Made by a program: the position numbers and the translations under genes
Notes under the pieces: model-generated
The model's database searches: none
The model's input: the letters and a program-made list of their open reading frames with translations, nothing else
Told to the model about the DNA's origin: nothing
In this document: positions 1-64,000 of the stretch, one piece after another
Numbering within the stretch: position 1 is the first letter of the stretch
How the letters are laid out: the number at the start of each line of letters is the position of its first letter
NCBI GenBank assembly: GCA_043823085.1
Contig: JBDRBE010000004.1
Span: 69,510-133,509 of the forward strand
DNA from: Candidatus Levyibacteriota bacterium
GTDB taxonomy: Bacteria > Patescibacteriota > Microgenomatia > Levybacterales > UBA12049
DNA: 64,000 nucleotides
Direction of reading: 5' to 3'

Positions 1-1
1 A

Positions 2-874
2 AATGGTGTAAAAAAAGATGCAGATCCACAAAAAGTATTAAAGTCTATTCAGAATGGTTATACAGTTTTAGCGGCAGGAGATATTGGAGATTGTTGGAGT
101 AAAAACACCGCAGCTACAGAGACAGCAAAATTATTAGGTAAATTCCCTGGAATTCCCATATTAACACTTGGGGACAACAGTAATATTGATGGTACAAAAG
201 AAGATTATGAAACATGTTTTGATCCGACTTGGGGAAGATATAAAGATAGGATTTTTCCAAGCGTAGGAAATCACGATTACCATGCAAAAGGTGCGGTTCC
301 TTATTATGAATACTTTGGTGAAAAGGCAGGCGAGCCTGGTAAAGGATATTACAGTTTTAATTTGGGGAATTGGCATCTAATAGCCGTCAATACAGATATT
401 ATTGCAGATCCTTGTTCTGCAACTAGTGATATATGCAAAGGTTTTTTGGAAGAGATGGATTGGCTTAAGAAGGATTTGGAGCAGAATAAAACCGATTGCA
501 CTCTTATTTTCGGACATTATCCAAGATTCAGTTCAGGAATAACTAGCGCTACGATAGGAGTTGACCCTTTATGGAAGCTGGCATATTCCGAAAATGTTGA
601 CTTAATACTTAACGGACATGCTCATGACTATGAACGTTTCGCTCCGCAAGATCCGCAGGGAAACTTAGATTTAAAACGAGGAATTAGAGAGATCGTAGTT
701 GGAACCGGGGGAGCGGATTTAACAGGGTATGGGGATATTGCTAAAAATACCGAAATTATCACTAACCGCGTGCATGGAATTTTAAAATTAATTCTTGGAA
801 AAGGAGAATATGGATGGGAGTTTATATCAGTAGATGGAAGTTTTGTTGATAAAGGACAATCCTCGTGTCATTAG
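2..874 (+). CDS. Calcineurin-like metallophosphoesterase (5' partial; frame is open from the window start)
   Basis: Translation from nt 2 gives VLAAGDIGD...GDNSN...SVGNHDY...GHAHDYERF, the metallophosphoesterase motif set. The listed ORF 362..874 is only its TTG-delimited tail. Confidence 0.7.
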   Translation, partial: NGVKKDADPQKVLKSIQNGYTVLAAGDIGDCWSKNTAATETAKLLGKFPGIPILTLGDNSNIDGTKEDYETCFDPTWGRYKDRIFPSVGNHDYHAKGAVPYYEYFGEKAGEPGKGYYSFNLGNWHLIAVNTDIIADPCSATSDICKGFLEEMDWLKKDLEQNKTDCTLIFGHYPRFSSGITSATIGVDPLWKLAYSENVDLILNGHAHDYERFAPQDPQGNLDLKRGIREIVVGTGGADLTGYGDIAKNTEIITNRVHGILKLILGKGEYGWEFISVDGSFVDKGQSSCH

Positions 875-933
875 TGGACTTGAGGTTGATGAGTCTCTTG
901 TTTTTTTAATACGTTAATAGTAAAATAACTTTC

Positions 934-2175
934 ATGGCTAACTATAAGAATCTTGCAAAGTGCAGAGTCTGTCATTCAATTAATATTATTCCGGTTGTTA
1001 GAATAAAACCTCAATATATAGCTTCAACATTCGTAAAGACAAATATTAATAATCCTAAAGCAAAAATAAAAATTCCAATGACTTTAATGCTTTGCAAAAA
1101 ATGTGGTCTTGCGCAATTAAAAGAAACAGTTAACCCTGATTTATTATATACAAGTTATTTTTACCGTTCCAATATAAGCAATACTATGAATCGAGATTTG
1201 CGAGATGTTGTGGCAGATGTAATCAGTCGGGTAAAACTTAAAGATAACGATAGAGTATTGGATATTGGATGCAATGATGGACTAATGCTTACATTTTATC
1301 CTGATAATTTGGAAAGAATTGGTATCGATCCTGCTAAAAACATCGATTGGAGTTGGTTGCCAAAAACAATCAAAATTGTTAATGATTATTTTCCAAGTCC
1401 ACAACTTGAAGGAAAGAAATTTAAAATAATTTCCTCAACTGCGATGTTCTACGATTTAGATACACCAAACAAATCAGCACAACAACTTAAAAAATTGCTG
1501 GATAAAGATGGAGTAGTATGCATTCAAGTGAGTTATCTTTACGATACTATTCGCGATATGAACTTTTACGATATTTGCCACGAACATCTTGAATATTATT
1601 CATTAAAAACTCTGTCATATCTTTTGGAAAAGAATGGTTTATCAGTTTTTGATGCTTCGACAAATGCGGTAAACGGCGGGAGTCTTAGAGTTTTAGCAGC
1701 ACACAAAGAAGCAAAAAGAAAGAAATCAGACAATCTTAAATTTTTACAGCTTAGAGAAAAAGTTCTTCAATTAGAAAACCCCGAAACTTATGATACGTTT
1801 TCAAAACTTATTAAATTAAGCGGTCAAAAGGTAAAAAACTATATAGAGCAGCAAAAAGGACTAGTGATTGGGCTAGGAGCATCTACGAAGGGGAATGTTC
1901 TTCTTCAAATATGCGGAATTACTAAAAAGCTTTTGCCTTATATTAGCGAAAGAAACCCAATTAAATTTGGTATGAGAACTTTAGGAACGGATATAGAGTT
2001 AATTCCCGAAGATGAGGCAAGAAAGAAAAAACCAGACTCCATATTTGTGATTCCCTGGAATTTTAAGAATGAAATAATTGACAGAGAAAAAGAATATTTG
2101 CAACAAGGAGGAAAACTATTATTTATTATGCCGTATCCTTATGTTTTAGATAAAAACGGAGAGACGAAGCTTTAA
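934..2175 (+). CDS. Sugar C-methyltransferase (TcaB9-like: N-terminal Cys4 zinc ribbon, class I SAM-MTase, C-terminal C-MTase domain)
   Basis: CRVCHS...CKKCGLAQL zinc ribbon, VLDIGCNDG SAM motif, and C-terminal region typical of nucleotide-sugar C-methyltransferases. Paralogous to 9332..10541. Confidence 0.65.
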   Translation: MANYKNLAKCRVCHSINIIPVVRIKPQYIASTFVKTNINNPKAKIKIPMTLMLCKKCGLAQLKETVNPDLLYTSYFYRSNISNTMNRDLRDVVADVISRVKLKDNDRVLDIGCNDGLMLTFYPDNLERIGIDPAKNIDWSWLPKTIKIVNDYFPSPQLEGKKFKIISSTAMFYDLDTPNKSAQQLKKLLDKDGVVCIQVSYLYDTIRDMNFYDICHEHLEYYSLKTLSYLLEKNGLSVFDASTNAVNGGSLRVLAAHKEAKRKKSDNLKFLQLREKVLQLENPETYDTFSKLIKLSGQKVKNYIEQQKGLVIGLGASTKGNVLLQICGITKKLLPYISERNPIKFGMRTLGTDIELIPEDEARKKKPDSIFVIPWNFKNEIIDREKEYLQQGGKLLFIMPYPYVLDKNGETKL

Positions 2176-2187
2176 AATTCCTCTGCA

Positions 2188-3303
2188 ATGAAAAAATTTC
2201 GCTACAAAAATATCCTCTTATATACAAGTTATCAATGGTGTGGAAATATGGAAGAATATTTCGTCAAAAATACAGAAAAGCTTGCCGCATTTTTACTTAT
2301 GCCGCGTATACAAACGAAAGAAAATATTCTTCGTATTTATGAGAAGGGAAAATTGGTAAAAGTACAACAGACACCGTTATCAGAAAACTTCTTTCTTTAT
2401 TATTTTCTTTGGTATTTCCATTATATTATTGCTATTTTTACGCATTTTCCAAGGAATGAAAAACTTATCGTAATTTCCGCCCATCCATACGTATTTTTTG
2501 CAACAACTTTACAAAAAATTTTTCGAGGCATTGACTTCGTGTACTATATAGCCGATTACTATCCACCAATTAATTTAACAATGAAGCTTTATGAGCGTCT
2601 TAAAAAATTCTATCATAAAGGAATAAAGTATAAGATCTATCTCGGAGACGGAGTAAATAAAATTATGAACGGAAAGGTCTTAAATACAAAAACAATCAAA
2701 ACAATTATGTTAGGGGTTAAACCAAAACATATCGTGAGAGACTTTAAAAAAACAAATCACACCATTCTTTTTGTAGGAGTTGTAAGGCCAAACGTAGGGT
2801 TGGAAATAGTATATGAATTTCTTTCGGAAAACCCACAATATGACCTTAAAATAATTGGCATTTGTGATAAGCAGCTGTATCAAAAACATCAGAAAATAAT
2901 CAATGAATATAGAATTGCCGACAGGGTATACTTTCCAAATAGGTTCTTTTTTGATAACGAGCTCAATGTGATCTCAAAAGAGTGTTTTATTGGGGTAGCA
3001 CTGTACACTATAGATAATACCAGTACAATTTATTATGCAGATCCAGGGAAAGTAAAAACATATACAGAGATGGGGTTGCCCGTAATTATGACAAAAACAT
3101 CAAGCATAGCGGCATATATTAAAGAATACAAGGCGGGTAAGCTGATCGATAGAAATCCGCAATCACTTGCTAAAGGGATAGAAGAGATTGCAAAAAACTA
3201 TAATACATATGTTGCCGGAGTGGATAAGTTGAATAAACATTTTAATTACGAAACTTACTATGAAGAGAAATTTAAGTTTTTAGAAGAAGCTTTTAACCAA
3301 TGA
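2188..3303 (+). CDS. Putative glycosyltransferase (GT-B fold, GT1/GT4-like)
   Basis: 371 aa. The C-terminal half resembles a GT-B nucleotide-sugar binding domain (..TEMGLPVIMTK..). Sits in a glycan cluster. Confidence 0.4.
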   Translation: MKKFRYKNILLYTSYQWCGNMEEYFVKNTEKLAAFLLMPRIQTKENILRIYEKGKLVKVQQTPLSENFFLYYFLWYFHYIIAIFTHFPRNEKLIVISAHPYVFFATTLQKIFRGIDFVYYIADYYPPINLTMKLYERLKKFYHKGIKYKIYLGDGVNKIMNGKVLNTKTIKTIMLGVKPKHIVRDFKKTNHTILFVGVVRPNVGLEIVYEFLSENPQYDLKIIGICDKQLYQKHQKIINEYRIADRVYFPNRFFFDNELNVISKECFIGVALYTIDNTSTIYYADPGKVKTYTEMGLPVIMTKTSSIAAYIKEYKAGKLIDRNPQSLAKGIEEIAKNYNTYVAGVDKLNKHFNYETYYEEKFKFLEEAFNQ

Positions 3304-4289
3304 AAAAGAGTAAAAAAATTAATGCTCCTCCTGTAAGCGTCATTATTCCAATGCGAAATTCTTCAACCACAGTGCTTGAAACATTAAAAAGTATTGTAAG
3401 ACAGAATTATCCGATAAGAGAAATTATTATTGTTGATAATGTTTCAAAAGACAACTCGCGGGAAATTGTTAGGGTATTTGCAAAGAAAAGTCCAATTAGA
3501 ATGCGTTTACTTTTGCAAAAAAAAGATAAGGGAGTGAGCTCTTCGTATAATTGGGGATTAAGAGAAGCAAAGACTCAATTAGTTGTTTTTTTAACATCAG
3601 ACTGTACATTGCCAACACAGGATGAATTGGAAAAATTAGTAAAACCCCTCATAAAAGATCCTTTGGCAGTTGCTTCTTATTCAACGTGTACGCTTCCCCG
3701 GTTTGTATGGGATACCTACAACTTTTGGGAAAAGTTTTTTTCAGCCAGAATGGTTGACAATATTTCTTCAGGGATGGTATTAAAGTTTGACTGTGTTAAA
3801 AAATTATCATTTTTATCCATTGGCGGCTTTGATGAAATAAATTTCGGTGGAGATAGCGCAATTGGAGGAGAAGATGCAGATCTTTCTACAAGACTACGAA
3901 AAATAGGAAAGATCGTTCGGAGCAAAGCACACTCTTTCCATCTTCATTACAAAGGACTTGACTATAATTTATTCAATATGGCAAGGAGTAGAAAGATGTA
4001 TGCTCGTTCGCAGGGTAGATTTTTACGAAAATGGGGATTAAGTATTAAAGATGCGTGTTTTGCTTTTTTACCGCGGCCGCTTATAGCAATATCTGGAATT
4101 TTTATAGTCGGACTGCCAATGCTTGTTCTGTATTCTTTTTTATATACTCCCAGAATGTTTACTACACGCGAAACCCTTTTAAACCCCCGAATTATAACAA
4201 TCCCATTTCTCAATATCGCTTTTCTTTACTATGAACTATATTGGCTGATAAGAGCATTCCTTTCTTATAAGAAAAAAGCTATAATATAA
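3300..4289 (+). CDS. Family 2 glycosyltransferase (GT-A) with C-terminal TM segments
   Basis: VSVIIPMRNS...IIVDNVSKDNS and the GGEDADLS acidic motif. Start overlaps the upstream stop (ATGA). Confidence 0.7.
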   Translation: MKKSKKINAPPVSVIIPMRNSSTTVLETLKSIVRQNYPIREIIIVDNVSKDNSREIVRVFAKKSPIRMRLLLQKKDKGVSSSYNWGLREAKTQLVVFLTSDCTLPTQDELEKLVKPLIKDPLAVASYSTCTLPRFVWDTYNFWEKFFSARMVDNISSGMVLKFDCVKKLSFLSIGGFDEINFGGDSAIGGEDADLSTRLRKIGKIVRSKAHSFHLHYKGLDYNLFNMARSRKMYARSQGRFLRKWGLSIKDACFAFLPRPLIAISGIFIVGLPMLVLYSFLYTPRMFTTRETLLNPRIITIPFLNIAFLYYELYWLIRAFLSYKKKAII

Positions 4290-4291
4290 AC

Positions 4292-5068
4292 ATGAAAACA
4301 ATTATATTGTGCGGGGGAACAGGTTATCGGTTGAAAGAAGAAACCGAATTTAAGCCAAAACCAATGGTTTATGTTGGTAATCATCCAATTCTTTGGCACA
4401 TAATGAAGACGTATGCCCATTATGGTTACAATGAGTTTATTTTAGCACTAGGGTATAAAGCAGATTATATTAAAGATTTTTTTCTTAATCAAAAGGCATT
4501 CTCGTCAGATTTTTCTTTAGATACGAAAGATCACAAAGTCAAATATTTCCTTGAAAATAGAAGTGAAATAGACAATTTTAAAATTACCTTTGTCGATACC
4601 GGTCTGGGGACTCAAGTCGGAGAAAGAATTCTTAAATGTAAAAAATATATCCCCGAAAACGATTCTTATTTTATGGTAACTTATGGCGATGGGGTAAGTA
4701 ATATCAATATAGAAAAATTAGTAGATTTTCATAAAAAGCAGAAGACAATAGGTACAATTACTGGAATTCATCCGCATTCAAGGTTTGGGTCAATTATTGC
4801 AGATAATAACAATTTAATACGTGAATTTTCCGAAAAACCGGTTATGAACGATTGGATAAATGGAGGATACATGGTATTTAATAAGAACTTTTTTCAATAT
4901 CTTAAAGAAGGTGAAATGGAGCATCCGGGACTTACAAGACTTACTAAAAAAAAGCAGCTTTCCGTATTTAAGCATGAAGGTTTTTGGTATTCGGTAGATA
5001 CCAATAAAGAACTTGAAGAGTTAAATAAGATGTGGAATCAAGGAAACCCACTCTGGAAAATATGGTAG
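4292..5068 (+). CDS. rfbF: Glucose-1-phosphate cytidylyltransferase
   Basis: MKTIILCGGTGYRLKEETEFKPKPMVYVGNHPILWHIMKTYAHYGYNEFILALGYK is near-canonical RfbF/DdhA N-terminus. 258 aa is the typical length. Confidence 0.85.
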   Translation: MKTIILCGGTGYRLKEETEFKPKPMVYVGNHPILWHIMKTYAHYGYNEFILALGYKADYIKDFFLNQKAFSSDFSLDTKDHKVKYFLENRSEIDNFKITFVDTGLGTQVGERILKCKKYIPENDSYFMVTYGDGVSNINIEKLVDFHKKQKTIGTITGIHPHSRFGSIIADNNNLIREFSEKPVMNDWINGGYMVFNKNFFQYLKEGEMEHPGLTRLTKKKQLSVFKHEGFWYSVDTNKELEELNKMWNQGNPLWKIW

Positions 5069-6201
5069 ATAATAAAAAAAGCGGTGTAGAAAATAAAGAT
5101 ATTGAATACATCCATGAAAAAGCAAAACAGGAATTTGAAAAACTTTCAGGCAGTAAACTGCTTTTGACGGGCGCTGGTGGTTTCTTAGGATATTACTTTA
5201 TTAAGTCAATTCTTGCATGGAATAAAAATAATCCTGATAAATTAATACAGCTTATAGCCTTAAGTAATTTTAGAAACGGTATTCCGCAATGGCTTGATTC
5301 TTTAAAAGGATGGGAAGATTTTAAAATCATTCAAAAAAATATTGTAAAATACTCACTTCCTAAAAGTTCAACGTTTGATTATATTATCCATGCTGCATCA
5401 ATAGCTTCTCCAACTTTTTACCGTTTATTCCCAATTGAAACAATTAATGCAAATGTGCAAGGTTTATATAAAATATTAGACTACATGGTTTTAAGAAAAA
5501 AAACCAGGCAGCCGGTAAAGGGTTTGTTATTTTTTTCTTCAAGCGAAATATACGGAGATCCAAGCGAGGGAGATATTCCAACTCCAGAAACCTATCGCGG
5601 TACTGTTTCATGTACAGGGCCAAGAGCTTGTTATGACGAGTCAAAAAGATTTTGTGAGACGCTATGCGTGAACTATGTAAAAGTTCACAGCCTTCCTATA
5701 AAAGTTGCGCGTCCATTCAATAATTATGGACCTGGAATGAAGATTACAGATGGGAGAGTGATTGCTGATTTTGCAAAAAATATTTTGGAAAATAAAGATA
5801 TTGTTATGTTTTCCGATGGTAGTCCATCAAGAACTTTTTGTTACGTTGCCGATGCAATTGTCGGTTACTTAAAAATTCTCGTACAGGGAAAAAATGGCCA
5901 AGCATATAATATTGGAGTTAAAAAACCGGAAGTATCAATGAAAACTTTAGCCGAAAAAATGGTAAAAATAGGAAGAGAAGATTTCAAATTTACGAAAAAA
6001 ATAATTCTTCAAAAAAGTAAGGACAAGAATTATCTGACAGATAATCCCAATCGCCGTTGTCCGGTAATTGATAAGGCAAGAAAAGAAATAGGATATGACC
6101 CGGAAATTTCTCTTGATGATGGCTTGCAAAGAGTTATGCATTGGTATCATGAGAGATATTTTAAAAATCAAAAATCAAAAATCAAAAATCAAAAGCAATG
6201 A
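5062..6201 (+). CDS. NAD-dependent SDR epimerase/dehydratase, UDP-glucuronate decarboxylase-like (UXS/ArnA-C-like)
   Basis: LLTGAGGFLGYY Rossmann motif and CYDESKRF (YxxxK catalytic region resembling UXS CYDEGKR). Start chosen at the second Met; the ORF track starts at 5032. The 3' end carries (AAAAATC)4 and overlaps the ugd start. Confidence 0.6.
   Translation: MVDNKKSGVENKDIEYIHEKAKQEFEKLSGSKLLLTGAGGFLGYYFIKSILAWNKNNPDKLIQLIALSNFRNGIPQWLDSLKGWEDFKIIQKNIVKYSLPKSSTFDYIIHAASIASPTFYRLFPIETINANVQGLYKILDYMVLRKKTRQPVKGLLFFSSSEIYGDPSEGDIPTPETYRGTVSCTGPRACYDESKRFCETLCVNYVKVHSLPIKVARPFNNYGPGMKITDGRVIADFAKNILENKDIVMFSDGSPSRTFCYVADAIVGYLKILVQGKNGQAYNIGVKKPEVSMKTLAEKMVKIGREDFKFTKKIILQKSKDKNYLTDNPNRRCPVIDKARKEIGYDPEISLDDGLQRVMHWYHERYFKNQKSKIKNQKQ
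6163..6190 (+). repeat. Tandem heptamer (AAAAATC)x4 at the 3' end of the SDR gene and the SDR/ugd junction
   Basis: Four perfect 7-nt copies read directly from the sequence. They encode the KNQKSKIKNQK tail. Confidence 0.9.
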
Positions 6202-7553
6202 AAATAGCTGTTATTGGTACAGGTTATGTGGGTTTGGTAACTGGAGTTTCGATGAGCTTACTAGGCCATAAGGTGTTTTGTGTTGGAAGAGACAAGGGAA
6301 AAATAAAAAAGATCAATAACGGTTTTACCCCTTTTTATGAACCGGGACTAGATGAGCTTTTAAAAAAAACGCTATCTGGTAAATTGTTTGAGGCAACAGA
6401 TGATTTTAAAAAAGCACTTTTAAATGCCGAGGTAATTATTATTGCAGTCGGTACTCCAACTGTCGAAAATAAAATAGATCTTTCGGCAATTAAAGAAGTA
6501 TCAAGGCAAATCGGTAAAGAATTAAAAAACAGCAAAGAATACCAGATTGTAGTTGTTAAATCTACCGTTGTTCCAACAACAACCCAGAAGGTTGTTTTGC
6601 CCATTCTTGAAAAATATTCAGATAAAAAGATCGGAGAATTTGGTCTTTGTATGAGTCCTGAGTTTTTGCGGGAAGGAAATGCAGTCGAAGATGCAACAAA
6701 TCCCGATCGTATTGTGATAGGTCAGTTTGATAGAAAAAGTGGTAAACAATTTGCAAAGGTTTATACAAAAGTTTTATGTCCTAAAGTCTTCACTAATTTG
6801 GCAACTGCAGAAATGACAAAATATGCAGCCAATGCATTACTTGCAACACTGATTAGTTATTCAAATGAAATTGCTCGGATAGCACAAGAGACCGAAGGAG
6901 TAGATGTTATTGATGTTTGGAAAGGTGTTCATCTTGATTCAAGACTAACTCCAAGAATTAATAATAAAATTGTTATACCCGGCATTATCAATTATATACT
7001 TTCGGGCTGCGGATATGGAGGAAGTTGTTTTCCAAAAGATACAAAAGCATTGGCGGCATATGCAAAAGGAATTGGCGTCAAAGCAGAACTTATTAATAGT
7101 GTTATAAATATTAACCAGACTCAACCGTCCCGGATGGTTTTTCTTTTAAAACAAGCCTTAGGAAATTTAAAGAATAAAAAAATTGCTGTTTTAGGATTAA
7201 CGTTTAAACCAAATACAGACGATCTTCGCGAGTCGCCATCAATTTTTGTTATAAAAGAGCTTTTCAAAGAGGGAGCGGAAGTTGTTTGTCAAGATCCTGT
7301 CATTGATAACCCTAATAAATTAGAATTAGGAGATTTTAAAGTAACGCTTGCAAAGTCGGCGGATGAGGCATTGAAAAATGCGGACGGTGCGTTAATAATG
7401 ACTGCATGGAATGAATATAAAAAACTTAACCCATCAGTTTTTAAAAACCTTATGAAAACCCCAGTTGTTATTGATGGAAGACGTATATTTTCTCCTGATA
7501 GCTTTCTCCAAGCAGGAATTTTATATAAAGGAATAGGATATTGCGGGAATTAA
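6198..7553 (+). CDS. ugd: Nucleotide-sugar dehydrogenase (UDP-glucose 6-dehydrogenase family)
   Basis: MKIAVIGTGYVGLVTG N-terminus and GYGGSCFPKD catalytic Cys motif. 451 aa. Confidence 0.8.
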   Translation: MKIAVIGTGYVGLVTGVSMSLLGHKVFCVGRDKGKIKKINNGFTPFYEPGLDELLKKTLSGKLFEATDDFKKALLNAEVIIIAVGTPTVENKIDLSAIKEVSRQIGKELKNSKEYQIVVVKSTVVPTTTQKVVLPILEKYSDKKIGEFGLCMSPEFLREGNAVEDATNPDRIVIGQFDRKSGKQFAKVYTKVLCPKVFTNLATAEMTKYAANALLATLISYSNEIARIAQETEGVDVIDVWKGVHLDSRLTPRINNKIVIPGIINYILSGCGYGGSCFPKDTKALAAYAKGIGVKAELINSVININQTQPSRMVFLLKQALGNLKNKKIAVLGLTFKPNTDDLRESPSIFVIKELFKEGAEVVCQDPVIDNPNKLELGDFKVTLAKSADEALKNADGALIMTAWNEYKKLNPSVFKNLMKTPVVIDGRRIFSPDSFLQAGILYKGIGYCGN

Positions 7554-7565
7554 TTTATTAATTTT

Positions 7566-8420
7566 ATGAAATTGCTGGATTTAACTATTTCTGCTTTAAA
7601 AAATGCCTATGAGGTTCATGAAAAATTAGGCAAAAACGGTTTAGAAAAACTAAAAAAAAATAGATTTGGAGAAACGGCTTTGAGAGGTGATTTCCAGGCA
7701 GAGGAGGCAGTTCTAAACGTTTTGAGAGTAAAGAAGGTACCAATTAGAGTAATATCGGAAGAGCATGGTGTAGTTGATATCGTTAAAAATCCTGTTTTAC
7801 TTGGTATTCTTGATGGGCTAGATGGTTCAAATAGATATGAAGCCTATTGGAAAGGCGATAAAAATGCACGTTACGGAACAATGTTTGCGATATTTGACAG
7901 TATTAACCCGCGTTACGAGGATTATTTAACAAGCGGCATAATGGAACATCCAACAAAGAGATTATTTATTGCCGCTAAAGGAAGAGGAGCTTTTTTAGTT
8001 AGTTTAACTAATAGTGCTAAATCTGGAATTGAAGTTTCGAAAGAAACAGATTTTAGCAATAAGACAAAGGTTGAAATAGACGCTTATGAAAAAGCGGCGC
8101 ATTTTCCTTTTATAAAAAGAGTATTTATTGAGAGATTACCTAAAGGAATAAATTTTAAATGTTTATTGTCAACGGCTGTCCATTATGCTGATTTGGCATC
8201 CGGCGCGGCAGATATTGTTTTAGAATGTACATATAAAGGAAATTTGGAGAGCGCAGTTGCCTACGGGTTGGTTACCGAAGCAGGAGGTGTAATGGTAGAT
8301 ATTAATGGGGAAAGTTTTTCTAAGAAACGTTATTTAGAATTCGGACAGAAAGAACATGTCCCAATTATAACTGCAGCAACGAAAGAACTGGCAGACAGTT
8401 TTATTAAAACTATTAGCTAA
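7566..8420 (+). CDS. Inositol monophosphatase-family phosphatase (sugar-phosphate phosphatase?)
   Basis: VISEEHG, ILDGLDGSNRY (DPxDG-like) and a C-terminal EAGG motif, which is the IMPase/CysQ motif set. Confidence 0.5.
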   Translation: MKLLDLTISALKNAYEVHEKLGKNGLEKLKKNRFGETALRGDFQAEEAVLNVLRVKKVPIRVISEEHGVVDIVKNPVLLGILDGLDGSNRYEAYWKGDKNARYGTMFAIFDSINPRYEDYLTSGIMEHPTKRLFIAAKGRGAFLVSLTNSAKSGIEVSKETDFSNKTKVEIDAYEKAAHFPFIKRVFIERLPKGINFKCLLSTAVHYADLASGAADIVLECTYKGNLESAVAYGLVTEAGGVMVDINGESFSKKRYLEFGQKEHVPIITAATKELADSFIKTIS

Positions 8421-8428
8421 TATTTACC

Positions 8429-9316
8429 ATGACTGATTATCAAGAAGGAGCTAAAGCTTTTCAAAAAGAAGTATCAGGAGAGAGAACAAACAGTGTTTAT
8501 GCATATGCGATTGGAAGAAACCCGGAAATTAAAAATACTCCATCAGATAATTTCAAGGGAATTATTTCAAGCACATTAAAAATAATAGATACTCTTGAAG
8601 AATTTGGAGAAGAAACAGCGCATAATTTAACAATTCCGCGTGCAATTGCAGATGAAATTGGATTAATATGGGATTTTTCCGGACCGGGAACTTACGATAA
8701 ACCTTTTAAAGAGGATCGATACAAAGATCTTCCGTGGTCAAAATCGATGGATCAAAAGCGTTTAAGCCATACAGCTGTTTTGGAAAGAGCAATTGTTGAA
8801 TCGATAAAAGGAAATAGTTTTAGAGGATCGCTTGAAAATATCGTTGAAACGAAACACAGATTAAAAAAAGCCATAGGAGAAGTTGGGCCATATATATTAT
8901 ATAACGGTATACCAGAAGAAAATAGTGTAGTGAAGGATGTTCTTTCGCGTGAAGGAGTTGTAATTCCGGCGGATAAAGTAATTATTCCAAATTTTAAAAT
9001 TGATAATACACTTGATCAAGTAAAATCATTCGAATGGCCAAAACACGTTGAAAAGGGTAAGGCAATCGCTCTTGTTTCACATGCTCCTCATCTGGCTCGA
9101 ATAATTGGGCTTATAAATTATTTTAACCCTTTTTCAAAAGGAACAAAAATATACCTTTTTCCTTTACCGACTCCTCAAGAAGGAAGAGAAGAGTATGCGA
9201 AGATGGAAATTAGCGGACTTTTACATAATATGTTTGACTTAGAAAAATCAAACTTAATGCCTGCATACGAATATATGATTGGTGAAAAAAAATTGCAATT
9301 TTCCAAAGAACCGTAA
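8429..9316 (+). CDS. Hypothetical protein
   Basis: 295-aa ORF, co-directional and tightly spaced. No motif recognised. Confidence 0.45.
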   Translation: MTDYQEGAKAFQKEVSGERTNSVYAYAIGRNPEIKNTPSDNFKGIISSTLKIIDTLEEFGEETAHNLTIPRAIADEIGLIWDFSGPGTYDKPFKEDRYKDLPWSKSMDQKRLSHTAVLERAIVESIKGNSFRGSLENIVETKHRLKKAIGEVGPYILYNGIPEENSVVKDVLSREGVVIPADKVIIPNFKIDNTLDQVKSFEWPKHVEKGKAIALVSHAPHLARIIGLINYFNPFSKGTKIYLFPLPTPQEGREEYAKMEISGLLHNMFDLEKSNLMPAYEYMIGEKKLQFSKEP

Positions 9317-9331
9317 AAATATTTTTTTCTT

Positions 9332-9448
9332 ATGACAAAATGCAGAGTATGCAATACAATAATCCAAAAATTTTTTTCCTTAGGCAAGATGCCTTTTGTT
9401 AATGCTTTTTTGGAGAAGAGTGAAATAGAAGAAGAAAAAAAAAATTGA
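9332..9448 (+). CDS. N-terminal Cys4 zinc-ribbon fragment of a TcaB9-like C-methyltransferase, separated from its body by a frameshift at an A10 tract
   Basis: MTKCRVCNTIIQKFFSLGKMPFVNAFLEKSEIEEEKKN* aligns to the N-terminus of the 934 paralog. A stop follows immediately after the A10 run (9435-9444). Confidence 0.6.
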   Translation: MTKCRVCNTIIQKFFSLGKMPFVNAFLEKSEIEEEKKN

Positions 9449-9479
9449 TCTATCTATTGGTTTTTGCCCAAACTGCTAT

Positions 9480-10541
9480 TTGGTCCAATTAATAAAAACA
9501 GTCGATCCAAAAGATCTTTTTACTAATTACCTTTACTTTTCTTCGGTCACAAAATCAATAGTAGATCATAGTAAAAAAACTTCAGCCTGTTTTATAGACA
9601 GATTCAAATTAAACCATTGTAATCTCGTTCTTGAAATTGGAAGCAACGATGGCGTTAATCTGCAATTCTATAAAGAAAAAGGGATGAACGTCCTGGGAAT
9701 TGACCCTGCAAAAAATATTGCAGAAATAGCCAATAAAAAAGGGATAAAAACAATTCCCGAGTTTTTTAACTTGGAATTGGCGAAAAAATTATCTTCGCAA
9801 GGGCTAAAAGCAGACTTGATTTATGGAGCTAATGTTTTTGCTCATGTTCCAAACATCGTAGATTTTGTAAAAGGTGTAAAAACTATCTTAAAAGATAACG
9901 GGACTTGCGTGTTTGAATTTCCTTATCTCAAGGGTTTACTTGAGAATAAATTTGACACTATTTATCATGAACATGTTTTTTATTATTCACTTATAGCATT
10001 AAAGAATTTATTTAATAAGGTAGATTTGGGAATATACGATGTTGAACAAATTCCAATGCAAGGTGGTTCACTTCGAATATTTATATCTCACAAAAAAAGG
10101 TTTAATGTTTCCCAAAATGTAAAAAAACTGCAGGAAAAAGAAATAAAAGAAAAATACAATAAGCTGGAAAGATATATGAAAATGGCAGAGGATGTTAATA
10201 ATTTAAAAAAAGAAACTATTAAATTTCTTAAAGATTTAAAAAGTAAAAATAAAAGTATCGCTGGGTATGGCGCTCCGGCAAAAGGAATAATTCTTCTTAA
10301 TTTTTTTAAAATAAGTAGATATCTTAACTATATTGTTGATAAATCTCCTGTAAAGCAAAATAAATATGTTCCGGGCATTCATTTTTTAATTTATTCTCCA
10401 TCCAAAATTAGGCAAGAAATACCCGACTACCTTTTTATTTTTCCGTGGAACATAAAAAGTGAGATATTGTCGGAATACTCCTGGTTTAAAAAACAAGGAG
10501 GAAAGTTTATTATTCCAATTCCCAGGCTACAAGTAATTTAA
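9480..10541 (+). CDS. Sugar C-methyltransferase body (TcaB9-like). True gene is probably 9332..10541 with a frameshift at the A10 tract.
   Basis: VLEIGSNDG SAM motif and YHEHVFYYS, paralogous to 934..2175. The upstream frame reads ..KKKKKIDLSIGFCPNCYLVQL, which completes the zinc ribbon. Confidence 0.7.
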   Translation: MVQLIKTVDPKDLFTNYLYFSSVTKSIVDHSKKTSACFIDRFKLNHCNLVLEIGSNDGVNLQFYKEKGMNVLGIDPAKNIAEIANKKGIKTIPEFFNLELAKKLSSQGLKADLIYGANVFAHVPNIVDFVKGVKTILKDNGTCVFEFPYLKGLLENKFDTIYHEHVFYYSLIALKNLFNKVDLGIYDVEQIPMQGGSLRIFISHKKRFNVSQNVKKLQEKEIKEKYNKLERYMKMAEDVNNLKKETIKFLKDLKSKNKSIAGYGAPAKGIILLNFFKISRYLNYIVDKSPVKQNKYVPGIHFLIYSPSKIRQEIPDYLFIFPWNIKSEILSEYSWFKKQGGKFIIPIPRLQVI

Positions 10542-10562
10542 CATGACACCTTTGTTAGAAAA

Positions 10563-11447
10563 ATGAAAGCGAATGTTATACAAAAAGAATTCCCTAATTT
10601 AAAAGTTTCTGTTTTATCAGTGGGAAAACATAAAAACAATCCTTTAAGAAATGAAGACGGATGGGTAGCAAAAGTAAATACGTTTGCAGTTATAGATGGT
10701 TCTGCTCCTCGTGTAGATTTAAGATTTGAAGGGAAAAGTAGTGCAAGATTTGCAACAGATGTGGTAAGAAAAGTTTTACTAACAACACCGCCGGATGTTA
10801 ATGGAAAAGAGTTAGTCTCAGAAATTACAACTGCTCTTAATAGAGAAATTAATAGAGAAGGCTATAGAAAGGTTATTCAAAAAAACAAAGAGGCAACTCC
10901 TGCGGCACTTTTTACAACCGCTCGAATTGTTGGAGATAAGGTTATCGTTACCGGGCTTGGGGATATTTCCTGTAGAATAAATGAGAAAGTAATTCACTCG
11001 GATCATTTCAAGTCGGAAGATTTGATGACAGAAAAAAGAATTTTGGCAATGAAAAACGCCAAAAAGAAAAATCCTTCAATTTCGGATGAAGAATTGGTTG
11101 CAATTGGCCAGAAGACAATAAAAGATGATTTAATATATCAGGTTAAAAATTACTTTAACAATTCAAATAGCGACTTAGGTCTTGGCATTATTGATGGGGA
11201 AGAAGTGCCGGAAAAATTCATAAAAGAGTACAAATATGATTTAAAAGATGTTAAAACATTGGAGTTATTTTCAGATGGCTATTATAGTTTCCCAGACTTT
11301 CCAAGTATTGATTTATGGGAAGAAAAATTTTTTCAAGGAGAAAAAGAAGATCCTTTAAGATGGAATAAATATCCGGCCGTTAAGGCAGTTCTTCCAGGTC
11401 AGTTTTCAGATGACAGAACAATTTTAATTGTTGCTTTCAATAAGTAG
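10563..11447 (+). CDS. PP2C-like (PPM fold) protein, possibly a degenerate phosphatase
   Basis: FAVIDGSAP, ARIVGDKVIVTGLGDIS and LFSDGYYS resemble PP2C motifs I, II and the C-terminal motif, but the canonical DGHGG is altered. Confidence 0.35.
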   Translation: MKANVIQKEFPNLKVSVLSVGKHKNNPLRNEDGWVAKVNTFAVIDGSAPRVDLRFEGKSSARFATDVVRKVLLTTPPDVNGKELVSEITTALNREINREGYRKVIQKNKEATPAALFTTARIVGDKVIVTGLGDISCRINEKVIHSDHFKSEDLMTEKRILAMKNAKKKNPSISDEELVAIGQKTIKDDLIYQVKNYFNNSNSDLGLGIIDGEEVPEKFIKEYKYDLKDVKTLELFSDGYYSFPDFPSIDLWEEKFFQGEKEDPLRWNKYPAVKAVLPGQFSDDRTILIVAFNK

Positions 11448-11453
11448 AAAAAA

Positions 11454-13820
11454 ATGAAGATACGATCACCTAAGATTATTTTAATAATAATAATTCTTCT
11501 TTTGACTATCATGCCTTTCTTTTGGCTTAAACCCGGCGAGATGGATTTAGGTGGCGATGGAGGCAGGCTTTACTTTTATGATCCGGTAAACCAGATTAAA
11601 AATTTGGCTTTATATAATAGGTGTGCTTTTGGTATAGGAACAATTGATTCTCCTTTTTCATACCTTCCTTTTATTGGAATACTGGCAATAATAAAGACAA
11701 TTGTTACGTCTTCGTATATTCTTATTTGTTTTCATAACGCATTAAAATTAGCTGTTGGTTTTCTTGCCGTTTATGCGATCGTAAAGCAGTTTATTGGCGG
11801 ATTTAATAAAAATAATTCCCTTGGTGTGGAACTTGCCTCAATGATTGCCGGGCTTTTTTATCTTTCCACCCCTGCGATGACGGAGAATTATGTAAAAGCT
11901 ATTGCAACTCATGATCAAGTATTTCTGAATCCTCTCATGTTTTACCTTTTATTGCGGTTTGCTCTTTCAGGAAAAATGAAATATATGTGGATTGCGCTTA
12001 TTGTAGGTCTTGTTTTTTCAGTGAGCTTTAGTTATATGGGCGCACCTTCCTTTTTTGCTTTTTACCCTCTTGCATTTATTTTTATTCTTTTCTATGGCAC
12101 TTTTATTAGGCATGTTAAGTTTCCATGGAGAAAATTACTGCTTACTTTTGTTTGGTTTTTTGGGCTGCATGCTTTTCATTTAATTCCTGAAGCTTCCGAT
12201 CTATTTACTTTTGGAAGCAATAGCAATACAAGAATGTTTAATATCGAAAGTATAACATCGCAAATCGGTTACTTTTATGCAATATTGCATATTCCAAAGA
12301 CGAGTTTTTATCTTTTCTCTTATTCCTTAACAAGATTTTTGGGACAAGTTGCCTTCGTTGTCCCTTTAATAGTTGTATTGGGATTGATATTTAATAAGAA
12401 GAAAGAAAAGACGATGCTTCTTGTTTTTGTATTCTTTTTAGTGACTTTCTTTTTTGTAACTGGGAAGGTAACGGTTGTTGGCATAAAAATTTATGAATGG
12501 TTTTTTCATGTGCCCGGCTTTTCAATGTTTCGAAATTTTTATGGGCAATGGCAATTTGTATATTATTTCTTTTATTCTCTTCTTTTTGGTTTGGCATTTT
12601 ATTCTGTGATATCTAGAATAAAGTCAAGAATCTTTTTAAAATGTCTTTTTCTGTTTCTGGTTATCTTTTTTACAATAAGCTCGTGGCAATTTATTAATGG
12701 AAGTCTTGTAAATCCATTTAGAGAAGATGCAAATGGGGTGAAAGCAGCAATTATTATGGATCCAAATTATGAAAACACGCTTAAATTTATTCGTTCAATG
12801 CCTGATGATGGAAAAATACTTGTTCTTCCTTTTAGCGATTCCTATATGCAAGTAATTCATGGATTAAATAACGGAGTCTACGTGGGACACTCGACAATTG
12901 GTCAGTTGACAGGAAAAAACGATTTTGCAGGTTATCAAGGCATTTTTCCCTATAGTGATACTTTTTGGCAATTAAGTAAAGAGAAAAACTATAAAGCGAT
13001 AAAAAAAATGTTTGGAATACTAAATATCCATTATATATTTTATAATTCTGACACAAGGATTTATGATACAGCATTTCCTGGTCGGCCATACTCGCCTAAT
13101 TATGTCCGAAAATTTATGCCTCCAGATCAGGCGGGGTATAAGGAATATATCGGAAACCTCTCGAGCGAAAAAATCTTTGAAAGCGGTTTTTATAGTGTTT
13201 ATAAGTTGGAAGATAAATCTTCGCTTCCTCATTTTTACACAGCCCAAAACATTCTTTTCTATAAAGATGATCCCAAATTGACAGGTTATGGAAAAACACT
13301 TGCCTTTTTTAAGGGAAATATTCCGGAAAGACCAGTTTATATAGAAAGTCAAAATTGCAAAAAATTGTTTAAGCAAGAGTTTTGTAGGGAAGATTCTAAT
13401 TTTCCAATGACTGATAGTCCAAAAATCCAATTCGAAAAAATTAATCCAACAAAATATAAATTAACTGTATCTAATGCAAATAACCCTTATATTCTCGTAT
13501 TCTCCGAAGCGTTTCACAGTAACTGGAAGATTTATGCCGGAGTTGCAAAAGAAAAGAATACATTCTTTGGTAAAGATATTTTTGAGACATTTAGTTTAAA
13601 CTCAATATCAAACGATAGACATTTTATTGCAAATGGTTATGCAAATGGTTGGTATATTAAACCGCAGGATTTAGGAGGAAAGCAAGAGTATGAACTTATA
13701 ATAGAAATGACAGGACAAAGAATATTCTATGTGAGTTTAATTTTTTCAGGCATTATATTCATAATCTTTGTTCTTCGGGGAATAATATTTTTTGATATAA
13801 TAAAAAAACGAAAAAAATGA
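11454..13820 (+). CDS. Polytopic membrane protein, YfhO-like architecture (putative GT-C glycosyltransferase), paralog A
   Basis: Many predicted TM helices. Conserved first-loop motif PFFWLKPGEMDLGGDGGRLYFYDP, a large extracytoplasmic domain, C-terminal NGYANGWYIKP, and a final TM anchor. Shared with 14139..17795. Confidence 0.6.
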   Translation: MKIRSPKIILIIIILLLTIMPFFWLKPGEMDLGGDGGRLYFYDPVNQIKNLALYNRCAFGIGTIDSPFSYLPFIGILAIIKTIVTSSYILICFHNALKLAVGFLAVYAIVKQFIGGFNKNNSLGVELASMIAGLFYLSTPAMTENYVKAIATHDQVFLNPLMFYLLLRFALSGKMKYMWIALIVGLVFSVSFSYMGAPSFFAFYPLAFIFILFYGTFIRHVKFPWRKLLLTFVWFFGLHAFHLIPEASDLFTFGSNSNTRMFNIESITSQIGYFYAILHIPKTSFYLFSYSLTRFLGQVAFVVPLIVVLGLIFNKKKEKTMLLVFVFFLVTFFFVTGKVTVVGIKIYEWFFHVPGFSMFRNFYGQWQFVYYFFYSLLFGLAFYSVISRIKSRIFLKCLFLFLVIFFTISSWQFINGSLVNPFREDANGVKAAIIMDPNYENTLKFIRSMPDDGKILVLPFSDSYMQVIHGLNNGVYVGHSTIGQLTGKNDFAGYQGIFPYSDTFWQLSKEKNYKAIKKMFGILNIHYIFYNSDTRIYDTAFPGRPYSPNYVRKFMPPDQAGYKEYIGNLSSEKIFESGFYSVYKLEDKSSLPHFYTAQNILFYKDDPKLTGYGKTLAFFKGNIPERPVYIESQNCKKLFKQEFCREDSNFPMTDSPKIQFEKINPTKYKLTVSNANNPYILVFSEAFHSNWKIYAGVAKEKNTFFGKDIFETFSLNSISNDRHFIANGYANGWYIKPQDLGGKQEYELIIEMTGQRIFYVSLIFSGIIFIIFVLRGIIFFDIIKKRKK

Positions 13821-14152
13821 AAATTACTATATTTTTTTTGAGGAAGTATAAATCAGTTATCATGACTTTGGTTGTGTTGGGAATTATTTCGGATATATTC
13901 TTGATTAGGTTTAAATCAGACTTAATTACGTTTGCGATTCTTGCATTGGTATTTTTTTCCTTTAAATTTTATAAAATTACGAGTAAGATGACGTTCCTTC
14001 TTGGTATTATTCCTACTGTCATTATTTTCCTTTACTTTCTTGTGGATTCAGAATCTCTTTTTGTCGAAAAGGCAGCTATTTGGCTTTTTTTACTATTAGG
14101 GTTAGGTATTATTCAGGAACTATTCATATCCAAAAAAAATGAAAAAATATAG
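13817..14152 (+). CDS. Small 4-TM membrane protein (GtrA-like flippase candidate)
   Basis: 111 aa with four hydrophobic segments. Paralogous to 33899..34249. Wedged between two YfhO-like genes with overlapping stop/start. Confidence 0.45.
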   Translation: MKITIFFLRKYKSVIMTLVVLGIISDIFLIRFKSDLITFAILALVFFSFKFYKITSKMTFLLGIIPTVIIFLYFLVDSESLFVEKAAIWLFLLLGLGIIQELFISKKNEKI

Positions 14153-17100
14153 ATTTGCAATTATTTTAGCAGTTATCCTATTTTTTATTCCATTTTTTTG
14201 GTTAAAACCCGGAGAAATGAATCTGGGTGGCGATTCGGGAAGACTTTATTTTTATGATCCTGGTTCGTATCTTAATTTACGCGTACTTTATAATTATTTA
14301 GGAAGCGGTAACGGCACAGAAATAATTTACTACACGCATTTTCCTTATGTTGCTCTGTTGTTCTTCATCAAACTCATTTTACAATCACCAACAATGCTTA
14401 TTTCTTTTTTTAATGGTCTTACCTTAAGCGTTGCATTCTTTTTTGTCTATCTTTTCGTAAAAGAACTCCTGAGTACAAATGAAAATTCAATTAAATCAGG
14501 ATTCGTTGAGATGTCTTCAATTCTTGCCGGTCTTTTTTACATCCTTTCGCAAATTTCTATTTATAGCGGTTGGGAGAGGCCAATTACTACTTTCAATCAA
14601 ATGTTTCTTAATCCTTTTATGGCATTTTTACTTCTAAAGTTTATGTTAACCCAAAAAAAAGAATATCTAATTTCAGCATTACTAGCAACATTTGTTTTTT
14701 CTGTAAACTTTTCTTTAGTTGGCGCCCCGCCATTTTTTGCTTTTTATCCAATAACAGTACTTTTCCTCTTTCTTTATGCGAAGTTGGTTAGGAAGGTATC
14801 TTTTAAATGGAAATCATTTGTTGCTGGTATAATTCTTTTTCTATTTTTACATGCCTTCCATTTAGTTAATACAATAGATGGTGTTTTCTCTCTTAGCTCC
14901 TCTTATAATTTGACAGTTTTTGCTCTGCAGGGTGAAGCTTCGCGTAATGGGCTTGATTATTTTATTTCTGTGGCGAGTAATATAAAAGCAAGTAGAATTT
15001 GGATGAGTCTTGCTCAGTTTCAAATACAGGCTTACTTTGCGATATTTATTATCTTTCCGGCAGTTTTAGTTGTTTCTTTTTTCCTAAATAAGGGAAAAAC
15101 GTTACTTTTTACAGGATTATTTTTTCTTATCGTTTTGTTCTTTGCTTCTGCAATTACTCAAACTGGCTTTTTCTTCTATAGACAATTGTTTTTAATACCC
15201 GGTTTTAATATGTTTCGTAATTTTCATGGACAGTGGTCATATGTTTTCTTTTTCTTTTACGCATTACTTTTTGGGCAAGCAATCGCCATCGTTGCAAACA
15301 AATCAAGCAAAAGAATCGCCTTGGCTATTTTTACTATTTCTAGCATGGTAATTATTGGGTTTGGCACACCGCTTTTTACAGGAAGTATCTCAATTCCGAT
15401 GGACGCGGAGAAGACAGTGCGTACTAGTTTTAAAATGGATCCAGCCTACGAGCAGGTCTTACAATACTTTAAATCAAATCTAGTTGATGGAAAGGTTCTG
15501 ATGTTTCCGCTAACAGACCATGGTTATCAAATCTTCAAGGGTAAAGAAGGTGGAGTTTATAAAGGGCTTCCGACAATTTCAATTTTAGATGATAAGTCGG
15601 ATTTTGGAGGATACGAAACATTGGGTCCATTTAAAGATATTTTTTTAACTTCCATCAAAAACAATGACTATGAAACTTTTAAAAAAATGCTTTCGGCGAT
15701 GAATATCAAATGGATATTCTATAATTCCGATCCATATATTTATGGCGAACCTTTTTTATCAACGTTGTATGGTTTTGTGTCAAATTACTCACCGAAAGAC
15801 CAACAAGAATATAAGTCATTTATCGAAAAGTTACCGATTAATAAATTAATTGATTTTGGAGAAAAATATCATATCTATTCGGTTAATGACGATATATATT
15901 TCCCTCATATTTATACTTCGACAGATATAGTGTTTACTACCAACCAAATTAATTTGATGTTCGATCCTGAATTTCAAAAAGATATGTATCGGACATTACT
16001 CCCTGTGGAAAGCTCTACAAGTAAAAAAGATTCTATGATTATCTATGGTTTACAAAAATCATTCTTAACCCAAATTAAAGACAATCGTCATTTTCATACA
16101 CATAATCCTTTTATTGGTAGAGCGCTTGATGATTTATTTTATCCGCTAGTAATAGTTAGGGAAAAATTTGATCTTGCTAGACTTAGAAATAAACCCGATC
16201 AGTATCTTGATTTTTCACTCTTTTTGCTTTCGAAAAGAATTCAAGAATTGAATCGTTTTGGAATAAATATGAAAGCCGGTCAGGGTTCTTGGCAAGAACC
16301 CTCCCCGTGGGATTTAAAGAGATGGTTTTCATATAATAGTTGGAATGCAAGCCTAGTGCGTTATGAAAACGCAGTGAATGCGATTATTGATTGGATTGAT
16401 AATTCTGATATTCCAGAAGAAAAGAAAATGCTTAATAAATTAAAAGTTAATGAACAGTTTTCTAAACATGAGCTTCACCTAATAAGTGATGTATATGATT
16501 TTAATAAAGAGGATAACGAAAAAAAATACCTACTTTCTGTTGTTAACAGAATGTTTGAAAGACTTTATAAGAAAGTAAACGTTACAGTTAGCGATCCTTC
16601 TTTATGTATGTATAAATTGCCGACTTTCACCAACCGCGAGGGAGAATATACAGTTTATTTTCGCGGAAAAAACATTCCAGACATTGATCAATCTCAGATA
16701 TTTACTAGGCTCGGAGATCAAACATCAAAAACTCAATTTGCAAACATTAGGGTTGATGAGAGGAGTGAAGCCCAAGTGATTTTAAAGATACCAGTTTCAA
16801 ACATTGTAAAAGAAGAAAAATGGAGTAGTAGCGGCGTCCCAATAGAAGGTTTGAATGGTATTACCTCGTTATCTTTTAGTAATGGATTAGGAGGTTCAAT
16901 AGATGGTCTTACTCTGCAAATTCCAAACTGGATACCGGATTATGCCTATCTTATTTCTTTTGACTATAATACCAATGGCGATGATTTTATTTTTTCATTT
17001 GCTGATAAAAAATCTTCAGAGAAGGCTTTTAAAAAGGTTAATCAAAGATTATTATTCGAAAAAAGATTAAATGCAAAAAATTTTAAGACCCATCAGTCAA

Positions 17101-17795
17101 TTATTTTTGCCGAGGGAGATACTATCGGTGGTTTTTTAAGAATTGTTCCATTCTCCCCAAGAGATACAAGCGAAATAAAAATAAGAAATCTGAAAGTGCA
17201 AAAAATTGAGTATCCAGAACTTTTATTAAGAAAAATTGTTATAGAGCAAAATAAAAGCGAACCACCTCAAGTTACTTTTACAAAAATAAATCCTACAAAA
17301 TATGTTTTAAATATAAAAGGAGTAAAGAATCCCTATTCTCTTATTTTCTTGGAGCAGTATAGTGCAAATTGGAAATTATTCGATACAAGTAGCAATACTA
17401 ATTCATTTGCAGGGGAGATATCGAGATTCTTCGGGCAAATAGGAAAATTATTGATTGGGCTTTTTATAAAAGATAATTCTAAAAATACTATAGTGGCAAA
17501 CTACTTTAATGATAAAGTAAAAGAAGGGGAGTCTAAGAATATATTTATAGAACCAAGCACTTTTGAAACTTGGGGGAAAAATGCTGTTTTTGAACGTGAG
17601 CATATTTCTGTCAATGGATATGCAAATGCATGGTATATAAAACCTAATGGAATGGGTGGAAAGACAGATTATACATTAATTCTCGAGCTTAAAACGCAAA
17701 AACTGTTTTACCCGGCGCTTTTACTGTCACTGGTGACTTTCTTCTCACTCGTGCTTTATTTAATTAAAAAGCTCTTATGGCAAAAAAAACGATAG
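14139..17795 (+). CDS. Polytopic membrane protein, YfhO-like (putative GT-C glycosyltransferase) with a very large extracytoplasmic domain, paralog B
   Basis: 1218 aa. PFFWLKPGEMNLGGDSGRLYFYDP N-terminal motif, C-terminal VNGYANAWYIKP, and a final TM anchor. Confidence 0.6.
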   Translation: MKKYRFAIILAVILFFIPFFWLKPGEMNLGGDSGRLYFYDPGSYLNLRVLYNYLGSGNGTEIIYYTHFPYVALLFFIKLILQSPTMLISFFNGLTLSVAFFFVYLFVKELLSTNENSIKSGFVEMSSILAGLFYILSQISIYSGWERPITTFNQMFLNPFMAFLLLKFMLTQKKEYLISALLATFVFSVNFSLVGAPPFFAFYPITVLFLFLYAKLVRKVSFKWKSFVAGIILFLFLHAFHLVNTIDGVFSLSSSYNLTVFALQGEASRNGLDYFISVASNIKASRIWMSLAQFQIQAYFAIFIIFPAVLVVSFFLNKGKTLLFTGLFFLIVLFFASAITQTGFFFYRQLFLIPGFNMFRNFHGQWSYVFFFFYALLFGQAIAIVANKSSKRIALAIFTISSMVIIGFGTPLFTGSISIPMDAEKTVRTSFKMDPAYEQVLQYFKSNLVDGKVLMFPLTDHGYQIFKGKEGGVYKGLPTISILDDKSDFGGYETLGPFKDIFLTSIKNNDYETFKKMLSAMNIKWIFYNSDPYIYGEPFLSTLYGFVSNYSPKDQQEYKSFIEKLPINKLIDFGEKYHIYSVNDDIYFPHIYTSTDIVFTTNQINLMFDPEFQKDMYRTLLPVESSTSKKDSMIIYGLQKSFLTQIKDNRHFHTHNPFIGRALDDLFYPLVIVREKFDLARLRNKPDQYLDFSLFLLSKRIQELNRFGINMKAGQGSWQEPSPWDLKRWFSYNSWNASLVRYENAVNAIIDWIDNSDIPEEKKMLNKLKVNEQFSKHELHLISDVYDFNKEDNEKKYLLSVVNRMFERLYKKVNVTVSDPSLCMYKLPTFTNREGEYTVYFRGKNIPDIDQSQIFTRLGDQTSKTQFANIRVDERSEAQVILKIPVSNIVKEEKWSSSGVPIEGLNGITSLSFSNGLGGSIDGLTLQIPNWIPDYAYLISFDYNTNGDDFIFSFADKKSSEKAFKKVNQRLLFEKRLNAKNFKTHQSIIFAEGDTIGGFLRIVPFSPRDTSEIKIRNLKVQKIEYPELLLRKIVIEQNKSEPPQVTFTKINPTKYVLNIKGVKNPYSLIFLEQYSANWKLFDTSSNTNSFAGEISRFFGQIGKLLIGLFIKDNSKNTIVANYFNDKVKEGESKNIFIEPSTFETWGKNAVFEREHISVNGYANAWYIKPNGMGGKTDYTLILELKTQKLFYPALLLSLVTFFSLVLYLIKKLLWQKKR

Positions 17796-19888
17796 TAACA
17801 TTATTATTTCTGATTCCTATACTTTTTATTTTTAAAAATTGGTTTATTTTTCCTTTTCTTTCCGGGCATGATTGGCCTTATTTTTTTAAAGAGACACTTT
17901 CTGATTATTCGTTTTTTCCTCCTGCATGGTCTCCAACGTTGGGGATTGGACTTGGCGGAGAAATGACAAATTATGGCTTGGGTACATTTATTTATGCGTT
18001 AGTTTCATTATTTGTAAATTCAATTGGCTTGCCATGGGAACTGGTATATAAGATTTTTATTTTTGGGTTGTTTCTTATTCTCTCCGTTTTTTCAAGCGTT
18101 TATTTATTACGTACGGTTTTAAAGAATCCAGGTAAACTGCAATTGTTATTGTCCGTACTTATATTTAGTGCAAATACCTATATTCTTATGGTTTTAGATG
18201 GGGGGCAGATGGGAGTAGCCCTCGCTTATAGCATATCTCCGCTCGTTCTAGGAACCTTTATAAATCTTGTAAATAACTTTGTTTCCATTTCGCCTAATTT
18301 CAAATTTCATTCATTCGGCAAGCTCAGGACAAGAATTTCAAATTTCAAATTTCCAATATTGGCTAGTTTGGTTTTAACCATACAAATTATGTTTGACTTT
18401 CGGATAGCAGTTCTTACAACTGTAATAGGTCTATTTTATGCAATGTATTATTATTTTTTTATTGAACGGTTTGAGCTTGGATTATTTGTTAAACATTGTG
18501 TATTAACTGGATTTATTATTCTGGGTTTCAATATATATTGGGTTTTTCCAATTGTTGCCTTGCGTTCACTTCCGTCCCAGGAGTTGTTAAGTAGTTTGAG
18601 TTCGGTTTCTGGTTTTCAATTTTTTTCATTTGCGACATTTTCGCAAACCTTATCGCTTCTACAACCTAATTGGCCGGAAAATATTTTTGGGAAGGTATAT
18701 TTTATGAGAAGTGAGTTTATTATATTGCCTGTTTTGGCGTACTTAGGGTTATTGTTTATTAAAACCAAAGCGCTGAAAAATGCAAAACAATACGCAGAAC
18801 ACCGCAGAATTTTATTTTTTGCACTCCTGGGATTGGTGGGTGCTTTTTTGGCAAAAGGGGCAAATCCACCATTTGGAGAGATAAATACCTGGTTATTTAC
18901 GAATGTGCCATTTCTCTATTTCTTTAGAGATTCAACGAAGTTTTACTTATTAACCATGTTATCTTACAGTGTTTTGATACCATTTACAGTTTATTCTATT
19001 AAAACATGGTTAAGTTCAAAACTCCCCACTTCGCCAAGGCTTTGTGGGGCAAGCAAAACTCAAAATTATTTATTTTATCTTGTGCCAATGATTGCAATTC
19101 TTTATTTATTATTCCTGATTCGTCCTATTTTTTTAGACAAACTTAATGGGACATTTAAAAGGCATGAAATTTCAAAAGAATACCTTGAGTTAAAAGATTT
19201 TTTAAACAGCCAAAAAGATTTTTCGAGAACATTATGGATACCAAGGCAAGATCGTTACAACTTTTACTCCTGCCTTCATCCGGCAGTGTCCGGAGAGGAT
19301 CTTTTTTCGGCAACTAATTCGGCTGAGATAATAAGGAAATTAAAAATGGATCAAACTCGTGAATTGCTTTCTAATTTTTCGATAAAATATATAATTATTC
19401 CATTTGATTCATTTGGAGAGATTTTTGTAAAAGACAGAAAATATAATGAAAAAGAATATTCTTCCACGGTGAATCTTCTTAATTCAATTAATTGGCTTAA
19501 AAAAATAGAAGATTTTGGTAATATCATTGTCTATGAAACTCCAGACCACAAGGATCATTTTTGGTTAAACGGACAAGGTAAACTTTCATATACAGCTATA
19601 GGCCCGTCAGAATATGAAGTAAAGGTGTCAGCAGAAAAAGCTTCGAAAGTAATTTTTACCGAAGCCTATAATCCTTATTGGATAACAGACACCGGTAGCG
19701 ATAAATTAACAAGTAAAAAAACAGAATACAATGCAAATAGTTTTTTATTGGAAAAGGGAGGAGTTTACGAATTAAAAGTATACTTTTCAAAACAGAAATA
19801 TTATAACTTTGGAAAATTGATTACGTTGCTTTTTATCGTAGCTTTTTCGTTTACTGCGATATTTCTTAGAAAGAAAACTAATTTATGA
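17777..19888 (+). CDS. Polytopic membrane protein, YfhO-like, paralog C (shares the C-terminal domain, divergent N-terminus)
   Basis: 703 aa. C-terminal FTEAYNPYWI matches SEAFHSNWKIY and LEQYSANWKLF of paralogs A and B. Ends with a TM anchor. Confidence 0.55.
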   Translation: MAKKTIVTLLFLIPILFIFKNWFIFPFLSGHDWPYFFKETLSDYSFFPPAWSPTLGIGLGGEMTNYGLGTFIYALVSLFVNSIGLPWELVYKIFIFGLFLILSVFSSVYLLRTVLKNPGKLQLLLSVLIFSANTYILMVLDGGQMGVALAYSISPLVLGTFINLVNNFVSISPNFKFHSFGKLRTRISNFKFPILASLVLTIQIMFDFRIAVLTTVIGLFYAMYYYFFIERFELGLFVKHCVLTGFIILGFNIYWVFPIVALRSLPSQELLSSLSSVSGFQFFSFATFSQTLSLLQPNWPENIFGKVYFMRSEFIILPVLAYLGLLFIKTKALKNAKQYAEHRRILFFALLGLVGAFLAKGANPPFGEINTWLFTNVPFLYFFRDSTKFYLLTMLSYSVLIPFTVYSIKTWLSSKLPTSPRLCGASKTQNYLFYLVPMIAILYLLFLIRPIFLDKLNGTFKRHEISKEYLELKDFLNSQKDFSRTLWIPRQDRYNFYSCLHPAVSGEDLFSATNSAEIIRKLKMDQTRELLSNFSIKYIIIPFDSFGEIFVKDRKYNEKEYSSTVNLLNSINWLKKIEDFGNIIVYETPDHKDHFWLNGQGKLSYTAIGPSEYEVKVSAEKASKVIFTEAYNPYWITDTGSDKLTSKKTEYNANSFLLEKGGVYELKVYFSKQKYYNFGKLITLLFIVAFSFTAIFLRKKTNL
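18334..18354 (+). repeat. Tandem heptamer (AATTTCA)x2 plus one imperfect copy inside paralog C. A second pair lies at 18296-18309.
   Basis: Read directly from the sequence. Encodes SNFKFPI. Confidence 0.7.
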
Positions 19889-20835
19889 GACTTAATCCTA
19901 ATTGCTTAAGCTGCGGTTCTTCAAAAACATGCAAGACATATAAAACAAAAGATCGAATGTTTGGGGGCAATAAGATTTTTAATTATTTCGAATGCAAAAA
20001 TTGCTCTGTTTGCTTCTTGTATCCTCAGCTATCATTGAAGGAGTTTGGAAAATACTATCCGAGCTCAAAATATTATTCATATTCAAATAGTAATAAAAAA
20101 GATTTTTTTGGTACGATAAGGGCATATTTAGTGCGTAGTTATTATAAAGAGAATTTTTTTTTCAGATTATTTTCTTTCTTCGTGATAAGTGTTCCGGCAA
20201 TTCCAAGCGCGCCAATTGGAAAAATATTAGATGTAGGATGCGGAACTGGTGAAACCCTTTCTCTTTTAAAAGAAGTGGGGTGGAATGTTTACGGATTAGA
20301 TTTGGATAAAGATGCAATAAATATAGCGAAAAAACGAGGAATTACAGCTAAAATAGGCAGTTATGAAGAAATAGAATCTTTTCCTAAAGATTATTTTGAT
20401 GCAATTCGTTTATATCATGTTATAGAGCACATTGGCGATCCTTCAGTTGCACTCAAACTTATTTATTTACGCCTTAAACCCGGCGGACAGCTAATTTTGG
20501 GAGCACCAAATTACAATAGTATAGTCAGAAAAATATTTGGCTCTTTTTGGTACAATCTTGATGCTCCTAGGCATCTATTTCTTTTTTCGCCAAAAAATTT
20601 AATAGCACTTGGAAAAAAAAACGGATTCATAGATCCTCATGTTGATTATTTTGCAGCTGGCGGCATTTTGGGAAGCATACAATATATAATAAATGAAAAA
20701 TTTAATAAAAAGGTTGATTTGTTGTCGAATATTTTTTTAGTTTTGCTTTTTTTTATTCCAGAATTGTTGACAAATAAACTGTCGGCAGGGGATATTTTTA
20801 CTCTAAGAATGTACAAAAAAAAGTATAGAGTGTGA
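19885..20835 (+). CDS. Class I SAM-dependent methyltransferase with an N-terminal Cys-rich zinc ribbon
   Basis: CLSCGSS...CKNCSVCF followed by ILDVGCGTGETL. Confidence 0.65.
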   Translation: MRLNPNCLSCGSSKTCKTYKTKDRMFGGNKIFNYFECKNCSVCFLYPQLSLKEFGKYYPSSKYYSYSNSNKKDFFGTIRAYLVRSYYKENFFFRLFSFFVISVPAIPSAPIGKILDVGCGTGETLSLLKEVGWNVYGLDLDKDAINIAKKRGITAKIGSYEEIESFPKDYFDAIRLYHVIEHIGDPSVALKLIYLRLKPGGQLILGAPNYNSIVRKIFGSFWYNLDAPRHLFLFSPKNLIALGKKNGFIDPHVDYFAAGGILGSIQYIINEKFNKKVDLLSNIFLVLLFFIPELLTNKLSAGDIFTLRMYKKKYRV

Positions 20836-20880
20836 CATAATCATCGCAATTTCCTTGTTTTATGCAGAATAAGATTGTAG

Positions 20881-20943
20881 AAAAAAATATGACAACGAAG
20901 CTTTACTTACTTTAAATCTTAAGAAGATTTTGTATGAAAATTA
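20881..20943 (+). pseudogene. About 20-codon remnant duplicating the C-terminus of the GT4 gene 21632..22831
   Basis: KKYDNEALLTLNLKKILYEN* versus the GT4 C-terminus KKYDNEALFTLNLERILKKKY*. About 90% nt identity over about 55 nt, with a stop just upstream. Confidence 0.6.
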
Positions 20944-20961
20944 GAATCTGGTTTATAATCT

Positions 20962-21588
20962 ATGATTACCAAATACAATCAATACAGAAATGACTTTTTT
21001 AATAAACTCAGGGTTGATTTTGAAAAAGGAAAAAAAATATTAGATGTTGGATGTGGAGATGGGTCAGATGCGCAAGTCTTCAGAAAATCATATGGGCTTG
21101 ATTTTTATGGAATCGATATTTATAAAAATCCAAACATTAAAAAAAATAAGCTAAATTTTAAAATTGGAACAATTCATAAAATTCCTTATAAGTCAGAATG
21201 TTTTGATTATGTCTATGCACACGATGTCCTCCATCATATAGAAGAAAAAAATCTATCGGATAATTCTATCTTATTAGGTCTTAAAGAATTAAGAAGAGTA
21301 TGCAAAAAAAATGGATGCATAGTGATTGTTGAGGCAAATAGATATAATCCCTTATTTTATCCGCATATGGTTTTAATGAAAAAACATAACCATCTAACTA
21401 AATCGAGGTTTAAGAGATTGGTTAAGGAAGAATTTAAAAAAGATAATATACTTTTCAAATTCTTTGAAGCACATTTATATCCAGCTAAACTTATTTATAT
21501 TTTTAAAATATATGAATATTTTGCAGAGAAGATTTTTCCCAAGTGGCCTCTAGCATATAACTGCGCAGTAATTATTAAAATATCGTAA
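20962..21588 (+). CDS. Class I SAM-dependent methyltransferase
   Basis: ILDVGCGDGSDA motif I and acidic motif II YAHDVLHHI. Confidence 0.65.
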   Translation: MITKYNQYRNDFFNKLRVDFEKGKKILDVGCGDGSDAQVFRKSYGLDFYGIDIYKNPNIKKNKLNFKIGTIHKIPYKSECFDYVYAHDVLHHIEEKNLSDNSILLGLKELRRVCKKNGCIVIVEANRYNPLFYPHMVLMKKHNHLTKSRFKRLVKEEFKKDNILFKFFEAHLYPAKLIYIFKIYEYFAEKIFPKWPLAYNCAVIIKIS

Positions 21589-21631
21589 AATAGAATAAGT
21601 TGAACAGTTTAAATAAAAGTATTGGAATTTT

Positions 21632-22831
21632 ATGCCTAATGCTATGAAAGATTTAATTAAGGATAAGAAATTTATCATTGCTGTCCATGAAAACCTAGTT
21701 ATTGGTCCTCCTTATGATTTGCGTACTTTCTTATTAGAAAAACCGGTTGAGAAGTTGATTTATATATCTCATCCTTTAACATCTGAAAAAGAATTTTATA
21801 AAGGTGTTTCACAATGTGAAGTTTACAAAAGATGTAAGTTAACGCAAAAAATTAAAGCTTTTCATTGGCGTTTACCGGATCCCCTTCTTTATGTAAAGGA
21901 TGTTTTCTATACAATTTTTTGGTCTGTAAGATTTAATAAGAAACACAATCTTTTTATTGGAGTAGATCCGCTAAATGCATTAGCAGGATTAATATTGCGT
22001 TTCTTTGGCCGTGTTGAAAAAGTTATTTATTATGCAATTGATTATTTTACTCCAAGATTCGAGAATAAAATATTGAATTATATATATCATAACATAGACA
22101 AGCTATGTGTCCGATTTTGTGATGAAACATGGAATCTTTCAGATGTTATGGCAACAGCAAGAGAAAAATATAATAATATGCCTGTAAAAATCTATAATAG
22201 ACAACATACTGTTCCTGTTGGAATATGGTTTTATCGAGCAAAAAGAAAGGAATTCGCAAAGATTAACAAGAAAAAAATAATTTTTACCGGACATTTAAAT
22301 CCAGTGATGGGAGCAGACTTAATCTTGCACGCAATGCCTAAAATTATAAAAAACATTCCGGATATTAAGCTTGAGATCATAGGGGGCGGGCAAGAATATG
22401 ATAGTTTACGAAAACTGGCGAATGATCTAAGTTTAGATAAATATGTGCTTTTTCATGGTTGGATAGAGGATAGGAAAAAACTGGAGAATCTTCTTTCGGA
22501 TGCAGCTTTGGGACTGGCGCCATTTAACACAAAAATTCCGGGGGATAAAATTAGAAACGCAGATCCCGCCAAACTTAAAGATTATGCGTTATTAGGACTT
22601 CCGTTTATAGTTACAGATGCAATAGCAAATCCCGAAGAAATTACAGAAAAAAAATGTGGCATAATAATAAACTACGATAAAGATCAATTGGCAAATGCAG
22701 TAATAAAATTATTGACCAACGAAAAGATGTTAAAAGATTATAGAGTAAACGCATTAAAATTTGTTAAAAAATATGACAATGAAGCTTTATTCACTTTAAA
22801 TCTTGAGAGGATTTTAAAAAAGAAATATTAA
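21632..22831 (+). CDS. Glycosyltransferase family 4 (GT-B)
   Basis: 399 aa with a GT4-like C-terminal domain. Its C-terminal 20 aa are duplicated as a remnant at 20881..20943. Confidence 0.55.
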   Translation: MPNAMKDLIKDKKFIIAVHENLVIGPPYDLRTFLLEKPVEKLIYISHPLTSEKEFYKGVSQCEVYKRCKLTQKIKAFHWRLPDPLLYVKDVFYTIFWSVRFNKKHNLFIGVDPLNALAGLILRFFGRVEKVIYYAIDYFTPRFENKILNYIYHNIDKLCVRFCDETWNLSDVMATAREKYNNMPVKIYNRQHTVPVGIWFYRAKRKEFAKINKKKIIFTGHLNPVMGADLILHAMPKIIKNIPDIKLEIIGGGQEYDSLRKLANDLSLDKYVLFHGWIEDRKKLENLLSDAALGLAPFNTKIPGDKIRNADPAKLKDYALLGLPFIVTDAIANPEEITEKKCGIIINYDKDQLANAVIKLLTNEKMLKDYRVNALKFVKKYDNEALFTLNLERILKKKY

Positions 22832-22832
22832 T

Positions 22833-23651
22833 ATGCAGATAGCAATTACAGGCGATAGCGGATTTTTAGGGACTGAGTTAAAAAGAGAACTTAGAAAAAG
22901 TGATATTTCCTTTTCGGTCTTTGAAAGAGAAAAGTACAATCTTTTTAAGCCCGAAACTCTTAAAGATTTTGTAAAGTCAAAGAATGTTATTATTCATCTC
23001 GCTGGTGCTAATAAAGATAAAAGTCTTGAAGAAATAATAAAAGTAAATGTTCTGGGAACAAAAGGACTTTTAGATGCAATAAACATGTACTCTCCTTTTA
23101 CAAAACTTGTTTTTGCTTCATCGTTTATGGTTTATCTGCAAAATGATTTTTTTGGCGTTTCAAAAAAAGTTGCCGAAGACCTTATTATAGAATATGCGAG
23201 AGAACGTTCTATAAAATCTATAATTCTTCGTTTTTCCAATATTTACGGTGAAGCTGTTAAGCCATTTTGTAACTCTGTTATATCTACTTTTGCATATAAA
23301 ATAAAAAGAGACGAACAAGTTATAATTAACGGCGATGGTACTCAAAGGCGAGATTATATATGCGTTAAAGATGCAGTATCAGCATTTATGAAAGCAATAA
23401 TGTATAAGCCAAAAAAAATTGAATGTTTTGATATATGTAGCGGGAAATTAACATCGCTAAATGAAATACTTGATTTAATGGAAAAGGTTAGTCATAAAGA
23501 GATTAATTTATGTTATAATAAAAATCTAAAATTGGATGATTTAAATATAAAAAAAGATTATACAAGAGCAAAAGAAATTCTGAATTGGGAACCAACAGTT
23601 TTATTGAAAGATGGATTAAAAACTTTTTTTAATTCGTTGCATGAAGATTAA
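22833..23651 (+). CDS. SDR reductase, N-terminal Rossmann part of a Cap5F/FnlB/WbjC-like UDP-sugar 3-epimerase/4-reductase (split gene)
   Basis: MQIAITGDSGFLGTEL. 272 aa, immediately followed by a cupin ORF, and next to Cap5E- and FnlC-like genes. Confidence 0.55.
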   Translation: MQIAITGDSGFLGTELKRELRKSDISFSVFEREKYNLFKPETLKDFVKSKNVIIHLAGANKDKSLEEIIKVNVLGTKGLLDAINMYSPFTKLVFASSFMVYLQNDFFGVSKKVAEDLIIEYARERSIKSIILRFSNIYGEAVKPFCNSVISTFAYKIKRDEQVIINGDGTQRRDYICVKDAVSAFMKAIMYKPKKIECFDICSGKLTSLNEILDLMEKVSHKEINLCYNKNLKLDDLNIKKDYTRAKEILNWEPTVLLKDGLKTFFNSLHED

Positions 23652-24027
23652 AGAGAAAAAACTTAAAGTAAAAAGCGATATAAGAGGATGGCTCGCTGAA
23701 ATTTTAACACCGAAAGATGTTGGGAATAAAGCATTTGGGTTAATTGTCGTTACTACAGCAAAACCCGGACAAACAAAAGGAAGACATTATCATAAAAGAA
23801 AAACTGAATGGTATTGTGTTATTAAGGGCGACGGAATGCTTACATTAATAGATAATAAAACAAGAGAAACAAAAAAAATTGAAATGGGAGAAAAAAATAT
23901 GATTATGGTTCAAATTCCTCCAAATCACTTTCATCTGATTGAAAATATTGGAAAAACCGAAATGTTTCTTCTTGTATATGTTAATGAATTGTTTAACCCG
24001 AAAGAACCAGATAACTATTATGAGTAA
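23641..24027 (+). CDS. Cupin-domain protein, C-terminal part of the split Cap5F/WbjC-like enzyme (alternatively an FdtA-like ketoisomerase)
   Basis: 128 aa with a cupin core (HYHKRKTEWYCVIKGDG). Overlaps the upstream SDR by 11 nt in another frame. Confidence 0.45.
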   Translation: MKIKEKKLKVKSDIRGWLAEILTPKDVGNKAFGLIVVTTAKPGQTKGRHYHKRKTEWYCVIKGDGMLTLIDNKTRETKKIEMGEKNMIMVQIPPNHFHLIENIGKTEMFLLVYVNELFNPKEPDNYYE

Positions 24028-25147
24028 AAAAGATAATTTGAGTCAGGCGATAAAAGAAAAAATTAGCGGAAAAGTGATTTTAATCACAGGGGGAACAGGT
24101 TCATTCGGAAGCATTGTTATTAATAATATCCTTAAGCTTGATCCCAAAAGAATAATTATTTTTAGCAGAGACGAGAAGAAGCAGTTTGATATGCGTAATA
24201 AGTATGATAGTTCACTTCTGCGTTTTGTTATAGGAGATGTACGGGATAGACAAAGCGTTGATGAGGTTATGGATGGTGTTGATTATGTCTTTCATGCCGC
24301 AGCGCTAAAACAGGTACCCAGCTGTGAATTTTTCCCACTGGAGGCTATAAAAACAAACGTTCTTGGCGCTTCTAATGTTTTGACATCTGCAAGAGAACAT
24401 AAGGCAAAGAAAGTAATGATTTTAAGTACTGATAAAGCAGTGTATCCAATTAATGCGATGGGAATGACAAAGGCGCTTATGGAAAAAGTAATGATTGCAC
24501 AGGCGCGTGATATTATTAATGGTATAACAGCGAAAGGAAGGGATGATACAACTCTCTGCGGTGTAAGATATGGGAATGTACTTTACTCAAGAGGTTCGGT
24601 TATTCCTTATTTTGTTGATCAAATTAAAAAAGGAAAAGAGTTAACAGTAACAAATTTAAATATGACACGTTTTCTTCTTCCTCTTACCCAAGCAGTAGAT
24701 TTGGTTTTGTACGCATTAGCATTTGGTGAAAACGGTCATATGTATGTACGCAAAGCGCCCGCAGCTACACTTGAAATATTAGTTCAAGCCATTTGCAAGA
24801 TTTTTAGCTATAAAAAAGGATATAGAGAAGTAGGAATACGGGCAGGGGAGAAAATGCATGAAACACTCATCTCCAAAGAAGAATTTGTACGGGCAATAGA
24901 TCAAGGGAATTATTATAAAATTCCCCATGAGAGTCAGGGATTAGATTACAATAAGTATTTGTTTAAGGGAGATAAGGCAGATATTCATAATATTGAACCT
25001 TATACTTCTGCAAATACAGCGCGACTAAATCTTGAACAAACAATCAAACTCTTGCTTGCGCTTCCTGAAATTCAGCATGAGTTAAAATTTTATAAAAGCA
25101 ACATGATTGAAATCAAAGAAGAAGGAGTTTATACGGTTATTGATTAA
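24020..25147 (+). CDS. UDP-N-acetylglucosamine 4,6-dehydratase/5-epimerase (Cap5E/FnlA/WbjB/PseB family)
   Basis: VILITGGTGSFGS (the GGTGSFG signature). Start placed at MSKKDNL, overlapping the cupin stop; the ORF track starts at 23939. Confidence 0.75.
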   Translation: MSKKDNLSQAIKEKISGKVILITGGTGSFGSIVINNILKLDPKRIIIFSRDEKKQFDMRNKYDSSLLRFVIGDVRDRQSVDEVMDGVDYVFHAAALKQVPSCEFFPLEAIKTNVLGASNVLTSAREHKAKKVMILSTDKAVYPINAMGMTKALMEKVMIAQARDIINGITAKGRDDTTLCGVRYGNVLYSRGSVIPYFVDQIKKGKELTVTNLNMTRFLLPLTQAVDLVLYALAFGENGHMYVRKAPAATLEILVQAICKIFSYKKGYREVGIRAGEKMHETLISKEEFVRAIDQGNYYKIPHESQGLDYNKYLFKGDKADIHNIEPYTSANTARLNLEQTIKLLLALPEIQHELKFYKSNMIEIKEEGVYTVID

Positions 25148-25158
25148 CAAATAAAAAT

Positions 25159-26286
25159 ATGATTATTGATAGGCTAAAAATAATGACAATTTTAGGAACA
25201 CGTCCTGAAATAATCAGGCTTTCTAGAATATTGCCGAAGATGGACGAATATGTTAATCATAAAATCGTATTTACGCAACAAAGTTACGATTATGAATTAA
25301 GCAAAATCTTTTTTGAAGAATTAGAACTTCGAGATCCGGATTATTTACTTGAAGTGAGATCGGACACACTAGGTGGACAAATAGGTAATATTTTAAAACA
25401 GTCGGAAGAAGTAATGCTTAAAGAAAAACCAGATGCAATTCTAATTTTAGGCGATACTAACAGTTCTTTGTCGGCAATAATTGCAAAACGTCTTGGAATT
25501 CTGGTATTTCATATGGAAGCCGGGAATAGGTGTTTTGACTTTGAGGTGCCAGAGGAAACAAATAGAACGCTTGTTGATGCTATTAGTGATTATAATTTAC
25601 CATACACTCAAAGAGGAAAAGAATACTTAATTCATAATGGTTTGCATCCAAGAAGCATTTTTGTTACAGGTTCTCCGCTTGCTGAAGTTTACAGTTATTT
25701 TAAAAATAAAATTGAAAAATCAACTGTTCTTAATGATTTAAATTTAAAATCAAATAAATATTTTGTTGTCAGCGCTCATAGAGAAGAAAATGTAGATAAT
25801 CCTGATAATCTAAAAGAGTTAGTTAATTCCCTAAATTTTATAGCAAAATATTATAAATTACCTATTATTATTTCTCTTCATCCAAGAACGAAAAATAGAC
25901 TCAGCAAAAATACGGAGATTAATCCTCTAATTAATCTTCACAAGCCATTTGGAATTTTAGAATATATAAAACTAGAGCAGAATTCACTTTGTACGATTTC
26001 AGACAGCGGAACCATACAAGAGGAATCTTCTATGCTTAATTTTAACGCAATTCAAATCAGAGCAAATTTAGAAAGGCCTGAGGCTTTTGATAAAGGCGTA
26101 ATTATTCTTGCAGGTTTTAATAAAAACTCAATTATTAATGCAGTAGAAATGACTGTTAAAGAAAAAGAGAAGACAATAGTTCCAGACGATTATAAAGATA
26201 CAAATGTTTCAAGTACAGGAGTAAAACGTATGAGGGGACTTACAGCTGTTCAAAAATATCACAATAAAAAACCTGCGGGTTTTTAA
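25159..26286 (+). CDS. UDP-N-acetylglucosamine 2-epimerase, non-hydrolysing (WecB/Cap5G/FnlC family)
   Basis: IMTILGTRPEIIRLS and HMEAGNR motifs. 375 aa. Confidence 0.75.
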   Translation: MIIDRLKIMTILGTRPEIIRLSRILPKMDEYVNHKIVFTQQSYDYELSKIFFEELELRDPDYLLEVRSDTLGGQIGNILKQSEEVMLKEKPDAILILGDTNSSLSAIIAKRLGILVFHMEAGNRCFDFEVPEETNRTLVDAISDYNLPYTQRGKEYLIHNGLHPRSIFVTGSPLAEVYSYFKNKIEKSTVLNDLNLKSNKYFVVSAHREENVDNPDNLKELVNSLNFIAKYYKLPIIISLHPRTKNRLSKNTEINPLINLHKPFGILEYIKLEQNSLCTISDSGTIQEESSMLNFNAIQIRANLERPEAFDKGVIILAGFNKNSIINAVEMTVKEKEKTIVPDDYKDTNVSSTGVKRMRGLTAVQKYHNKKPAGF

Positions 26287-26299
26287 AAAAAATATATTT

Positions 26300-27034
26300 C
26301 TAAATTTTTTCTATAGAAACTTTTTTAAAAAATAGTTTTTTTCCGTTTTTGCATTTTATAAATGCATTGGGATATGGATCGCCAAGAGATCTAATAAAAT
26401 TATAAAGTTCTTGTGCTGTTTTTGTTCTAAAATCTTCAATAGTTAGTTCGCTTTCCTCTGCCTTTCTTCTTTTATAAAAAGTAGCATGTAATTCATTTTG
26501 TCGTATTGGTTTAAGCTCATTTTTTACCAAACCATCTAAAACTTTGATTGTTTCTTCACTCCCTGTCTTTACGATGCGATCAAAGATATTATTTATAGTT
26601 CCATTTAGTGAAAATGTTTTCTGGCCATAAATATCGCCTGCATCTAATTCTTTTACCATTCTAAAAATTGAAACAGCACTTGTTTTCTCGCCTCTTATTA
26701 TCTGATGCTGAAGAGGTGATCCTCCTCTATATTTTGGCAATGGTGAAGTATGTAGGCATAAACATAGATGAGATTTATAAAGTGACGGAGGAATCATCCA
26801 TGACCATCCATAAAAAAGAAATATCTCCGGAGTGTATTTTTCAAGCGTTGCTATTTCTTTGTCAAGTGTTTTTGGATTAACTTTTAGACAAGGAATTTGA
26901 AGGGCTGAAAAATTTGCTTCTGGTTTCGGAATTGTAATAGCAGTAACTATTTTCCATTGTTTATCATTTTCTCTTAAGAGGTTTTTTAGAATTTGATACG
27001 ACCATTTTCTGTATCCAAAAAAAATGACGTTCAT
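26300..27034 (-). CDS. Formyltransferase-domain protein (sugar N-formyltransferase / ArnA-N-like)
   Basis: LHTSPLPKYRGGSPLQHQII matches the Fmt/PurN HxSLLPxxRG catalytic motif. 244 aa, as in sugar N-formyltransferases. Confidence 0.6.
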   Translation of the reverse strand: MNVIFFGYRKWSYQILKNLLRENDKQWKIVTAITIPKPEANFSALQIPCLKVNPKTLDKEIATLEKYTPEIFLFYGWSWMIPPSLYKSHLCLCLHTSPLPKYRGGSPLQHQIIRGEKTSAVSIFRMVKELDAGDIYGQKTFSLNGTINNIFDRIVKTGSEETIKVLDGLVKNELKPIRQNELHATFYKRRKAEESELTIEDFRTKTAQELYNFIRSLGDPYPNAFIKCKNGKKLFFKKVSIEKI

Positions 27035-27711
27035 AATAATTGTCCCCGAAGAAGATTATAACTTTCTGCATAAGTAGTGCTAATCTCACAACCTCTAATT
27101 CCAGCAATTCTTCTCAAATTCTCTGGGCTTCTTGGAAATGGATCAGAACGAACTTGAGAGTTATGAAGCTTAAGAAGTTCAATTTTTTCTTCGAATACGT
27201 CAGAAATATCAAGATATAAATTTGGCTTAAAATTTTCATCTGTTGACCAAGAATATGGTTCTTCAGCCTCAAAGATTATCGAAGGCTGATGACGAAGCGT
27301 GTTGGGTAATGGACGAAAAGCTGTAATGCAGGCAAGAGCAGTAGCTCTATGGTCCTGATCAAAACTCGATCTAAATGGAATTCCAACAATATCAGGTTTA
27401 AATTTCTCTGATTCATCCTCAATTTTTTCTATCAGTTCCTTTTGTGGAATACTATCAAGACGCATAAATGCCTGTCCTGTAAAAACTAACGTGTAAGTGA
27501 AGTTGCCATATTTTGAAGCAGCTTTCATTTCAGGAATTCGTTTGTATTCTGTCGTTTGTTTAGTGAGAAATTGACGTGATTGTCCAACCGCCATATACAC
27601 TACATGTACTTTTGCTTTTTCTTTTTTGGCAAGCATTATTAGGCCTCCAAAACAGATCGCTTCATCGTCTGGATGAGTGGAAATTATGAGGATTTTTTTA
27701 TTCTTGAGCAT
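27031..27711 (-). CDS. PIG-L/LmbE-family N-deacetylase (possibly a deformylase)
   Basis: ILIISTHPDDEAICFGG, the HPDDE zinc motif. Confidence 0.7.
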   Translation of the reverse strand: MLKNKKILIISTHPDDEAICFGGLIMLAKKEKAKVHVVYMAVGQSRQFLTKQTTEYKRIPEMKAASKYGNFTYTLVFTGQAFMRLDSIPQKELIEKIEDESEKFKPDIVGIPFRSSFDQDHRATALACITAFRPLPNTLRHQPSIIFEAEEPYSWSTDENFKPNLYLDISDVFEEKIELLKLHNSQVRSDPFPRSPENLRRIAGIRGCEISTTYAESYNLLRGQLL

Positions 27712-27790
27712 AATAATTTTGATTATACCACAAATTATTTTTACAAAGTTAATCTTTTGTTCTTTGTTTTGGTATAATAAATAAGTTCCA

Positions 27791-28747
27791 ATGAATATAT
27801 TAATAACAGGAGGGGCGGGATTTATAGGGTCAAGTTTAATAGAAGCTCTCTTAAAAAAGGGTGAAAAAGTTTGTGTTGTAGATAATTTTAATTCTTATTA
27901 TAATCCAAAGTTTAAAAAAGAAAATATAAAAAATTTACTTGCGAAAAAAAAATTAAAAGTTGTTAAAGTAGATATTTTGGAAAAAGATGTTTTAAAGCAG
28001 CTTTTTGCCAAAGAAAAATTTAATAAAATCATCCATATTGCGGCATCGGTTGGAATCAGAAACTCACTCATGTTTCCAAACCAATATTCAAAAAACAATA
28101 TTGACGGAACAGAGCAGATGTTAAAATTTGCTGTTCAATTTGGAGTTGATCATTTTATTTTTGCTTCCTCATCGTCAATTTACGGAAATAATTCTTCGAC
28201 ACCATTTACTGAAAATGAGGTTATTGCTTCAAAATTAAATCCATACGCACATTCTAAAAAAGCCGCTGAGGAGCATTGTGAAACATATCATAAAAAATAT
28301 GGTATTCCTATTACTATTTTTAGATTTTTTACTGTTTATGGCCCGAAAGGCAGACCGGACATGGCGCCCTATATTTTTACCGAGTCAATTTTGAATGAAA
28401 AAAAAATTAAAGTATTTGGAGACGGAAGTGCACAGAGGGACTTTACCTATATAGACGATATCGTAAGAGGAATTATTTTGGGGTTGGAAAAGAAGTTTCC
28501 ATTCGAAATATTTAATTTGGGCAATTCATCACCGGTTAATATTTTGAATTTTATTAAAATTATAGAAAAAATTACCGGAAAAAAAGCAAATTTAGAATTT
28601 ATTTCTCCGATTCCTTCAGAAATGAAGAATACATACGCCAACATACGGAAAGCAGAAAAACTTTTAGGTTATAAGCCTAAAACCAGCATTGAAGAAGGAT
28701 TAGAAGCATTCATCAAATGGTATAAAGAAAATAGGATGCATAGATAA
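27791..28747 (+). CDS. NAD-dependent nucleotide-sugar epimerase (UDP-glucuronate / UDP-glucose 4-epimerase-like)
   Basis: MNILITGGAGFIGSSL, YAHSKKAAE (YxxxK), GDGSAQRDFTYIDD. Confidence 0.7.
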   Translation: MNILITGGAGFIGSSLIEALLKKGEKVCVVDNFNSYYNPKFKKENIKNLLAKKKLKVVKVDILEKDVLKQLFAKEKFNKIIHIAASVGIRNSLMFPNQYSKNNIDGTEQMLKFAVQFGVDHFIFASSSSIYGNNSSTPFTENEVIASKLNPYAHSKKAAEEHCETYHKKYGIPITIFRFFTVYGPKGRPDMAPYIFTESILNEKKIKVFGDGSAQRDFTYIDDIVRGIILGLEKKFPFEIFNLGNSSPVNILNFIKIIEKITGKKANLEFISPIPSEMKNTYANIRKAEKLLGYKPKTSIEEGLEAFIKWYKENRMHR

Positions 28748-28761
28748 AAATATTCACTCTT

Positions 28762-29925
28762 TTATTTTCCATAAAATTTTTTTATGCAGTTGATAATATA
28801 ATTCTGTTCTTTTTGCGTAATCTGGGGATACAAGGGTAATGTAAGAAGTTTTTCCCATTCAGTCTCTACAATTGGTAACTTAATTTTTGGATATAATTTT
28901 TTGTAAAATGGGTGAAAATGTAACGGCATATAATGCACACCGGAAGATATATTTTGCTCTTTTAGGAATAAACGCAGCTTATCTCTATCTTTGCACCGGA
29001 TGACATAATTATGTTGGGCAGAGATCATGTTTGGTTTTACTGCGGGACATTTAATTTCTTTTATTTTTGTTAATGCTTCATTGTATCGGCGAGCCAGCGT
29101 GTGTCGTTTGTGGTTTGCTTTATCAAGTTTTTCTAATTGAACAAGACCAATTGCTGCGTTGATATCATTCATGTGATATTTGTATCCTAATTCTACAACT
29201 TCGTAGTACCATCCATATGCTTTATACGGTTTCCTTTGTGCTTTAGAAATATCTTCTAGCCGTTCCCATGTATTTGTACTAATGCCTGCCCATCGTAACC
29301 GTCTTAGACGATCTGCAATAGTTTTATCTTTTACAGTTATCATTCCTCCATCGCCGGTTGCCAAATTTTTTACAGCGTGAAAACTAAAACAGGTAAAAGG
29401 ACTAATGCTCCCAATTTTTTTACCATTATAAGACGAACCGCAGGCATGAGCGGCGTCCTCGATAATAATAAGATTATGTCGTTTTGCTATTTTTTGCAAT
29501 CCATTTAAATCAGCCGGATGGCCTCCATAGTGTACGGGAATTATGGCTTTTGTTCGTTTCGTGATTTTCTTTTTGACATCACTTGGAGAGATGCATAATG
29601 TTCCTTCTTCAATATCGGCAAACACCGGAGTTGCTCCAACATATAGTACAGCGTGGGCAGTTGATACAAAAGTAAGAGCAGGAATAATAACTTCATCTCC
29701 TTTTTTAATACCGGCTGTAAGCAAAGCAAGATGTAAGGCGGCAGTAGCTGAATTTAATGCAATAGCGTATGGTGCGTCTGTGTAGGCAGCAAAACATTTC
29801 TCAAATTCTTGGGTTTTAGGGCCAAGACCAATCCAACCGGATTTCATAACTTGACTTACAGCCTTTATTTCCTCTTTTCCATAATTTGGCCGAAAAACCG
29901 GTATAAGTTTTTGTTTTAGAAACAT
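28762..29925 (-). CDS. DegT/DnrJ/EryC1/StrS-family PLP-dependent sugar aminotransferase (ArnB-like)
   Basis: DAAHACGS and SFHAVKNLATGDGGM (PLP lysine). 387 aa. Confidence 0.8.
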   Translation of the reverse strand: MFLKQKLIPVFRPNYGKEEIKAVSQVMKSGWIGLGPKTQEFEKCFAAYTDAPYAIALNSATAALHLALLTAGIKKGDEVIIPALTFVSTAHAVLYVGATPVFADIEEGTLCISPSDVKKKITKRTKAIIPVHYGGHPADLNGLQKIAKRHNLIIIEDAAHACGSSYNGKKIGSISPFTCFSFHAVKNLATGDGGMITVKDKTIADRLRRLRWAGISTNTWERLEDISKAQRKPYKAYGWYYEVVELGYKYHMNDINAAIGLVQLEKLDKANHKRHTLARRYNEALTKIKEIKCPAVKPNMISAQHNYVIRCKDRDKLRLFLKEQNISSGVHYMPLHFHPFYKKLYPKIKLPIVETEWEKLLTLPLYPQITQKEQNYIINCIKKFYGK

Positions 29926-31133
29926 TAGTTATCCCCCTTTTTTAAAGAAAGCATTTTGCCAAATGCTTCTTCCAATACTTTATCTGCTTTATACATATTG
30001 TATAATTTATCGACTCCCTTTCTCATACTTTCTAGCAGAGAGGGGTTTTTATAAATTTTTTGCAAGTGCTGTCTTATATCTTCAGGATTATTATCTACAA
30101 TAATTCCTGCATTATAGTCATGAATGTATTTTGCAAAGTAGGGAACTGTGGTTATAATAATTGGTAGTCTTTGACTAATATATCGTCTGCATCTACCCGA
30201 GGTCAGAAACCAATTAGGGCTGGTAGGATGAGCCGGATATAGTCCTAAAGCCATGTGACATTGTGAAAAAATCTTGGCTATTTCTTCACCTCTGTCCTCA
30301 AAGCCATAGAAGGTAATTTTTTTATCAACCTTTTTCTGTTTTGCGTATTCTTTTAAAGATTTTTCTTCCGGTCCCGATCCTATAATTCTTAGCTGTACAT
30401 CCATGCCATTTTTAATACAGCTATGAATGACATCAATAGATTCATATGCACCAGTACTGCGGCGCAATGATCCAAGGAATGCCAAGCGAAGTGGAGGCGG
30501 AGGCGATGGTTTTTTCGTCTCTATCCTTTGAAAAAAATATCCTTGAACAAGTTGCTTTACAACAGTTTTTGGAAGCAAACCAAATTTTTCTTTATCGCAT
30601 TCTAAAAGTCGGGGGGTTGTATACCAGATTTCATCTACGTGTTTTCGAACATAACCTTGTATCATATCTATTCCTCGATAGTATAAACTGCGGAGAAATT
30701 CTGAAGGGATTGGAAAGAAATCAAACATTCGGAAAACTATTTTGTTGCATTTGAGTATGCCGAGTTTTCGTAAGATTACCGCGACAAATGCGGGTAAAAA
30801 GTGTTGAGCATAAAAAATATCACATTTGAAACTAATCTTTTTTAAAGAGCGAAGCAAATCAAAGGTTACAGAGAAAAGAGCTTTTGGGATATAAATAAAA
30901 TAGAGGATTGGTCCTGCTGCTTTTAAATTATTTTTAATATATATATCTTCGCCAATAAGTTTCCCTTTAACATAACAGAATAGTCTGCTAGGCGGTATAT
31001 TGGACATCTGTCCCAAGCTCATGATAAACACATCAACTTTTTCAAATCTTTCTTTGAGAAATAGAGTTACTGGTTGATCTTTTTCATAAGGCAGTTCCGC
31101 AGAAAAAACATGTTTATTCCAAAATTTTGCCAT
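29925..31133 (-). CDS. Putative glycosyltransferase (GT-B)
   Basis: 402 aa with a GT-B-like C-terminal half. Contains a short Pro run (PSPPPP) encoded by a GC-rich patch. Confidence 0.4.
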   Translation of the reverse strand: MAKFWNKHVFSAELPYEKDQPVTLFLKERFEKVDVFIMSLGQMSNIPPSRLFCYVKGKLIGEDIYIKNNLKAAGPILYFIYIPKALFSVTFDLLRSLKKISFKCDIFYAQHFLPAFVAVILRKLGILKCNKIVFRMFDFFPIPSEFLRSLYYRGIDMIQGYVRKHVDEIWYTTPRLLECDKEKFGLLPKTVVKQLVQGYFFQRIETKKPSPPPPLRLAFLGSLRRSTGAYESIDVIHSCIKNGMDVQLRIIGSGPEEKSLKEYAKQKKVDKKITFYGFEDRGEEIAKIFSQCHMALGLYPAHPTSPNWFLTSGRCRRYISQRLPIIITTVPYFAKYIHDYNAGIIVDNNPEDIRQHLQKIYKNPSLLESMRKGVDKLYNMYKADKVLEEAFGKMLSLKKGDN

Positions 31134-31181
31134 AGATATTTGTATTTATACTTTGAGAGATTATATCAGAATAAATGTTTC

Positions 31182-32030
31182 TTAGGAAGTTCTTATATTT
31201 TTTATCTTTTTCATTATTACATGATAATGTGGAGAAAACCGATCATCATGATCGACGCAGTCTATTATATATCCTAAGGAATTCGATAGGGTAAAAATAA
31301 AAGGTGAAAATAATAAGAGAGAAATTTTTACAAATATATTTTTTTCCATTATCTTTCGTATTACATATTGATTTATCAGCATCGAAATTGTTGTCCCAAA
31401 ATAGGAAGAAGCTTTTATGGAAATAATTTTAAATCCTGTTTTCTTTGCGATAACAATAAATCCTCCTTTTGTGAAACGCTGAAAATCCAATTCAATTCCT
31501 CCATGGTCTCTGTATAAGAATGGCATAGTTGTTATGCATAATCCATTCATTTTAAGGACTCTATTCGCTTCTATGTAAAATCTTTCAGGATCGTTAATGT
31601 GCTCAAGAACATCAAAACTGCAGTAGCAATCAAAAGAATTATTTTTGAATGGTAAATCAAGAGCGTTACAGATTTTGTCTAGTTTTGATAAGTTTCTCAT
31701 CTCCCCATATAATATTTGGGTTATTTTTCCAAATTTATTGATAGCCTTTTTACATTTCTTAAATGGTTCATCCCAAGAATTATAATCTGTGGCGGTATAT
31801 GTTCGAATTTTTTTGTTTAATGATAATGCTTGATTCTTAAATAAATCAGTACCGGCGCCTGTTTCAATAACATTACCATAGAGATTCATTAATAATTTGT
31901 TATTTCCAGTGCCATTATTTTTAAAATCAAGCCAGTGTGGATAAATTGGCAATTTAATAATAAGATTAGTGATAAATTCCATATTTCTTACGCTGATTTT
32001 GCACAATAGGAAATTTAGTGTATTATACAT
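31182..32030 (-). CDS. Class I SAM-dependent methyltransferase
   Basis: VIETGAGTD motif I and FDVLEHINDPERF. Confidence 0.55.
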   Translation of the reverse strand: MYNTLNFLLCKISVRNMEFITNLIIKLPIYPHWLDFKNNGTGNNKLLMNLYGNVIETGAGTDLFKNQALSLNKKIRTYTATDYNSWDEPFKKCKKAINKFGKITQILYGEMRNLSKLDKICNALDLPFKNNSFDCYCSFDVLEHINDPERFYIEANRVLKMNGLCITTMPFLYRDHGGIELDFQRFTKGGFIVIAKKTGFKIISIKASSYFGTTISMLINQYVIRKIMEKNIFVKISLLLFSPFIFTLSNSLGYIIDCVDHDDRFSPHYHVIMKKIKNIRTS

Positions 32031-32052
32031 TAAGCTTTAATAGACCCGCAAT

Positions 32053-33045
32053 ATGTTGCCAATTATATCAATTGTCATTCCGACATATAATGAAGAAGAA
32101 AATATTAAGAGATGCGTCGATTCAATCTATAAGCAAGAATATCCAAAAAAACTTCTGGAAGTACTTCTTGTTGATAATTACTCCCAAGATAAAACTTTAG
32201 AAATCGCGAAGAAATATCCTGTAATTATTTTGACTAATAAGATTAAAGATGTCCAAGTAAGCAAAATGATAGGCCTTAAAAATGCAAAAGGAGAGCTTTT
32301 ATATTTTATGGATGCCGATTCAGAATTTAAATCAAACGATTATCTAAGAAAATTAGTATGTCCCCTATTAAATAATCCACTTATTGTCGGTTCTTTTGGG
32401 ACGATATGTCAGGCGCCAAATGACAATAGTTTAAACAGATTTTTAACTTACGACATCCTTCAACGGGATCCGGTGCTTGAATATTTCTCTCCATCGGTTT
32501 ATTCAACTGTTATAGAAAAACAAAAAGATTATTTTCTATGTAAATATGAAATTAATAAAATAGCGCCTGAAGGTAGATGTTTATTTTGGAAAAAAAAACT
32601 AATGCAAGCTTCGATTGTAAAAGGAAAAAAATTTATGGATTTGGATGCTCTTGCAATTTTGGTTGAGTATGGTTTTTGTTATTTTGCTTTTGTTTCAAAT
32701 GCAAAGACTTATCATCATCATGTGCAAGGTTTAACTTCTCTTATTAAGAAGCGATTAAGGAATATCAACAGAAATTATATTCCGCATTATGAGACCAGGC
32801 ATTATAAATGGTTTAACTTAAACAGTAAAAAAGACGTGATAAGAATTATTCTTTGGATTTTCTACGCACATCTTATTTTTCCGGCTTTTATCAAGGGTCT
32901 TATAAAATCTATAAAACATAAGGATTTATGGTGTCTTTGGTATGAACCCATGCTTGTTTTGTTGCTTACAGATATTACTCTGTTTGGTTTTTTGCGTGAG
33001 TCGCAAGGAAGAAAATTTATATTTTCCGCTTTTAACCTAAAATAA
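32053..33045 (+). CDS. Family 2 glycosyltransferase (GT-A)
   Basis: ISIVIPTYNEEENIKRCVDS...LLVDNYSQDKT. Confidence 0.7.
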   Translation: MLPIISIVIPTYNEEENIKRCVDSIYKQEYPKKLLEVLLVDNYSQDKTLEIAKKYPVIILTNKIKDVQVSKMIGLKNAKGELLYFMDADSEFKSNDYLRKLVCPLLNNPLIVGSFGTICQAPNDNSLNRFLTYDILQRDPVLEYFSPSVYSTVIEKQKDYFLCKYEINKIAPEGRCLFWKKKLMQASIVKGKKFMDLDALAILVEYGFCYFAFVSNAKTYHHHVQGLTSLIKKRLRNINRNYIPHYETRHYKWFNLNSKKDVIRIILWIFYAHLIFPAFIKGLIKSIKHKDLWCLWYEPMLVLLLTDITLFGFLRESQGRKFIFSAFNLK

Positions 33046-33147
33046 AAGAGAAAAGATAAGATATCTGGCAAAAGCAAATTGCAACGTGCTAGACGATATA
33101 GTATAATTCAAAAAAACGTAAGAAAACGCTTTTTTAGTCTACTTTTT

Positions 33148-33894
33148 ATGGAAATTTCACAATATTATCAAACAGGCCGCTATGTGAATAGAAATATTAA
33201 TGAATCAGAAATCATCTACCGCATGAAATATCTTATAAAAGCTCTTAAGGGTTATAGGTTTAAAACTGTTTTGGATGCGGCTTGTGGAGACGGAGGACTA
33301 GGAAAACTGATAAAAGAAAAATGGGGAGTTAAAGTTTATGGTGCAGATATATCTAGAAAAGGAGTCCGTTTGGCAAGAAAGTTTGGAGTAGAGGCAAAAG
33401 TTTGCGATCTTTCCGAAAAAATTCCTTTTAAAGACAAATCATTTGACATGGTTTTCTCAAGTGAATCAATAGAGCATTTTGTTAATCCGGACAAGTTTTT
33501 AAGGGAAGTGAATCGAGTTTTAAAACCAAAAGGAATAATCGTTATTACCAGTCCAAATCTTTCTTCATGGCTTAATCGTATACTTTTTTTATTTGGTATT
33601 TATCCGATAGCTTTAGAGGCAAGTACAGAAAAACTAGTGGGACTTGGAATATTATCAAAATTTGCTAATGGAGATCAGGTGGTTGGTCATATTCATTTAT
33701 TTAACTATCGCGCACTTCGTGATATTCTTCTTTACCATGGATATGCAATTAAAAAAGTTGTAGGAATGCCGATGGATTATGAAAGCCCGCGTTCGCGCTT
33801 GTTGACAAAAATGTACCGCATTGTTGATTCATTCTTTTCAGCTTTCATACCATTGAGCTCAAATTACGTTGTAGTCGCCCGAAAGATAAAATAA
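33148..33894 (+). CDS. Class I SAM-dependent methyltransferase
   Basis: VLDAACGDGGLGKLI and VLKPKGIIVITSPN. ATG start chosen; the ORF track starts at the TTG at 33079. Confidence 0.65.
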   Translation: MEISQYYQTGRYVNRNINESEIIYRMKYLIKALKGYRFKTVLDAACGDGGLGKLIKEKWGVKVYGADISRKGVRLARKFGVEAKVCDLSEKIPFKDKSFDMVFSSESIEHFVNPDKFLREVNRVLKPKGIIVITSPNLSSWLNRILFLFGIYPIALEASTEKLVGLGILSKFANGDQVVGHIHLFNYRALRDILLYHGYAIKKVVGMPMDYESPRSRLLTKMYRIVDSFFSAFIPLSSNYVVVARKIK

Positions 33895-33898
33895 AAAA

Positions 33899-34249
33899 AT
33901 GCAAAGAAGAGAAAAAATCAAATATTTCTCAATATTACTTTTGATAGTTTTTTTCGCAGGCTATATTACGGATATATTTTTTATAAAACCAGTGTTGAGC
34001 TATACTGATTGGCCTTCGGATATAAGATTATTTGCCCTTTTATTTTTGTGGCTTTTTATTGGAAAAATTTCAAATTTTAAAGGCATGGCAACCTTTAAGC
34101 TGACTTTAATATTTGTAGTTATTCTTTCTTTTCTTTTTATTTTTTTTCGGACTCATTTTTCAACCGAGCGATTGGCGTCGTGGGTATTTGTCTATTTAGC
34201 AACAGGAGTTATTCAACAATTGTTCGAAACAAGGAAAAAAACTGTTTAA
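33899..34249 (+). CDS. Small 4-TM membrane protein (GtrA-like flippase candidate), paralog of 13817..14152
   Basis: 116 aa. ITDIFFIK / ..GVIQQLFETRKK align with ISDIFLIR / ..GIIQELFISKKN of the paralog. Confidence 0.45.
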   Translation: MQRREKIKYFSILLLIVFFAGYITDIFFIKPVLSYTDWPSDIRLFALLFLWLFIGKISNFKGMATFKLTLIFVVILSFLFIFFRTHFSTERLASWVFVYLATGVIQQLFETRKKTV

Positions 34250-34253
34250 GATA

Positions 34254-35288
34254 CTAATTTTTTGCCAAATAGAAATGAAGGTTGGTATAGTCGTATAGCG
34301 CGTTGTCAGGATCCTTAAAACCCATTATTAAATCATCCAAAGATTTAAACTCCGGTAAAAGACCTAGATTTGTTCCATGATGTTGAATAAGAAATGTTTT
34401 TATAAGTATCCACTTCACAATGCTCGGCATTCTTATAAAATAAGGAGGATAGCATGAAACAGCAAATCTAAGTTTAAATCCAAGTTTTTTAAACATATTA
34501 AGGAACTCAACAATTTTTTTCTCTTTTAAAAACATTGCATGAAATTCCATGATGATATGTACGTTTTGAAGTTTTTTAAACATGTCGTAGTTGCCTTTAA
34601 CCAAGTTGTATTCGTATCCTTCGATGTCCCATCTAAAAAGAAGGTTTTTTTGAGGGATTTTATATTTTGCGAACAATGTTTTTAAGGAATACATATCTAT
34701 TCTTTCTTTAACAAAGTTGGATGAGTATCTTTCATTTCCAGTGACCCCCTCTATTTGCGTATAATTTCCTTGGGGAGGAACAATCAGATTTATTTTTTTA
34801 TTTTTTTCTCCAATCGCCGCATGAATGAGCGTAATGTTAGATACATTGTTTAATTTTATGTTCTCTTTGAGGAGAGCCATATTCCTGGAAACCGGCTCAA
34901 CAGCATAAATATGCATTTTCTTCTTGAGAGCTTGTTTGAGGATAGCATTTTCATAGCAGACATAATAACCAATATTTGCACCAATTTCTACTATTGTATT
35001 AATTTTTTGCCTGTATTCTTTTAGGAATTTTTTAAAATATAGAACATTAGGATATTCTCTAAGTCTTCCAATAAAAAGATCAATTGCTATCCCTTCATCG
35101 TTTAAATCAAGCATCATTTTGTAGTTTATTTTATCGATTTTGATATCAACTATTGGATTTTTATTGATTTTTTTAGCGCGATTTAACCCGGGGTAAAATC
35201 TATAAATGTAGAGTGCGTAGCAAAATACTCCCCGAATTCTTACAAGAAAATAATTTCTTAAATTGATAAAGTTTGATTTCTTTAGCAT
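34254..35288 (-). CDS. FkbM-family methyltransferase
   Basis: VEIGANIGYYVCYE matches the FkbM-domain signature. Confidence 0.6.
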   Translation of the reverse strand: MLKKSNFINLRNYFLVRIRGVFCYALYIYRFYPGLNRAKKINKNPIVDIKIDKINYKMMLDLNDEGIAIDLFIGRLREYPNVLYFKKFLKEYRQKINTIVEIGANIGYYVCYENAILKQALKKKMHIYAVEPVSRNMALLKENIKLNNVSNITLIHAAIGEKNKKINLIVPPQGNYTQIEGVTGNERYSSNFVKERIDMYSLKTLFAKYKIPQKNLLFRWDIEGYEYNLVKGNYDMFKKLQNVHIIMEFHAMFLKEKKIVEFLNMFKKLGFKLRFAVSCYPPYFIRMPSIVKWILIKTFLIQHHGTNLGLLPEFKSLDDLIMGFKDPDNALYDYTNLHFYLAKN

Positions 35289-35410
35289 GAATTTGTAAAA
35301 CGTTTTGACCCAGAAGTAACATTATAATATAAAACTTTATCTTTTCAAATAGCCCTTTTATGCCTAAACTAAAGTCAGAGGTTTTACAAGTGTTTGAATA
35401 TTGAGGTATA

Positions 35411-36346
35411 ATGTATCTTATGTTAAGTGTTATAGTACCGCTTTTTAATGAGGAGGAAAGTCTGCCGTTTCTTTTGGCTGAAATTAAAAAAGCATTATTT
35501 GGCATTTCTGGAGAATATGAAGTTATTTTTGTCGACGATGGCTCAAAAGATAAATCATTGGATATTCTAAAAAAATTTGCCAAAGACGATAAAAATGTCA
35601 GGATTTTTTCTTTTCGCAAAAACATTGGTAAGGCAGAAGCGCTAACCTTAGGCTTTCAAAAAGCAAGAGGTGATTATATCGTTACTCTAGATGCTGATTT
35701 ACAGGATAAACCTTCGGAAATATTCAAGCTTATAAAAAAAATAAAAGATGGCTATGATTTAGTCTGCGCATGGAGAAAAGACAGGCAAGACCCTTTTTTA
35801 AAAATAATTTCTTCAAAATTATTTAATTTTCTTGCCGGATCTTTCTGGGGGCTTAAATTGCATGACTATAACTGCGGATTAAAACTTTATAATCAAGAAT
35901 CTGTAAAAGGTCTTCATCTTTATGGAGGAATGCACAGATTTATTCCGTTAATTATCCATCAACAAGGATTTAAGGTGACCGAAGTGGCTGTTTCTCACGA
36001 GAAAAGAAAGTTTGGAAAGTCAAAGTACGGATTTTCAAAACTTTGGAAAGACCTGCCCGATTTATTTACGATGCTTTTTTTAACAAAATATGGTAACCGT
36101 CCATTGCATTTTTTTGGCATGGTCGGATGCGTTCTTTTATTGCTTGGTGTATTAATTTTAGGTTATTTAACTGTCATTCATTTCCAGGGCCAGGCTATAG
36201 GAACTAGGCCATTACTGTTTTTTGGCATGCTGCTTATCTTAAGTGGATTTCAGGTTTTTTTTAGCGGTTTCCTGGCAGATTTGATGATAAATAAATCTTA
36301 TAAAAAAGATGCGATAGAATTTCCTCTAAAATACTCAAGCGAGTAA
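35411..36346 (+). CDS. Polyprenyl-phosphate glycosyltransferase (GtrB/ArnC/DPM1-like GT2 with C-terminal TM helices)
   Basis: LSVIVPLFNEEESLPFL..FVDDGSKDKS, DADLQDKP, and two C-terminal TM helices. Confidence 0.75.
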   Translation: MYLMLSVIVPLFNEEESLPFLLAEIKKALFGISGEYEVIFVDDGSKDKSLDILKKFAKDDKNVRIFSFRKNIGKAEALTLGFQKARGDYIVTLDADLQDKPSEIFKLIKKIKDGYDLVCAWRKDRQDPFLKIISSKLFNFLAGSFWGLKLHDYNCGLKLYNQESVKGLHLYGGMHRFIPLIIHQQGFKVTEVAVSHEKRKFGKSKYGFSKLWKDLPDLFTMLFLTKYGNRPLHFFGMVGCVLLLLGVLILGYLTVIHFQGQAIGTRPLLFFGMLLILSGFQVFFSGFLADLMINKSYKKDAIEFPLKYSSE

Positions 36347-36943
36347 TTACTTCTCAACAAGTATCATAACCCATGGGAAAGGAGATTTTGAATTTTGAAC
36401 TATTAAATTTTGTTTTTGCATAAGTTGTTTAAACGTAGATAAATTCCAGTGATTAATGTGCCCTTCGTCATTTCCTAGTCTTTTTACATTTTTTCCCCGT
36501 AAGAAATTGCTTATTCTAAAAAACGGTTCATTTGGGACAGAAATTATGGTATATTTTTTGGAAACTCTCATAATTTCGGAAATTGCTTTTTTTGGCTCTT
36601 TTAAGTGTTCCATAACTTCGAGACAAAGAACAAGATCAAAAGAGTTGTCTTTATAAGGAAGTTTGTAAATATCAGCATATTTTAAAGAAAGGTTGGGGAA
36701 TAGTTCAGCTCCTATTGATAATGAATTGTGTGAATTATCAACGCCTTCAAGTTTTTTACCAACATTATTGATGAGGAATTCATTCAAAGTAAAACCTTCC
36801 CCGCAGCCGACATCAAGAATAGTTTTTGGATTAAGCGGTTTTACCAAAGAAAAAAGAGCTTGGTAGAAGTTTTTTATTAAAAACTTTTGCACGGGGTTTT
36901 TGGTTGTATGTTTTAGAAAATTAGAAGATTGATTTCCAATCAT
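36347..36943 (-). CDS. Class I SAM-dependent methyltransferase
   Basis: ILDVGCGEGFTLNEF and LVLCLEVMEHL. Confidence 0.65.
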   Translation of the reverse strand: MIGNQSSNFLKHTTKNPVQKFLIKNFYQALFSLVKPLNPKTILDVGCGEGFTLNEFLINNVGKKLEGVDNSHNSLSIGAELFPNLSLKYADIYKLPYKDNSFDLVLCLEVMEHLKEPKKAISEIMRVSKKYTIISVPNEPFFRISNFLRGKNVKRLGNDEGHINHWNLSTFKQLMQKQNLIVQNSKSPFPWVMILVEK

Positions 36944-36945
36944 GT

Positions 36946-37188
36946 ATGAATTATGATGTAAAAAGTATGAAGATTCAAGATGTTATGTTCTTTGTAATTT
37001 TTGCAGTTCTTTTGTGGAGAAGAGACCCGAAATTGGCAGTTCTTGCCGGTTTAGTTTGTCTTGTCGTATCGATTCCTCTTTTTAATCTCTGGGTATTTTT
37101 TACCGCCGAGAGACTGACATGGTACGCGGGAGCCTTTTTCTTTTTGTCGATAATTTTTTACCTCATTAATTCTAAAAAAGAAAAATGA
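36946..37188 (+). CDS. Small membrane protein (80 aa)
   Basis: Two or three hydrophobic helices. Stop overlaps the start of the downstream DMT transporter. Confidence 0.4.
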   Translation: MNYDVKSMKIQDVMFFVIFAVLLWRRDPKLAVLAGLVCLVVSIPLFNLWVFFTAERLTWYAGAFFFLSIIFYLINSKKEK

Positions 37189-38057
37189 CAAACCGACAAA
37201 AGGCATTCCTAGCAATTTTTTTAGTTTCTCTTCTGGGCGGAGCAGTAACTACAGTCACGAAAATTGGTTTTTTAGAAATTCCACCCTTAACATTTACCTT
37301 TTTGAGATTTCTGTTGGCATCTTTAATAATTTTGCCATTAGTTCTTAAGTCAAAAAAAGATTTTAAGAATAATTTCATTTCTCTTTTTCCATTTTCGTTA
37401 TTTGCAACAGCAAATATAATTTTATTTATTCTTGGTGTTCGGACAACCACGGCAACAATCAGTCAATTGCTTTATGCTGGAGTGCCTCTTCTTACGGGGT
37501 TAATCACTTACATTTTATTGTCAGAGAAATTAAGAATAAGAAAAATTATCGGCATTATTATTGGATTTTTGGGAGTAGTTATTGTTATTTTTCTTCCTGT
37601 GCTTGAAATGGGTATACCTTTTTCAGGAGATTTATTGGGGAACATTCTGATTTCATGCGGTGTCATTTCTTACTCTTTTTATCTGGTTTTTTCCCAAAAA
37701 GCTTCAAGCAAATATTCTCCAGTTAGTATTACCAGCACGTTTATTTTTTTAACAACGGTTATTTTACTGCCTTTTTTTCTTATCGATTTAAAAATAAATT
37801 ATGGTTGGTGGAATAATGTCGGATTTAGCGGATTGACATCACTATTTTATATTGCTTTTATGGGCACAATTGGGACTTATATTATACAACAATACGCTAT
37901 TAAACATGGTGGTTCTGTTTTTGCCTCGATGACATATTATCTAGTCCCCGTTTTTGCTTTTTTGTCTGCCAGTCTACTTTTAAAAGAAGGTTTGACAATC
38001 GGCCTTGTTATTGGGGGTGCATTAGCGCTTCTTGGAGTATTTCTTACGACAAAATGA
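37185..38057 (+). CDS. EamA/DMT-superfamily transporter (10 TM)
   Basis: 290 aa, two repeated 5-TM halves, hydrophobic throughout. Confidence 0.65.
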   Translation: MTNRQKAFLAIFLVSLLGGAVTTVTKIGFLEIPPLTFTFLRFLLASLIILPLVLKSKKDFKNNFISLFPFSLFATANIILFILGVRTTTATISQLLYAGVPLLTGLITYILLSEKLRIRKIIGIIIGFLGVVIVIFLPVLEMGIPFSGDLLGNILISCGVISYSFYLVFSQKASSKYSPVSITSTFIFLTTVILLPFFLIDLKINYGWWNNVGFSGLTSLFYIAFMGTIGTYIIQQYAIKHGGSVFASMTYYLVPVFAFLSASLLLKEGLTIGLVIGGALALLGVFLTTK

Positions 38058-38099
38058 GAGTAGTTTGCTAGTTTGGAAATTACATAGTAAAATTTAAGA

Positions 38100-38636
38100 A
38101 TGAGAATCGGGATTGATATCTCGCAATTAGCCTACGAAAATACAGGGGTGGCGAATTACCTTGGGAATTTGGTTCAAACTTTATCAAAAATAGATAAGGA
38201 GAGTGAATATATCCTGTTTTTCTCGTCATTCAGAAGAAATATCAAAGATCAAATATCAAATATCAAAGATGCAAATAAAAAAGTAAAAATTAAAGCTTTT
38301 AGGTTTCCGCCGAGTTTATTGGATTTTTTATGGAATAGACTTCACATTTTGCCGATTGAGTGGTTAATTGGAGAGGTTGATATTTTTATTACTTCTGATT
38401 GGACCGAGCCGCCCGCAATTAAAGCTAAAAAAGCAACAATCCTCTACGATTTAATTGTTTATAAATATCCGAAAGAAACCGATAAAAAAATCGTCGAAAC
38501 ACAAAAAAGAAAATTAAAATGGGTCAAAAAGGAATCGGATATTATTTTTTGTATATCCGAGGCGACAAAAGATGACGCCATGGAAGTTCTCGGAATAGAG
38601 GAGAAGAAATTAAAAGTTATTCATGCCGGCCTATGA
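38100..38636 (+). CDS. Truncated GT4 glycosyltransferase (N-terminal domain only)
   Basis: MRIGIDISQLAYENTGVANYLGNL is paralogous to 40194 and 49606. It ends (..KVIHAGL*) exactly where those paralogs carry the AAAAATC repeat linker. Contains an (AAA[T/G]ATC)5 tract. Confidence 0.55.
   Translation: MRIGIDISQLAYENTGVANYLGNLVQTLSKIDKESEYILFFSSFRRNIKDQISNIKDANKKVKIKAFRFPPSLLDFLWNRLHILPIEWLIGEVDIFITSDWTEPPAIKAKKATILYDLIVYKYPKETDKKIVETQKRKLKWVKKESDIIFCISEATKDDAMEVLGIEEKKLKVIHAGL
38237..38271 (+). repeat. Tandem heptamer (AAATATC/AAAGATC)x5
   Basis: Read directly. Encodes ISNIKDQISNIKD. Confidence 0.85.
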
Positions 38637-40192
38637 AAAAAATTCTAAATAAACAACTGGCAAAAAAAATAATTTTTTTTAGCCTTCTTCTTGTCTTTTT
38701 TTTGTTTATTTCTAAAGCCTACTATCAAAGATTTGCCGCATTTGGTTGTTTTGATGAATGTTTTAATTATACTGCAGGTTATTTTATGCTGAAGGGAAGA
38801 GTTTTGTATGAAAGTATTTATTTTAATCATCAACCCCTTATGGCATATTTAAGTTATTTTATCCAATTAATATCACGTCCAGCATCTGTTTATCATCTTG
38901 TCTTATACCATAAGATGTTTGTGCTTATTTTTGCAATACTTATGGACATTGTTTTAATTATAAGATTTCGATTTATAGGAGCTGGATTTGTACTTTTTTA
39001 TGAGGCAACAAAGTTTTATTTAATGGGTAATTTATTCATTCCCGAATCACTGATTGTATATCCTTTAGCTTACATGATGGGCGTAATTCTTTTTAAGTTC
39101 AGTGCTAGAAAAACTTTTCCGATAGATATTATAATGAGCGGAATTTTTGCATGGTTTGTGGTTTTTATGCGGGAACCTTATATTATCCTTGCAATAATTA
39201 TGTATGGTTTAATTTTGTTTAATCGTAAAATGTCCTATCCAAAATTAATTTCTTTTATTCTTTTTTTACTTTTGACGTTACTCGTATTAGGGTCTCTTAA
39301 TTTGAAAGAATATATATTTCAAGTGGTTGAAAATAATTTTCATGGAGTTTTTCGATCAGAGGTAGAGAACAACCAGATTTTAGGGATGGGGATATATAAA
39401 GTTTTTTTATATCCTTTTCTAATTTTTATAGAGGGACAATGGACTTTTTTAAGAACTATTCTTTTTGGTCTTGATATAATTTTTTTGGGCTCAATTTTAA
39501 TTTTATTTATAAAAACAAAGAAAATTCTAATTCCGATAATTATTTTTCTAATATTAGGTTTTTCTAATTTAAGAGCAACTGTTCCCGGCAAAATGTTTTA
39601 TGAGTCATTTCATATGTTATCATGGTATGGATTATTTTTGATTTCAACTCTTTTTCTTTCATATGAATTATATTACTGGGAAAAAACAAAAAAAATTGGC
39701 TCTGTTTTGATATTTTTTGTTTGCATGCTTTTTTCCTATTCGATATTTTCTCCAAACTCATTTCTTAAAGAAAATTTTAACAGCGAAAAGGAATATTTAC
39801 GTAACTTTGCTCAATATTATGTTTTTGGCGAAGCTGTCAGGCTTTTATCAAAACCAGGAGACACTATATTTATAAATCGAGAAAACGATTTGATATATTG
39901 GCAGACAAAATTAGATTCGGCTTATAAGTATGCAATATTTTATGGCAATGGCATTAAAAAATTTGAAGTTGCACGTAACGAAATGTTTCAAAATAATCCT
40001 CCTGATTTTTATTATTATTATTTATGTTCCGGTAAAAAATCAGGATCTCCTCAAATACCTGATTTTAAAAAGGAAGAGTATGTCGCTTTAAATTATATCG
40101 ACAAAAGTTGTCTCTATGTTAAAAAATCAAAAATATCATCTGTAAGTCAAGATACATGGGATAAATTAAAAGTGCTAAGATTTTATTTATAA
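38633..40192 (+). CDS. Polytopic membrane protein (GT-C-like / polymerase candidate)
   Basis: 519 aa with more than 10 hydrophobic helices and an FDECFNY acidic motif in the first loop. Confidence 0.45.
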   Translation: MKKILNKQLAKKIIFFSLLLVFFLFISKAYYQRFAAFGCFDECFNYTAGYFMLKGRVLYESIYFNHQPLMAYLSYFIQLISRPASVYHLVLYHKMFVLIFAILMDIVLIIRFRFIGAGFVLFYEATKFYLMGNLFIPESLIVYPLAYMMGVILFKFSARKTFPIDIIMSGIFAWFVVFMREPYIILAIIMYGLILFNRKMSYPKLISFILFLLLTLLVLGSLNLKEYIFQVVENNFHGVFRSEVENNQILGMGIYKVFLYPFLIFIEGQWTFLRTILFGLDIIFLGSILILFIKTKKILIPIIIFLILGFSNLRATVPGKMFYESFHMLSWYGLFLISTLFLSYELYYWEKTKKIGSVLIFFVCMLFSYSIFSPNSFLKENFNSEKEYLRNFAQYYVFGEAVRLLSKPGDTIFINRENDLIYWQTKLDSAYKYAIFYGNGIKKFEVARNEMFQNNPPDFYYYYLCSGKKSGSPQIPDFKKEEYVALNYIDKSCLYVKKSKISSVSQDTWDKLKVLRFYL

Positions 40193-40193
40193 T

Positions 40194-41312
40194 ATGTTAA
40201 TAGGCATTGATGGCAATGAGGCAAATGTAGAGAAAAGGGTTGGAATTGGGGAATACGCTTACGAATTGCTGCGGCAATTCAGTAAATATCAAATATCAAA
40301 TATCAAATATCAAATATATTTAAAAACGAAACCCATAGATGATTTGCCAAAAGAGAGAGAGGGGTGGAGATATAGGATTGTTAAGCCTTCAAAATTATGG
40401 ACGCAGATTGGTTTGCCATTTGATCTTTTTTGGCACAGGCCTCGCCCTGATATTTTTTTCTCACCAACTCACTATGCGCCAAGATTTTCGTGTGTCCCAA
40501 CAATAGTTTCGATAATGGATTTATCTTTTATTCATTTTCCCGAGCTTTTTAAAAAATCCGACCTTTACCAGCTTAAAAACTGGACAGCGTATTCGGTAAA
40601 AAAAGCAAGCAAGATATTTGCCATTAGTCAGGCTAGTAAAGATGATATAATTAAGACGTATGGAATACCCAAGGAGAAGATTGTGGTGACGCACCTGGGA
40701 ATCAAAAATCAAAAATCAAAAATCGAAAATATGGATGAGATTAAGAAAAAATACGGAATTGAAGGAAATTATATTCTTTTTGTTGGGACGCTTCAGCCAA
40801 GAAAGAATATAGAAAGGCTTATTGAAGCATTCTCAAAAATCAAAAATCAAGAATCAGGAATTAAGAATTTAGAACTCGTTATTATCGGTAAGAAGGGCTG
40901 GCTTTACGAAGATATTTTAAGTGCTCCAAAAAAATTTGGCATTGAGGACAAAGTGAAATTTCTTGATTTTGTTTCCGATAACGATTTACCATCATTTTAT
41001 CAGAACGCAGTTTGCTTTGTTTTGCCAAGCCTTTATGAAGGGTTTGGTCTTCCGGTTCTTGAGGCGATGCAAAATAACTGTCCTGTTATAATAAGTAATG
41101 TCTCCTCTCTTCCGGAGGCAGGAGGAGATGCTGCTCTTTATGTTAATCCAGAGGACGTCAGCGATATAGCAGAGAAGATGAGACTTTTAATCAATGATGA
41201 AAACTTGAGAAAGGAATTAATCAAAAAAGGAAAAAAGCAAATTGGTAAGTTTAGTTGGGAAAAAACCGCCAGAGAAACACTAAAAGTATTGGAGGAAGTT
41301 GCAAAAAAATAA
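40194..41312 (+). CDS. Glycosyltransferase family 4 (GT-B)
   Basis: MLIGIDGNEANVEKRVGIGEY N-terminus and E(x7)E-type region (YEGFGLPVLEAMQ). Carries (AAATATC)4 and (ATCAAAA)3-4 in-frame. Confidence 0.75.
   Translation: MLIGIDGNEANVEKRVGIGEYAYELLRQFSKYQISNIKYQIYLKTKPIDDLPKEREGWRYRIVKPSKLWTQIGLPFDLFWHRPRPDIFFSPTHYAPRFSCVPTIVSIMDLSFIHFPELFKKSDLYQLKNWTAYSVKKASKIFAISQASKDDIIKTYGIPKEKIVVTHLGIKNQKSKIENMDEIKKKYGIEGNYILFVGTLQPRKNIERLIEAFSKIKNQESGIKNLELVIIGKKGWLYEDILSAPKKFGIEDKVKFLDFVSDNDLPSFYQNAVCFVLPSLYEGFGLPVLEAMQNNCPVIISNVSSLPEAGGDAALYVNPEDVSDIAEKMRLLINDENLRKELIKKGKKQIGKFSWEKTARETLKVLEEVAKK
40284..40311 (+). repeat. Tandem heptamer (AAATATC)x4 perfect, plus a partial copy
   Basis: Read directly. 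Encodes KYQISNIKYQIY. Confidence 0.9.
40701..40728 (+). repeat. Tandem heptamer (ATCAAAA)x3 plus ATCGAAA. A further (AAAAATC)x2 plus AAGAATC lies at 40835-40855.
   Basis: Read directly. Encodes IKNQKSKIEN. Confidence 0.85.
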
Positions 41313-41907
41313 TATGCAAGACAAAACTGGAAAAGAACTATCGTCAAACGAGATTATGAAAAAGTCTTTAGGTAGATTTCAGACGATTTTGCTTGAATTT
41401 AATGTTTTTATTCTCAATATTGTAGGATATGTTCCTTGTCATCCATTTAGACGTTTTTTTTATAGACTCTCGGGTGTAAAAATTGGCAAAGGTTCAGTAA
41501 TTCATACCGGTGCAAGATTTTATAATCCAAGAAATATTAAAATTGGTGAAGATTCAATAGTTGGCGAAGGTGTGGTTTTGGATGGCAGAGATAAATTAGC
41601 TATTGGTAATCATGTTGATATTGCCTCCGAAGTCATGATTTATAATGCCAAACATGATCTTGAAGACGAGAATTTCAAGGCGATTATTGATCCGGTTGCA
41701 ATTGAAGACTACGTTTTTATCGGGCCAAGGGCAATTATTCAATCAGGGGTTAAAGTTGGCAAAGGTTCTGTTATCGCCGCAGGCGCTGTGGTTACAAAAG
41801 ATGTAGAAGAGTTTTCAATCGTCGGAGGAGTTCCTGCAAAATTAATAAAAAAAAGAGAGATAAGCAATTTACATTATAAACTTGGAAGAGCCGCATGGTT
41901 TCGTTAA
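41299..41907 (+). CDS. Hexapeptide-repeat (LbH) acetyltransferase (WbbJ/maltose O-acetyltransferase-like)
   Basis: Repeated [LIV]G..... hexapeptides: GKGSVIHTGARF, IGEDSIVGEGVVLDG, VGKGSVIAAGAVV. Confidence 0.7.
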   Translation: MQKNNMQDKTGKELSSNEIMKKSLGRFQTILLEFNVFILNIVGYVPCHPFRRFFYRLSGVKIGKGSVIHTGARFYNPRNIKIGEDSIVGEGVVLDGRDKLAIGNHVDIASEVMIYNAKHDLEDENFKAIIDPVAIEDYVFIGPRAIIQSGVKVGKGSVIAAGAVVTKDVEEFSIVGGVPAKLIKKREISNLHYKLGRAAWFR

Positions 41908-41908
41908 A

Positions 41909-42790
41909 ATGGTTAAACTTTCCATTATTATTCTTTCGTATAACACTAAGGATTTGATCCTCAAATGTATAGATTCAATAGCTAGTCAATATAAAGAACA
42001 GCTAGATAAAGGAGAGCTTGAAATTATTGTTGTTGACAATGCCTCATCTGATGCTTCGGCATCTCAAATCTCAAATCTCAAATCTCAAATCTCAAATCTA
42101 GAATTAATTGAGAATGAAGAGAATGTTGGATTTTCAAAGGGAAATAATCGTGGGGCAAAAGCGGCATCTGGAAAATATCTTCTTTTTCTAAATTCCGATA
42201 CAGAGGTTTTAGATAAAAACTTATTGGGAATGGTTGGATTTTTGGAAAAAAATGAAAAACTTGGAATCTTAGGTGCAAAGCTTGTTAACCAGAATGGCAA
42301 AGACCAAAAGTCGACCGGAAAATTCTATACTGTGTTTAATACACTCTTAATGCTTTTTGGCGGAGAAAAGCTCGGGTTATTACGCGCAAGTCCCTCAAGT
42401 TTTAAAAATGTTGATTGGGTAAGCGGGGCGGCATTAATGATAAGACGTGATTTGCTCGAAAAATTAAACGGTTTTGATGAGAAAATTTTTATGTATATGG
42501 AAGACATGGAATTATGTTATCGGATAAAAGAGAATGGTTTTCTTGTTGGATTTTACCCCAAAGCAAAAATTTTACATAAAGAAAGAGGAAGTTCAAATAG
42601 AGAGTTTGCAATTGTTAATATTTATCAAAGCCTTTTATATTTTTCTAAAAAACACAGAAATCGCTTTGACTATTTAATGATTAAAAAAATACTTGCATTA
42701 AAAGCGATAATCTCGATTTTTTTTGGTATACTGATTAATAGCAGATATCTAAAAGATACCTATAAAAAAGCCTTAAAATTCTGCATATGA
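41909..42790 (+). CDS. Family 2 glycosyltransferase (GT-A)
   Basis: LSIIILSYNTKDLILKCIDS...VVDNASSDAS and LFLNSDTEV. Carries (ATCTCAA)4. Confidence 0.7.
   Translation: MVKLSIIILSYNTKDLILKCIDSIASQYKEQLDKGELEIIVVDNASSDASASQISNLKSQISNLELIENEENVGFSKGNNRGAKAASGKYLLFLNSDTEVLDKNLLGMVGFLEKNEKLGILGAKLVNQNGKDQKSTGKFYTVFNTLLMLFGGEKLGLLRASPSSFKNVDWVSGAALMIRRDLLEKLNGFDEKIFMYMEDMELCYRIKENGFLVGFYPKAKILHKERGSSNREFAIVNIYQSLLYFSKKHRNRFDYLMIKKILALKAIISIFFGILINSRYLKDTYKKALKFCI
42061..42088 (+). repeat. Tandem heptamer (ATCTCAA)x4 perfect
   Basis: Read directly. Encodes SQISNLKSQISNLE. Confidence 0.9.
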
Positions 42791-45700
42791 AAATAATTAA
42801 ATGGATTTTTAGCAATATTCTTTTTGTTTCTACAATTTTTCTTTTGATATTTATTCCCTTATATCCGAAATTGCCACTTTTAGATGTGAGCAATGTCTGG
42901 GTTTATATAAGAGCGGATGATTTTATTGTTTTACTTGTTTTGTTGCTTTGGCTAATACTGATGTTAACTAAAAAAATCACATTTAAAACGCCTTTAACAC
43001 TGCCTATAATGGCATTTTGGATAATCGGAGTGATATCAACCATTCATGGAGTATTATTAATATTTCCGACTCTAGGCGCTGTTTTTCCAAATGTAGCATT
43101 TTTAAGTTATTTAAGGCGAATTGAATATGTAGGTTTATTTTTTGTTGCATATTCGGGAATAAAAGATAAACGGTTCATTTTGCATGTCGTTGTTGCGTTA
43201 ACTTTGACTCTTGTTTTAGTTTCGTTATATGGAATAGGTCAAAAATATCTTGGATTTCCGGCATTTTTAACAATGAATGAGGAGTTTGCAAAAGGAGTGC
43301 CGATACAACTTTCTCAATTATCCCGTGTTTCTTCGACGTTTGCTGGCCATTATGATTTGGCTGCTTATCTTGTTTTAATTATTCCTTTGCTTTCCAGCAT
43401 GATCTTAGGATTTAAGAATTGGTTTATGAAAATATTTTTATTGGCGGCAATTTTTCTTGGAGTTATAACCCTTTTTATGACTGTATCGCGTGTCTCATTT
43501 TTAGTGCTTCTGATCTCATTAATTTTAATGCTGGCTTTCTACAAAAAGAAATTTGCAATAATTGCAACAATTTCTCTTGCGGTAACAATAGTTGTTCTGT
43601 CATTCACTTTTTCTACAAGTCTTTTTCAACGTTTTGGAAATACAGTTAAAGAGGTAAATGTTTTAATTGACGCTACAACCGGTGAAGCCTTGGGAGAAAT
43701 AAAAGAATTTCCATTGGAAAATTATAAAGATAAAACTTTTAGGATAAAATTTGCACAAACCAGAGATGAAATTATTGGTGGAACTGCTAGTAAGAAAAAC
43801 GATCCGGAGTTGGCAACTAGTTCTGCAATGATAATTCCTTTAGCTCATCTTCCAAGCAATCTTCTTTTTCTTGTACAGCCAAATGAATCGAATGGAGAAA
43901 GTCTACCGCAAGGAACAGGTTATATAAATTTAACTCTTGCACCGATAAAAAGCAAAACTGATCAGTTTTTTCAAGTACCAAACGTTGGACAGAATACAAA
44001 AGAAGATGAAATTTTCGCAATCAGAGGCAATTTTCTTATTAAAAGAGTTTTGGCCTATGATCTTTCATTTACGACCAGATTTCAGGGAGGATGGCCAAAT
44101 GCTTTGACAGTTTTTAAAAAAGATATTTTATTTGGAGGAGGATATTCTTCAACCGGTCTTGCCGTTGATAATAATTATCTCCGTATTTTAGGCGAAGTGG
44201 GATTATTGGGATTCTTGTCTTATTTTGGAATTTTTGCATTAGTTGTGATTTATATTAAAAAAATGTTACCGCAGGTCGATTCCCCTGTTATTAAAAGTTT
44301 TGTTATAGGTTTTGTAGCAGGAATGGTTGGTTTGGCGTTAAATGCAATACTAATAGATGTTTTCGAAGCATCAAAAATTGCATATCTTCTTTGGCTTTTG
44401 GTTGGAATAACGGTTGGAGTTTTGCATTTATATCAAAAAAACGAAGTTGATCTTTATGGTGAGTTGCGAAAAATAATAAGTTCTCCTTATACAATAGTTG
44501 TCTTGATTTTTACTGCCACGGCAGTCTTATTTTCATCGATTACAAACAACTATTTTGTTGCCGATGATTTTACCTGGTTTAGGTGGGTGGCTGACTGTAA
44601 AAAAATAGTTATGGGGAATGGTTTAATAAACTGCGAGCCTATAAAAAACACAATAATTAATTACTTCCTGCAATCTGACGGGTTTTTCTATAGGCCTGGA
44701 ACAAAGCTTTATTTTTTGCTTATGTATTCCGGTTTTTGGCTTAATCAGACAATTTATTACTTTGTTTCAATTTTCTTACATTTTACTGTGACTGTTTTGG
44801 TGTTTTTGATTTCAAGAAGAATATTAAAAAGTTTTTCTCTTTCTATCCTTGCCTCATTTCTATTTGTAATTTTAACCGGTTATTCGGAAGCGATTTTTTG
44901 GATTTCCGGTGTAGGACACTTATTTAATGTGCTTTTTATTCTCTCAAGTTTATTTTTCTTTATGCTTTGGAGCGAAAAGAAAAGAGATATATTTTTGGTA
45001 CTTTCTTTTACTTGCGTTATTTTAAGCCTTATGTTCCATGAGCATGGGTTAGTCGCGCCATTATTAATCGCCTTGTATGGATATATGTTTAAAGATCGAT
45101 TTTCATTTAAAGGTTTTTTCAAAGAAAAACATTATTTATTTTTATTTTTTCCGATATTGCCTTATCTTGTAATTCGTTTTTTTGCCCATAGCCATTGGTT
45201 GAGCGGTGATTATAGCTATAACTTTTTTATGCTTCCTTTTAATTTTATCGGTAACACAATTGGTTATTTGATGCTTAATGCATTTGGCCCTTGGTTTTTA
45301 CCGGTTTATGAAAGCTTAAGGAATTTCTTAAAAGGGCATATAACGGTAGCTTTTGTTATTTCCTTAATTTCAATTTTTATTCTTTTCTTGTTAATTAAAT
45401 CGATCAATCGAAAAATAAACAATGAAGATCGTAAAATTATTGTTTTTGGATCCCTATTTTTTGTGATATCTCTTTTGCCATTTTTAGGACTTGGAAATAT
45501 TACTTCTCGCTATAGTTATCTTTCAAGTGTAGGATTTGTAATTCTTTTAGTGTTTCTACTGAAAAAAACTTATCATTATTTGATTAGTATTCATGGTAAA
45601 AATATTTCCATAGCATCCGTTATTTTAATAACTTCCATATTTATCCTTATGCAAGTGACTCAATTTCAAAAAATTCAAAATGATTGGTTGGGAGCAGGCA

Positions 45701-46011
45701 ACGTATCAAAGAACTTCATAATGTCTTTGGATAATACATACTATGATGAATGGACAAAAGATCATATGCGTTTCTTTTTTGTCAATGTACCTCAGAAAGT
45801 GGGAGATGCATGGGTTTTCCCAGTTGGGTTAAAAGACGCGGTTTGGTTTGTTTTTAGGAATGATAATATCGAAATATACCAATTGTCATCATTGAATGAA
45901 GCGTTTAATTTAGCAACAAATCCTCTGACAGATAGAATCTTTGTCTTTGACCCAAGCGGTGCTGTCACTCGAAAAGAAAAACCGAGAATTGTTGCACCTC
46001 CCATTAAGTGA
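42787..46011 (+). CDS. Giant polytopic membrane protein (1074 aa) with two multi-TM domains (O-antigen-ligase/polymerase-like N-half, GT-C-like C-half candidate)
   Basis: About 20 or more hydrophobic helices in two blocks. An acidic first loop in the second block (YFVADDFTWFRW). Stop overlaps the next start. Confidence 0.5.
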   Translation: MKIIKWIFSNILFVSTIFLLIFIPLYPKLPLLDVSNVWVYIRADDFIVLLVLLLWLILMLTKKITFKTPLTLPIMAFWIIGVISTIHGVLLIFPTLGAVFPNVAFLSYLRRIEYVGLFFVAYSGIKDKRFILHVVVALTLTLVLVSLYGIGQKYLGFPAFLTMNEEFAKGVPIQLSQLSRVSSTFAGHYDLAAYLVLIIPLLSSMILGFKNWFMKIFLLAAIFLGVITLFMTVSRVSFLVLLISLILMLAFYKKKFAIIATISLAVTIVVLSFTFSTSLFQRFGNTVKEVNVLIDATTGEALGEIKEFPLENYKDKTFRIKFAQTRDEIIGGTASKKNDPELATSSAMIIPLAHLPSNLLFLVQPNESNGESLPQGTGYINLTLAPIKSKTDQFFQVPNVGQNTKEDEIFAIRGNFLIKRVLAYDLSFTTRFQGGWPNALTVFKKDILFGGGYSSTGLAVDNNYLRILGEVGLLGFLSYFGIFALVVIYIKKMLPQVDSPVIKSFVIGFVAGMVGLALNAILIDVFEASKIAYLLWLLVGITVGVLHLYQKNEVDLYGELRKIISSPYTIVVLIFTATAVLFSSITNNYFVADDFTWFRWVADCKKIVMGNGLINCEPIKNTIINYFLQSDGFFYRPGTKLYFLLMYSGFWLNQTIYYFVSIFLHFTVTVLVFLISRRILKSFSLSILASFLFVILTGYSEAIFWISGVGHLFNVLFILSSLFFFMLWSEKKRDIFLVLSFTCVILSLMFHEHGLVAPLLIALYGYMFKDRFSFKGFFKEKHYLFLFFPILPYLVIRFFAHSHWLSGDYSYNFFMLPFNFIGNTIGYLMLNAFGPWFLPVYESLRNFLKGHITVAFVISLISIFILFLLIKSINRKINNEDRKIIVFGSLFFVISLLPFLGLGNITSRYSYLSSVGFVILLVFLLKKTYHYLISIHGKNISIASVILITSIFILMQVTQFQKIQNDWLGAGNVSKNFIMSLDNTYYDEWTKDHMRFFFVNVPQKVGDAWVFPVGLKDAVWFVFRNDNIEIYQLSSLNEAFNLATNPLTDRIFVFDPSGAVTRKEKPRIVAPPIK

Positions 46012-47465
46012 GAATGAAAAAAATAAAATTCTTCATATTGATTATAATTTTACTCGGTGCATTCGTTACGCGTTTGTACAGATTTGATGGTCCGATTGCA
46101 GATTGGCATTCTTGGCGCCAGAGCGACACAAGCGCTGTTTCAAGAAATTTTGTAAAATCAGGTTTTGATTTTTTTCACCCCCGTTTTGATGATTTATCAA
46201 ATGTGCCGTCGGGAATTGATAATCCTGATGGTTATCGTTTTGTCGAAGTTCCAATATATAATTTTTTCCAAGCAGGATTATTTAAGACATTTGGTATTTT
46301 TTCACTTGTCCAGTGGGGAAGACTTGTGACGATTTTCTCTTCACTTTTAACAATTATTTTTATTTATCTTATTGTTAAAAAATATCGTGGAGAACAGGCC
46401 GGTCTCTTGTCGGCTTTTTTCTTTGCTTTTTTGCCATTTAATATTTATTTCGGAAGAACAATTTTACCTGATTCTTTAATGGTGATGGCAATACTTGGCG
46501 GAATTTATTTTTTTGATAAATGGCTCGAAGAAATCTCAAATCTTAAATCTCAAATCTTTTTTATTCTCTCGGTAATTTTCACTGCATCTGCGTTTTTACT
46601 AAAACCATACGCTTTATTTTTTACACTTCCGATGATTTATCTGGTTTGGAAAAATTTTGGAATTAAAACAATTTTAAAATGGCAATTATGGATTTTTTTA
46701 ATTTTATCAATTGTTCCTTTGGTTTTTTGGCGGGCATGGATGATGCAATATCCGCAAGGTATTCCTCAAAGCACATGGCTTTTTAACGGCGGAGATATTC
46801 GTTTTAAAGGCGCCTTTTTTCAATGGATTTTTGGAGATAGAATAGGAAGACTAATTCTTGGATATTGGGGATTGCCATTATTAATACTAGGAATAATTGC
46901 CAAAGCAAAAAATAAAATTGCAAAAAACGGATTAATTTTCTTTCTTTCTTTTATTGCCTCATCTCTCTTATATATTTTTGTTATTGCCAGAGGCAATGTT
47001 CAGCATGACTATTATCAAATTTTAATCATGCCGACAGTTGCTATTTTTTTGGGTCTTGGCGGCGAATTTTTATTAACAGCGCCGCGCGAGTATTTCCATA
47101 AATCTATTTGCTATTTGCTATTTGTTATTTGCTCGATTTTTATGTTTTCTTTTAGCTGGTTTGTTGTTCGAGACTATTTTAATATTAATAACCCCTCAAT
47201 AGTTATTGCAGGAAAGGCAGTTGACGAGTTAACAGAAAAAAATGCAAAAATTATTGCGCCTTATGACGGAGACACGTCATTTCTTTATCAGACCAACAGA
47301 GCCGGTTGGGCAAGTTTTGAAAAGTCACTTCCCGAAATGGTAGAATTAGGTGCGGATTATCTGGTTTTAGTTAATCCAGCTCCAAACGATTATAATATTG
47401 GCAAAACTTACAAAATCGTTTCGGCAAAAAAAGAATATATTTTATTTAATCTTCACAATTTATGA
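46008..47465 (+). CDS. GT-C glycosyltransferase of the ArnT/PMT family (COG1807-like)
   Basis: TRLYRFDGPIADWHSWRQSDT first-loop signature and about 12 TM helices. Contains imperfect (AAATCTY)4 and (CTATTTG)3-4. Confidence 0.65.
   Translation: MRMKKIKFFILIIILLGAFVTRLYRFDGPIADWHSWRQSDTSAVSRNFVKSGFDFFHPRFDDLSNVPSGIDNPDGYRFVEVPIYNFFQAGLFKTFGIFSLVQWGRLVTIFSSLLTIIFIYLIVKKYRGEQAGLLSAFFFAFLPFNIYFGRTILPDSLMVMAILGGIYFFDKWLEEISNLKSQIFFILSVIFTASAFLLKPYALFFTLPMIYLVWKNFGIKTILKWQLWIFLILSIVPLVFWRAWMMQYPQGIPQSTWLFNGGDIRFKGAFFQWIFGDRIGRLILGYWGLPLLILGIIAKAKNKIAKNGLIFFLSFIASSLLYIFVIARGNVQHDYYQILIMPTVAIFLGLGGEFLLTAPREYFHKSICYLLFVICSIFMFSFSWFVVRDYFNINNPSIVIAGKAVDELTEKNAKIIAPYDGDTSFLYQTNRAGWASFEKSLPEMVELGADYLVLVNPAPNDYNIGKTYKIVSAKKEYILFNLHNL
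46531..46558 (+). repeat. Tandem heptamer (AAATCTC/AAATCTT)x4
   Basis: Read directly. Encodes EISNLKSQIF. Confidence 0.8.
47104..47131 (+). repeat. Tandem heptamer (CTATTTG)x3 plus TTATTTG
   Basis: Read directly. Encodes SICYLLFVIC within a TM region. Confidence 0.85.
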
Positions 47466-48676
47466 AGATATTAGTTGTTTCATCCTATCTGCCTTTTCCT
47501 CTTTTTTCGGGCGGCCACGTTCGCCTATATAATATTTTAAAAAAACTTTCTAAAAATAATGAGATAACTTTAGTTTGCGAGAGAAGAGATTATCAAAAAG
47601 AACAGGATATTTTGGAGGTTAAAAAGTTTTGCAAAGAGATTTTTACAGTTGAAAAACAAAAGCAATGGTCATTAAAAAATATCATTAAATCAATATTTTC
47701 ATTATCCTCGTTTCTCTTGGTTGGTCACACAAGCGAAGCCATAAATGAAAAAATAACAGAGTTGTTAAATAAAGAAAAGTTTGATCTAATTCACGTTGAA
47801 ACCTTTTATGTTATGCAAAATCTACCAAATCCGCCAGCTCGCGGATTACCGATAGTTTTGGTTGAACATAATATTGAATATCTTGTTTATTCGCGTTTTG
47901 CAAATTCTATGCCATTTTTTATCAGACCTTTTTTATATCTTGATATTTTAAAACTTAAATATTGGGAAAAACATTTTTGGCAAAAAGCAACGAAACTTGT
48001 CGCGGTTTCCGAAAGTGAAAAGAAATTAATGAAAAGAAACGATGCGGTTGTGGTGCAAAATGGTGTTGATAAGGAAAGTTTTAAGATGGAATCTGCCGGA
48101 TGGCGCACAAAATTCAAGGCTCAAAAAAAGATTTTATTTATCGGCGATTTTAAATGGTTGCAGAATAGGGATTCGGTAGAATGGATTTTAAAAGAAATTT
48201 GGCCAAAAGTTCAATTAAAAATAAAAGAACAAAAATTAGATATCAATTTGAAATTATGGATAGTGGGGAGAGAAATTCCCGATTCAATTAAAAAATTATC
48301 AGATGATAAAAATGTTGCTTTTGATGAGAATGCGCCTAAAGTTACGCCGGAAATATTTCGGCAGTCAGATATTTTACTTTCGCCAATTAGAGTTGGAGGG
48401 GGAACAAGTTATAAAATACTAGAAGCCATGGCATCGGGTGTTCCGGTTATTACGACAAGTCTTGGAATTGAAGGAATTGATGCGGGACATTTAAAAGAAG
48501 TATTAATTGCGGATAATGCGGAAGATATAGTTGATTTAATAATTGATATTGTTGGAAACGATTCGGCTTTTGAAAAAATTGCTCATAATGCAAGAAAATT
48601 GGTTGAAGAAAAATATGATTGGGAACCGATTGTCAAAAAGTTGGAAGAAGTATATAAGTCGGCATTAAGAAAATGA
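47462..48676 (+). CDS. Glycosyltransferase family 4 (GT-B)
   Basis: MKILVVSSYLPFPLFSGGHVRLYNILKKL and a C-terminal SYKILEAMASGVPVITT region. Confidence 0.7.
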   Translation: MKILVVSSYLPFPLFSGGHVRLYNILKKLSKNNEITLVCERRDYQKEQDILEVKKFCKEIFTVEKQKQWSLKNIIKSIFSLSSFLLVGHTSEAINEKITELLNKEKFDLIHVETFYVMQNLPNPPARGLPIVLVEHNIEYLVYSRFANSMPFFIRPFLYLDILKLKYWEKHFWQKATKLVAVSESEKKLMKRNDAVVVQNGVDKESFKMESAGWRTKFKAQKKILFIGDFKWLQNRDSVEWILKEIWPKVQLKIKEQKLDINLKLWIVGREIPDSIKKLSDDKNVAFDENAPKVTPEIFRQSDILLSPIRVGGGTSYKILEAMASGVPVITTSLGIEGIDAGHLKEVLIADNAEDIVDLIIDIVGNDSAFEKIAHNARKLVEEKYDWEPIVKKLEEVYKSALRK

Positions 48677-49560
48677 TAGATTTATCAATAATTATTGTAA
48701 GTTATAATACAAAATCTTTCTTGAAAAATTGTATCTCATCAGCGTTCAATCAAAGACCAAAAGGATTAAATATGGAAGTTATTGTAGTTGATAATGGTTC
48801 AACAGATGGCTCGGTGCAGTTATTAGAGAATGAATTTCCAAATATAAAATTAATTAAAAATAAAGAAAATTTTGGATTTTCAAAAGCGAATAATATTGGT
48901 GTAAAAAAAGCAGAGGGACGATATTTGCTTTTCTTAAACTCCGATACGGTTATTTACGAAAAAGTTTTTGAAACGATGGTTAAATTTATGGATGAGCATA
49001 AAGACGCTGGGGCGGCTACATGCAAAGTTATTTTGCCAAGCGGATTACTTGACGATGCTTCTCACAGGGGTTTTCCTACTCCTTGGAATTCCTTTTCTCA
49101 TTTTTCTAACCTTTCAAAAATATTTCCGAAAACAAAAATATTCGGCGGTTACAATTTGTCATGGATGAATCTAGAAAAAACTCACCAAATTGATGCTTGC
49201 TGCGGTGCTTTTATAATTGTAAGACGTAAAGCGGGAGATGAAATTGAATGGTGGGATGAAGATTATTTTTGGTATGGTGAAGATCTTGACTTTTGTTATA
49301 AATTGAAAGAAAAAGGGTGGAAAGTTTATTTTGTACCCCAAGTTTCAGTCCTTCACTACAAAGGCGTTTCCGGCGGGATAAAAAGTATTTCAAAGCATTT
49401 GACAAATGCTACTAAAGAAACAAAAATAAAAGCAACAAAAGCCCGTTTCCAAGCAATGAGAATTTTTTATAAAAAGCACTATGAAAAAGTTTATCCAAAA
49501 ATAGTCTCCAATCTTGTCTCCTTGGGAATTTCCTTAAAAGAAAAATCAGTTCTTCAATAG
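48673..49560 (+). CDS. Family 2 glycosyltransferase (GT-A)
   Basis: LSIIIVSYNTKSFLKNCISS...VVDNGSTDGS and LFLNSDTVI. Confidence 0.7.
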   Translation: MIDLSIIIVSYNTKSFLKNCISSAFNQRPKGLNMEVIVVDNGSTDGSVQLLENEFPNIKLIKNKENFGFSKANNIGVKKAEGRYLLFLNSDTVIYEKVFETMVKFMDEHKDAGAATCKVILPSGLLDDASHRGFPTPWNSFSHFSNLSKIFPKTKIFGGYNLSWMNLEKTHQIDACCGAFIIVRRKAGDEIEWWDEDYFWYGEDLDFCYKLKEKGWKVYFVPQVSVLHYKGVSGGIKSISKHLTNATKETKIKATKARFQAMRIFYKKHYEKVYPKIVSNLVSLGISLKEKSVLQ

Positions 49561-49605
49561 CGTCAACGGTTTGTTTAGATTTGTTTTATCCGTTATAATC
49601 TTTGT

Positions 49606-50781
49606 ATGAGAATTGGAATTGACTGCCGTCTTTGGAATGAGTCGGGAGTGGGCCGCTATATCAGAAATCTTATTAAAAACTTACTTATTCAGGACAGTAA
49701 AAATAGTTATGTGTTGTTTGTCAATAGTTTAGATAGTGAAAATATCAAATATCAAATATCAAATATCAAATATGCAAATAAAAATTTAAAAATAATAACG
49801 ACCGACATAAGATGGCATTCTTTCAAAGAGCAATTAATTTTTCCGTCGATTTTAAATAAAGAGAATCTGGATTTGGTTCATTTTCCTTATTTTTCAGTTC
49901 CGATTTTTTATAATAAACCCTTTGTCGTAACAATTCACGATTTAATCATTAACCATTTTTCAACCGGTCTCGCCTCAACTCTATCAGCTCCTTTATATCA
50001 ATTAAAACTTCTTGGTTATAAATTTGTAATTTCACAGGCCGTAAAAAAAGCGAAAAAAGTTATTACTGTTTCAAATACTACAAAAGATGAAATTATCGAT
50101 CACTTTGGGGTCGATGATAAGAAGGTTATTGTGACGTACGAAGGCGTCGATAAGCAAAAATCAAAAATCAAAAATCAAAAATCAAAGATAGATAAACCAT
50201 ATTTTCTGTATGTTGGAAATGCATATCCGCATAAGAACCTCGAAAGATTACTTGAAGCATTTTGTTTATTTTGTCATCCTGAACTTGTTTCAGGATCTCA
50301 ATTGAACCGAGATTCTGACCTTCGTCAAAATGACACGAAATTAATTTTCGTTGGGAAGAATGATTATTTCTACGAAAGGCTAAAAAAGAGGGTTAATGAA
50401 ATGGGATTAAAGGATTCAGTTATTTTTTATGGGGAGGTAAGCGATGAAGAGTTAGTTTACCTTTACAAAAATGCAAAAGCTTTAGTTTTACCCTCTTTAA
50501 TGGAAGGGTTTGGTTTGCCGGCCCTTGAGGCAATGAGTTTGGGATGTTTAGTTTTGGCATCGGATATTCCTAGCTTTCGAGAAATTTGCCAGGACGCGGC
50601 AATTTATTTTAATCCTAACAATGTTAATGATCTGGCAAAAAAACTGAAAGAAATTTGCTTTAATGATTTAAATCATTTCAGCGATTTTATAAAGAAAGGA
50701 CGTGAAAGGGCAAGTTCATTTTCCTGGGGGAAAATGACCAAAAAAACTCTAGAAGTTTATGAAAGTTGCGGTAGTTTATGA
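49606..50781 (+). CDS. Glycosyltransferase family 4 (GT-B)
   Basis: MRIGIDCRLWNESGVGRYIRNL and MEGFGLPALEAMS. Carries (AAATATC)4-5 and (AAAAATC)4 at the same relative positions as the 40194 paralog. Confidence 0.75.
   Translation: MRIGIDCRLWNESGVGRYIRNLIKNLLIQDSKNSYVLFVNSLDSENIKYQISNIKYANKNLKIITTDIRWHSFKEQLIFPSILNKENLDLVHFPYFSVPIFYNKPFVVTIHDLIINHFSTGLASTLSAPLYQLKLLGYKFVISQAVKKAKKVITVSNTTKDEIIDHFGVDDKKVIVTYEGVDKQKSKIKNQKSKIDKPYFLYVGNAYPHKNLERLLEAFCLFCHPELVSGSQLNRDSDLRQNDTKLIFVGKNDYFYERLKKRVNEMGLKDSVIFYGEVSDEELVYLYKNAKALVLPSLMEGFGLPALEAMSLGCLVLASDIPSFREICQDAAIYFNPNNVNDLAKKLKEICFNDLNHFSDFIKKGRERASSFSWGKMTKKTLEVYESCGSL
49740..49774 (+). repeat. Tandem heptamer (AAATATC)x4 perfect, plus AAATATG
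   Basis: Read directly. Encodes NIKYQISNIKYAN. Confidence 0.9.
50156..50183 (+). repeat. Tandem heptamer (AAAAATC)x4 perfect
   Basis: Read directly. Encodes DKQKSKIKNQKSKID. Confidence 0.9.
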
Positions 50782-51943
50782 CAGAGTTAATAAGTGGGGA
50801 GGGGCCGAGAGGGTGCTTTTGGCACTTCATGAGTTATTTCCGGAAGCGCCGCTTTATACTTCTGTTTATAATTCAAAGACCGCACCTTGGGCAAAAGTTT
50901 TTCCAAAAGTAATTTTTTCATTTCTTCAAAAATTTCCATTTGCTACGCGTCATGAACTGTATGTCATGTTAATGCCTTTGGCTTTTGAAAAATTTTCCGC
51001 CAAAGGCGGATTCGATGAATTTGACTTGGTAATTTCGGTGACAAGTGAGGCGGCAAAAGGAATTATCACAAAAGAAGGAACTTTTCATCTTTGTTATTGT
51101 TTGACTCCGACTCGCTATCTCTGGAGCGGATATGAGGAATATTTTAAGAATTCATTGTTAAGATTTTTAGCAAAACCCGCAGTTTTTTATTTGCGAAGAT
51201 GGGATAAAATCGCAGCAAAAAGGCCGGATGCATATGTTGCGATTTCGAAAGAAGTGCAAAAAAGAATTAAAAAATATTATAAAAGGGAATCCACAGTAAT
51301 TTATCCTCCGTTAGCATTGCTTGGCGCTGAGGTCGTCCTTGCGGGTCCTGCCGCTCGTCAGCCCCACGCGTTTCCCACTGCGCTAACAAGCGCGGGGCCC
51401 CCGCGTGGTGCCCCCCGACTCGCGTCACCCGCAATGGACTCCCCGCGCCATAGCTATTTTCTTATTGTTTCAAGGCTAGTTCCGTACAAAAGGATTGATA
51501 TCGCAGTTGAGGCTTTTAACGAACTTGGTTTGCCGCTTAAAATTATTGGAATAGGATCTCAAGAAGCTAAATTAAAAAGAATGGCAAAAAGGAATATAGA
51601 ATTTTTAGGCAACTTGACGGATATAGAGCTCGTAAGCTATTATAAAAATTGTCGTGCTCTAATTTTTCCGGGGATTGAAGATTTTGGGCTGACGATAATT
51701 GAAGCGCAGAGTTTTGGAAAACCGGTCATTGCTTTTGCAAGTGGCGGAGCACGAGAAATAATAGTTGAGGGAAAAACCGGAGAATTTTTCTTCCCTCAAA
51801 CAAAAGCAGCGCTTGTTAAGAAACTAAAAGGGTTTCGCGATGATAAATACAAGGGTGAGGACTGTCTGAATCAGGCAAATAAATTTAATAAAAAAATTTT
51901 CAAAGAAAGAATATTGAAATTTATTAAGAGTAAGATAAAATAA
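50759..51943 (+). CDS. Glycosyltransferase family 4 (GT-B) carrying an in-frame GC-rich palindromic insertion
   Basis: MKVAVVYDRVNKWGGAERVL and ..YFLIVSRLVPYKRIDIAVEAF..GIEDFGLTIIEAQSFGKPVI. A roughly 45-aa Ala/Pro/Arg-rich segment replaces the usual short interdomain linker. Confidence 0.7.
   Translation: MKVAVVYDRVNKWGGAERVLLALHELFPEAPLYTSVYNSKTAPWAKVFPKVIFSFLQKFPFATRHELYVMLMPLAFEKFSAKGGFDEFDLVISVTSEAAKGIITKEGTFHLCYCLTPTRYLWSGYEEYFKNSLLRFLAKPAVFYLRRWDKIAAKRPDAYVAISKEVQKRIKKYYKRESTVIYPPLALLGAEVVLAGPAARQPHAFPTALTSAGPPRGAPRLASPAMDSPRHSYFLIVSRLVPYKRIDIAVEAFNELGLPLKIIGIGSQEAKLKRMAKRNIEFLGNLTDIELVSYYKNCRALIFPGIEDFGLTIIEAQSFGKPVIAFASGGAREIIVEGKTGEFFFPQTKAALVKKLKGFRDDKYKGEDCLNQANKFNKKIFKERILKFIKSKIK
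51321..51450 (+). repeat. GC-rich palindromic element (about 130 nt) inserted in-frame inside the GT4 gene
   Basis: Sharp local GC jump in an AT-rich gene. Nested inverted repeats ccacgcg/cgcgtgg, gcgcTAACAAgcgc and gcggggCccccgc. Confidence 0.6.
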
Positions 51944-51944
51944 C

Positions 51945-52026
51945 TCATTGTTCAATTGTTTCATTGCTTCATTGTTGGATAACTTAGGGATTTTAACAAT
52001 GGAACAATTTTAACAATGCAACAATC
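51945..52026. promoter_or_regulatory. Intergenic array of inverted heptamer repeats (CATTGTT x3-4 on the left, AACAATG x3-4 on the right) upstream of the manC-like gene
   Basis: ctCATTGTTCAATTGTTtCATTGcttCATTGTTgg ... ttAACAATGgAACAATTttAACAATGcAACAATc read directly. Confidence 0.5.
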
Positions 52027-52034
52027 ATACGTTT

Positions 52035-53117
52035 ATGAAAGTTATAATTTTTGCAGGAGGTGTCGGAACCAGGCTTTGGCCTTTATCAAGAAAGCATACG
52101 CCAAAGCAATTTGAAAAAATAATTGGAAATAAGTCAACGCTACAGCTTGCAGTCGATAGGGTTAAGCCGATTTTTAAGCTTTCGGATATTTTTATTTCTT
52201 CAGGACTTGAATATAAAAAAATAATTCAGGATCAGATTCCCGAAATTCCCAAAAAGAATTTTATTTTAGAGCCGGAAATGAGAGACGTCGGGGCGGCAGT
52301 TGGCTTGGTGGCGGCTATTTTCTCGAAAATTGCCAAAGATGAACCTTTTATAATACTTTGGAGCGACCATTTGGTTAAAAATGAGGATCTTTTTAGAGAT
52401 CATTTAAAAGTTATTGGAAAAATTCTTGAAAAAGACAGTAATAAAATTGTTTTTATGGGGCAAAGATCGCGTTTTGCCAGTCAAAATCTTGGGTGGATCG
52501 AATTTGGAGATAAAGTTGATAGTATTGACGGCGTTTCGGTTTTTGGTTTTAAAAGTCTTCATTACAGGCCAGACATAGAAAACGCCCAGCAGTTCCATAA
52601 GAGCGAGCAACATGTTTGGAACCCCGGATATTTTGGTACAACACCTTCTTTTCTTCTTTCTTTATATAAAAAACACGCGCCGCTAATGTATGAAGGACTT
52701 TTGCAAATTCAAAAGACATGGGAAACACCATATTTTGAAAAAAAGATGCAGGAAATTTATCCAAGTCTTGAAAAATTATCTTTTGACAATTTAATTCTTG
52801 AAAAACTTGAAGCAAAAGACGGATTGGTTGTGGGAGCGGACTTGGGTTGGAGCGACGTAGGAGCCTGGGAATCATTAAAAGAGGCATTGTCGGAAAATGA
52901 AGAGGAAAATGTGACAAGAGGAAATGTTTTAATCCGCGATTCAAAAGACAGCCTTATTTTTAATTATGCAGATCAAATGGTTGTGGGAATAGACCTTTCG
53001 GAAATTCTTATAATTAATACCGAAGACGTTGTTTTGGTTTGTCCTAAAAAATCCGTGCCAAAGATTAAAAAAGTGGTTGAAAATTTAGCGGGTACGCCGC
53101 ATGAACATCTTGCTTAA
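52035..53117 (+). CDS. manC: Mannose-1-phosphate guanylyltransferase-like sugar nucleotidyltransferase
   Basis: MKVIIFAGGVGTRLWPLSRKHTPKQF is a canonical ManC/CpsB N-terminus. 360 aa. Confidence 0.7.
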   Translation: MKVIIFAGGVGTRLWPLSRKHTPKQFEKIIGNKSTLQLAVDRVKPIFKLSDIFISSGLEYKKIIQDQIPEIPKKNFILEPEMRDVGAAVGLVAAIFSKIAKDEPFIILWSDHLVKNEDLFRDHLKVIGKILEKDSNKIVFMGQRSRFASQNLGWIEFGDKVDSIDGVSVFGFKSLHYRPDIENAQQFHKSEQHVWNPGYFGTTPSFLLSLYKKHAPLMYEGLLQIQKTWETPYFEKKMQEIYPSLEKLSFDNLILEKLEAKDGLVVGADLGWSDVGAWESLKEALSENEEENVTRGNVLIRDSKDSLIFNYADQMVVGIDLSEILIINTEDVVLVCPKKSVPKIKKVVENLAGTPHEHLA

Positions 53118-53120
53118 TTT

Positions 53121-53786
53121 ATGCCTTATAAAGAAGTTAAAAAAAGCGCATTTTATGAAATTGTAAAAAGGATATTGGATATTCTTTTTTCTTTTTTCCT
53201 GCTTTTGCTTTTCTCGCCTCTAATTATTATTATTTCGATTTTGATAAAACTTGATTCAAGCGGACCAATTCTGGCTGATACTCCGGAAAGAGTCGGAAAA
53301 AACGGAATACTTTTTAAAATGTTTAAATTTCGTTCAATGATTCAAAATGCCCATGAAATTTTGCGGGAAAATCCAAAGTTCTCAAAGCTTTTTAATACAT
53401 ACAAGAAAGGAAGCTATAAATTAAGAGATGACCCAAGAATTACAAGAATTGGGCATTTTATTAGAAAACATTCTTTGGATGAGGTTCCACAACTATTGAA
53501 TGTTTTAAGGGGAGAAATGAGCTTAGTTGGTCCCAGGGCTTATTATCCGGATGAACTTCGCGAACAGCAGAAAAAATATCCCGATACAAAAGAATGCGTA
53601 AAAATTGTGTTATCTGTAAAACCGGGAATAACAGGATTTTGGCAGGTTTCCGGAAGAAGCGAAATTAATTTTGATAAGCGTATTGAAATGGATGCGAATT
53701 ATGTTAAAAAAAGGTGCATTCTTTATGATTTTTGGATTATTATTAAAACTCCTTGGGCCATGGTTTATGGAAAAGGAGCGTTATAA
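53121..53786 (+). CDS. Polyprenyl-phosphate sugar phosphotransferase (PglC/WbaP-C-terminal-type initiating phosphoglycosyltransferase)
   Basis: One N-terminal TM, KMFKFRSM, and LDEVPQLLNVLRGEMSLVGPRA, the bacterial sugar transferase signature. Confidence 0.8.
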   Translation: MPYKEVKKSAFYEIVKRILDILFSFFLLLLFSPLIIIISILIKLDSSGPILADTPERVGKNGILFKMFKFRSMIQNAHEILRENPKFSKLFNTYKKGSYKLRDDPRITRIGHFIRKHSLDEVPQLLNVLRGEMSLVGPRAYYPDELREQQKKYPDTKECVKIVLSVKPGITGFWQVSGRSEINFDKRIEMDANYVKKRCILYDFWIIIKTPWAMVYGKGAL

Positions 53787-53833
53787 GAGTTTAAAGACTT
53801 GCTTTTTTGCTTTTTATTGCCTATCATTTAATA

Positions 53834-55771
53834 ATGGATGAAATTTCAAAAATAGAATTAGACTCAAAAAATCCTACTCCATCATCTCCAATTTTTGAAC
53901 ATATGAGGAAATTTAAATTACCTAAAAGAACAGCGATTGTTGTTCTCTCAATAATTTTATTAGTCGCAGTGGGATTTTTCTTTATGGTCTTACTTCCTGC
54001 GCAAAAAACTTATTCCGCAGGGATGACTAGCTACGCGCAGGCGCATAAAGCCTGGGACGCGGTAAAAAAACAAAATATCGATCAAACAATTACGGAACTT
54101 GAAAGCACAAAGAAAGAACTGGGAAAAACCCAAAACAGTCTTAATTCTTTATCTTTTCTAAAATATATTCCTATTGCCTCAGGTTATTATAACGACGCAG
54201 ATCATTTAGTAAAAGCAGGTTTTTACGGTTTGGATGCGGCTTTAACAGTTGCAAACTCTTTAAAGCCTTACGAGGATGTTCTTGGACTAAAGGGAAAGGG
54301 AAGTTTTGTCATGGGGTCGGCAGAACAAAGAGTTCAGTTGGCAATTATGACGATGGGTAAAATTACTCCTCATATTGATGATGTTGCAGGATCGTTAAGT
54401 TTGGCCAAAAAAGAAATCGAACAAGTTGATCAAAACCATTATCCGTCGATTTTTGGCGGAGAAAAAATAAGGGATCAATTAATTTCAGTAAAAAGTATTG
54501 CCCGACAGAGTCTCACTTTTGTTGCGGAGGCAAGACCGCTTATAAAAATACTTCCGTCACTTTTGGGTGATACCAAAGAAAGGAAATATTTAGTTTTGTT
54601 TCAGAACAATGCCGAGTTGCGTCCAACAGGCGGGTTTATAACAGCCTATGCAATTTTTAGAATAGATAAAGGAGTTATTCATGTTGACAGGTCAGATGAT
54701 ATTTATTCTCTGGATAATGCAATTGGTAAAAAAGCAAAAGCGCCCGCACCTATCCTTAAATATCTTCCCAACGTTTATACGTTTAATCTTAGAGATTCAA
54801 ATATCTCTTCGGATTTTATTGAATCAATGAAAACTTTCGATTCCATGTATAAGCTTGCATCTAATAAGGTAAATGTCGATGGAATTATTGCAATTGATAC
54901 GCATGTTTTAGTTTCTGTAATAAAAATATTAGATGATAAAGTGAATGCGGCCGGAATGACTTTTACGTCAAAAGAGGATCCAAGATGTAATTGTCCGCAA
55001 GTAATATTTGCTCTTGAAGATACAATTTCAAGGCCGGTTAATTATCAAAAGAGCGGCCGGAAAGATCTTCTTGGGACTTTATTATATGCAATAATGGAAA
55101 AAGCTTTATCGTCCTCTCCTAAAGTTTATTGGGGGCCATTATTCCAGTCATTTCTTACTGAAACTTCGCAAAAACACGTTCTCTTTTATCTTTTTAATGA
55201 AGATGCTCAAAGCGGCGTAGAGGCTCTTAATGCGGCCGGTAGAATAAAGTCGTTTGATGGCGATTATCTCCATATTAATGAAGCAAATTTTGGCGGACAA
55301 AAATCAAATCTTTATGTGCAAGAGAATGTTGAACAAAGCTATGAAGTAAAGAATGACGGAAGCATTGTTAAAACAGTTACGATTAACTATAAAAATCCCG
55401 AGCCTCCTTCAGATTGTAATTTGGAAAGAGGAAATTTATGTCTGAATGCAATTTTGAGGAACTGGTTTAGAATTTATGTGCCAAAAGGAAGCGTTATGCT
55501 TAATAGTCAAGGATCGGAAGTAAAAATGACATCATATGAAGAACTTGGAAAAACTGTTTTTGATGGATTCTTGACTGTTAGGCCTTTGGGTGCGGCTAAA
55601 TTTACTATTTCTTACAAATTGCCGTTTAAGTTAAAGAGCGGTTCACCTCTTCCGCTTCTTATTCAAAAACAGCCGGGGACTGATAAAAATGAATATGTTA
55701 TCAAGATAAACGGTAAGCAAGTTGAAAAGTTTCTTCTTTTGACAGATAAAGAAGTCAAATTAAGCTTTTAA
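53834..55771 (+). CDS. Membrane-anchored extracytoplasmic protein of unknown function (DUF4012-like, tentative)
   Basis: N-terminal TM (IVVLSIILLVAVGFFFMVLL) then a roughly 580-aa soluble domain containing the ELRPTGGFI motif. Confidence 0.4.
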   Translation: MDEISKIELDSKNPTPSSPIFEHMRKFKLPKRTAIVVLSIILLVAVGFFFMVLLPAQKTYSAGMTSYAQAHKAWDAVKKQNIDQTITELESTKKELGKTQNSLNSLSFLKYIPIASGYYNDADHLVKAGFYGLDAALTVANSLKPYEDVLGLKGKGSFVMGSAEQRVQLAIMTMGKITPHIDDVAGSLSLAKKEIEQVDQNHYPSIFGGEKIRDQLISVKSIARQSLTFVAEARPLIKILPSLLGDTKERKYLVLFQNNAELRPTGGFITAYAIFRIDKGVIHVDRSDDIYSLDNAIGKKAKAPAPILKYLPNVYTFNLRDSNISSDFIESMKTFDSMYKLASNKVNVDGIIAIDTHVLVSVIKILDDKVNAAGMTFTSKEDPRCNCPQVIFALEDTISRPVNYQKSGRKDLLGTLLYAIMEKALSSSPKVYWGPLFQSFLTETSQKHVLFYLFNEDAQSGVEALNAAGRIKSFDGDYLHINEANFGGQKSNLYVQENVEQSYEVKNDGSIVKTVTINYKNPEPPSDCNLERGNLCLNAILRNWFRIYVPKGSVMLNSQGSEVKMTSYEELGKTVFDGFLTVRPLGAAKFTISYKLPFKLKSGSPLPLLIQKQPGTDKNEYVIKINGKQVEKFLLLTDKEVKLSF

Positions 55772-55782
55772 AGGATTTCTTC

Positions 55783-56325
55783 ATGCGTAATTTTAAAACA
55801 GAGGGAATAGTCATTAAGAGAAGAAATTTTGGGGAGGCAGATCGCATTTTAACGGTTTTTACCAAGAGAAGAGGAAAAATTCAGATTAAAGCCTTGGGAG
55901 TGCGAAAAATTACAAGCAAGCGCTCTCCTCACGTTGAGCTTTTGAATTATTCTTCGTTTTCGCTTCATCAGGGCAGAAGTTTGCCTATTTTAACCGAAGC
56001 ACAAACACTGGAAGATTTTTCTCAAATTAAAGACAGTTTGATAAAAGTAGGTTTTTGCTATCATATTTGCGAGCTTATTGACGGTCTTTGTCCGGAGAAT
56101 CAGGAAAACAGTATGGTTTTTCCATTTTTACTTGCAACTCTCAAGCGATTATCAAACCAAGAAAAAATTGTTGAAATTATTCATGAGTTTGAAATAAATC
56201 TTCTTGTGCATTTGGGATATTATAAACATTCAGCCTTAAATAAAGATTTTGATTCATCCGCATTTATAGAGCGAGTACTTGAAAAAAAGTTAAGATCAAA
56301 AAACATCTTTCCTCACTTTGTTTAA
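55783..56325 (+). CDS. recO: DNA repair protein RecO (short form)
   Basis: GIVIKRRNFGEADRILTVFTKRRGKI matches the RecO N-terminal OB fold. 180 aa. Confidence 0.65.
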   Translation: MRNFKTEGIVIKRRNFGEADRILTVFTKRRGKIQIKALGVRKITSKRSPHVELLNYSSFSLHQGRSLPILTEAQTLEDFSQIKDSLIKVGFCYHICELIDGLCPENQENSMVFPFLLATLKRLSNQEKIVEIIHEFEINLLVHLGYYKHSALNKDFDSSAFIERVLEKKLRSKNIFPHFV

Positions 56326-56614
56326 AGCGAAAAGTTCCTGCTTTATTTTATAAAGTTGTTATCTAGTGCCCTAACTTAAAAGTAGAAAATTTCTAGAATT
56401 TTAACCGTCAGAAAAATGTGATTATTGGGTTAAATTCCCCAAAACTCCAGAGGTGTCCTAGCTAATCCACCTTAGAGGTGGACGAGGTATGCTACCTGAT
56501 AACTTGGGTCTATCACTTGCGCCGAGGGAAGGCGAGAAATATTACACCCCAATGTTACACCCCCGAGGTGTAACAGGCATATGATATATATTTAGTATAT
56601 ACTTGATATATACC

Positions 56615-56764
56615 ATGATTAGAAAGATTATTGGATTGGGGAGATATTCTGCCATTGTTTCTATCCCCCGGGAGCTAATGAAAAAACTACGGTGGAGAAA
56701 AGGGCAAAAGGTGGAAGTTTCTGCCAAAAGAAAAACCCTGCAAATTAAAGATTACAAAAATTAA
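56615..56764 (+). CDS. AbrB/MazE/SpoVT-like small DNA-binding protein (49 aa, not in the ORF track)
   Basis: MIRKIIGLGRYSAIVSIPRELMKKLRWRKGQKVEVSAKRKTLQIKDYKN* follows the swapped-hairpin pattern (IPrel..l....G..v). ATG at 56615, TAA at 56762-56764. Confidence 0.45.
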   Translation: MIRKIIGLGRYSAIVSIPRELMKKLRWRKGQKVEVSAKRKTLQIKDYKN

Positions 56765-56821
56765 AAGATTAAGCGTTAATATCCGCTTTAACTATATTTC
56801 TTTTTCTGCTATCATAGTGCT

Positions 56822-58165
56822 ATGACAAAAGATTCAAACGTGATGGTCGCGTCAAACGCGATGGAGAAGATTGTTGCTCTTTGTAAAAGGCGCGGTTTTA
56901 TTTATCCCGGGAGCGAAATCTACGGCGGGTTAAATGGCATGTGGGATCTTGGGCCAATGGGAGTTAGGTTGGCAAACAATATTAAGAAAGAATGGAAAAA
57001 AAGCGTAGTCCAGTCACGTGACGACGTTGTCGAATTAGATTCATCGATTCTTTATAATTCTAAAGTTTGGCAAGCTTCAGGTCATGTATCTTCATTTACG
57101 GATCCTCTTATCGAATGCAAAATTTGTCATGAAAGATTTAGGGCCGATAGCGAAAAAGATATTAAAGAGCATGAAAAGCTTCACAAAACGCCTTCTTGGA
57201 CCGATGTAAAAGCGTTTAATTTGATGTTTAAAACATATGTTGGACCAATTGATGACGAAAAAAATAAAACTTATCTTCGCCCAGAAACTGCCCAGGGAAT
57301 TTTTATCAACTTTGATAATGTCATAAATAGTGCAAGAGTAAAAATTCCTTTTGGCATTGCGCAAATCGGCAAAGGTTTTAGAAACGAAATTACAACCGGA
57401 AATTTTCTGTTTCGAGTCCGCGAATTTGAAATGATGGAACTGGAATTTTTTGTTAAACCAACTGATGCCAAAAAATGGCATGAATATTGGAAAAACGAAA
57501 GACTGAGTTGGTACATTAATTTAGGAATAAAAAAAGAAAATATTAAACTGGTTGATTTGCCCAAAGAAGAGATTGCTCATTATTCCAAAGGGACAAGCGA
57601 AGTTTGGTATAACTGGCCCTTCGCTGGCGCTTTGGGTAAACTTCAATGGGGCGAACTTGAAGGAATCGCCAACAGAGGCGATTATGATTTATCAAACCAT
57701 GCAAAATGCTCCGGAAAGGATTTATCTTATTTTGATCAGGAGACAAATGAAAGATTTGTTCCTTATGTTATTGAGCCATCGCTTGGTGTGGGACGCGCAA
57801 TGCTTGCTTTTTTGCTTGATAGCTACGAAGAAGATGATAAAAGGGTTATTTTAAAACTTCATCCAAAACTTGCACCAATTAAAATTGCTGTTTTTCCTCT
57901 TTTGGCAAATAAACCAGAGCTTTTAAAGCAGGCAAACGAAATTTATAAAAATCTGAAAAAAGAAATTGACGGCGTTGCTTTTGATGACAGAGGAAATATC
58001 GGCAAGCGCTATCTTTCGCAAGATGAAGTTGGGACGCCATTCTGTGTGACTGTTGATTTTACAAGTCTTGAGGACAAGACAGTAACGGTACGCGATAGAG
58101 ATACAACAAAACAGGAGAGAATAAAAATCGACAAACTTCTTGACAAATTTGCTTGGATTGGTTAA
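56822..58165 (+). CDS. glyQS: Glycyl-tRNA synthetase, alpha2 (GlyQS / eukaryote-archaeal type)
   Basis: RRGFIYPGSEIYGGLNGMWDLGPMGV. Class II motifs. 447 aa. Confidence 0.85.
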   Translation: MTKDSNVMVASNAMEKIVALCKRRGFIYPGSEIYGGLNGMWDLGPMGVRLANNIKKEWKKSVVQSRDDVVELDSSILYNSKVWQASGHVSSFTDPLIECKICHERFRADSEKDIKEHEKLHKTPSWTDVKAFNLMFKTYVGPIDDEKNKTYLRPETAQGIFINFDNVINSARVKIPFGIAQIGKGFRNEITTGNFLFRVREFEMMELEFFVKPTDAKKWHEYWKNERLSWYINLGIKKENIKLVDLPKEEIAHYSKGTSEVWYNWPFAGALGKLQWGELEGIANRGDYDLSNHAKCSGKDLSYFDQETNERFVPYVIEPSLGVGRAMLAFLLDSYEEDDKRVILKLHPKLAPIKIAVFPLLANKPELLKQANEIYKNLKKEIDGVAFDDRGNIGKRYLSQDEVGTPFCVTVDFTSLEDKTVTVRDRDTTKQERIKIDKLLDKFAWIG

Positions 58166-58179
58166 CTTAATTAATATAG

Positions 58180-58656
58180 ATGAAAAATAGAACGTTGATT
58201 ATTGCCGCAGTTGTTGTTTTATTAATTATTATTGGCGGGGGAGTATATTTTCTTTCTTCAAAGAATTCAACAGGTAAGCCCCAAGATTTGATTTCGGAAA
58301 TGAGCCAAGAAGTAATTCCTACGGTTATGCCTTCGGATATTGGTTTAATAATTACACTTCGCGATGACAGTAAAGCTATGAAGTTTGAAATCACTCAAAT
58401 AGACGGTATTTCGCTTGTCGAATATCAAATTTCTTACATGAAAGAAGTAAATGGTGAACAAGTTCCGGAAGGTTTAATTGGAGAAATAAAAGTAAAGCCG
58501 GGTGATAAAAAAATAACTACCGATTATCGTGAATTTGGCACATGTTCTTCCGGAAAATGCCGGTATGACAAAGTGGTTTCCCCTGTGAGCTTAACTTTAA
58601 AAATTACAAAAGACGACGGCAGCATTCTTTCTTCGGAAGAAATAACGCAGTTATAG
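58180..58656 (+). CDS. Membrane-anchored or secreted hypothetical protein
   Basis: N-terminal TM/signal anchor (LIIAAVVVLLIIIGGGVYFL). 158 aa. Confidence 0.5.
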   Translation: MKNRTLIIAAVVVLLIIIGGGVYFLSSKNSTGKPQDLISEMSQEVIPTVMPSDIGLIITLRDDSKAMKFEITQIDGISLVEYQISYMKEVNGEQVPEGLIGEIKVKPGDKKITTDYREFGTCSSGKCRYDKVVSPVSLTLKITKDDGSILSSEEITQL

Positions 58657-58774
58657 CTTCAAATTTTAACTTCTTTAAATTCATCCCCTATATATAGTGT
58701 TTTTTTTAAACTTAAAACCCTATTTTTGTTGATTGACCTATTGACAGGCTTAAGAAAATGCTGCAAAATGATAT

Positions 58775-58803
58775 AAAGTGGTCTAAAGTGGGAAGAAGTG
58801 GGA
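58775..58803 (+). promoter_or_regulatory. MraZ operator: three direct repeats (AAAGTGG tct AAAGTGGG aag AAGTGGG) at 10-bp periodicity, downstream of TTGACC/TTGACA -35-like hexamers at 58732-58746
   Basis: Read directly. Sits 58-86 nt upstream of the mraZ ATG and matches the known MraZ box consensus (GTGGG / AAAGTG[G/T] direct repeats). Confidence 0.65.
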
Positions 58804-58860
58804 CGCTTCACCTCAAATGAGGTTCAGCGCAAGCTAAAAAGAAAGGCAGGTTGAAAGAGA

Positions 58861-59301
58861 ATGCTACTTGGACAATATGAAGGAAAAATTGATAAGAAAA
58901 GCAGAGCAGCATTACCCAAAAAACTTAGAGAAATTTTGGGAGATAAATTAATTATTACTAAAGGTTATGAAAACTCGCTTATTATCGTTTCGGAAGAAGG
59001 ATGGAAAGCTTTGCTTGAGGGAACAGAAGGAAAACCATTCATTCAATCGGAAACAAGAGAAACTCAGCGATTCATTCTTGGAGGGGCAAGTTTTGTCGAG
59101 CTCGATAATAAGGGAAGGTTTATTTTGCCTTCTTACCTTAGAGCGTTTGGAAAAATTAAGGATGAAGTTGTATTCCTAGGTTTATCAAGATATGCAGAAA
59201 TTTGGGATAAAGCAAGATGGCAAGAACATAGTCAAAGTCTGGAGCAAAATATTGATTCGATTGCAAAAAAATTAACAGAAAATGAAAATAAAAATGAATG
59301 A
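58861..59301 (+). CDS. mraZ: Transcriptional regulator MraZ
   Basis: MLLGQYEGKIDKKSRAALPKKLREILGDKLIITKGYENSLIIVSEEGW has a tandem MraZ fold signature. 146 aa. Confidence 0.85.
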   Translation: MLLGQYEGKIDKKSRAALPKKLREILGDKLIITKGYENSLIIVSEEGWKALLEGTEGKPFIQSETRETQRFILGGASFVELDNKGRFILPSYLRAFGKIKDEVVFLGLSRYAEIWDKARWQEHSQSLEQNIDSIAKKLTENENKNE

Positions 59302-60170
59302 ACAATTATCACACGCCTGTTCTTTTAAAAGAAATAGTTGATTTTTTAGGAGTTTCCAAGGGCAAGAAATACATTGATGCCACTTTGGGTGGAGGCGGAC
59401 ACACATTCGAAATATTAAAGTGTGGCGGAACAGTTTTGGGAATTGATGTTGACCAGGACGCGATAGACTATGTTAAATCAAAAATCAACGAAGAGAAATT
59501 AGTTTTAGTCAAAGGGAATTTCAAAGATATTGATAAAATTGCACATTCAAAAGGTTTTAATAATGTTTCTGGAATAATTTTTGATCTTGGAGTATCAAGT
59601 TTTCAACTTGAAAAAGATTCCAGAGGATTTAGTTTCCAAAAAGAAGGGCCGCTTGATATGCGAATGGACCCTTCGGGGGCATCAGGGCAAGTAAAAGCGG
59701 CAGACCTAATTAATGCTTTAACGAAAGGAGAGCTTTATGAACTATTTACTAAGCTGGGTGAAGAGCGTTTTGCTCGTACCATTTCTAACGATATTTGTAG
59801 AGCCCGTCGAGTAAAGCCAATAGAAACAACCAGTGAGTTGGCAGGAATTATAAGAAAAAGAGGATTTTTAAAAAAAATAGATCCTGCAACTCGGGTGTTC
59901 CAGGCTTTGCGAATTGCAGTAAATGACGAGCTGAATAATTTAAAAGAAGCTTTACCAAAAGCGATTGGATTATTAGAAAAAGGAGGATTGCTTGAAGTTA
60001 TTTCTTTTCATTCGCTTGAGGATAGAATTGTAAAAAATTGTTTCCAACAGTTTCAAAAAGAAGGTTTAGGAAATGTTTTGATAAAAAAACCAATTGTTCC
60101 AAGCAATGAGGAGCAGAAAATAAACAGAAGAAGCAGAAGCGCAAAATTAAGAGTATTTAAAAGAAATTAA
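59298..60170 (+). CDS. rsmH: 16S rRNA (cytosine1402-N4)-methyltransferase
   Basis: HTPVLLKEIVDFL..IDATLGGGGHT is a canonical RsmH/MraW motif. Confidence 0.85.
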   Translation: MNNYHTPVLLKEIVDFLGVSKGKKYIDATLGGGGHTFEILKCGGTVLGIDVDQDAIDYVKSKINEEKLVLVKGNFKDIDKIAHSKGFNNVSGIIFDLGVSSFQLEKDSRGFSFQKEGPLDMRMDPSGASGQVKAADLINALTKGELYELFTKLGEERFARTISNDICRARRVKPIETTSELAGIIRKRGFLKKIDPATRVFQALRIAVNDELNNLKEALPKAIGLLEKGGLLEVISFHSLEDRIVKNCFQQFQKEGLGNVLIKKPIVPSNEEQKINRRSRSAKLRVFKRN

Positions 60171-60218
60171 AATATGACCCATTCGACAAACTCAGGGTCA
60201 TAGTGAATGAACTGAACT

Positions 60219-60500
60219 ATGAAAAAACCAGTATTTTTTTTAACATTTTTAATATTAATTGCAGTTTCCCTTACGATTGTTCAAATATTCGTTTCAAACA
60301 GAATATCAACGACAGGTTTAGTTTTGAGTAATTTTGAAGAAGAAGCAAATAATTACGAAAGAGAAAATTCTTTGCTAAAAGAAAAACTTTTGACAATTTC
60401 CTCTCTTAATTATATTGCATCGCAAGCAGGGCAATTAGGTTTTGTGGAAGATAAATCTAAGATTTTCTTGGTAGAACCGTTGCCTTTGGCTCGACAATGA
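60219..60500 (+). CDS. ftsL: Cell division protein FtsL-like (small bitopic membrane protein)
   Basis: 93 aa, single N-terminal TM, coiled-coil tail. Sits between rsmH and ftsI. Confidence 0.6.
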   Translation: MKKPVFFLTFLILIAVSLTIVQIFVSNRISTTGLVLSNFEEEANNYERENSLLKEKLLTISSLNYIASQAGQLGFVEDKSKIFLVEPLPLARQ

Positions 60501-62176
60501 CCGCAAGACTTCGTTTTACATTTATTTTTATTATTTTATTTTTTATATTGGTTATCGCGAGACTTTTTTATTGGCAAGTTGTTAAGGCGGAAGAATTATC
60601 CCTTTTGGGTAATTCTCAATACGGTGCTTTAGTGCAAGTACAGCCTCAGAGAGGAGAAATAAAAACTTCCGATAACTTTCCTATTGCTACAAACAAACTT
60701 TCTTATCTTGTTTATGCCAGCCCTTATGAGATAAAAGACAAAATAAAAACTGCAAGATTACTTTCTTCATTTTTGGAAATGGACAATGCATCAATTAGTG
60801 CAACTTTATCAATCAAGGAGCGTGTTTGGGTTCCGATTAAATCCAAAGTGGAAAATGATGTAAAAAACACAATAGAAGAACTAAAACTTCCGGGAATTGG
60901 ATTTTCCCAGGAATCAACACGATTTTATCCGGAAGCATCTCTTGCTGCAACTCTGGTTGGTTTTGTTGGTAAAAACGATGCAGGAGGCAAAAAGGGGTAT
61001 TCTGGTTTAGAAGGATATTATGACAGACAGCTTAAAGGGAAAGAAGGAGTAACCCTTGTAATTCATGATGCGCTTGGTAAGCCAATTCTTTCTAAAATGG
61101 TTGATACGGACACTGTGAATGGCAGAACGCTTATTCTAAATGTTGACCGTTCTATTCAATTTATGATAGAGAGAAAATTAAAAGACGGAATTGAAAAATA
61201 TGGCGCAAGTGGGGGAATGGTTGGGATTTTAGATCCAAAGACAGGTAATGTTTTGGCAATGGCCTCGTTTCCGTCTTTTGACCCGAGAAGCTACTACGAA
61301 TATTCGGAGGAATTTTATAGAAATCCTTTTTTATCCAATCTTTATGAGCCAGGTTCTACATTTAAATCTTTAGTTATGGCATCTGCCCTTGACGCCGGCG
61401 TTGTAAAACCGGAAACAAAATGTAATATCTGCGATAAACCAATTTCCATTGGCGAGTACGAAATAAAAACATGGGATAATAAATATCATAAAGATTTAAA
61501 CATGATTGATGTTATTAAATATTCTGACAATACTGGAATGGTTTTTGTGGCAAAGTCAATGGGAATAACTAAAATGCTTTCTTATCTTCATGAATTTGGC
61601 ATTGGAGAATTAACCGGCATTGATTTGCAAGGTGAGGTTTCCTCATATCTTAGGCCGGAAAACAAATGGTATCCGATAGATCTTGCCACACTTGGTTTTG
61701 GCCAGGGAATTTCTGTTACTCCTATTGAATTGTTAACTGCATTTTCTTCAATTGCCAATGAGGGGAAAATGATGGAGCCCCACGTTGTTTCCAAAATCGA
61801 AACTCCGGAAGGGAAGATGCTTTCAATAGCTCCAAAAGTTTTAAGTACGCCTATAAGTTCTAAAACTGCAAAAGTTATGACAGAAATTCTTGTTAATGCT
61901 GTCAGTAATGGCGAGGCAAAATGGGCAAAACCCAAAGGTTATCGGATTGCGGGAAAAACAGGAACTTCGCAAATTCCAATAGCAGGGCATTACGATTCAA
62001 ACAAAACAGTCGCTTCTTTTATTGGTTTTGCTCCGGCAGATAATCCGAAATTTGCGATGCTGGTAATTATTGACAGGCCGACAACGTCAATTTATGGCTC
62101 CGAAACTGCCGCGCCGATTTTCTTCGATATTGCCAAAGAGATTCTTAGCTACTACAAAATCCCACCGAGTGAATAA
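60497..62176 (+). CDS. ftsI: Penicillin-binding protein transpeptidase (FtsI-like class B PBP)
   Basis: N-terminal TM, STFK (SxxK), SDN (YSDNTG) and KTG (AGKTGTS) motifs. Confidence 0.85.
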   Translation: MTARLRFTFIFIILFFILVIARLFYWQVVKAEELSLLGNSQYGALVQVQPQRGEIKTSDNFPIATNKLSYLVYASPYEIKDKIKTARLLSSFLEMDNASISATLSIKERVWVPIKSKVENDVKNTIEELKLPGIGFSQESTRFYPEASLAATLVGFVGKNDAGGKKGYSGLEGYYDRQLKGKEGVTLVIHDALGKPILSKMVDTDTVNGRTLILNVDRSIQFMIERKLKDGIEKYGASGGMVGILDPKTGNVLAMASFPSFDPRSYYEYSEEFYRNPFLSNLYEPGSTFKSLVMASALDAGVVKPETKCNICDKPISIGEYEIKTWDNKYHKDLNMIDVIKYSDNTGMVFVAKSMGITKMLSYLHEFGIGELTGIDLQGEVSSYLRPENKWYPIDLATLGFGQGISVTPIELLTAFSSIANEGKMMEPHVVSKIETPEGKMLSIAPKVLSTPISSKTAKVMTEILVNAVSNGEAKWAKPKGYRIAGKTGTSQIPIAGHYDSNKTVASFIGFAPADNPKFAMLVIIDRPTTSIYGSETAAPIFFDIAKEILSYYKIPPSE

Positions 62177-62261
62177 TTTAATTGTTGAACGTCTTAATAT
62201 TATTATTCGTAAAACACACATTGTGCGACACTAACCTTTTGAAAATGTTATACTTATTAGT

Positions 62262-62699
62262 ATGGCAATAATTCTTCTATTGAAAATTGATGTTGCAAAA
62301 AGAGAGTTAGACCACGCAATAAAATTGTTTCTAAACGGTGGAGATATTGTTGCTATCCATCTTGTTATATCTGCTTGCCAAGAGATATTGGGAGCCATAG
62401 GAAGATCGGATAAAAGTATAAGGTCGGAACTTTTAAAAAGGGTAAAAAAAGAGAAGCAGAAGGAGGTTGTAAATAAGCTAAACGAAGCATATAACTTTTT
62501 CAAGCATGCAGATACGGATTCGGATAAGCTGTTAAAATTTAATCCTGACGCAAGTGAATTTGCTATATTTGATTCAATTGCAATGTATCAAGCCATTACT
62601 AGTGAAGCTACGGGTTTAATGCAAGCATTTCGTGTTTGGTTTTACTTGAAGCATTCTGACATTTTATTATACGAAGAACAGAAGACTTTGTTTAATTGA
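62262..62699 (+). CDS. Hypothetical protein inserted between ftsI and murE
   Basis: 145-aa ORF, no recognised motif. Followed by about 520 nt of GC-enriched non-coding DNA. Confidence 0.4.
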   Translation: MAIILLLKIDVAKRELDHAIKLFLNGGDIVAIHLVISACQEILGAIGRSDKSIRSELLKRVKKEKQKEVVNKLNEAYNFFKHADTDSDKLLKFNPDASEFAIFDSIAMYQAITSEATGLMQAFRVWFYLKHSDILLYEEQKTLFN

Positions 62700-63166
62700 T
62701 TTTAATGATAAGCAGTTTTTTTTAGAGCTTGCAGTTCAGTTGGAAGCGAAGCGTTCTGGTAATTAACATCTTCTTGAAGACTTAAAAAGGCAAATTTTCA
62801 TTTAGGTGCGTTTTAAGAAATTAGCTTTGGAAGTAGGGGATGACTTATAAATTCCCGCATTTTTGAGACACAGGAATTAAACTGCTTTATTCTGGATTAT
62901 CAAATCAATTTCCCCTAGGATCGTCCCCACAGCTCCACAGCTTCAAGGGTATTTGAAGAACTGCGTTATTCCCTTGTTTCGTTGTTTCATGGCCCCAGTG
63001 TCTCCAGTGTCTCTAGTGGCCCTAGTCGCTCCAAGATCCCAAAGGCCCAAAGGCCCCAGGTTCCAAGGCCAGGCTCCTTCGGATTTAATCCTCAGGATCT
63101 ATGACTTTCGTGTGTAGATATGCTTAGAACTGTCCGTACAAAAACGGATGGTGGTTTTTGGGGTAT

Positions 63167-63196
63167 TTGAAGAATTACACCGGAAAAAGGTATAAT
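63167..63196 (+). promoter_or_regulatory. Candidate sigma70-type promoter for murE (TTGAAG, 18-nt spacer, TATAAT)
   Basis: Read directly. The -35 hexamer lies inside a 14-nt direct repeat GGGTATTTGAAGAA that also occurs at 62947-62960. Confidence 0.4.
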
Positions 63197-63222
63197 ATAG
63201 AGATTACCTGCGACTTTTTTTT

Positions 63223-64000
63223 ATGTGGCAAGATATTAAAAATATATATCATCTTTTTAATGCTGTTTTGGCAAATGGTTTATATGGGTTTCCGTCCAGG
63301 AAATTGACCGTAATTGGGGTTACAGGGACAGACGGAAAGACCACAACTGTTAATTTAATTTATCATATTCTTCAAAAAGCAGGACGCCATGCTTCGATGA
63401 TTTCTTCAATTGGCGCAATTATTAATGGAAAAGCATCAGACATTGGTTTTCACGTAACTACGCCGTCTCCCTGGAGTCTGCAAAAATTTATTAAGAAAGC
63501 CAAAGGTTTTTTGGTTCTTGAAGTTACTTCGCATGCGCTTGATCAACACAGAGTTTGGGGGATAAAGTTTGATGTTGGAGTTTTGACAAATGTTACGCAT
63601 GAGCACCTAGATTACCACAAAACATATGAAAACTACGTCAGAACTAAATCTAGGCTGTTTGGGATGGCAAAAAAAGCAGTTATTAATAGAGATGATAAGT
63701 CGTTCAAAGCTCCCGCCTTCGCCCCTTCGACTCCGCTCAGGGCTTCGGCGGGCAAGCAAAATTCAAAGCTAATAACTTATGGCATGAGTAAGAGTGCGGA
63801 TTTAAACCCTCAAAATTTCCCTTTTGAGACAAAATTGCTTGGAGAGTTCAACCGGTATAATATTTTGGCTGCAGTTGGGGCGTGTAAAGCCTTAGGTTTA
63901 AGCGATAAAGAGATAAGAGAGGGAATTGAAGGTTTTGAAGCGCCAAAAGGAAGAGGAGAAATAGTTTATGAAAATAGTTTTTATGTGATGATAGATTTTG
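63223..64000 (+). CDS. murE: Mur ligase (UDP-N-acetylmuramoyl-tripeptide synthetase MurE-like), 3' partial, with an internal GC-rich insert
   Basis: VIGVTGTDGKTTT P-loop and LTNVTHEHLDYH. Open to the window end. Absent from the ORF track because it has no stop. Confidence 0.75.
   Translation, partial: MWQDIKNIYHLFNAVLANGLYGFPSRKLTVIGVTGTDGKTTTVNLIYHILQKAGRHASMISSIGAIINGKASDIGFHVTTPSPWSLQKFIKKAKGFLVLEVTSHALDQHRVWGIKFDVGVLTNVTHEHLDYHKTYENYVRTKSRLFGMAKKAVINRDDKSFKAPAFAPSTPLRASAGKQNSKLITYGMSKSADLNPQNFPFETKLLGEFNRYNILAAVGACKALGLSDKEIREGIEGFEAPKGRGEIVYENSFYVMIDF
63722..63771 (+). repeat. GC-rich palindromic 50-nt insert inside murE, flanked by the 9-nt direct repeat TTCAAAGCT
   Basis: cccgcc...ggcggg terminal inverted repeats. 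Direct repeats at 63713-63721 and 63772-63780. Encodes the Ala/Pro-rich APAFAPSTPLRASAGKQ. Confidence 0.5.

Follow-up and report, generated by a model that had tools for sequence, protein, structure and literature searches.

A GC-rich palindromic insert in murE of a Levybacteria genome is probably a copy of a short dispersed repeat

The best-known case of palindromic repeats colonising genes in frame is Rickettsia, whose palindromic elements (RPEs) measure 100-150 bp and are confined to that genus. Yeast mitochondrial DNA carries G+C clusters, including optional in-frame clusters in var1. Hairpin elements related to these clusters are found in other mitochondria (PMC2800124, PMC6649704). The RPEs have been called 'selfish DNA in protein-coding genes' (Ogata et al. 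2000; see the discussion in PMC1779305 and PMC10969869). REP sequences are species- or genus-specific and extragenic, carry GTAG as their head and are associated with a RAYT transposase (described in part in PMC3116915). Bacterial MITEs can lie inside open reading frames, as do the QMITEs of Coxiella (PMC5896051) and the enterobacterial RU elements (PMC2759123; reviewed in PMC10969869). Heptanucleotide repeats, such as the STRR of cyanobacteria, are over-represented in bacteria (Mrazek 2007, as cited in PMC4679880 and PMC4692102).

The DNA considered here, 64,000 nucleotides from an AT-rich member of the Levybacteria in the Candidate Phyla Radiation (CPR), is called the window throughout. It ends within murE, an essential cell-wall gene. 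P0001, a 398-aa protein that NCBI lists as MurE, matches the murE fragment at 100% identity; it comes from a Candidatus Levyibacteriota MAG, where its gene lies on a 431-kb contig, and has Mur_ligase_M and Mur_ligase_C domains. Matches of the fragment to MurE structures in the PDB reach E = 2e-69. GC content is about 33% in the window and 37% in the murE fragment minus a GC-rich stretch, which itself (63712-63756) has 73% GC, the GC-rich run reaching 63757. The frame is open through this stretch with zero stops (..VINRDDKSFK-APAFAPSTPLRASAGK-QNSKLITYG..). A first-pass annotation had reported that the stretch interrupts murE between the conserved blocks ..VINRDDKSFK and KLITYG.., and the in-frame translation confirms it.

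AlphaFold, run on an alignment of 69 sequences, models the MurE fold with confidence (mean pLDDT 86, pTM 0.80). The model's sole segment with pLDDT below 50, residues 169-180, lies within the insert (residues 164-178) except for the last two residues, and the insert is placed between a helix (159-162) and a strand (182-186). The insert is predicted to form an unstructured loop between these two regular elements, and murE appears to be intact despite it. Coordinates of all features are collected in Table 1.

Table 1. Features of the murE insert, its flanks and related copies in the window.
Feature	Coordinates	Strand	Remarks
murE (UDP-MurNAc-tripeptide synthetase), 5' 259 codons	63223..64000	+	Translation; continues past window end
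Left 9-mer TTCAAAGCT	63703..63711	+	Left part of older 7/14-nt tandem array
Inserted GC-rich palindromic element CCCGCC...GGCGGGCAAG	63712..63756	+	45 nt, 15 codons PAFAPSTPLRASAGK, absent from homologs
Outer stem 5' arm CCCGCC	63712..63717	+	Pairs with 63747-63752; same outer arms in L002 insert
Family core: CCCT (63723-63726) and AGGG (63739-63742) around 12-nt loop TCGACTCCGCTC (63727-63738)	63723..63742	+	Motif match, stem covariation
Outer stem 3' arm GGCGGG	63747..63752	+	Pairs with 5' arm; same outer arms in L002 insert
Right array part CAAAA TTCAAAG CTAATAA	63757..63775	+	Holds right 9-mer at 63762-63770
Intergenic copy, rsmH / ftsL-like gene	60173..60202	+	Clean hairpin, stem UAUGACCC/GGGUCAUA around AUUCGACAAACUCA
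In-frame 24-nt copy TTCATTCGGCAAGCTCAGGACAAG, peptide HSFGKLRTR	18310..18333	+	In (AATTTCA)5 array, ORF 17777-19888; AT-eroded
Degenerate intergenic copy (..CTCCTTCGGATTTAATCCTCAGGATC..)	63074..63100	+	Just upstream of murE; AT-eroded; without significant fold

The GC-rich stretch with terminal inverted repeats CCCGCC...GGCGGG described in the first-pass annotation is real, its coordinates being slightly corrected to those in the table. The element boundaries carry an uncertainty of about 2 nt; the identity shared with a distant copy on contig L182, described below, covers 63710-63757. The longer inverted-repeat arms, CCCGCCTTCGCCC (63712-63724) and GGGCTTCGGCGGG (63740-63752), pair at 10 of 13 positions. 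The terminal repeats consist of 6-nt arms only, and look like hairpin stem arms rather than transposase-binding repeats. Enclosed by them, the core matches a cross-phylum motif, CCCTTCGACTYCGCTCAGGGC. Folded as RNA the element reaches -23 kcal/mol (z = -2.2; 3 of 200 shuffles are as stable), and the DNA fold is weaker (z = -1.3); as RNA or as DNA, the hairpin of the murE copy stands only modestly above shuffles. The element also contains internal half-site repeats (CTTCG three times; GGGC-TTCG, then GGGC-AAGC). Half-site tandem duplications like these occur in locus L004 and in a phage contig as well.

About 120 of the best MurE homologs, at most 68% identical to the window protein, were aligned, and the insert peptide is absent from all of them. 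The observation that the first-pass annotation had named as telling against an insertion, an equivalent Ala/Pro-rich loop in all homologs, was not made. The loop is hypervariable: at the insert position the homologs range from no loop (e.g. ..SYGVIS-NKFITYG) to about 30 extra residues, SKFKIQNSKL and NFKFLISKL being the usual forms. The loop is encoded by tandem heptamers, for example (AATTCAA)4 in L001 and (ATTTCTA/ATTTCAA)4 in L180; this part of murE is a slippage-prone heptamer loop, a slippage hotspot. Other GC-rich inserts occupy the same loop in other Levybacteria lineages (P0017, P0109, P0084, P0074, P0002 and others), in independent ENA, Logan and NCBI assemblies. In the DNA of five such filled relatives, GC hairpins are embedded in heptamer arrays.

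Relatives about 80% identical to each other provide both empty and filled sites. At the protein level P0055 is empty and P0017 and P0109 are filled, the insert lying inside an older heptamer array without duplication. In DNA, the empty site of L180 reads TCTAATTT^CAAATTTCTA, that is, AATTT^CAAATTT within (ATTTCTA)n. At the point marked ^, L002 has a 42-nt insert, CCCGCC...GGCGGGCAGG, and L181 a 19-nt insert, CCCCTCCTCGGTGGGCAGG. There is no duplication at either filled site relative to L180, and the 12-nt 'repeat' that flanks the L002 insert exists already in L180, as array. Removal of the GC part restores heptamer arrays elsewhere too: at 18310-18333 in the window, (AAAATCA)5 in L004, (RRACACG)3 in L018 and, in part, in L003. 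The comparison with murE orthologs proposed in the first-pass annotation therefore yielded an empty/filled set in relatives; the empty site of the source lineage itself is inferred rather than observed, because the databases hold no close relative (the best MurE is only 68% identical).

What that site may have looked like can be read from the flanks. The 9-mer TTCAAAGCT stands on both sides of the element (63703-63711 and 63762-63770), at a spacing of 59 nt and nowhere else in the window, as the first-pass annotation had seen. The chance that two 25-nt flanks share a 9-mer is about 0.002 by shuffling and about 0.005 by comparison with same-spaced 25-mers taken throughout the window; the repeat is therefore not due to chance, and the earlier suggestion that it might be partly coincidental falls away. 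Deleting 63712-63756 leaves the in-frame SFKAQNSKLITYG, in which TCG TTC AAA GCT CAA AAT TCA AAG CTA encodes SFKAQNSKL, in agreement with the ..QNSKLITYG of the orthologs. The deletion also leaves a 7/14-nt tandem array, TTCAAAG CTCAAAA TTCAAAG CTAATAA, with 17 of 26 matches at lag 7, 14 of 19 at lag 14 and about 30% at the remaining lags. In this putative empty site the two occurrences of TTCAAAGCT stand 14 nt apart, and hence 59 = 45 + 14. Under a model without duplication the empty allele would have been TTCAAAGCT-CAAAATTCAAAGCT, with the array already there.

On the strength of these sequence comparisons, the flanking 9-mers are two units of a pre-existing tandem array, not a target-site duplication as had been proposed: removal of 45 nt restores the array, L002 and L181 show no duplication against L180, and the distant L182 copy shares the GC part only. 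Nor is the compensating indel of the first-pass annotation required, since 45 nt are 15 codons and their excision alone restores the frame. The perfect tandem repeats of the window are all heptamers (seven arrays, none expected), and every one of these arrays lies inside an ORF.

The core of the element, CCCTTCGACTCCGCTCAGGGC, matches the motif at more than 170 loci in many phyla and in phage contigs. Scanning a species-representative genome collection with the core 18-mer TTCGACTYCGCTCAGGGC gave at least 120 loci. The genome matches listed include Acidobacteriota, Chloroflexota, isolates of Sphingomonas and Sphingobium, Flavobacteria, Microcoleus, Verrucomicrobiota, Saccharibacteria, Curtissbacteria and other Patescibacteria. 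The same 18-mer matches 54 phage-contig stretches, one contig having at least 8 copies. By our estimate some 35-70 chance matches to an 18-mer are expected in 596 Gb, so the match count alone proves little. Among the matches listed, flanks outside the query are conserved (CCC in 85-96%, AGGC in 58-72%). The 0.9 Mb of sequence fetched contains 151 copies with at most 4 mismatches (shuffles, 0), and 25 of the fetched loci have at least two copies within 8 kb.

Matches to the 12-nt loop alone show stems CCCT/AGGG, GGCT/AGCC, TGCT/AGCA, TCCT/AGGA, TTTC/GAAA, CGGT/ACCG and others. In 43 unbiased instances the stem positions pair in 82.8% of cells, against 56.7% when shuffled (a value that none of 500 shuffles reaches) and at most 47% in slid controls, a comparison in which the shuffles overstate independence because related copies within a genus are among the instances. 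All five stem pairs change on both sides. As judged from these alignments, the family consists of an invariant 12-nt loop, TCGACTYCGCTC, and a variable, covarying stem of 4-5 bp, often bracketed by further variable stems; outside a core of about 26 nt, sequence is unconserved in the family at large. Insert lengths vary from 18 to 48 nt, with common ends, CCC...GGGCARG.

Flanks and contexts of the matches were compared with controls. Flanking direct repeats of at least 7 nt occur in 16.7% of matches and 10.5% of controls, too weak a difference to count as a family feature; flanking inverted repeats of at least 8 nt are enriched (14% versus 2.3%). A link to heptamer arrays was rejected as a general trait (2 strong cases in 120; 1.9% of flanks versus 0.1% of controls) and holds for low-GC CPR cases only. 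A crude ORF caller placed 45 of all matches in sense and 23 in antisense inside ORFs, which is too rough to build on; a similarly crude count of context, about 86 at gene ends and 56 at gene starts, points to a mild preference for 3' ends. No transposase lies beside the copies in the multi-copy loci L111 and L031, where the segments between paired copies encode rnpA, yidD, yidC and metabolic genes.

Rfam gave zero matches at gathering score on the window and on the motif in 18 motif-bearing loci, zero for 63600-63860 at E up to 10, and only unrelated weak matches beside a canonical copy in L108. A search of a literature library for the motif, its reverse complement and the peptides found no relevant paper. 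The tRNA T-loop, tmRNA and 16S, as conceivable origins of the motif, presumably resemble it over only 6-7 nt. The wider family, with its conserved loop, covarying stem and cross-phylum spread, appears to be undescribed.

Four matches to TTCGRN{3,8}CTCAGG occur in the window, all on the + strand, where 0.18 are expected and none of 100 shuffles reaches four. The two AT-eroded copies (Table 1) may be older ones decayed under AT pressure. A second copy of a 42-mer of the element at no more than 3 mismatches was not found in the window, nor were relatives by blastn-short. Of the further copies that the first-pass annotation proposed to look for, the window holds three divergent family members rather than repeats of the whole element, and family matches occur across phyla. 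In-frame sense copies are found in other CPR genes: ATP-dependent DNA ligase (L018), ComM/YifB (L010) and the 3' end of another murE (L005). The core is read as PSTPLRA in the window murE, PSTSLRA in Saccharibacteria ComM, LRLRSGQ in Curtissbacteria DNA ligase and LRLRSG-stop at another murE end, so that the CPR copies checked use two different frames. All seven in-frame CPR copies seen are sense; the core motif has no stop in any of the three sense frames, and one antisense frame has TGA, which partly explains the bias.

Scanned against metagenomes, the leftmost 32 nt of the element matched one contig, L182. Its copy is identical to window 63710-63757 at 46 of 48 positions; the flanks are unrelated and the site is non-homologous. 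The contig has about 60% GC, and the nearest named proteins to its acyltransferase are from Lentisphaerae and Verrucomicrobiota, which points to an unrelated, PVC-like bacterium. The copy lies within a block of about 290 nt that is rich in hairpins and has inverted ends of some 40 nt; in a relative (L185) the intergenic region that holds this block is only 79 nt. The outer stem is identical in the two copies although sequence outside the core is unconserved in the family at large, which means that the murE and L182 copies share a common descent, and hence that the element passed between widely different organisms or reached both from one vector. Because the two share the GC element only, the 9-mer is excluded from the mobile unit. 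The 73% GC of the insert, together with its near-identity to L182, suggests that it arrived in murE recently. The only match in a viral scan, to the left half of the element (L183), was set aside as a chance match inside a GC-rich ORF.

Several other accounts of the stretch deserve consideration. Were it a classical MITE, an element of about 50 nt would have moved by cut-and-paste, duplicated the 9-bp target TTCAAAGCT and been followed by an indel that mended the frame. Such a history would accommodate the identical flanking 9-mers, with their low chance probability (about 0.002-0.005), and the short terminal inverted repeats CCCGCC/GGCGGG. However, excising one repeat with the spacer (59 nt) gives SFKANNLWHE*, so this account must assume an unseen second event, whereas excising 45 nt recreates both the orthologous QNSKLITYG and the 14-nt periodic array with no extra event. 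Given also the lack of duplication in the set formed by L180, L002 and L181, and the L182 copy that shares the GC part alone, a classical MITE is improbable. It is exceedingly unlikely that the hairpin is a recoding element bypassed by the ribosome (cf. T4 gene 60 and mitochondrial byps) or a selected regulatory hairpin in the mRNA, even if several features invite the thought: a hairpin of 45-50 nt and high GC stands in an AT-rich gene, the sequences on its two sides match, its structure of -23 kcal/mol is unusual for the genome, and the in-frame CPR copies seen are in sense orientation in seven of seven cases. Bypass is unnecessary, since the insert contains no stop or frame break, and the combination of such a break with frame-restoring take-off and landing codons is absent from the murE insert: passage from the GCT take-off to the second GCT landing would put the ribosome out of frame, and the conserved ITYG would be lost. 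The three open sense frames of the core, two of them in use among the CPR copies checked, also speak against recoding.

The loop could conversely have grown in place, by slippage or palindrome extension under selection and with no import. The internal half-site repeats, the similar duplications in L004 and the phage contig, and the position in a slippage hotspot are compatible with such growth, which nevertheless must be judged very improbable: a 46/48 match that includes the non-conserved outer stem, in a bacterium of 60% GC, cannot arise independently; the core equals a motif common to more than 170 loci; and slippage of AT-rich heptamers would not be expected to produce a tract of 73% GC. 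The near-identical sequence in a GC-rich organism might instead be taken as the mark of an assembly or binning chimera, in which 45 nt from a GC-rich organism of the same sample were wrongly built into the Levybacteria contig. Against this, murE continues in frame on both sides, the insert is stop-free and a multiple of 3, assemblies produced independently (ENA, Logan, NCBI) have analogous inserts in this loop, and three further family copies occur in the window; a chimera is extremely improbable.

Set against the described systems, the element would seem, by analogy, most to resemble RPEs and REP sequences. Like RPEs it is palindromic, lies in frame in a housekeeping gene of a small AT-rich genome, would add a peptide that spares the fold (no stop, and the insert coincides with the segment of pLDDT < 50) and has intergenic relatives. 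By description it is set apart from them by its length of 45 nt (24-48 nt for the unit in general), its 12-nt conserved loop, its Levybacteria host and a core common to phyla and phages. Yeast G+C clusters are likewise GC-rich palindromic mini-elements of an AT-rich genome that can be in frame, lie beside AT-rich repeats and vary in presence or absence; they differ in being organellar and unrelated in sequence. MITEs are also small non-autonomous repeats able to add peptide segments, but they come with well-defined terminal inverted repeats, a duplicated target site and a parent IS; the duplication test at murE was negative.

With REPs and REPINs (PMC3116915, PMC3184786) the family shares short, GC-rich, imperfect palindromes in many dispersed copies (four in the 64-kb window; two or more within 8 kb at the 25 loci noted above), by the crude count mostly after gene ends, with stems that vary while structure is kept and with nested or clustered copies, as in L182. 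In contrast to REPs, it has one loop sequence across phyla, and its copies are not strictly extragenic: the murE and 18310 copies are in ORFs, the others in the window intergenic. The GTAG head is absent from the 5' end of the element, and, whereas REPs are tied to RAYT, no transposase adjoins the copies inspected. The heptamer array that forms the murE target loop recalls the published heptanucleotide arrays, except that those are mainly intergenic and these lie in ORFs, as landing sites for a GC element.

We consider it highly probable that the stretch is a copy of a short, dispersed, GC-rich palindromic repeat, REP- or RPE-like, inserted in the heptamer loop of murE without target duplication. 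In this form the miniature mobile element that the first-pass annotation placed in an essential gene is upheld, as an inserted copy of a dispersed repeat, by its absence from homologs, its multi-copy core and the L182 copy. The unit would be about 45 nt long, the outer stem CCCGCC/GGCGGG enclosing the family hairpin CCCT/AGGG with its loop TCGACTCCGCTC. It would enter a slippage-prone heptamer array and leave the target unduplicated, and, on the simplest reading, the ribosome would read it through as 15 extra residues. Open sense frames, two of them used among CPR copies, fit such passive read-through, and the insert may be neutral or selfish.

As to the route, our best guess is that the element was copied in at the repeat array while the DNA there was single-stranded. 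Template switching or gene conversion could have done this, with another copy or imported foreign DNA as donor; alternatively, a hairpin-recognising enzyme of HUH type may have acted in trans. Either would fit the lack of duplication, the insert lengths of 18-48 nt with shared ends and the slippage-prone arrays. CPR genomes have little intergenic space, so the surviving copies would be those that landed in permissive loops and linkers.

A bolder reading, which we hold to be possible but doubtful, is that the hairpin is the footprint of an undescribed pan-bacterial micro-element that crosses phyla, is a substrate in trans for a conserved hairpin-binding enzyme, enters in-gene heptamer arrays of gene-dense CPR genomes preferentially and so remodels loops of essential proteins. 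The groups named for it are Levybacteria, PVC, Acidobacteriota, Chloroflexota, Sphingomonas, cyanobacteria and phages.

The murE case would extend in-frame colonisation by palindromes to the Candidate Phyla Radiation, with a class of element only 24-48 nt long whose core is nearly letter-identical in very distant bacteria and phages. It offers a concrete source for odd Ala/Pro/Arg/Gly-rich peptides in CPR proteins, and marks in-gene heptamer arrays as hotspots of loop growth. For annotation, such inserts should not be taken for frameshifts, contamination or target-site duplications. The wider cross-phylum hairpin family is a more interesting lead than the murE copy itself: its conserved loop and covarying stem make a compact, testable motif for finding the enzyme or process that spreads it.

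Family copies, and apparently other GC-rich repeats too, lie in coding sequence at several loci. In the Curtissbacteria DNA ligase, the in-frame family copy is accompanied by a second odd segment, VIARNSKNDEAILEDRSPRGVYTEFVERARGD, that looks like a different GC-rich repeat, likewise translated. Another levybacterial murE (L005, protein P0002) carries a canonical family copy, CCCTTCGACTTCGCTCAGGGT, at 4286-4308. The final six codons of the gene (ALRLRSG) come from this copy, which also forms the stop codon together with the AA directly after it. In Levybacteria, MurE proteins, among them the product of the window gene at 63223-64000 (P0001), measure about 380-450 aa. They align to solved MurE structures only from about residue 86 on, and therefore seem to be without the usual N-terminal domain.

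Two neighbouring glycosyltransferase ORFs in the window also contain hairpins. The 158-nt GC island, presumably the "first" GC-rich insert meant by the first-pass annotation, occupies the linker between the Glyco_transf_4 (aa 13-184) and Glycos_transf_1 (aa 233-374) domains. On folding, the island gives one extended hairpin (-72.7 kcal/mol, z = -6.0); the murE core motif is absent from it. In the adjacent ORF, a small hairpin (CATCCTGAA..TTCAGGATC) encodes the peptide HPELVSGSQLNRDSDLRQND; it looks like a further short repeat translated in frame.

Features of the window and of loci carrying family copies
Feature	Locus	Positions	Context
Period-7 arrays	window	6163-6194, 40284-40317, 40700-40724, 42061-42099, 47104-47124, 49740-49773, 50155-50186	within + strand ORFs
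Peptide HPELVSGSQLNRDSDLRQND	window	about 50266-50330	glycosyltransferase ORF 49606-50781
GC island, 158 nt, 67% GC	window	51304-51461	in frame inside GT4 glycosyltransferase ORF 50759-51943
GC-rich tandem repeats	window	62988-63060	intergenic, upstream of murE
ATP-dependent DNA ligase, Curtissbacteria	L018	1187-3094	family copy in frame, read as TLRLRSGQ, around aa 104
Family copy, Flavobacterium isolate	L074	25-45	about 110 nt upstream of 5S rRNA gene
Region with a block of about 290 nt	L182	985-1436	holds near-identical copy of murE insert
GC-rich phage contig, 30.8 kb	IMGVR_UViG_3300020198_000066 (L158, L166, L169)		at least 8 family copies

The tandem repeats upstream of murE, (CCAGTGTCT) in about 2.7 copies and (CCCAAAGG) in about 2.4, adjoin the degenerate family copy at 63074-63100; a fold test on the repeat region was not significant (z = 0.2). 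The block on the 60% GC contig L182 has inverted repeats at its two ends, each about 40 nt long (CATACGCGTCAACCTAAG..CCCCTACGG / CCGTAGGGG..CTTAGGTTGACGCGTATG), and other GC hairpins densely fill its interior. In the relative L185, the orthologous intergenic region measures 79 nt. On the phage contig, several copies have a tandemly duplicated left half, (CCCTTCGACTCC)n, and a right half duplicated likewise, (GCTCAGGGCAAGCC)n, as if the element grew via half-site slippage. Given its distance from the 5S rRNA gene, the Flavobacterium copy probably belongs either to the 23S-5S spacer or to the 3' end of 23S.

The window ORFs contain a further class of repeat. All seven perfect tandem arrays with at least three copies have period 7 (units include AAAAATC, AAATATC, ATCTCAA and CTATTTG, among others), versus a simulation expectation of 0; a scan of periods 5 to 12 found no such array at any other period. 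Every one lies in a long ORF, one host being a Pfam-confirmed glycosyltransferase (49606-50781), and the arrays translate to 7-residue peptide repeats, e.g. KSKIKNQKSKI. Because one unit gained or lost would shift the frame, these heptamer arrays could serve as phase-variation switches.
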